Virus record (IMG/VR): IMGVR_UViG_3300025110_000112
Span: 1-26,060 of that record
DNA: 26,060 bases
Reading direction: 5' to 3' (one strand)
Origin: a virus
Lineage: Duplodnaviria > Caudoviricetes
Shown here piece after piece: positions 1 to 26,060 of the stretch. The notes beneath the pieces were generated by a model. That model was not told the DNA's origin and did not search any database. It saw only the letters and a list, made by a program, of their open reading frames with translations. Within the stretch, counting starts at the first letter, position 1. Every line of letters starts with the position of its first letter. The position numbers and the translations under genes are program-made.

Positions 1-2
1 TG

Positions 3-119
3 AATTCTAAGTCGCAGAAAACAGTGAGACTCACGCCGTCTCAAGTAACAATTGCTAAAAAATTAGGTGTGCCACTAGAACTTTATGCGAAACAATTAAA
101 TATCACGAAGGAGAGATAA
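3..119 (+). CDS. 3' end of a probable capsid scaffolding protein (partial, runs off the window)
   Basis: Open frame NSKSQKTVRLTPSQVTIAKKLGVPLELYAKQLNITKER* ending TAA 117-119 (not in the ORF track). Short basic helix-loop-helix tail typical of scaffold C-termini; lies upstream of the head genes. Confidence 0.65.
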   Translation, partial: NSKSQKTVRLTPSQVTIAKKLGVPLELYAKQLNITKER

Positions 120-123
120 GCAT

Positions 124-579
124 ATGAACGATAAAAAAATAGACTCCCGTGCGAGCCAAACAAAAGTTACAGAACAGAAAAAAGTTTGGACTCCACCATC
201 ATCTTTAGATGCCCCACCCGCACCAGATGGTTTTAAACACAGGTGGATAAGAGCTGAGTCGATGGGTTTTGATGATTCATCAAATATGTCGGCAAAGTTA
301 AGATCAGGATTTGAATTAGTTAGATCTGATGAATATTCTGATGTTGATTATCCAACTATTAATGACGGGAAATACAAAGGGGTTATCGGAGTTGGCGGCC
401 TTTTGCTGGCAAGGATACCTAACGAAATTGTTAAGTCGCGCGAAGAGTATTTTAAACAACAAACTCAAGACCGAAATGACGCGATCGAAAACGATTTAAT
501 GAAGGAACAGCATCCAAGTATGCCGATCAACAATGATCGACAGACTCGTGTAACCTTCGGTGGTACGAAGAAAAGTTAA
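124..579 (+). CDS. Conserved phage head-module protein, function unknown (151 aa)
   Basis: SD AAGGAG at 108-113; WTPPSSLDAPPAPDGFKHRWIR motif; sits between scaffold and capsid genes. Confidence 0.8.
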   Translation: MNDKKIDSRASQTKVTEQKKVWTPPSSLDAPPAPDGFKHRWIRAESMGFDDSSNMSAKLRSGFELVRSDEYSDVDYPTINDGKYKGVIGVGGLLLARIPNEIVKSREEYFKQQTQDRNDAIENDLMKEQHPSMPINNDRQTRVTFGGTKKS

Positions 580-615
580 TTTTTTAACAATTCTTACCAA
601 CGGATAAATTAAATC

Positions 616-650
616 GTACTGGAGGCCTTTCGAGGCAGGTACATAAGGAG
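616..650 (+). promoter_or_regulatory. Bulged UUCG hairpin directly 5' of the SD of the minor head gene
   Basis: GTAC(616-619)/GTAC(639-642) outer stem, GCCT-TTCG-AGGC (625-636) inner stem, then TAAGGAG 644-650. GC-rich island in an AT-rich spacer. Confidence 0.55.
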
Positions 651-658
651 ATAAAACT

Positions 659-1228
659 ATGGCTAACAAAGACGCAGCGTTCGGTTTCAAACCTACAAGA
701 CATCTTACAGGTGGACAAATCAGAGCGGAAGAATATGCTATAGCTGCAAACTACGGATCAGACATTTTTACTGGTCAAGTAGTTGAAGCAGTTACAGCAG
801 GTGGTATAGAAGCAGCGGCAGCTGGAGACACTCAACAATTAGGTGTTTTCGGTGGCGTGTTTTATACTGATCCAACAACAAGTAAACCTACATTTAAAGC
901 TTATTATCCTGCAAGCACAAACGCTTCAGACATAGTAGCTACAGTGTATGCGGATCCATATATTGTGTTCGAAGCACAACATGATGGTACAGGAACAGCA
1001 GCAATGAATCATGGTGGATTTGATTTTACAGGAGTAGGCGGAAGCACTCTTACTGGACAATCAACTTCAGAAATTGATACATCAACTGTTACTACATCAG
1101 GTGGTTTCAAACAAATCGGTATATCAAAAGATCCGGACAATAGTGATACAAGCTCGGCAAATGCGAATGCATATGTTGTATTTAATACTGGTGAGCATGT
1201 GTTTAAATTAACAACAGCACTAGGTTAA
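659..1228 (+). CDS. Putative minor capsid/decoration protein (189 aa)
   Basis: Strong SD; Ala/Gly/Thr-rich beta-type sequence; immediately upstream of the major capsid gene. Confidence 0.65.
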   Translation: MANKDAAFGFKPTRHLTGGQIRAEEYAIAANYGSDIFTGQVVEAVTAGGIEAAAAGDTQQLGVFGGVFYTDPTTSKPTFKAYYPASTNASDIVATVYADPYIVFEAQHDGTGTAAMNHGGFDFTGVGGSTLTGQSTSEIDTSTVTTSGGFKQIGISKDPDNSDTSSANANAYVVFNTGEHVFKLTTALG

Positions 1229-1251
1229 TAGTTAGAATAGGAGAATAAAAA

Positions 1252-2157
1252 ATGGCTATATCAAGATCACAACTAGTTAAAGAACTAGAGCCAGGTTTGA
1301 ATGCACTATTCGGCTTGGAATATAAAAACTATGCAGATGAGCATGCAGAAATTTTCGACGTAGAAAATTCTGACAGAGCTTTTGAAGAAGAAGTGATGTT
1401 ATCTGGTTTCGCAAATGCTTCAGTTAAACCTGAAGGATCAAGCGTTAACTACGATACAGCACAAGAATCTTTCACTGCTAGATACACTCACGAAACGCTT
1501 GCTTTAGCGTTCTCAATCACTGAAGAAGCGATTGAAGATAACTTGTATGATAGACTTGCGTCTAGATATACAAAAGCATTAGCTAGATCAATGGCAAATG
1601 CTAAACAAGTTAAAGCAGCAAATGTATTAAACAATGCATTTGATTCAAGCTTCACAGGTGGTGACGGCGTAGAACTTTGTTCTGCAGTTCACCCAATTGT
1701 GGCTGGAACGTTCAAAAATGAGTTGTCAACTGCAGCTGACCTTAACGAAACTTCGTTAGAGCAAGCTCTTATTGACATCGCAGCAATGACTGATGAAAGA
1801 GGTCTAAAAATTGCAGCAAAAGGAGTTAAAATGATAATTCCTTCAGCGCTTCAATTTACTGCTGAGAGATTAATGAAATCTCAAGGTAGAACTGGAACTG
1901 CAGATAATGATATCAATGCAGTCGGTAGCATGGGAATGATCCCACAAGGTTACGTAGTAAACCACTACTTAACTGATACTGATGCGTTCTTCATTAAGAC
2001 TGATGTTCCTAACGGATTAAAAATGTTCGTTAGAGCACCAATCAAAACTGCAATGGAAGGCGACTTCGAAACTGGAAACGTAAGATACAAAGCTAGAGAG
2101 AGATATTCTTTTGGATTCTCAGACCCTAGAGGTATCTTTGGATCACCAGGAGCATAA
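1252..2157 (+). CDS. Major capsid protein (Mu gpT-like, HK97 fold; 301 aa)
   Basis: SD AGGAG; ITEEAIEDNLY, LNETSLEQA, IIPSALQFTAERL and YKARERYSFGFSDPRGIFGS segments match my recollection of gpT-like capsids of marine phages; followed by a strong hairpin. Confidence 0.9.
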   Translation: MAISRSQLVKELEPGLNALFGLEYKNYADEHAEIFDVENSDRAFEEEVMLSGFANASVKPEGSSVNYDTAQESFTARYTHETLALAFSITEEAIEDNLYDRLASRYTKALARSMANAKQVKAANVLNNAFDSSFTGGDGVELCSAVHPIVAGTFKNELSTAADLNETSLEQALIDIAAMTDERGLKIAAKGVKMIIPSALQFTAERLMKSQGRTGTADNDINAVGSMGMIPQGYVVNHYLTDTDAFFIKTDVPNGLKMFVRAPIKTAMEGDFETGNVRYKARERYSFGFSDPRGIFGSPGA

Positions 2158-2169
2158 TCGTAATAATTT

Positions 2170-2194
2170 TGTGGCCGGACATAGTTCGGCCACA
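2170..2194 (+). terminator. Stem-loop after the capsid gene (terminator or mRNA-stabilising hairpin)
   Basis: TGTGGCCGGAC-ATA-GTTCGGCCACA, 11-bp stem with one G-U pair, 12 nt after the stop; U-tract weak. Confidence 0.65.
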
Positions 2195-2215
2195 TTGTAA
2201 TAAGAAAGTAGAAAT

Positions 2216-2473
2216 ATGAAAAAATTCCTAATAACTATCTGGGCCTATGATCATTATGCAAAATTTCAAGTTTTGTCTGAAGATAATGCCAATTCTCTCG
2301 AACAATCGATCCTTGACAAATTGGGAGAAAAGAGTATAAATTGGGAATATCTTGGTATATCATATGATAACCGAGTAAACAGAATAACCTATGAGGAGGT
2401 TGTTGATGATACAAGACCTATACAAACGAAAAAGGTCCTTGGAGTTGAAGTGGGAACAGGAGCATCTGTCTAA
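2216..2473 (+). CDS. Hypothetical protein (85 aa)
   Basis: ATG after purine-rich AGAAAGTAGAAAT; fills the gap after the hairpin; no recognisable domain. Confidence 0.65.
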   Translation: MKKFLITIWAYDHYAKFQVLSEDNANSLEQSILDKLGEKSINWEYLGISYDNRVNRITYEEVVDDTRPIQTKKVLGVEVGTGASV

Positions 2474-2615
2474 TGGTAGATACACTCTTGAAATGGTCAG
2501 AATCGATGACAAAGTTAAACAAGTCATTACTGACATTAAGCTTGAAGAAGCTAAAATTGCTCACAGACAAAATAGCGTTGAAGGCGCTGCTCCACAAGTT
2601 TCTGTAGCTACTTAA
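2406..2615 (+). CDS. Small helical/coiled-coil hypothetical protein (69 aa; start revised from 2391)
   Basis: GAGGAGG at 2393-2399 lies 6 nt before ATG 2406 (MIQDLYKRKRSLELKWEQEH...); overlaps the upstream ORF by 68 nt. Confidence 0.7.
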   Translation: MIQDLYKRKRSLELKWEQEHLSNGRYTLEMVRIDDKVKQVITDIKLEEAKIAHRQNSVEGAAPQVSVAT

Positions 2616-2662
2616 TCAAAAGCTACATCGTTGGAAAAATCCAATCCACATTACAGGCTCTC

Positions 2663-2691
2663 TTGCACTCTACTAAAAACTGTTGTATAAA
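2663..2691 (+). promoter_or_regulatory. Sigma70-type promoter
   Basis: TTGCAC (2663-2668), 17-nt spacer, TATAAA (2686-2691); predicted start about 2697-2698. Confidence 0.7.
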
Positions 2692-2697
2692 AATCAC

Positions 2698-2776
2698 ACT
2701 ATACAAATTAAAATAAGTTAAATGTAGACGCGTATAGTCGACATCCCTAGGGACTACATTTAAGATATCTAGGAGG
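2698..2776 (+). ncRNA. Structured leader RNA with two pseudoknot-type pairings; possibly related to the Mu-gpT-DE RNA motif class
   Basis: Perfect 10-bp stem TTAAATGTAG(2718-2727)/CTACATTTAA(2754-2763). Loop GTATAGT(2732-2738) is complementary to upstream ACTATAC(2698-2704). Loop CCTAG(2746-2750) is complementary to CTAGG(2769-2773), which overlaps SD AGGAGG(2771-2776). Family assignment is unverified. Confidence 0.65.
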
Positions 2777-2784
2777 ATATTAAT

Positions 2785-3291
2785 ATGGCAAATACAACTT
2801 TTACAGGTCCGGTACGATCTGAAAGTACACTTAAAACAATCAGTAAAAACTCTACTACTGGAGCAATTACTGAAGTAATTACTATGGGTGATGCACCAGT
2901 TGCATTAGGAGATGAAGACAAAACTCTTGATAACGCAACACACAGTGGAAGAACTCTTGTAGTTCCTGCACTTGCAGCTAACAGAACAATTACATTACCG
3001 GCACCAGTTGCTGGTGCACACTTTAAATTTATTTATGGTGGCGCTGCGGAAGAAGCAGAAAATTTAATTATAATAACACCGGGAAATACTAATTTCTTTA
3101 TTGGTGGAGTTATTCATTTAGATTCAAATGCTGATAACGTATCTGTTTATTCTGATGGAAACTCTAACTCAAAACTAACTCTTACAGATTTTGGTTTATT
3201 TGAAATAAATATATTAGCTAAAGATTCCACTAACTACTATATTTGGGGTCAAGCAGAAGGCGCAGACGTGCCTGCATTTGCAGATCAGTAA
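2785..3291 (+). CDS. Putative virion structural protein (head fibre/decoration-like, 168 aa)
   Basis: SD AGGAGG; MANTTFTGPVRS N-terminus; RTITLPAPVAGAHFKFI beta-rich domain; in the head module. Confidence 0.7.
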   Translation: MANTTFTGPVRSESTLKTISKNSTTGAITEVITMGDAPVALGDEDKTLDNATHSGRTLVVPALAANRTITLPAPVAGAHFKFIYGGAAEEAENLIIITPGNTNFFIGGVIHLDSNADNVSVYSDGNSNSKLTLTDFGLFEINILAKDSTNYYIWGQAEGADVPAFADQ

Positions 3292-3301
3292 TACATAATT
3301 A

Positions 3302-3328
3302 TGTGGGGCTTCGGCCCCACAGTTTCTT
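3302..3328 (+). terminator. Intrinsic terminator-like hairpin with cUUCGg tetraloop
   Basis: TGTGGGGC-TTCG-GCCCCACA (3302-3321), perfect 8-bp stem, followed by GTTTCTT. Confidence 0.75.
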
Positions 3329-3345
3329 AATTAAGGAGGGAAACA

Positions 3346-3765
3346 ATGGCAGACACAGTAACAGGACCAACTATCTTACAGCAAAACGATAAGAGAGTTG
3401 TTATTAAAATAGTAAACCAATCAGACGGATCAGGTGGAACTACAGTTTTTGGAGATGTATCAGCACTAGATGCTAGAGAAGACGGAACTGCAGTAGCTCA
3501 TCTAGGACTACTTAGAGTTTGGTATTCATGTCAAGGTGGCGATGGAGGAGACTCTTACGCTAGATTAGATGAAGAAGACTCTGACGGAGATATTCCTATT
3601 ATCGGATTAACTGGTGCAGGATATTGGGACTTTAGAGAATTTGGTGGAATACCAGCAGATAAATCTAGTAACAGTAATCAAAGCGATGTTAATCTTGTTG
3701 TACCAGGCGCAGCTGATTCTGGTAACATGTATACGATTATAGCAGAGTTTCAGAAAATTTATTAA
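3346..3765 (+). CDS. Putative virion structural protein (139 aa)
   Basis: SD TAAGGAGG; acidic beta-rich protein with LTGAGYWDFREFGGIP motif; in the structural operon. Confidence 0.7.
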   Translation: MADTVTGPTILQQNDKRVVIKIVNQSDGSGGTTVFGDVSALDAREDGTAVAHLGLLRVWYSCQGGDGGDSYARLDEEDSDGDIPIIGLTGAGYWDFREFGGIPADKSSNSNQSDVNLVVPGAADSGNMYTIIAEFQKIY

Positions 3766-3777
3766 GGAGGGTAACTA

Positions 3778-4533
3778 ATGGCCAATACAACTTCCGGCAC
3801 AGTTACTTTCGACAAAACTTTTGCTGTAGATGATCTAATAGCAGAAGCATATGAACGTATAGGTTCACAAGTAACTTCTGGATATCAATTAAAATCTGCA
3901 AGAAGATCTTTAAACATTCTTTTTCAAGAATGGGGTAATAGAGGTTTGCACTACTGGGAAGTAGGTGAAACTAATATTGATTTAATTGAAGGCCAAGCTG
4001 AATATACTTTCTATAGAGCAAGTGGAGATGGAACAAGTTCTAGCACAAATGCAACATCTGATGTTTATGGAGTTGCAGATGTTTTAGAAGCAACGTTTAG
4101 ACAAAACAGAACACAGACTACTCAATCAGATGCAGCAATGACAAAAATTGATAGATCAACTTATTCTAGTTTGTCTGCAAAATTATCTAAAGGAACACCA
4201 TCACAATATTTTGTTCAAAGATTAATTGATAAAACTACAGTTACAGTTTACCCGACACCAGACTCAACAGCTGCATCTAAAGATATGCATATTTATTATG
4301 TAAAAAGAATACAAGACGCAGATTCTACTTATACAGATGCAACAGATGTACCATATAGATTTGTACCTTGTATGGTTTCAGGATTAGCTTTTTACTTATC
4401 ACAAAAGTTTAATCCACAAGCATCACAACAATTAAAACTATATTATGAAGATGAATTGGCAAGAGCATTAGCTGAAGACGGTTCTTCTTCTAGTACATAC
4501 ATAACCCCTAAAACTTATTACCCAGGAACTTAA
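3778..4533 (+). CDS. Head-tail adaptor / tail tubular protein A-like (251 aa)
   Basis: SD TAAGGAGG; helical N-terminus (LIAEAYERIG...ARRSLNILFQEW), GTPSQYF...VYPTPD beta insert, helical C-terminus (CMVSGLAFYLS); typical adaptor layout. Confidence 0.7.
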   Translation: MANTTSGTVTFDKTFAVDDLIAEAYERIGSQVTSGYQLKSARRSLNILFQEWGNRGLHYWEVGETNIDLIEGQAEYTFYRASGDGTSSSTNATSDVYGVADVLEATFRQNRTQTTQSDAAMTKIDRSTYSSLSAKLSKGTPSQYFVQRLIDKTTVTVYPTPDSTAASKDMHIYYVKRIQDADSTYTDATDVPYRFVPCMVSGLAFYLSQKFNPQASQQLKLYYEDELARALAEDGSSSSTYITPKTYYPGT

Positions 4534-5102
4534 TGGCACAAGCAAGAGGAAAATACGCAAAAGCAATATCAGACAGATCAGGAATGGAGTTTCCATACAG
4601 AGAAATGGTCAAAGAATGGAATGGTCATTTAGTGCATCAATCTGAATTTGAAGCTAAACATCCTCAATTAGAATTAAGATCAAGATCAGGAGATGCACAG
4701 AGTTTATATGATGCAAGACCTGCTAGAACTGAAAATGAAGTTGCAAGACCTTTAGGACCAAACCCTTTTCAAACGATTGCAGCATCATCAGGCATTATAA
4801 ATGTGTTTGAAAAATCTCATGGGAGATCAACAGGTGATACTGTAAGATTTAGAGGACCTATTTATACAACATCAGATCCAGATGCTTTTCAAAATCCAGT
4901 TGGTTTTGATGGTGTTACAGGAACTAATTTAGCAAAAGCTGCAGGATATTCTATTACGGTTGGTAAAAGAGATTCAAGTGGTAATATTGCAAACACAACA
5001 GATTTCTATCACTTTACTGTAGACACAAACACTGCTACAACAGGTGGTATATCAGGAGGAGGCAATAGTTGTTCGGCTGGTCCAGCAACATTGACAGCGT
5101 AA
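4533..5102 (+). CDS. Conserved neck/tail-region protein (189 aa)
   Basis: TAATG-coupled start; AISDRSGMEFPY...EWNG...KHPQL N-terminal segment plus a Thr/Gly-rich beta domain (HGRSTGDTVRF). Confidence 0.7.
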   Translation: MAQARGKYAKAISDRSGMEFPYREMVKEWNGHLVHQSEFEAKHPQLELRSRSGDAQSLYDARPARTENEVARPLGPNPFQTIAASSGIINVFEKSHGRSTGDTVRFRGPIYTTSDPDAFQNPVGFDGVTGTNLAKAAGYSITVGKRDSSGNIANTTDFYHFTVDTNTATTGGISGGGNSCSAGPATLTA

Positions 5103-5103
5103 T

Positions 5104-5808
5104 ATGGCAGGATTAAGTGCATCAGGATTAAAAACACAAATAAGAAGTTACACAGAAGTTAGTTCTACTGTGTTATCAGATAGTGTATTAGAAAATATTA
5201 TTTTAAATGCACAATACAGAATTTTTAGAGATGTGCCTATTGATGCAGATAGAAAAACATCTACAGGTAATTTTACATCTGGAACAGGAACTGTGACTGT
5301 ACCAGCTGGAGCCGTATTTATTAGAGCAGTGCAGGTTTACACTGCAACTGGATCTACATATACTGGTGCTAATACATACTTAGAAAAAAGAGATTTAACA
5401 TTTTTAGAAGAATATATTTCAGCAACTACATCTACTGGGACACCAAAATATTACGCTATGTTAGACACAGGAGCAACTGGAGAGAGTTCATCAAACTCTG
5501 GATCTATAATTGTGTCACCAACACCAAGTGCAACATTTGCTTACAAAATACATTACAACGCAGCTCCAGCTTTATTGGAAGACAATGATACTAATTATAT
5601 TAGTTTAAATTTTCCAAATGGTCTGCTATATTGTTGCCTAGCAGAAACTTATGGGTTTCTAAAAGGTCCAGCTGACATGCTGCAATTATACGAACAAAAG
5701 TATCAACAAGAAGTACAAAAATTTGGAGGAGAACAAATAGGTAGAAGACGAAGAGATGACTATACAGATGGAACAGTCAGAATCCCTGTTAACTCACCAA
5801 CACCTTAA
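5104..5808 (+). CDS. Second adaptor / tail tubular protein A-like (234 aa)
   Basis: Same layout as 3778-4533: IILNAQYRIFR helix, GTPKYYA...VSPTPS...IHY, then LLYCCLAETYGFLK helix. Confidence 0.65.
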   Translation: MAGLSASGLKTQIRSYTEVSSTVLSDSVLENIILNAQYRIFRDVPIDADRKTSTGNFTSGTGTVTVPAGAVFIRAVQVYTATGSTYTGANTYLEKRDLTFLEEYISATTSTGTPKYYAMLDTGATGESSSNSGSIIVSPTPSATFAYKIHYNAAPALLEDNDTNYISLNFPNGLLYCCLAETYGFLKGPADMLQLYEQKYQQEVQKFGGEQIGRRRRDDYTDGTVRIPVNSPTP

Positions 5809-5819
5809 GGAATTAAATT

Positions 5820-8800
5820 ATGGCATCAAGTTATTCAGATCTAGGTATTGAACTAATGGCAACCGGCGAAAATGCCGGTACATGGGGGGATAAAACTAAT
5901 ACCAACTTACAAATTGTAGAAAAAGCAATCGCTGGTTATGTAGAAAAATCTATTGCTGGCGGTGCAGCAACAACAGCTTTATCAATTACAGACGGTGATA
6001 CTACTGAGTCAACATCTGTTGCAAGACACGCAGTTATAAAACTAACAGGAACTATTACAGGTAATCAAATTGTAACTGTTCCAGACTCAATTGAAAAAGT
6101 TTACATTGTGGTAAATGGTACAAGTGGTGCCTACACTGTACAATTTAAAACTGCATCAGGAACAGGTATAACTTTTGGTACAACTGATAAAGCAGCTAGA
6201 TTATTATTTTCAGATGGAACAAACATTGTTGATACAGGATTTTCAACTTCTGTTGCTGCTGACGATATTTCTACAGGTGATGCCGCAGTTACACTTGCAA
6301 CGTCTAGCGGTGATATAACTGTAGATGGGCCATCAGATATTATTTTAGACGCTGATGGTGGAGATATATTTTTTAAAGATGGTGGCACAACATTTGGTAG
6401 TGCTACAAACACATCAGGAAATTTAATAATTAAATCAGGTACAACTACTGCTGTAACTTTTAGTGGTGCTAACGCAACAGTTGCTGGAAACTTGTCTGTT
6501 GGTGGAGACTTCGATGTTACAGGAAGTCTTGATTTCAGTGATGCTAATATTACAAACGTTGGATCAATAGCTCTTGATACAATTACAAATGATGGCACAG
6601 ACATTACTTTAGACTCATCAGGAGACATAGTTTTAGATGCAGATGGAGCTAATATAACTTTAAAAGATGGTGGCACAACTGTCATTGATTTTGTATTAAA
6701 CGGATCAACAGATGTAACTTTAGATGCACCAGGAGATATTAAATTTGATGCTGATGGTGGTGATTTTAATTTTTTAGATGGTGGCACAGAAATTTTAAGA
6801 ATATCTAATTCATCTAGTGATGTAATTATTAAGCCAATTGTTGATGCTAAAGATTTAATATTTCAACAAAGAGATGGAACAGAAGTTGCAAGAATTGAAG
6901 ACAACGGTACTTTCAATGTTGTAACAAGTAAACTAGCTATAAATGGTACAGCAATTACATCAACAGCAGCTGAACTTAATATTTTAGATGGTGTTACATC
7001 TACAGCGGCGGAACTTAATATTTTAGATGGTGTTACATCAACAGCAGCTGAATTAAATATTTTAGATGGTGTTACATCTACAGCAGCTGAATTAAATATT
7101 TTAGATGGTGTTACATCTACAGCAGCGGAATTAAATTTAGTTGATGGAATTACAGCAGGAACAGTGTCTGCCTCAAAAGCAGTTATTGTAGATTCTAATA
7201 AAGATTTAACAGGTTTTAGAAATTTAACAATATCAGGAGATCTTACAGTATCTGGTGATGACATTACCATGGGTACAAACACTGCAGGTAATTTATTAAT
7301 TGCAGATGGTACAAACTTTAATTCAGTAGCAGTAGGTTCACTATCAGAAATATCTACAGTTGCTGATGATGATGTATTTTTAGCAGTAGATACTTCAGGT
7401 GGTGGACTTAAAAAAATTGCAAGATCATCAATAGTTTCAGGGCTTGCTACATCTTCTGCATTATCAAATGTTGCAGATGATAGCACACCTCAATTAGGTG
7501 GCAATCTTGATATGAATGGTAACGATATTGTTACTACATCAAATGCAGATTTAGAATTAGCCCCTAATGGTACAGGGCATGTAACTGTTAGAGGTAATAC
7601 AAATTCAGGTGCTATACAATTTAATTGTGAATCTAATTCACATGGCCAACAAATAAAGGCACAGCCACATTCTGCAGGTGTTACAAATGTTATGTTATTA
7701 CCAGATGGTGCTGATTCAACTTTAGTATCTCTTGTAGCTACACAGACTTTAACAAATAAAACATTAACAACACCAGTTATTGCAGAAATAGATTCTGGTT
7801 CTACTATTACACTTGATGCAACTACGGACATTGTTCTTGATGCAGATGGTGGAGATATATTTTTTAAAGATGCAGGAACAACTTTTGGTAGTGCCACAAA
7901 TAATAGTGGAGAACTTCTTATAAAATCAGGTACTACAACTGCTATGACATTTAGTGGTGCTAATGTAACACTAGAAGGTAACTTAACTGTATCGGGAACA
8001 ACAACTACTGTAAACTCAACAACTGTAAATCTAAATGACCACAATATTGTATTAGATAGTGGTAATAGCACAGGTGCAGTTGTTAATGGTGCAGGTATTA
8101 CGATAGAGGGTGGTAGCGGTGATGATGCTACGTTTACCTATAATACAACAGGTCCTAAGTTTGAATTAAAACTAGGTTCAAGCCATGAAGATTTACAGGT
8201 TGATCAACTTATTGCAGGATCACTAGATATTTCAGGAAACGTAGATGTAGATGGAACTTTAGAAACAGATGCTTTATCAATAGCTAGTACAACAGTAACA
8301 TCAACAGCAGCTGAATTAAATATATTAGATGGAGTAACATCAACAACAGCAGAATTAAATATATTAGATGGTGTAACATCAACAGCAGCAGAGCTTAATA
8401 TATTAGATGGTGTAACATCAACAGCGGCTGAATTAAATATATTAGATGGAGTAACATCAACAACAGCAGAATTAAATATATTAGATGGTGTAACATCAAC
8501 AGCAGCAGAGCTTAATATATTAGATGGTGTAACTGCAACAGCAGCAGAGATTAATTTAATAGATGGTGGAACTGCAAGAGGAACTACAGCAGTTGCAGAT
8601 GGTGACGGTATTCTTCACAATGACGGTGGCACAATGAGAATGACTAGTGCCGCTACGTTTAAAACATATTTTCAAGCAGGTATTTCTTCAGCAGCAGATG
8701 ACATAACAGCTGGTGATGCAGCGGTAAATATCACAACCTCATCAGGTAATATTACAATCGATGCAGCTGCTAATGATACCGATATTATATTTAAAGGTAC

Positions 8801-9350
8801 TGATAATAGTTCTGACATTACTATGCTTACTCTTGATGGTAGTGATGCTGGAACAGCTATATTTAATCATGATATTAAACTAGCTGATAATAACAAAGCT
8901 ATCTTTGGTGATAGTGGTGATTTAGAAATTTATCATGAGGGTAGTCATTCTTTTATAGATGATACTGGAACTGGTAGACTTTATCTAAGAGGTAATGATG
9001 GAGTTTACATTCAAAGATATACTGGCGAAGATATGATAAAAGCCATCGCTAATGGTGCAGTTAATCTTTATTATGATAACAGTATAAAATTAGCAACAAC
9101 ATCTGGTGGTGTTGATGTAACTGGTAGCATATTACCTGCTGCTGATGATACACATGATCTTGGTTCTTCATCTAAACAATGGAGAGATATATACACTGGG
9201 GATATAAATTTAAATAATACTAAAACAAGAGATAATGAAGTTGATGGAACAAGAGGTTCATGGACTATTCAAGAGGGTTCAAACGACTTGTTCTTACTAA
9301 ACAGACTTAACAATAAAAAATATAAATTTAAATTAGAGGAGATAAGCTAA
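5820..9350 (+). CDS. Tail fibre protein (1176 aa)
   Basis: Thr/Gly/Ser/Asp-rich; N-terminal anchor GENAGTWGDKTNTNL; TSTAAELNILDGV repeats; repeated I-x-LDADGGD modules; C-terminal DLGSSSKQWRDIYTGD...GSWTIQEG block typical of marine phage fibres. Confidence 0.85.
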   Translation: MASSYSDLGIELMATGENAGTWGDKTNTNLQIVEKAIAGYVEKSIAGGAATTALSITDGDTTESTSVARHAVIKLTGTITGNQIVTVPDSIEKVYIVVNGTSGAYTVQFKTASGTGITFGTTDKAARLLFSDGTNIVDTGFSTSVAADDISTGDAAVTLATSSGDITVDGPSDIILDADGGDIFFKDGGTTFGSATNTSGNLIIKSGTTTAVTFSGANATVAGNLSVGGDFDVTGSLDFSDANITNVGSIALDTITNDGTDITLDSSGDIVLDADGANITLKDGGTTVIDFVLNGSTDVTLDAPGDIKFDADGGDFNFLDGGTEILRISNSSSDVIIKPIVDAKDLIFQQRDGTEVARIEDNGTFNVVTSKLAINGTAITSTAAELNILDGVTSTAAELNILDGVTSTAAELNILDGVTSTAAELNILDGVTSTAAELNLVDGITAGTVSASKAVIVDSNKDLTGFRNLTISGDLTVSGDDITMGTNTAGNLLIADGTNFNSVAVGSLSEISTVADDDVFLAVDTSGGGLKKIARSSIVSGLATSSALSNVADDSTPQLGGNLDMNGNDIVTTSNADLELAPNGTGHVTVRGNTNSGAIQFNCESNSHGQQIKAQPHSAGVTNVMLLPDGADSTLVSLVATQTLTNKTLTTPVIAEIDSGSTITLDATTDIVLDADGGDIFFKDAGTTFGSATNNSGELLIKSGTTTAMTFSGANVTLEGNLTVSGTTTTVNSTTVNLNDHNIVLDSGNSTGAVVNGAGITIEGGSGDDATFTYNTTGPKFELKLGSSHEDLQVDQLIAGSLDISGNVDVDGTLETDALSIASTTVTSTAAELNILDGVTSTTAELNILDGVTSTAAELNILDGVTSTAAELNILDGVTSTTAELNILDGVTSTAAELNILDGVTATAAEINLIDGGTARGTTAVADGDGILHNDGGTMRMTSAATFKTYFQAGISSAADDITAGDAAVNITTSSGNITIDAAANDTDIIFKGTDNSSDITMLTLDGSDAGTAIFNHDIKLADNNKAIFGDSGDLEIYHEGSHSFIDDTGTGRLYLRGNDGVYIQRYTGEDMIKAIANGAVNLYYDNSIKLATTSGGVDVTGSILPAADDTHDLGSSSKQWRDIYTGDINLNNTKTRDNEVDGTRGSWTIQEGSNDLFLLNRLNNKKYKFKLEEIS
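6957..7151 (+). repeat. Tandem 39-bp coding repeat, 5 copies (TSTAAELNILDGV)
   Basis: Directly visible; the last copy is diverged (ELNLVDGI). Confidence 0.95.
8298..8570 (+). repeat. Tandem 39-bp coding repeat, 7 copies, containing a 117-bp higher-order duplication
   Basis: Units 1-3 (8298-8414) and 4-6 (8415-8531) differ by one synonymous base; the seventh unit is diverged. Confidence 0.95.
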
Positions 9351-9859
9351 TGGCTATTATATCAAATGGAACTACAGTTATAGATGCTGGAAGTTTATCA
9401 GCAGCAGGAAAAGTTTTACAGGTGGTTTCATCGACAAAAACTGACACTTATGCAAGTAACCCAAATAATTCTTACGTTGATATTGGTTTATCAGCTGCAA
9501 TTACTCCAGCATCATCATCAAACAAAGTTCTTGTACAAATATCTTTAATGGGTCAAGGTCTTACAGCAGTGAACGTAGCAAACTTTAGATTGCTAAGAGG
9601 TTCAACAGTTATTTATCTAGGAGATGCTGATAGTAGTAGAGGTAGAGGATTTTCTACTGGTATGACAATTGAGGAATATTCTCAAGAAAGTAATAGTGGG
9701 ACTTTCCTGGATAGTCCATCAACCACTTCAGCGACAACGTATAAAGTTCAAACTAGAAGTAACAATACAGTTTATATTAATAGAGCATCAACCAGTCAAA
9801 ATGATGAAGGTAACTTTAGAACAGCATCAACAATTACACTTATGGAAATAGGAGCTTAA
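9350..9859 (+). CDS. Tail-fibre-associated small structural protein (169 aa)
   Basis: TAATG-coupled; GKVLQVVS...ITPASSSNKVLV...LDSPSTTSATTYKVQ...STITLMEIGA pattern, a beta-sandwich type seen beside marine phage fibres. Confidence 0.7.
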   Translation: MAIISNGTTVIDAGSLSAAGKVLQVVSSTKTDTYASNPNNSYVDIGLSAAITPASSSNKVLVQISLMGQGLTAVNVANFRLLRGSTVIYLGDADSSRGRGFSTGMTIEEYSQESNSGTFLDSPSTTSATTYKVQTRSNNTVYINRASTSQNDEGNFRTASTITLMEIGA

Positions 9860-9868
9860 GGAGATATT

Positions 9869-10234
9869 ATGACAGACGTAGCAAAAGCAATAAAAGAATT
9901 AGATAGTACAGCAGGATTTGTAGTAGATGGAGAACCTACTAATGAAACAGAGTATAAATCTAATGTTAAATTTATTTCTGGTGCTGATGAAAATGGAGTT
10001 GCAGTTTTTAAAGATACACAAGATTTTACTTGGTCACAAGTTTCAGCAAAAAAAGCTGAACTACAAACTGCATATAACGCTAAAACCTATGCAAGAAAAA
10101 GAGAAAGATCTTACCCTAATTTAAAAAAATTTGCAGAAGCATACTGTGAAAAAGAAATAAATGGAGACAGTACAAAATGGGATGCTTATAAAACAGCTTA
10201 TAATAAAGTAAGATCAGATAATCCTAAGGAGTAA
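9869..10234 (+). CDS. Putative tail fibre assembly/chaperone-like protein (121 aa)
   Basis: SD AAGGAG; YARKRERSYP...KVRSDNPK C-terminus; directly after the fibre genes. Confidence 0.55.
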   Translation: MTDVAKAIKELDSTAGFVVDGEPTNETEYKSNVKFISGADENGVAVFKDTQDFTWSQVSAKKAELQTAYNAKTYARKRERSYPNLKKFAEAYCEKEINGDSTKWDAYKTAYNKVRSDNPKE

Positions 10235-10237
10235 ATT

Positions 10238-12385
10238 ATGCTTCAAAAAGTTAAATTTGCACCAGGTTTTAATAAACAAGTTACATCTACCGGTGGTGAA
10301 AGCCAATGGGTTAGTGGTGACAATGTTCGTTTTAGATATGGTTCACCTGAAAAAATAGGTGGTTGGTCTCAATTAGGGTCTGTTGATATTACAGGTCGAA
10401 ACACCGCTATCCATCATTTTGTAAATACATCAGGTATTAAATATGCAGCATTAGGCACAAACAGAATACTTTATGTTTATTCTGGTGGTATTTTTTATGA
10501 CATACACCCAATTAAATCTACTACAACTTTAACATCAGCTTTTTCTACAACTAACGGTTCTTCAACTGTTACATTAACTTTTTCTTCAGCACATAATATC
10601 AATAAATTTGATATAATATTGTTAGATAGTTTTTCATCTATTACTAATTCTAATTTTAGCGCTAGTAATTTTAATGACAATAAATTTATGGTAACGTCAA
10701 TACCAACAGATACGACACTCACAATTGATACTGGATCTAATGAATCGGGATCAGGAGCATCTACATCAGGTGGTATTCGTGTTAGACATTATTATCCTGT
10801 AGGACCAGCAATTGAAGTTGCAACAACAGGTTGGGGCCTTGGATCATGGGGCGGGCAACAAGCAGGTCAGTTTACATCAACACTATCATCAGAAATAAAT
10901 GCAAGTGTAACATCATTAACAATGGCAAGTTCATCTTCTTTCCCATCTTCAGGAACAGTTATTGTAGGAACAGAATTAATTACATATACGTCAAATAGTG
11001 GGGGAACATTATCAGGTTTAACAAGAGGTGCTTCTGGTACGACCGCTGCAACACATTCTTCCGGTGCAACGGTAACTGATGCATCAAACTTTTTTTCATG
11101 GAATGCTGCAACATCAGGAGATATTGTAACTGCACCAGGTTTATGGTCTTTAGATAATTTAGGTAATAAACTAATTGCAACAATTAATGGCGGTGAAACA
11201 TTTGAATGGAATTCAAATCCAACAGATGCCAACAGCACAAGAGCAACAATTATAAGCGGTGCACCAACAGCTTCTGCATTTACTTTAGTATCAACACCGG
11301 ATCGTCACTTAATATTTTTTGGAACAGAAACAACGATTGGAACAAAATCCACAAAAGATGAAATGTTTGTAAGATTTTCGTCTCAAGAAGATATTAATAC
11401 TTATGCACCTAGTGCAACCAATACTGCAGGTACACAAAGACTTGCAGATGGATCAAAAATTATGGGAGCAATACGTGGTCGTGATGCAATTTATATTTGG
11501 ACTGATACTGCATTATTTATTATGCGTTTTGTTGGTCCACCATTTACTTTTTCATTTCAACAAGTTGGTACTAACTGTGGATTAATAGGACAAAATGCAG
11601 CTGTTGAAGTTGATGGTGCTGCTTATTGGATGTCAGAAAATGGTTTTTTTAGATACACTGGTAAACTAGAATCATTACCATGTTTAGTTGAAGATTTTGT
11701 TTTTGACGATATTAACACAACTCCTAAACAACACATCAATGCAGGATTAAATAATTTGTTTGGTGAAATTATGTGGTTCTATCCAAGTTCAAGTTCAGAG
11801 ACTGTAAATAGAATGGTTGCATACAATTATCTTGACTCAAGTCCCGAGAGACCAGTATGGACTAGTGGTACATTAGCTAGATCCGCATGGCAAGATTCTG
11901 CTGTATTTGGTAAACCTCATGCAACAGAATATGATTCAAGTGGCACAACTGCAACAACAGATACTAATTATGTTTATGGTAATAGTGATGGTACATCAAC
12001 TTATTACGAACATGAAACAGGATTAAATCAAGTTAAAGAAGGTCTGACAACTGCAATTACTGCATCAATTGAATCTGGAGATTTTGATATAGGTACTCAA
12101 GGGCTTGCTGGTGATGGTGAGTTTATGATGAAAATAAGAAGAATTATACCAGATTTTTTAGCACAAACAGGAAATACTAGAGTTACATTAAATTTAAGAG
12201 ATTTTCCAAATGATACACAAGCAAGCTCTTCCTTAGGTCCATTTACAATAACATCAGGCACACAAAAGATAGATACACGAGCGCGTGCTAGATCAATCTC
12301 TTTAAAAATAGACAACACAAGCACAGGTCAGTTTTGGAAAGTAGGTACTTTTAGAATAGACTATCAACCAGATGGAAGAAGATAA
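10238..12385 (+). CDS. Tail nozzle / tubular protein B / packaged-DNA stabilisation protein (P22 gp10-like; 715 aa)
   Basis: Size, position and beta-propeller-like segments (DNVRFRYGSPEKIGGW, IYIWTDTALF, GTNCGLIG, AYWMSENGFF, EIMWFYPS); ends QPDGRR. Confidence 0.75.
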   Translation: MLQKVKFAPGFNKQVTSTGGESQWVSGDNVRFRYGSPEKIGGWSQLGSVDITGRNTAIHHFVNTSGIKYAALGTNRILYVYSGGIFYDIHPIKSTTTLTSAFSTTNGSSTVTLTFSSAHNINKFDIILLDSFSSITNSNFSASNFNDNKFMVTSIPTDTTLTIDTGSNESGSGASTSGGIRVRHYYPVGPAIEVATTGWGLGSWGGQQAGQFTSTLSSEINASVTSLTMASSSSFPSSGTVIVGTELITYTSNSGGTLSGLTRGASGTTAATHSSGATVTDASNFFSWNAATSGDIVTAPGLWSLDNLGNKLIATINGGETFEWNSNPTDANSTRATIISGAPTASAFTLVSTPDRHLIFFGTETTIGTKSTKDEMFVRFSSQEDINTYAPSATNTAGTQRLADGSKIMGAIRGRDAIYIWTDTALFIMRFVGPPFTFSFQQVGTNCGLIGQNAAVEVDGAAYWMSENGFFRYTGKLESLPCLVEDFVFDDINTTPKQHINAGLNNLFGEIMWFYPSSSSETVNRMVAYNYLDSSPERPVWTSGTLARSAWQDSAVFGKPHATEYDSSGTTATTDTNYVYGNSDGTSTYYEHETGLNQVKEGLTTAITASIESGDFDIGTQGLAGDGEFMMKIRRIIPDFLAQTGNTRVTLNLRDFPNDTQASSSLGPFTITSGTQKIDTRARARSISLKIDNTSTGQFWKVGTFRIDYQPDGRR

Positions 12386-12549
12386 TGGCTAGAATTGTAC
12401 AATCATTAACACAACCCGATAGAGAGTATGATCAACAAACTCAACAGTCTTTTGTAAGAGATGTGGATAGCATAGTGCAAAAATTAAATACTACCTATCA
12501 ACAAGATTTAAAAGACGAAGCAGAAGCGGAGGCATATTTCTTTGGCTAA
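12385..12549 (+). CDS. Small hypothetical protein (54 aa), absent from the ORF track
   Basis: TAATG-coupled start; MARIVQSLTQPDREYDQQTQQSFVRDVDSIVQKLNTTYQQDLKDEAEAEAYFFG*; fills the gap between its neighbours. Confidence 0.8.
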   Translation: MARIVQSLTQPDREYDQQTQQSFVRDVDSIVQKLNTTYQQDLKDEAEAEAYFFG

Positions 12550-12883
12550 TTCATTTGTAAATAAAAAAGTAGATTTAACTTCTACATCAGCTACAATATT
12601 GTATACTGTGCCATCAGCAACCACTGCTATTATAAAGTCTATATTAGTATCAGAAGACTCTGGTAATGCAGATACTATAACGATCACTATTACTGATACA
12701 TCAGATGCTGTATTTAGTTTATTTAAGACTAAATCAATATCAGCAAATGGCACAACAGAATTACTTACAGCGCCTTTAGTACTACAGGAAAGTGAAGTAT
12801 TAAAAGTGACTGCAGCTACGGCTAATCGACTACATGTAATCTTATCAGCGCTTGAATCTAAGCCTAGAGAAGTTACAACATAG
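12542..12883 (+). CDS. Putative small tail structural protein (113 aa, TTG start)
   Basis: GGAGG at 12528-12532, TTG at 12542; LYTVPSATTAIIKSILVS...PLVLQESEVLKV beta-sandwich pattern. Confidence 0.7.
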   Translation: MANSFVNKKVDLTSTSATILYTVPSATTAIIKSILVSEDSGNADTITITITDTSDAVFSLFKTKSISANGTTELLTAPLVLQESEVLKVTAATANRLHVILSALESKPREVTT

Positions 12884-12885
12884 TC

Positions 12886-12945
12886 TTGATTTACTTGTTA
12901 AAAACAAGTATTAGTATAAATTCAGGTTAAATACCTGCCTTTTTA
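12886..12945 (+). promoter_or_regulatory. Possible promoter/operator region upstream of the internal-protein genes
   Basis: TTGATT/TTTACT and TAGTAT/TATAAA elements with non-ideal spacing; inverted repeat TACTTGTT(12892-12899)/AACAAGTA(12903-12910); small CAGGT/ACCTG hairpin followed by a T-run. Confidence 0.4.
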
Positions 12946-12967
12946 ATATAAACAAAATTTAATATAT

Positions 12968-14794
12968 ATGATTACAAGATCTCAAATGCGAAGACAACTA
13001 CGTGCAAAAGGTGGCATCATGAATGCCGTGCCTAGACAAAAATATGGTATTGGAGATTTTGTTAGAAAACTTATACCTAATGAATTAGCAGACATTGCAG
13101 TTAAAGCTGCACCGTTTGTTGCACCATTTAATCCTGGTATTGCAGCAGCAATGAGAGGTATTGGTCGTTATGATCAAAGAGGCAGTATCAGTGATGCACT
13201 TAAACAAGGTCTTGGAACTTATGTTGGAGGACAAGGTCTTAGAATGTTAGGTGGAGCAGGGCCACAACAAAATTTTTTTGGAACAGCAGGTGATAGATTT
13301 ACTTCTCCGTTAAATTCCTCAAGAACAACATCATTAAAAAATTTATTTCAAAAAGATAAAGTAAATCCTTTTGAAGAAACTGCAAACGCAGGTAAAAAAA
13401 TAGCAACAGGAAAAGGTGTAGGATTTATAAGAGACGCGACAGGACTATTTAAAGACGTTCCAATACTAAAAAATTTACCTTCATTAGTAAAACAACAAAT
13501 ATTAGTTGGTGGAGCAACTAGTGCAGCAACATATCTTTATAGTGCTTTTATAGCAGAAGAGCCACCTCAACAAGAAGGTGAGACTATGGAAGAATATCTA
13601 GCAAGAAGAAAAGAAAACGTTGGTAAAAAAATGAGAAGTTATTTTGATAACTATTTTAAATTTGATAAAGAGTATTCTTCATTGGATGATGCAGGCAAAG
13701 ATGCATTTGTTGCAAGATACAATATGATGTCAGGTGGACGTGCCGGTTATCAAACGGGTGGTATTACTATGGCAAATACACTTGCAGAAAACATGAGACG
13801 TAATTTAGCAAATCAACAAGCAGTATCACAACAGTTTCAAGCAGCAAGAAGCAGGCTACCAGGTTATGTTGCACCACAAAGAATAGCTGCACCTACACCA
13901 ACACCTATAGAACCTGATATGCCAATATCTAAACCAGTTCAACCTCCAGGTGGGGATGTTCAACCTATATTACCAGTAATGCCTATTACACAACCGATAG
14001 AACCACCTGAAAAAATAATGCCTATGGAACCACCTAGAAAAATAATTCAACCAATGCCTCCTATGGAAACTGATTTTTCTAAAAAAATAAATTGGCAACC
14101 AGGACAACCTGCTCCTGAAGGATTTAAAGTAGAAAAAATGTTAGGTGACGAATTTTTAGTACCTGATGATTCACAATACATGCCACCAACAGAAGAAGAA
14201 TCTTTAATCGGAGGACCAGTGCCTCCAGTAAAAACAGACGAAGAAATTTTAACAGAGAGAGAATTAAATCCACCTACTCAACCAGGTTTTCTAAGCTACA
14301 ACGACCCTTTACCTAAAGATCAATTATTATCTGGGTTTGAACAGTTTAAAAAAGATAACCCTGAAGTAATGCAAGGTGCTGGAACAGCGGCTATGGTTCC
14401 AGTTACATTACCAGGTGGATATAGTTATGATTTTACAGGTAGTTTAGAAGCAAATGCTTTTCGTAAATATCTAGAATCTATTAGACAGGCACCTTATCAA
14501 AGTAGAAGACAACCTGGAGATCTGGCTAAACTAAAAAGACTAGCAGGTGGTGGTATGCCTATGGGTGAGCCTAGAGTCAATCAAGGTGGTATCACAGAAT
14601 TAGATTACAGAGCTAAAGGTGGATTCGTACCAGTTGGTATAAAAGAAAAAGCAGATGACGTTCCAGCAATGTTATCAAAGAATGAGTTTGTATTTACAGC
14701 GGATGCTGTAAGAGGAGCAGGCAACGGCAGTGTTGAAAAAGGAGCACAAAAGATGTATGATACAATGAAAAATTTAGAGAGAAGGGTTACTTAA
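12968..14794 (+). CDS. Putative internal virion/ejection protein with Pro-rich insert (608 aa)
   Basis: Follows the tail genes; Gly/Ala-rich amphipathic N-terminus, Pro/Met-rich middle, C-terminal AKGG...ADDVPAMLSKNEFVFTADAV motif. Confidence 0.65.
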   Translation: MITRSQMRRQLRAKGGIMNAVPRQKYGIGDFVRKLIPNELADIAVKAAPFVAPFNPGIAAAMRGIGRYDQRGSISDALKQGLGTYVGGQGLRMLGGAGPQQNFFGTAGDRFTSPLNSSRTTSLKNLFQKDKVNPFEETANAGKKIATGKGVGFIRDATGLFKDVPILKNLPSLVKQQILVGGATSAATYLYSAFIAEEPPQQEGETMEEYLARRKENVGKKMRSYFDNYFKFDKEYSSLDDAGKDAFVARYNMMSGGRAGYQTGGITMANTLAENMRRNLANQQAVSQQFQAARSRLPGYVAPQRIAAPTPTPIEPDMPISKPVQPPGGDVQPILPVMPITQPIEPPEKIMPMEPPRKIIQPMPPMETDFSKKINWQPGQPAPEGFKVEKMLGDEFLVPDDSQYMPPTEEESLIGGPVPPVKTDEEILTERELNPPTQPGFLSYNDPLPKDQLLSGFEQFKKDNPEVMQGAGTAAMVPVTLPGGYSYDFTGSLEANAFRKYLESIRQAPYQSRRQPGDLAKLKRLAGGGMPMGEPRVNQGGITELDYRAKGGFVPVGIKEKADDVPAMLSKNEFVFTADAVRGAGNGSVEKGAQKMYDTMKNLERRVT

Positions 14795-16107
14795 TGGAAA
14801 ATATGATGATGGCTTCAGCGCCAGATGCAATGGATGAAAGAAACCAGGTTATGGAATCAATAGCCATGAAACAATTTGGTAAACCTTTGAACGAATTAAG
14901 TGACGATGAAATTATTCAAATAGAAATGATGATAGACGAAATGGTTAAAAGAAAAGACCAACCAAGAAAAATGGCGTCTATGGACGAAAATGAAAGAGAG
15001 TTTATGAGACTTGTCGAAGAGTTTATGGAACAAGGTTTCAGTCAACAAGAAGCAATTGAAGAAGCTAAAGATACACTTGAAAGACAAGCTATAGCTACAG
15101 GTGGTAGAGTTGGTCTTCAAACAGGCGGTATTACAGAATCAAGAACACTTCCACCAGAGTTTGTAGAAGCAGCACAGAAAACATATCTAACTGATTTATC
15201 AAGACAAGCAGGTATACCAAGTATTACAACTGCAACAACTCAACAACCTGGTGAGACTTCAGAACAATTTGCAAATAGAAAAGCACAAGCTGAACAGTTT
15301 GGTATTAGAAGAGCAGGGATGGCAGAACTTGCACCGCAAGTTGCAGCACAGGATCCTTATCAAGCAGCAGCATATGCACAAGCAACAGATCCTTCAACAG
15401 GCCTTGGCTCTTATCAACCATTTTTAACAAAAGCTGGAGCAGCGGCAGACGCAGGTACAGCGTTGACTGGAACAGGCGCAGGTACAGGAGCAGGATCAAT
15501 TCAATCTTACATGTCACCTTACCAACAACAAGTTATTGACACAACGATGCAAGACTTTGATCAACAAGCAAAGATCAGAGCAAATGAACAAGCAGCAGCT
15601 GCACTAGGTGTACCAGGTGCTTTTGGCGGTGGACGTGAAGGTGTACAAAGAGCCCAGTATCAGGCACAAAGCGACCAGAATCGAGCACAAACATTAGCAG
15701 GTTTAAGACAAACAGGTTTTCAAAATGCAGCAAATAGAAGACAACAAGATTTAGCAAACCAAATGGGTATTGCAAACCTACAACAAGGTTTAGGTGGAGC
15801 AGCACAAGACTTTAGCAGAGCACAAATATCTGGTCTTGGCACATTAGGTTCAGCACAACAAACACAAAACCAAGCTATACTTGATGCACAAAGACAAGCA
15901 GCACAGATGGCTGTTCAAGATCCAAGAGACAGATTAAATATGTATGGTCAAGGTATTGCACAAATAACACCAGGCGCAGGTGCGGTGCGTTTAGATCCAA
16001 CAGCCGCTACAGCACCATCAGCTAGTCCGTTAGCACAAGCACTAGGATATGGATTAGCAGGAGCAGATATTTATGGAAGATTGTTTCCGAAAGGATTTGG
16101 TAACTAG
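14794..16107 (+). CDS. Putative DNA ejection/pilot protein (437 aa)
   Basis: TAATG-coupled; Gln/Ala-rich helical body (YMSPYQQQVID, AFGGGREGV) with a Gly-rich hydrophobic C-terminal helix. Confidence 0.65.
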   Translation: MENMMMASAPDAMDERNQVMESIAMKQFGKPLNELSDDEIIQIEMMIDEMVKRKDQPRKMASMDENEREFMRLVEEFMEQGFSQQEAIEEAKDTLERQAIATGGRVGLQTGGITESRTLPPEFVEAAQKTYLTDLSRQAGIPSITTATTQQPGETSEQFANRKAQAEQFGIRRAGMAELAPQVAAQDPYQAAAYAQATDPSTGLGSYQPFLTKAGAAADAGTALTGTGAGTGAGSIQSYMSPYQQQVIDTTMQDFDQQAKIRANEQAAAALGVPGAFGGGREGVQRAQYQAQSDQNRAQTLAGLRQTGFQNAANRRQQDLANQMGIANLQQGLGGAAQDFSRAQISGLGTLGSAQQTQNQAILDAQRQAAQMAVQDPRDRLNMYGQGIAQITPGAGAVRLDPTAATAPSASPLAQALGYGLAGADIYGRLFPKGFGN

Positions 16108-16865
16108 TGTCTAGAACTTTAAAAAGACCTATGTTTAGAAGAGGTGGCCAAGTTAATGATGGTATCATGACTGGGCTTACTGATAGAAAACAATTACAAA
16201 ATGGAACTTTAAATCCAGAAATGATTAGAGGAACAACTCAAAATATCTTATCTGCAATGGATGAGTTTGCACCAATGCCTAAAACAAGATTACCTATTGG
16301 TCAGTTTGGTTTAGATATAGCAACAGGGACTCCTATAGGAGAAGCCTTAAAATCAGGTTATAAAACTTTTACAACACAAGACGATATGAGAAGAGCTGCA
16401 ATGGCTAAAAGAAAACAAGCAGCAGTATCAGCAGCAATATCATCACAGATGAATAAAAAAAATCAAAGTGTATTAACGGCAGAAAAAGAAGCAAGAGCAA
16501 TGTTACCAAGAAATGCAACTCCTGATCAAATCAGAAAAAAGACAGCTGAACTACTTGGCATAAAATATGGCCCTGGTAAAACATATGGACCAGAAGCTAA
16601 TTTAGAAAGAGCATTAGCTGATTATAGAAGACAATACGGTGATGGTAGCAAAGCATATAACCATGCTGCATTTGATACAAAAGTTGCACCAGCATTAAGA
16701 GAAGCAGGAAAAAATCCAAGATCAAACATTAAATTTAAAGATGGTAAATATAAAACAAAAGGTAAATCACCTGGAGTTTATATTGATGTAGAGAATGGAA
16801 AAGTAATTGAATTTGACGGCAACATAGCAAAAGAATTACCAGAATATTCAGCATTACTTAGATAG
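16107..16865 (+). CDS. Putative internal virion protein (252 aa, basic, GTG start)
   Basis: Stop/start overlap TAGTG; MSRTLKRPMFRRGG N-terminus; lies between ejection-type genes. Confidence 0.65.
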   Translation: MSRTLKRPMFRRGGQVNDGIMTGLTDRKQLQNGTLNPEMIRGTTQNILSAMDEFAPMPKTRLPIGQFGLDIATGTPIGEALKSGYKTFTTQDDMRRAAMAKRKQAAVSAAISSQMNKKNQSVLTAEKEARAMLPRNATPDQIRKKTAELLGIKYGPGKTYGPEANLERALADYRRQYGDGSKAYNHAAFDTKVAPALREAGKNPRSNIKFKDGKYKTKGKSPGVYIDVENGKVIEFDGNIAKELPEYSALLR

Positions 16866-16873
16866 GAGGATAA

Positions 16874-19800
16874 ATGGTGGAGATTATAGATCCAGAAGGC
16901 TTTACCTCCCTACGAGACGAAGAAATCAATAGTGAAAGAAGTGCAATCACCTCTGCTTTAGCGGGAGTTGCATCTGGTGTTATAAAAGTACCTGAAGGTG
17001 TTATATCTCTTGGTGCAGAATTAATTGATTTAGGTTTTGATACAGATCTTGCAGCAGATGTTGAACAAATGTTTGATAAAATAAATATATTTGAAGACAT
17101 TGCAGATGATACAGCAATAGGTAGACTTACAGAAGGTTTAGTTCAAATAGGTGTACCAGGTGGTATAGGTTTTAAACTAGCTAGTAAAGCAATTAAAGCT
17201 AAAAAAGCTGGTAACTACATGAACATAAAAGGTACTAACCTACAGAAAGCTGCAAAGAAAGCAGATGATTTTAATAAAACTATTGGTAAAAAAAGATTTG
17301 CAGCAGGAGTTGCAGGTGGGGCAGCAGGTGAAGCATTTGTTGCTGATGTAGAAGAACTTGGAACTTTTGGTGATGTGTTTGAAGCTGGGCCAACAGACTT
17401 AGAAGAAGTAACCGATGAAGGTGGTAGAGAAGATGCATTTAAAAAATTAATGAACAGAACAAAGTTTGGTGCAGAGTCTTTATTAATAACACCTATTGTA
17501 TATGGTGTAGGTAAAGGTATTAAGGCTGCAGCTTTACGTGGTAAAAACATAGAGTTTAGTAATTCAAAACTAGATAAATTTTTCAATAAAACATTTTCTG
17601 CATTAAGAGCTAGAGGTGCAAAACCACAATCAATCTTTGAAGCTAAAATGGCAGAAAAAGGTGCTACTATGGCTGATACCAACAGAGCTATGGAGTTAGT
17701 TAAGACAATAGATTCTGAAGTAGATAGTATGTTTCCAATGGTAAAATCTGTATTAGACAAATCATCAGACAAAAGAAAAGCTGACATATACAAAGAATTA
17801 AATGATATTTTATTTGAAGGTGAATTAAGTAAAGCTATTCCAAGCAGTGCAGCAGCTAGAACACACAAGTTTTTAAAAGACAATGGTGCAACAGACGAAT
17901 CCATAGAAAATATATTTGAAGCAATAGGTGGTGCAAGAGAAAAATTTGTAGATTTAATTAACGCATCATCAAACGCACCTAAAGATGTACAAACTTTAAA
18001 AACATTAATGGGTAAAAGAGTAAAAGATTATCTTGGTAGCACTTATAGAATATTTGAAGATAAATCTGTGTTGCCTTTTTTAGCTTACACACCAACAGAA
18101 GAAGCAATCAAAGGCACAAAAGAATATTTTAAAAGATATGCAAAAGAAAATGGTAAAAACCTAACAGATTTTCAAGCACAAAGCATGGTTGACGCTGTAA
18201 TTAAATCTGCAAAAAATCAAAAAGCACCTCCAGGTTTACCTATAAAATTTGCAAAAGGTACATTAGCAGAAGAGGGACCACAGATAGATAAATTTTTTAA
18301 AAGAGTTGTAACTGATGATATTAAACCAGAACGTTTGTTAGCTGAAACACCTGGTAAAGATAGAGCAGTTATAAAAAAATTGTTTGGTGAAATAGAAGAC
18401 CCTAGATTCTCTATCTACAATAGTATGACAAAGTTATCTAACATTGCTAGAAAAAATGAGTTGTTTGAAAATATTGCAAAACAAGATGATGCAATTAAAA
18501 AAGCAGCTACTGCAACTACACCGGGCGGATCAAGAGGTTTCTTTTTTGATGATGCATTAGAAGCAGCAGAAGCATTACCTAATCAAGAAATAGTAGAATT
18601 AGATAGATACATGACACCGTATTTTAAAGATGAGTTTACTGTTAATCCATTAGCAGGTAAGTTTACAACCAAAGCTATTGCTGAAGGATTAGGAGATAGC
18701 ACTAAAACTTTAAAATTTTTATTTGAACCTAGAGAAGGTGCAACCGGTATTGAAAAAGGATTAACATGGGGATACAGAAATTTAGTATTGTTTCCAAAAG
18801 CAGCATCACAAGTTGCAAAAACAATTTTATCACCGCAAACACATTTTAGAAATTTATTTTCTGCTACTGCTTTTTCTGCTGGTAATGGTATTTTATTTGA
18901 AAACCCTGCATTAGTTGGTAGAGCATTTAGAGATGCATTTGGTAAATTACAAGTAGGTACAAGATCAGCTGAAGCAAATGAAGCATATAGAGAATTATTA
19001 GAACTTGGTGTTGTAAACTCACAAGTACAATTAGGAGATATAAAAAATCTATTAACGGATACTCGTATGGGTGAAAATTTAAACATTGGAAAACCATTAG
19101 AGTCTATGATGAAAAAACTTACATCAGGAACGGGTAGAAAATTAAAATCAGGTATGAAATTTGCAGAAGATTTATATACAGCAGAAGATGATTTATTTAA
19201 AATAGCAAACTATGCTGTAGAGATGCAAAGGCTTAGAGGTGCATATACTAAAGCAGGTATAAAATTTACTGAAAGACAATTAAAAGAAGAAGCAGCTGAT
19301 ATTGTAAGAAACACTGTACCAAACTATGCTTATGTGTCAGATACTGTAAGAGCTTTAAGACGTCTACCACTTGGAACGTTTATGTCGTTTCCATCTGAGA
19401 TATTAAGAACAACAACTAATATTGCAAAACGTTCTATTAAAGAAATACAAAACCCTGCATTAAGATCTATCGGTTTAAAAAGATTAGCAGGTATGACAAC
19501 TGTATTAGCTGCAGCTCCATATGGAATACAAAAAGGATTTCAAGGTTTATACAATGTAACTAATGAAGAGTTACGTGCACTAAAACAATTTTTACCTGAG
19601 TGGTCTAAAAATTCTACTATTCTACCAATTAGAGATGAAGAAACAGGTGAATTAAAATATATAGATTTTAGTCATGGTAATGCATACGATACAGCTATTA
19701 GACCTTTTCAAACTTTACTTAATAATATTCAACAAGGTATAGAAAATGAAGATGTATTAATGAAAGGTATTATGACTGGTATGGCAGAAGCAGCCGGTGA

Positions 19801-20740
19801 ACTTGCATCACCATTTATATCAGAAGCAATTTATACTGAAGCAATGTTAGATTTAATTGCAAGAGGTGGTAAAACTAGAGAAGGTAGACAAATTTACACT
19901 GAAGCACAAATGGAAAATGAACCAGGAACTGCAATTAAAAACATGATTGAACACTTAGGAAAATCTATGTTACCTTTTTCTTACCCACAACTTACAAGAT
20001 TGTATCAAGCAGCAGCTGACAAACCATCAGAGCGTGGAGAGTTTTTTGAATTACCAGATGAGTTAACAGGATTTTTAGGGTACAGACAAGTTAAGATAGA
20101 TCCTGTTAGATCTATGGGTTTTAAAATTTCTGATTATCAAAGAGGTAACAGGGAAGCAAGAGCATTATTTACTGGAGGATCTGAGTCACTATTAAAAGGT
20201 GGACCTAAAACAGGAAGAGATGTTATTGAAAGATTTATTGTAGCTAACAAAGCTAAATTTAATAATGATAAACAAATGCGTTCAAATATTCAAGCTGCAG
20301 ATATTTTGGGTACAGACATGGACGCTATTAGAACTGAGTTTAGAGAAAGACAATTAATTAATTTATATAATAGATTAGACAATGATATCTATACACCATT
20401 CTTTCCATCAGAAAACATACAAAGAGAATTTAGACAAATTGAAGAACGTATTGGTGTAGATAATCCATTTGAAGAAGTAAGAGATGTGTTAATTGAAATA
20501 CAAGACGATTTAAGAGATTTATCTTTTGACGATGAATTTGATATTAATATAGATGAATATTTACCACCTATTGATGACTTGTCACAAGCACCACTGCCAC
20601 CAACACCAAACGTAGACCCAACAATGATACAACCGGTGCAACAAGCATCGTTAACACAGACAGGCTTAACACCATCAGAACAGGCATTGCTAAGTCCTGA
20701 AGAACAGGCTATAAGGTTAAGACAAAGGGGAATGGCATAA
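16874..20740 (+). CDS. Large internal virion/ejection protein (1288 aa)
   Basis: SD AGGAG; large, mostly helical; position analogous to the largest podovirus core protein; no catalytic motif recognised. Confidence 0.7.
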   Translation: MVEIIDPEGFTSLRDEEINSERSAITSALAGVASGVIKVPEGVISLGAELIDLGFDTDLAADVEQMFDKINIFEDIADDTAIGRLTEGLVQIGVPGGIGFKLASKAIKAKKAGNYMNIKGTNLQKAAKKADDFNKTIGKKRFAAGVAGGAAGEAFVADVEELGTFGDVFEAGPTDLEEVTDEGGREDAFKKLMNRTKFGAESLLITPIVYGVGKGIKAAALRGKNIEFSNSKLDKFFNKTFSALRARGAKPQSIFEAKMAEKGATMADTNRAMELVKTIDSEVDSMFPMVKSVLDKSSDKRKADIYKELNDILFEGELSKAIPSSAAARTHKFLKDNGATDESIENIFEAIGGAREKFVDLINASSNAPKDVQTLKTLMGKRVKDYLGSTYRIFEDKSVLPFLAYTPTEEAIKGTKEYFKRYAKENGKNLTDFQAQSMVDAVIKSAKNQKAPPGLPIKFAKGTLAEEGPQIDKFFKRVVTDDIKPERLLAETPGKDRAVIKKLFGEIEDPRFSIYNSMTKLSNIARKNELFENIAKQDDAIKKAATATTPGGSRGFFFDDALEAAEALPNQEIVELDRYMTPYFKDEFTVNPLAGKFTTKAIAEGLGDSTKTLKFLFEPREGATGIEKGLTWGYRNLVLFPKAASQVAKTILSPQTHFRNLFSATAFSAGNGILFENPALVGRAFRDAFGKLQVGTRSAEANEAYRELLELGVVNSQVQLGDIKNLLTDTRMGENLNIGKPLESMMKKLTSGTGRKLKSGMKFAEDLYTAEDDLFKIANYAVEMQRLRGAYTKAGIKFTERQLKEEAADIVRNTVPNYAYVSDTVRALRRLPLGTFMSFPSEILRTTTNIAKRSIKEIQNPALRSIGLKRLAGMTTVLAAAPYGIQKGFQGLYNVTNEELRALKQFLPEWSKNSTILPIRDEETGELKYIDFSHGNAYDTAIRPFQTLLNNIQQGIENEDVLMKGIMTGMAEAAGELASPFISEAIYTEAMLDLIARGGKTREGRQIYTEAQMENEPGTAIKNMIEHLGKSMLPFSYPQLTRLYQAAADKPSERGEFFELPDELTGFLGYRQVKIDPVRSMGFKISDYQRGNREARALFTGGSESLLKGGPKTGRDVIERFIVANKAKFNNDKQMRSNIQAADILGTDMDAIRTEFRERQLINLYNRLDNDIYTPFFPSENIQREFRQIEERIGVDNPFEEVRDVLIEIQDDLRDLSFDDEFDINIDEYLPPIDDLSQAPLPPTPNVDPTMIQPVQQASLTQTGLTPSEQALLSPEEQAIRLRQRGMA

Positions 20741-23445
20741 TGTCTAGTGAAGATTTTAAATCATTAATAGTAACCGATCCAGATTTAATTGATGAAGGTA
20801 TTGATGTATCTAATTTAAGAACACAAACAGATACAAATCCAAGATTACTAGGTGCTATTGAAGACTATCCAGGCATATCATATGATCCTACATCATACAG
20901 TTATCTTTCTGATCTTAACAGATTATTTGCATCTGGTTTACCAATAATAGACACATCACAACCTACAACACCAGCACCACCAAGTGGTGGCGAAGGAGGT
21001 GGAGGCACGCCTCCAGCAACAGGCGGCACACCAACACCTGATAATAATGCAGGTTTTGATCCAGGTGTAACTCCAGGTCCTTCTGGGTTTATAGGTCTAG
21101 ATCCAGAATATGATGTAAGTCCTTTTGAATATGATGATGCTCAAACTTATGAACCACCAGCATCACCTTCAACATCTGATCCTTTTTTAGCATCAGGCGC
21201 AGCAGGTGGCGCAAGGCTTCCCTCAACATCTCCACAAGAAGGTTTTTTAGCTTCAGGCGCAGCAGGTGGAGCAAATCTTCCAACCGAACCTCAAGAAGGT
21301 TTTTTAGCTTCAGGAGCGGCTGGAGGCGCAAATCTTCCAACACCAACTTATGCAAACACAGGTGACCCAAATTTATTAGATTTAGCTGGAGGAGAAGCTG
21401 GAGGAGCTGATGGATTTGGAATTATAGAAGATGTAGTAACAGAAGAAGATCTAGCAGATAACACAAGTCTATTAGAAAAATTAGGTCTTCCTGCAAACTT
21501 TGATATTAAAAAAGCAGCCATAGAAGCTGGTATAAATTTAGTAGCTGGTGTTCCAATAACTTTAATTGCAAAAGCATTAGAAGCAATATTACCTGACAGA
21601 GATCCAAGACAAAATGCATTAGATGAATTTTATACTACTGGAGAAGGTGCACAATATATGAATCCAAGTAGTCCAAACTATATACCAGGTATGGAAAACT
21701 ATAACACTGTATCAGGTAATCCTTTAGATCCTACATTTGGATTACAGGAAGCATATCAAGATAGAATTGATACAATAGAAAATACATTAGCAAATAAATA
21801 TGGCATGACTGCTGCTGAAATAGCAGATGTTAAAGCAGGTAGCTACACAGGTGATGTAGACAGTGACTTATTAGACAGATTAGTTGATCTTGAAGATGCT
21901 AAGAAAAAAGAACAAGATATATTAGGTATAACAGAAGGAGTAAAAACTGGTATAAAAGCGGCAGATGATGACAAAGGTAGTGATATGTTAACGACTACAC
22001 CAACAGGAGTCAATCCTTTTGCAAATATAGACACAGGAGTTGGAGAGTTTGACACTACACCAGTAACAGGCGTCACGCAACCAGGGACTATAGTTTCAGA
22101 TATATTTGATACTTTTCCACCAGATTACATTGGCCCCAATGTTACTGATGCAGAATTATATGGTGATGTTGACACTACACCAGATTTAGAGTTTGAAAAT
22201 ATTTATGAAGATGTAGATAGATTTGAAGAACCTGCACCAATGACTTTAGCTGATGATAAATTAAACAAAATGACAGACGATGTAGATTTAGATGATTTTG
22301 AATCTTTAGTTACACCAATTGAACCACCAGAACTACCTGATGAAACAGTAACAGGAATTAAAGGACCACCTTCTGAAATATCAGAACTACCTGATGAAAC
22401 AGTAACAGGAATTAAAGGACCACCTTCTGAAATATCAGAACTACCTGATGAAACAGTAACAGGAATTAAAGGACCACCTTCTGAAATATCAGACGATGTA
22501 GATTTAGATGAATTTGATACGGTTGGCTCTAATAGTTCACAACCGACAACAACAGAACTTAAAGATTCTGATTTTACAGCTCAAGACAAAAAAGATATTT
22601 TTGACAGAGAAAGAGAACTTGAAAATCAATACATGGAAGAAACGGGACAAGTCCCTAGAGAAGATCAGTTTTTAGGACAAGCTATAGATGAAATAGTAGC
22701 TAAAAAAACAACCACTTCAACATCTGTAACACCATTAGAAGATGACTTTGAATCTTTAGTTGAACCAACAGAATCACAGGTGACGGAAGGAGGCGATGAA
22801 GCAGGTACAGACGATAGCTCTAATAAAACCACAGACGCTTCTGGAACTGAGGGAGAAGATCAGGATAGATTTGAGGATGACGCAGATGAGTTTAGTGATG
22901 AAGAATTTATGGCTGGTGACACAAGTACAGCAGCTCCTACTACAGGTGATAGCGGTTCAGATAGTTTTTTCGATGCTGTAGATACAGCAGCTGAAACTGC
23001 TTCTTATAGTAACCAAGATTCATATGAATCTGCAGCATATGATGCACCTTCAAAACCTGCAACTAAAAAAGATTATGGACCTTACAGCAGCGGTGGCGGC
23101 GATGGCGGTAACGGTGGTGGTGGCGGCGGCAAAAGTATAGTTTGCACAGCTATGTATCAAACAACAGGATTAGAGGATTGGTCTAAAGCTATGAAGATTT
23201 GGTATATATATCAAAAAAAATATTTAACTATACAGCATCAAGAAGGATATCATAAATTATTTAAACCTTTTGTAAAAGCTATGCACAAAAGTAATATTGT
23301 AAAAGCCATAGGTGCACATTTTGCAAAACATAGAACACAGCATTTAAAACATGTAATGTTTAATAGTAAACCTTCATTGCTAGGTAAAATATATAATAAA
23401 ATACTAGAACCACTTTGTTATTGGGTAGGTAAAAATGCCAGGTAA
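20740..23445 (+). CDS. Acidic low-complexity protein with internal repeats and a basic Cys-initiated C-terminal domain (901 aa)
   Basis: TAATG-coupled; Asp/Glu/Thr/Pro-rich; poly-Gly linker then KSIVCTAMY...LCYWVGK. Confidence 0.75.
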   Translation: MSSEDFKSLIVTDPDLIDEGIDVSNLRTQTDTNPRLLGAIEDYPGISYDPTSYSYLSDLNRLFASGLPIIDTSQPTTPAPPSGGEGGGGTPPATGGTPTPDNNAGFDPGVTPGPSGFIGLDPEYDVSPFEYDDAQTYEPPASPSTSDPFLASGAAGGARLPSTSPQEGFLASGAAGGANLPTEPQEGFLASGAAGGANLPTPTYANTGDPNLLDLAGGEAGGADGFGIIEDVVTEEDLADNTSLLEKLGLPANFDIKKAAIEAGINLVAGVPITLIAKALEAILPDRDPRQNALDEFYTTGEGAQYMNPSSPNYIPGMENYNTVSGNPLDPTFGLQEAYQDRIDTIENTLANKYGMTAAEIADVKAGSYTGDVDSDLLDRLVDLEDAKKKEQDILGITEGVKTGIKAADDDKGSDMLTTTPTGVNPFANIDTGVGEFDTTPVTGVTQPGTIVSDIFDTFPPDYIGPNVTDAELYGDVDTTPDLEFENIYEDVDRFEEPAPMTLADDKLNKMTDDVDLDDFESLVTPIEPPELPDETVTGIKGPPSEISELPDETVTGIKGPPSEISELPDETVTGIKGPPSEISDDVDLDEFDTVGSNSSQPTTTELKDSDFTAQDKKDIFDRERELENQYMEETGQVPREDQFLGQAIDEIVAKKTTTSTSVTPLEDDFESLVEPTESQVTEGGDEAGTDDSSNKTTDASGTEGEDQDRFEDDADEFSDEEFMAGDTSTAAPTTGDSGSDSFFDAVDTAAETASYSNQDSYESAAYDAPSKPATKKDYGPYSSGGGDGGNGGGGGGKSIVCTAMYQTTGLEDWSKAMKIWYIYQKKYLTIQHQEGYHKLFKPFVKAMHKSNIVKAIGAHFAKHRTQHLKHVMFNSKPSLLGKIYNKILEPLCYWVGKNAR
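21184..21339 (+). repeat. Three degenerate coding repeats FLASGAAGGA(R/N)LP
   Basis: Copies start at 21184, 21244 and 21301. Confidence 0.9.
22328..22489 (+). repeat. Three exact 54-bp tandem repeats (ELPDETVTGIKGPPSEIS)
   Basis: Identical units 22328-22381, 22382-22435, 22436-22489. Confidence 0.97.
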
Positions 23446-23632
23446 GGAAAGCGCAATACAAAAAATAGAATCACACGAAAAGCTGTGTCGTATTATGCAA
23501 AAGCAAACCTACGATAGAATGAATCAATTACAAAACCATATAACTAGAATTGAAAGAATACTTTTAGTTTCTATGGGTGCTGTTATGACAGGTATGGGTG
23601 GTGTTATTGTAGTCTTGTTACAAAAATTGTAG
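23435..23632 (+). CDS. Small coiled-coil plus single transmembrane protein (holin/XhlA-like, 65 aa)
   Basis: Heptad-like N-terminus then hydrophobic ILLVSMGAVMTGMGGVIVVLL; last gene of the late module. Confidence 0.55.
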   Translation: MPGKESAIQKIESHEKLCRIMQKQTYDRMNQLQNHITRIERILLVSMGAVMTGMGGVIVVLLQKL

Positions 23633-23658
23633 CGCTCATACGTATATCCTATTTTTTC

Positions 23659-25089
23659 CTATATCCAAGCTTTTAATTCTTCTCCCATAACTTGACTTGC
23701 AATATTGACTTTTTTACGTAAAGCTTTTACAATTCTTTCATCTACTGTATCTTCACACATTATATCTATGTATGTCATAGGTTTAGTCTGACCAATACGA
23801 TCAATACGTGCTTCTGACTGTTGACGTTTTTCTAAATCATAACCATTAGAATAGTAAATCATATTAGAAGCTGCAGTAAGTGTAATACCATATCCACCAG
23901 TTTGAGGTGTACCTACAAAGAATCTACATTTTTCATCATCTTGAAAACGTTTTATGTTTTGCTGTCTTTCATCTTGTGGTGTCAAACCATAGTAATCTAC
24001 ATAACAGTCAGGGCCAAACTCATCTACGAGTGCATCTATAATATGTTTTACGTCACTTTGCCAATGAGCCCAGATAACAGCTTTACCTTCTATTTCACAT
24101 AGCACATCAACCAACTCATTTAGTCTATTGCTTTTTAGTTGTTGAACAGTGCCATCATCTGCTTTGAAATGGCCACAAGTTATTTGTTGCAATCTCATTA
24201 ACTGTGTCAATGCATTTGCAGTGGTAATCATCTTGCCATTTAATATTGCAAGTGCTTCTTTTTTCATCTGTGTATATACTTTGTTTTGATCCGGTGTAAG
24301 TTGTACAATACGTTTCATAAAAGTTTTCTTTGGTAGATCTAAACAATCATCTTTTAATACACGGTAAGAAAAAGGTTTTAGTTTTTCTGATAGTTCAGCA
24401 AGGTTACGATAACCAACTACAATCTGTACCGATCGTCCACCAAAATTTGCTGTCTTCATAATAGCGTATCTAGTTCTAAACGAGTAATAAGAATTATGAT
24501 CCAAGAGCCAGGGGTCAAGGAACTCGCATTGTTTGTATAAGTCTAATGGTGATTTAGTTACTGGTGATCCTGTAAGTATTCTTTTATATTTTGCATTTAC
24601 ACCAAGTGACACAATATTTTTTGTACGTTTAGCTTCTGGATTTTTTATTGTAGTAGACTCATCTATTGCCATCATCGTGTTGTGTGAGTTTATAAATTTA
24701 GCTGCAAAATCAACACCTTTAGTTGTAGATAAAGCTTCAACATTCATACATAAAATATGTAGATCAGTTCCTGTTTTAAATAATGTATCTAAAGTTTTTT
24801 GTTGTTGTTTTGTAATATTTGCTTGCCACAATACGGACACTTTTTCTATATGATCTGGTAAGTGTGTAGGTATTTCAGAACTATACCAATTTTTGTATAC
24901 ACCTTTTGGTGCAATAATTAATACACCATTAATTTTACCTTTGTCATAAAGCATTGCAACATTGTCTATCAACACTTTAGATTTACCTGTACCCATTTCC
25001 ATAAAATACGCAAAAGCTTTTTTCTCCCAAGACATTTCTAATGCTTTGAGTTGATGTGCGTATGGCTTAGTTTTAAATTTGTAATTCAT
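23659..25089 (-). CDS. SNF2-family (superfamily 2) DNA helicase/ATPase (476 aa)
   Basis: Motif I MEMGTGKS, II IDEST, III LTGSP, V GGYGITLTAA, VI QSEARIDRIGQ. Confidence 0.92.
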   Translation of the reverse strand: MNYKFKTKPYAHQLKALEMSWEKKAFAYFMEMGTGKSKVLIDNVAMLYDKGKINGVLIIAPKGVYKNWYSSEIPTHLPDHIEKVSVLWQANITKQQQKTLDTLFKTGTDLHILCMNVEALSTTKGVDFAAKFINSHNTMMAIDESTTIKNPEAKRTKNIVSLGVNAKYKRILTGSPVTKSPLDLYKQCEFLDPWLLDHNSYYSFRTRYAIMKTANFGGRSVQIVVGYRNLAELSEKLKPFSYRVLKDDCLDLPKKTFMKRIVQLTPDQNKVYTQMKKEALAILNGKMITTANALTQLMRLQQITCGHFKADDGTVQQLKSNRLNELVDVLCEIEGKAVIWAHWQSDVKHIIDALVDEFGPDCYVDYYGLTPQDERQQNIKRFQDDEKCRFFVGTPQTGGYGITLTAASNMIYYSNGYDLEKRQQSEARIDRIGQTKPMTYIDIMCEDTVDERIVKALRKKVNIASQVMGEELKAWI

Positions 25090-25110
25090 AATTTATTTTC
25101 TTCTTTCTAG

Positions 25111-25143
25111 TTGACAAGATATCAAATATAAAATAGAAGTCAA
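25111..25143. promoter_or_regulatory. Overlapping divergent sigma70-type promoters
   Basis: + strand TTGACA(25111-25116), 17 nt, TAGAAG(25134-25139); - strand TTGACT(25143-25138), 16 nt, TATCTT(25121-25116). Confidence 0.65.
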
Positions 25144-25146
25144 GCC

Positions 25147-25503
25147 ATGAAAGAAAATATAGTTTACGTGATACAGGAAATACCAGGTACAAAAACAGGT
25201 AACCCAAAAATAAATATTATTGGTGCCGGTAAATACGGTAAGTTTAAATTTTTACTTCCTGAATTATCACAAATTATTTTTTCTCCTGGTCCACTAATTT
25301 TTAAATTAAGAAATCTATTAAAAGATTTTACACCAGAAGATTATTTATTATTAACAGGTGATCCTGCAATTATTGGAGTTACATGTTCTATAGTTTCTGA
25401 TATGACTAATGGTAAATACAATTTATTAAAGTGGGACAAACAAGAAAGACAATACTATCCAATAGAAATAAATTTATATGAAAGAGGAAATACAGATGAG
25501 TGA
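25147..25503 (+). CDS. Conserved phage replication-module protein, function unknown (118 aa)
   Basis: Alpha/beta pattern VYVIQE...DYLLLTGDPAIIG...LLKWD; first gene after the divergent promoter. Confidence 0.75.
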   Translation: MKENIVYVIQEIPGTKTGNPKINIIGAGKYGKFKFLLPELSQIIFSPGPLIFKLRNLLKDFTPEDYLLLTGDPAIIGVTCSIVSDMTNGKYNLLKWDKQERQYYPIEINLYERGNTDE

Positions 25504-26059
25504 AGATTTACAAAAAATGTTTGTTGAGGATGCACCTCAACAAGTAAACGAATTAAATAATGTTGAGTCATTATCTAGCCATGTTTTAGAATTACAAAAG
25601 CTAGAAGATGAAATTAAAATTGAAGAAGAAAGATTATCTAGAAAAAAACAACAAGCGGATAAACTTTCACAACAAGTAATACCAGAAATTATGGACTCTA
25701 TGAAACTAAAAACTATGAAACTAAAAGATGGTTCTGCAATAGAGGTAAAAGAAATTTATAGCGCAACAATTCCTGTAGATAAAAAGGAAGGCGCATTTAA
25801 CTGGCTTCGAAATAACGACTTGGGTGATTTGATTAAGAATGAAATCACTGTTTCCTTTGGTCGAAACGAAGATAACAAGGCGAGCGAATACGCAAACCTT
25901 GCCGAGAGCAATGGGTACCAACCGGTTCAAAAGCTTAAAGTGGAACCCATGACTCTCAAAGCACTATTCAGAGAGCGAGTCGAAAAAGATTTAGACTTAC
26001 CTTCTGAACATTTTAATCTGTTTAAGGGAAACAAAACAAAAATAACAAGGAACAAATAA
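25496..26059 (+). CDS. Conserved phage replication-module protein with N-terminal coiled coil (187 aa; start revised from 25478)
   Basis: GAGG SD before ATG 25496; IPEIM...LKDGS...AFNWLRNNDLGDLIK...VEPMTLKA motifs. Confidence 0.7.
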   Translation: MSEDLQKMFVEDAPQQVNELNNVESLSSHVLELQKLEDEIKIEEERLSRKKQQADKLSQQVIPEIMDSMKLKTMKLKDGSAIEVKEIYSATIPVDKKEGAFNWLRNNDLGDLIKNEITVSFGRNEDNKASEYANLAESNGYQPVQKLKVEPMTLKALFRERVEKDLDLPSEHFNLFKGNKTKITRNK

Positions 26060-26060
26060 T

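Follow-up and report, generated by a model that had tools for sequence, protein, structure and literature searches.

In riboswitches of the preQ1 and SAM-II/V types a loop pairs with the Shine-Dalgarno (SD) region, and a constant core combined with interchangeable coverage of the start region is typical of riboswitches. Flaviviral xrRNAs have a three-way junction and two knots, of which one involves the 5′ end and the other a 3′ segment. Precedents that involve a protein are the translational autoregulation reported for the P22 scaffolding protein and the leaders of ribosomal protein S15, which are described as diverse in architecture (PMC5100602). The closest described RNA is Mu-gpT-DE (Rfam RF03012), a 53-nt element that Rfam files as an sRNA and that lies downstream of a Mu gpT-like capsid gene and ends at the next start codon; according to the entries consulted, its ZWD structure has 11 pairs and that of Rfam nine, to which CaCoFold adds two covarying pairs. 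The motif presumably stems from Weinberg et al. 2017; "gpT" does not occur in the main text of that paper, and in the literature searched the name Mu-gpT-DE was met in one work only. Neither the name nor four core words were present in the supplements of PMC10690425 covered by the search (three files lay outside it), and our literature search found no phage three-way-junction operator.

The stretch of DNA analyzed here (the window; 26,060 nt of the Caudoviricetes record IMGVR_UViG_3300025110_000112) carries a structured leader in the same slot, with small ORFs between it and the capsid gene (Table 1). An initial annotation had described this leader as having its own promoter, a long stem, two pseudoknot pairings, three junction GACs, a sequestered SD, and two alternative hairpins, and a check of the sequence located all of these segments, both hairpins included, where it had placed them. 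By comparing homologous loci, we assign an orphan Rfam motif to a larger family, which has a common ring-paired core and three or more architectures, and place the element in cultured phages (HTVC023P, HTVC027P, CRP-901/902, and DSL-LC04), which makes its function testable. The leader is widespread and occurs in abundant aquatic phages.

Table 1. Positions of the leader, its predicted signals, and the neighboring features in the window
Feature	Positions	Strand	Remarks
Major capsid gene	1252..2157	+	Mu-like gpT domain, PF10124 above cut-off
11-bp hairpin	2170-2194	+	after capsid stop, no U tract, z −5.5
Two overlapping small ORFs	2216-2473 (85 aa), 2391-2615 (74 aa)	+	second is PHROG 36395
-35-like hexamer TTGCAC	2663..2668	+	predicted promoter; sequence match
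-10-like hexamer TATAAA	2686..2691	+	spacer 17; predicted +1 at A2698
Pseudoknot A 5′ strand ACTATAC	2698..2704	+	predicted first transcript bases
Helix P1 5′ arm	2718..2727	+	last base is G of GAC1, pairs with C of GAC3
GAC1	2727..2729	+	C2729 pairs with G2740; A2728 unpaired
Loop L2	2730..2739	+	closing pair G2730-C2739; pseudoknot A strand GTATAGT at 2732-2738
GAC2	2740..2742	+	C2742 pairs with G2752
Loop L3	2743..2751	+	holds pseudoknot B strand CCTAG at 2746-2750
GAC3	2752..2754	+	sequence plus triplet counts across loci
Helix P1 3′ arm	2754..2763	+	covariation; G-T vs. A-C asymmetry
Pseudoknot B 3′ strand CTAGG	2769..2773	+	covers AGG of the SD
Shine-Dalgarno AGGAGG	2771..2776	+	8 nt 5′ of ATG; first three bases inside pseudoknot B
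168-aa gene	2785..3291	+	conserved N-terminal anchor peptide and variable beta-sandwich knob
Terminator-like hairpin	3302..3321	+	closes a likely one-gene transcript; downstream drop at the HTVC027P counterpart

Comparative support for the fold

Loci were collected with three protein queries (80 each) and one DNA pattern (120), together with 14 of 22 annotated phage matches. The start motif M-x-x-T-T-F-x-G occurred 331 times in 330 of the 376 sequences; 320 occurrences had ≥ 120 nt upstream, and 250 were distinct. After removal of the window's own copy, the parser assigned 194 loci, many of them close kin, to the window-like type A and left 55 as other. Two partner-blind scans, with only the GACs and part of loop L2 fixed, contributed 120 loci each (114 and 117 complete), and 119 cellular-genome matches to a pattern with a loop one base shorter were used as a chance control, which says nothing on absence from cells. 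A control with swapped loops and shuffled flanks was dropped, the cores being near-palindromic (L2 reached five pairs with downstream sequence in 128 of 194 loci), and was replaced by a cross-subtype matrix and the partner-blind scans.

Judged by this comparison, the three GACs form a ring of mutual pairs (G1-C3, C1-G2, and C2-G3, numbered by triplet), leaving three lone A's at a three-way junction, an arrangement that the initial annotation had missed. In a sequence-only, structure-blind alignment of 31 loci hand-picked for diversity, 92.1% of 403 cells were paired, 11 of 13 pairs changed on both sides, and covariation was 0.84 vs. 0.235 when shuffled and ≤ 0.163 in slid registers. All 10 P1 pairs varied on both strands, with G1-C3 being GC in 23 loci, AU in four, GU and UA in one each, and unpaired in two. 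Among 101 folded loci of the first partner-blind set, 49 have a mismatch (C.T, A.G, C.A, and others) directly after G1-C3 (L499, L500, L506, L515, etc.), so that their G1-C3 arm also starts with a lone pair.

Triplet counts lean toward the model, as the locus parser favored GAC and ring pairs; with this bias, GAC/GAC/GAC was retained, as the initial annotation had expected of homologues, in 177 of the 194 type A loci, followed by AAC/GAC/GAT (six), the mismatched TAC/GAC/GAT (four), TAC/GAC/GAA (three), and GAC/GAT/AAC, AAC/GAT/AAT, GAC/GAC/GAT, and TCC/GAT/AAA (one each). C2 was changed to T in three loci and G3 to A in three, at least two of these being joint changes (GAT..AAC, GAT..AAA, GAT..AAT), and one set read GAC..GAT. 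The junction A's were kept in 193, 194, and 194 of 194 loci and the C of GAC1 was invariant, while the L2 closing pair was formed in all 113 distinct motif-anchored loci (GC 82, TA 23, AT 6, CG 2).

Both pseudoknots were rebuilt together with their partners. For pseudoknot A, with nine core types, an exact complement of the locus' own core was present upstream in 185 of 186 loci, the count being confined to 10-nt loops (8 of 194 excluded), and the core of another subtype fitted only 4.5%; in much of the 127-locus TATAG subtype this pairing exists by construction, as the DNA pattern required the window's 5′ pairing. Pseudoknot B, with 15 core types, had a partner in 190 of 194 loci, compared with 5.2% across subtypes (either of two registers accepted). 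In the partner-blind scans, the upstream partner of pseudoknot A was found in 106/114 and 116/117 loci (vs. 2/119 chance matches), P1 with at least six of eight pairs in 104/114 and 107/117 (vs. 11/119), and a 5-bp downstream partner in 71/114 (101 at 4 bp) and 116/117 (vs. 19/119), while P1 and the upstream partner occurred together in none of the 119 chance matches. These counts and the 31-locus covariation bear out the earlier view that P1, the two pseudoknots, and the three junction GACs form a real structured leader.

The 791 P1 cells of 113 motif-anchored loci comprised 722 Watson-Crick, 60 G-T, 2 A-C, and 7 other combinations, and the prevalence of G-T over A-C favors an RNA of the + strand. 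The element could instead act in DNA, as a mark for recombination or for a bound protein beside a hypervariable gene, since it adjoins a gene swapped among at least 11 clusters; we give this reading hardly any credence, because the G-T asymmetry and the tracking of the SD and start codon by the pairing indicate an mRNA. Taken as a whole, the comparison supports the predicted helices and ring pairs, the strand of the RNA, and a fixed position before one gene class.

Tests on the single sequence were less telling for folding, as nested folding of the window's leader alone stayed within chance (z −0.79 and −1.02) and is uninformative. A type A model recognized a single copy in the window (75 bits), the next match being one of 26 bits at the capsid ribosome-binding site. 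No Rfam family matched at gathering in the whole window or at E up to 10 in positions 2150-2900. Contigs from four RNA-library runs cover the leader, at a level that is not informative on start, strand, or amount. From three scans, the number of stored viral stretches that carry the core patterns is estimated at about 3,900, 5,000, and 2,600, and the RF03012 model covered none of the scan-pattern loci in the cases tried.

Mu-gpT-DE and the three architectures

The initial annotation had pointed to Mu-gpT-DE as a possible identity of the leader. The slot and the core are indeed the same: the RF03012 consensus contains the same three GACs, the Rfam structure includes G1-C3 and C1-G2, and the model scored above gathering in 5 of 20 loci tested, where it ends at the start codon (ATG) of a homologue of the 168-aa gene, and likewise in Roseobacter phage CRP-902 (72 bits). 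Identity, however, fails, as the window did not match RF03012 either at gathering (49 bits) or at E up to 10. P1 is short and contains the SD in RF03012, whereas in the window it is 10 bp long and stops 7 nt short of the SD; the second arm is a hairpin in the former and consists of 2 bp plus the pseudoknot to the 5′ end in the latter; L3 pairs with the start codon in the RF03012 form and with the SD in the window; and the RF03012 consensus line shows no C2-G3 and no pseudoknot. On these sequence features, the leader is a variant of the Mu-gpT-DE family and not a member of it, i.e., a more elaborate, unlisted form.

In type A, L3 pairs with the SD or next to it. Type B (the RF03012 form; 39 loci) has the SD in P1 and L3 at the start codon, the pairing being GCCA/TGGC in 30 loci, CCCA/TGGG in four, and imperfect in five; CCCA occurs where the gene starts with ATGGG (4 loci), and the drawing of Weinberg 2017 may already hold some of the type B pairs. 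Hybrids with the type A 5′ knot and start-codon pairing made up 35 of the 101 folded loci of the first partner-blind scan. Type C, a minimal architecture, was recognized by eye in nine loci (L312, L322, L323, L326, L336, L341, L350, L360, and L373) upstream of a 151-aa gene; GAC3 is at or near the ATG there, P1 takes in the start codon, and loop L3 holds the SD. Rfam gave no match to it in three loci tried. Three further loci had no evident L3 partner. Since the type A model sees type B weakly (1/9 type B loci, E 0.045), it is the shared slot and core and the hybrids, not the model score, that argue for kinship of A and B. A quick tree of the capsid (122 rows, 150 columns) calls for at least 11 changes among the three types, and its well-supported branches force three, four, and two changes per type; recombination could be the source of the changes.

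Planktothrix phage Pag-Yong1 (L086 3430-3507) has no three-GAC core; by eye, a stem CCGGGG/CCCCGG is seen there, with a loop (CCGTCT) that might base-pair with AGACGG at the SD of the minor capsid gene. This stem is possibly a degenerate or convergent leader.

The filing of RF03012 as an sRNA, the compact double pseudoknot, and the near-invariant junction bases would suit a catalytic or trans-acting small RNA (a self-cleaving processing site, a packaging RNA, or a structural RNA). We judge this very improbable, as the 3′ pairing enters the SD or the start codon, no terminator stands before the gene, and no curated ribozyme model matches.

Pairing over the SD, initially described as its sequestration, is found in most type A loci and is not general: pseudoknot B overlaps the SD by 3 nt in 148 of 194 loci, by 1–2 nt in seven, and by 0 nt in 39. 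Where the SD lies outside the pseudoknot, blocking is uncertain; in the first partner-blind set the downstream partner ends 11–20 nt before the ATG. An SD that is free just 3′ of the knot in those 39 loci, and in a loop in type C, could also belong to a fold that recruits or parks ribosomes (an enhancer or entrapment site) for the supply of many copies of the downstream product, a reading that is quite improbable given that the start codon itself is paired, with compensation, in type B and in the 35 hybrids.

Of the two alternative hairpins, proposed as competing folds, TCC-CTAG-GGA within the loop had three pairs in only 9 of 127 loci, and ATATCT-AGGA-GGATAT around the SD was present in 34 of 127. 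With competing folds this rare, no conserved two-state switch is seen. The SD hairpin is worth about −3.1 kcal/mol in the window and may compete in the window's lineage only. For the 5′ translational switch suggested by the initial annotation, no conserved alternative fold was thus found among these loci; its other part, a leader tied to the downstream virion gene, stood.

The downstream gene, the promoter, and the phage

The capsid protein of the window is 75–80% identical to those of the pelagiphages HTVC023P and HTVC027P and of phage 023Pt_psg01, and the order of capsid gene, two small ORFs, and next gene is that of HTVC027P gp59-gp62. By this identity and gene order, the window comes from an HTVC023P-type phage, with SAR11 as its likely host. 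In the annotated phages, the element was found by eye in 7 of 14, and the seven without it have capsids ≤ 64% identical. By locus comparison, the hairpin and two small ORFs behind the capsid gene (2170..2615) are a lineage-specific insert, mainly of window-type loci and outside the element; the capsid-to-ATG distance exceeds 250 nt in 22/25 window-type vs. 0/33 type B loci. A promoter-like site lies within the small-ORF region (2313-2342). In HTVC027P, the gene after the capsid gene is listed at 0.13–0.33 of capsid mRNA at 6–15 hpi (PMC12753301 Table S3). Elsewhere in the window, positions 5820-9350 encode a 1176-aa fibre-like protein with two 13-residue repeat arrays (AAELNILDGVTST) and a duplicated domain, and positions 20740-23445 a 901-aa protein that is acidic and of low complexity, contains a 17-residue repeat in three copies, and has an IVCTAM-like segment at its C terminus.

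The 168-aa protein matched no Pfam family and no named Atlas cluster, and tblastn gave no match in the phage collection; 2,350 homologues were recovered among 2,509 candidates, and the 120 homologues listed carried no family or functional name. Its structure model (pLDDT 79.9; Foldseek top match E 3.5e−5) has a knob resembling that of the Pa223 capsid spike gp52 (Z 10.4, rmsd 2.2, 97 aligned, 16% identity), a match that ties in Z with three tail proteins (tailspike and baseplate domains). The layout of N-terminal anchor and C-terminal knob is common to both proteins, whereas the beta-helix middle domain of gp52 is missing from the 168-aa protein. Genes in the same slot are annotated as cement protein (DSL-LC04) and minor capsid protein (Pag-Yong1). 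The modeled fold makes the product likely a capsid spike or decoration protein, and a trimer if the fold matches are followed. For the Pa223 spike, a trimeric state is reported, with attachment to the three-fold axes of the capsid by the N-terminal 41 residues alone (10.1101/2025.06.11.659172).

A three-GAC junction might then mimic the three-fold vertex of the capsid, capture three spike anchor arms, and stop synthesis. We consider this unlikely. If true, such mimicry would be a case of RNA copying a protein surface, occurring in the most abundant known SAR11 phage group, with a feedback switch that is modular and independent of the swapped knob.

When the first 15 residues were removed, 209 downstream proteins fell into 11 clusters, all of which are preceded by the window's RNA subtype, so that only the anchor is shared. 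A gene-blind scan placed the fold before an anchor-peptide gene in 114/114 readable cases (of 120 matches, three were chance and three incomplete), and in the partner-blind scans the strict anchor motif followed in 100/101 and 99/106 loci, the other eight being seven recognizable variants and one unclear start. Across three gene-blind scans, the leader was thus found upstream only of anchor-peptide structural genes and of no metabolic gene. Anchor-peptide genes without the RNA are that of Pag-Yong1 and a second tandem gene in L229, where the leader stands on the first gene only and the second (start near 2070) lies behind a plain hairpin.

The restriction to one structural gene class disfavors the metabolite-responsive version of the switch that the initial annotation had entertained. 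In a metabolite or ion riboswitch, a small ligand at the three-A junction would lock the pseudoknot over the initiation region, which would fit the constant core, the interchangeable coverage of the initiation region, and its conserved pairing; glutamine riboswitches are described in marine phages (PMC9004378). We nevertheless find it improbable: besides never preceding a metabolic gene, the element matches no riboswitch family at E up to 10, and alternative folds occur in just the 9 and 34 of 127 loci given above, though a pseudoknot switch can do without a second fold. The leader would define a new riboswitch class if a small molecule binds it.

The promoter proposed for the leader was traced through its spacing. 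A −10-like hexamer lies 7 nt before the pseudoknot A core in 149 of 175 type A loci (6–8 nt in 162), a set drawn mostly from one lineage, with the spacing recurring in other subtypes, and the best −35 begins with TTG in 145/175. The loose −10 test had a high background (100/185 at a shifted position) and the spacing peak was used instead; the strict promoter scan does not list the leader promoter, whose −10 is without the last T. A promoter at +1 in type B was weak (12/34 at 6–7 nt) and is not claimed. From the hexamer spacing, the leader probably has its own promoter with a start at A2698, a claim that holds for most type A loci and is not universal, the promoter being missing in 9/15 CCTAG-type loci. 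Infection RNA-seq of HTVC027P lists the leader-bearing gp62 as a late gene (PMC12753301); according to Table S3 of that work, its mRNA reaches 2.4–3.7 times that of upstream gp60 and 3–4 times that of downstream gp63 at 6–15 hpi, just 0.8–1.6 times that of the short adjacent gp61, and 1.23 times capsid mRNA at 9 hpi vs. 0.38 at 15 hpi. The profile fits a separate or more stable gp62 transcript, as the presence of a promoter would have it, and maps no start; the ratio at 9 hpi suggests that the gp62 message is made ahead of docking sites.

These data also bear on a ligand-free structural element, a self-folding knot that shields the 5′ end and sets low or delayed translation, with the GACs serving for packing. 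In most type A loci the predicted +1 coincides with the first base of the 5′ strand of pseudoknot A, the HTVC027P mRNA with the leader exceeds those of gp60 and gp63, the ring pairs tolerate swaps, no conserved second fold was found, and the protein is acidic, all of which would fit. Against it, transcripts of the nine CCTAG-type loci without a promoter would come by readthrough from the capsid gene, near-invariant junction bases would be a costly way to obtain a fixed rate, and the short helices of types B and C look marginal without a partner. We regard such a ligand-free damper or 5′ shield as possible, if somewhat doubtful; it comes close behind the spike-stabilised brake set out below, and a metabolite riboswitch is less likely.

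A proposed translational brake and its precedents

The reading that we tentatively prefer, at rather less than even confidence, is that the leader is a translational brake on the predicted spike gene, likely stabilised by unassembled spike. A host-type promoter would start the mRNA at 2698, so that its first bases close pseudoknot A; the junction would then fold and L3 would pair with the SD or just ahead of it, in competition with loading of the 30S subunit, the competing duplexes being of the same order (−4.7 vs. −8.6 kcal/mol as free duplexes). In this scheme, trimers of unassembled spike, which have only the N-terminal anchor peptide in common, would stabilise the folded leader and stop their own synthesis; the shut-off would be lifted as capsids soak up spike. 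We prefer a brake with the spike as partner because the core is constant while pairing of the initiation region has been rebuilt in three ways, and because the anchor peptide is the one part of the gene with which the RNA goes together. If the spike binds the leader, a new case of assembly feedback would be added to those of tailed phages.

Several points count against this brake. The 168-aa protein is acidic (pI 4.47; 9 K+R vs. 19 D+E) and residues 1–25 carry a net charge of +1 or +2 in 228 of 249 proteins, which would make the spike a poor RNA binder; in addition, the SD lies wholly outside pseudoknot B in 39 of 194 loci, no conserved alternative fold was found, and anchor-peptide genes without the RNA exist. 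Strict three-fold symmetry is not required either, since 16 of 194 type A loci have G1-C3 swapped or broken, and this weakens the argument from the trimer.

Among known RNAs, the preQ1 and SAM-II/V riboswitches and xrRNA differ from the element in that Rfam gives no match to it and no metabolic gene is present here, and we know of no ring of three GACs in any of them. The operators of S15 (rpsO) and the P22 scaffolding protein do not match the element in sequence or by model either. Their proteins are proven or implicated regulators, S15 being a natural RNA binder, whereas the normal partner of the spike would be the capsid protein. They are alike in that a structured leader is tied to one assembly protein, and the S15 leaders share with the present one the use of several architectures for one job (PMC5100602).
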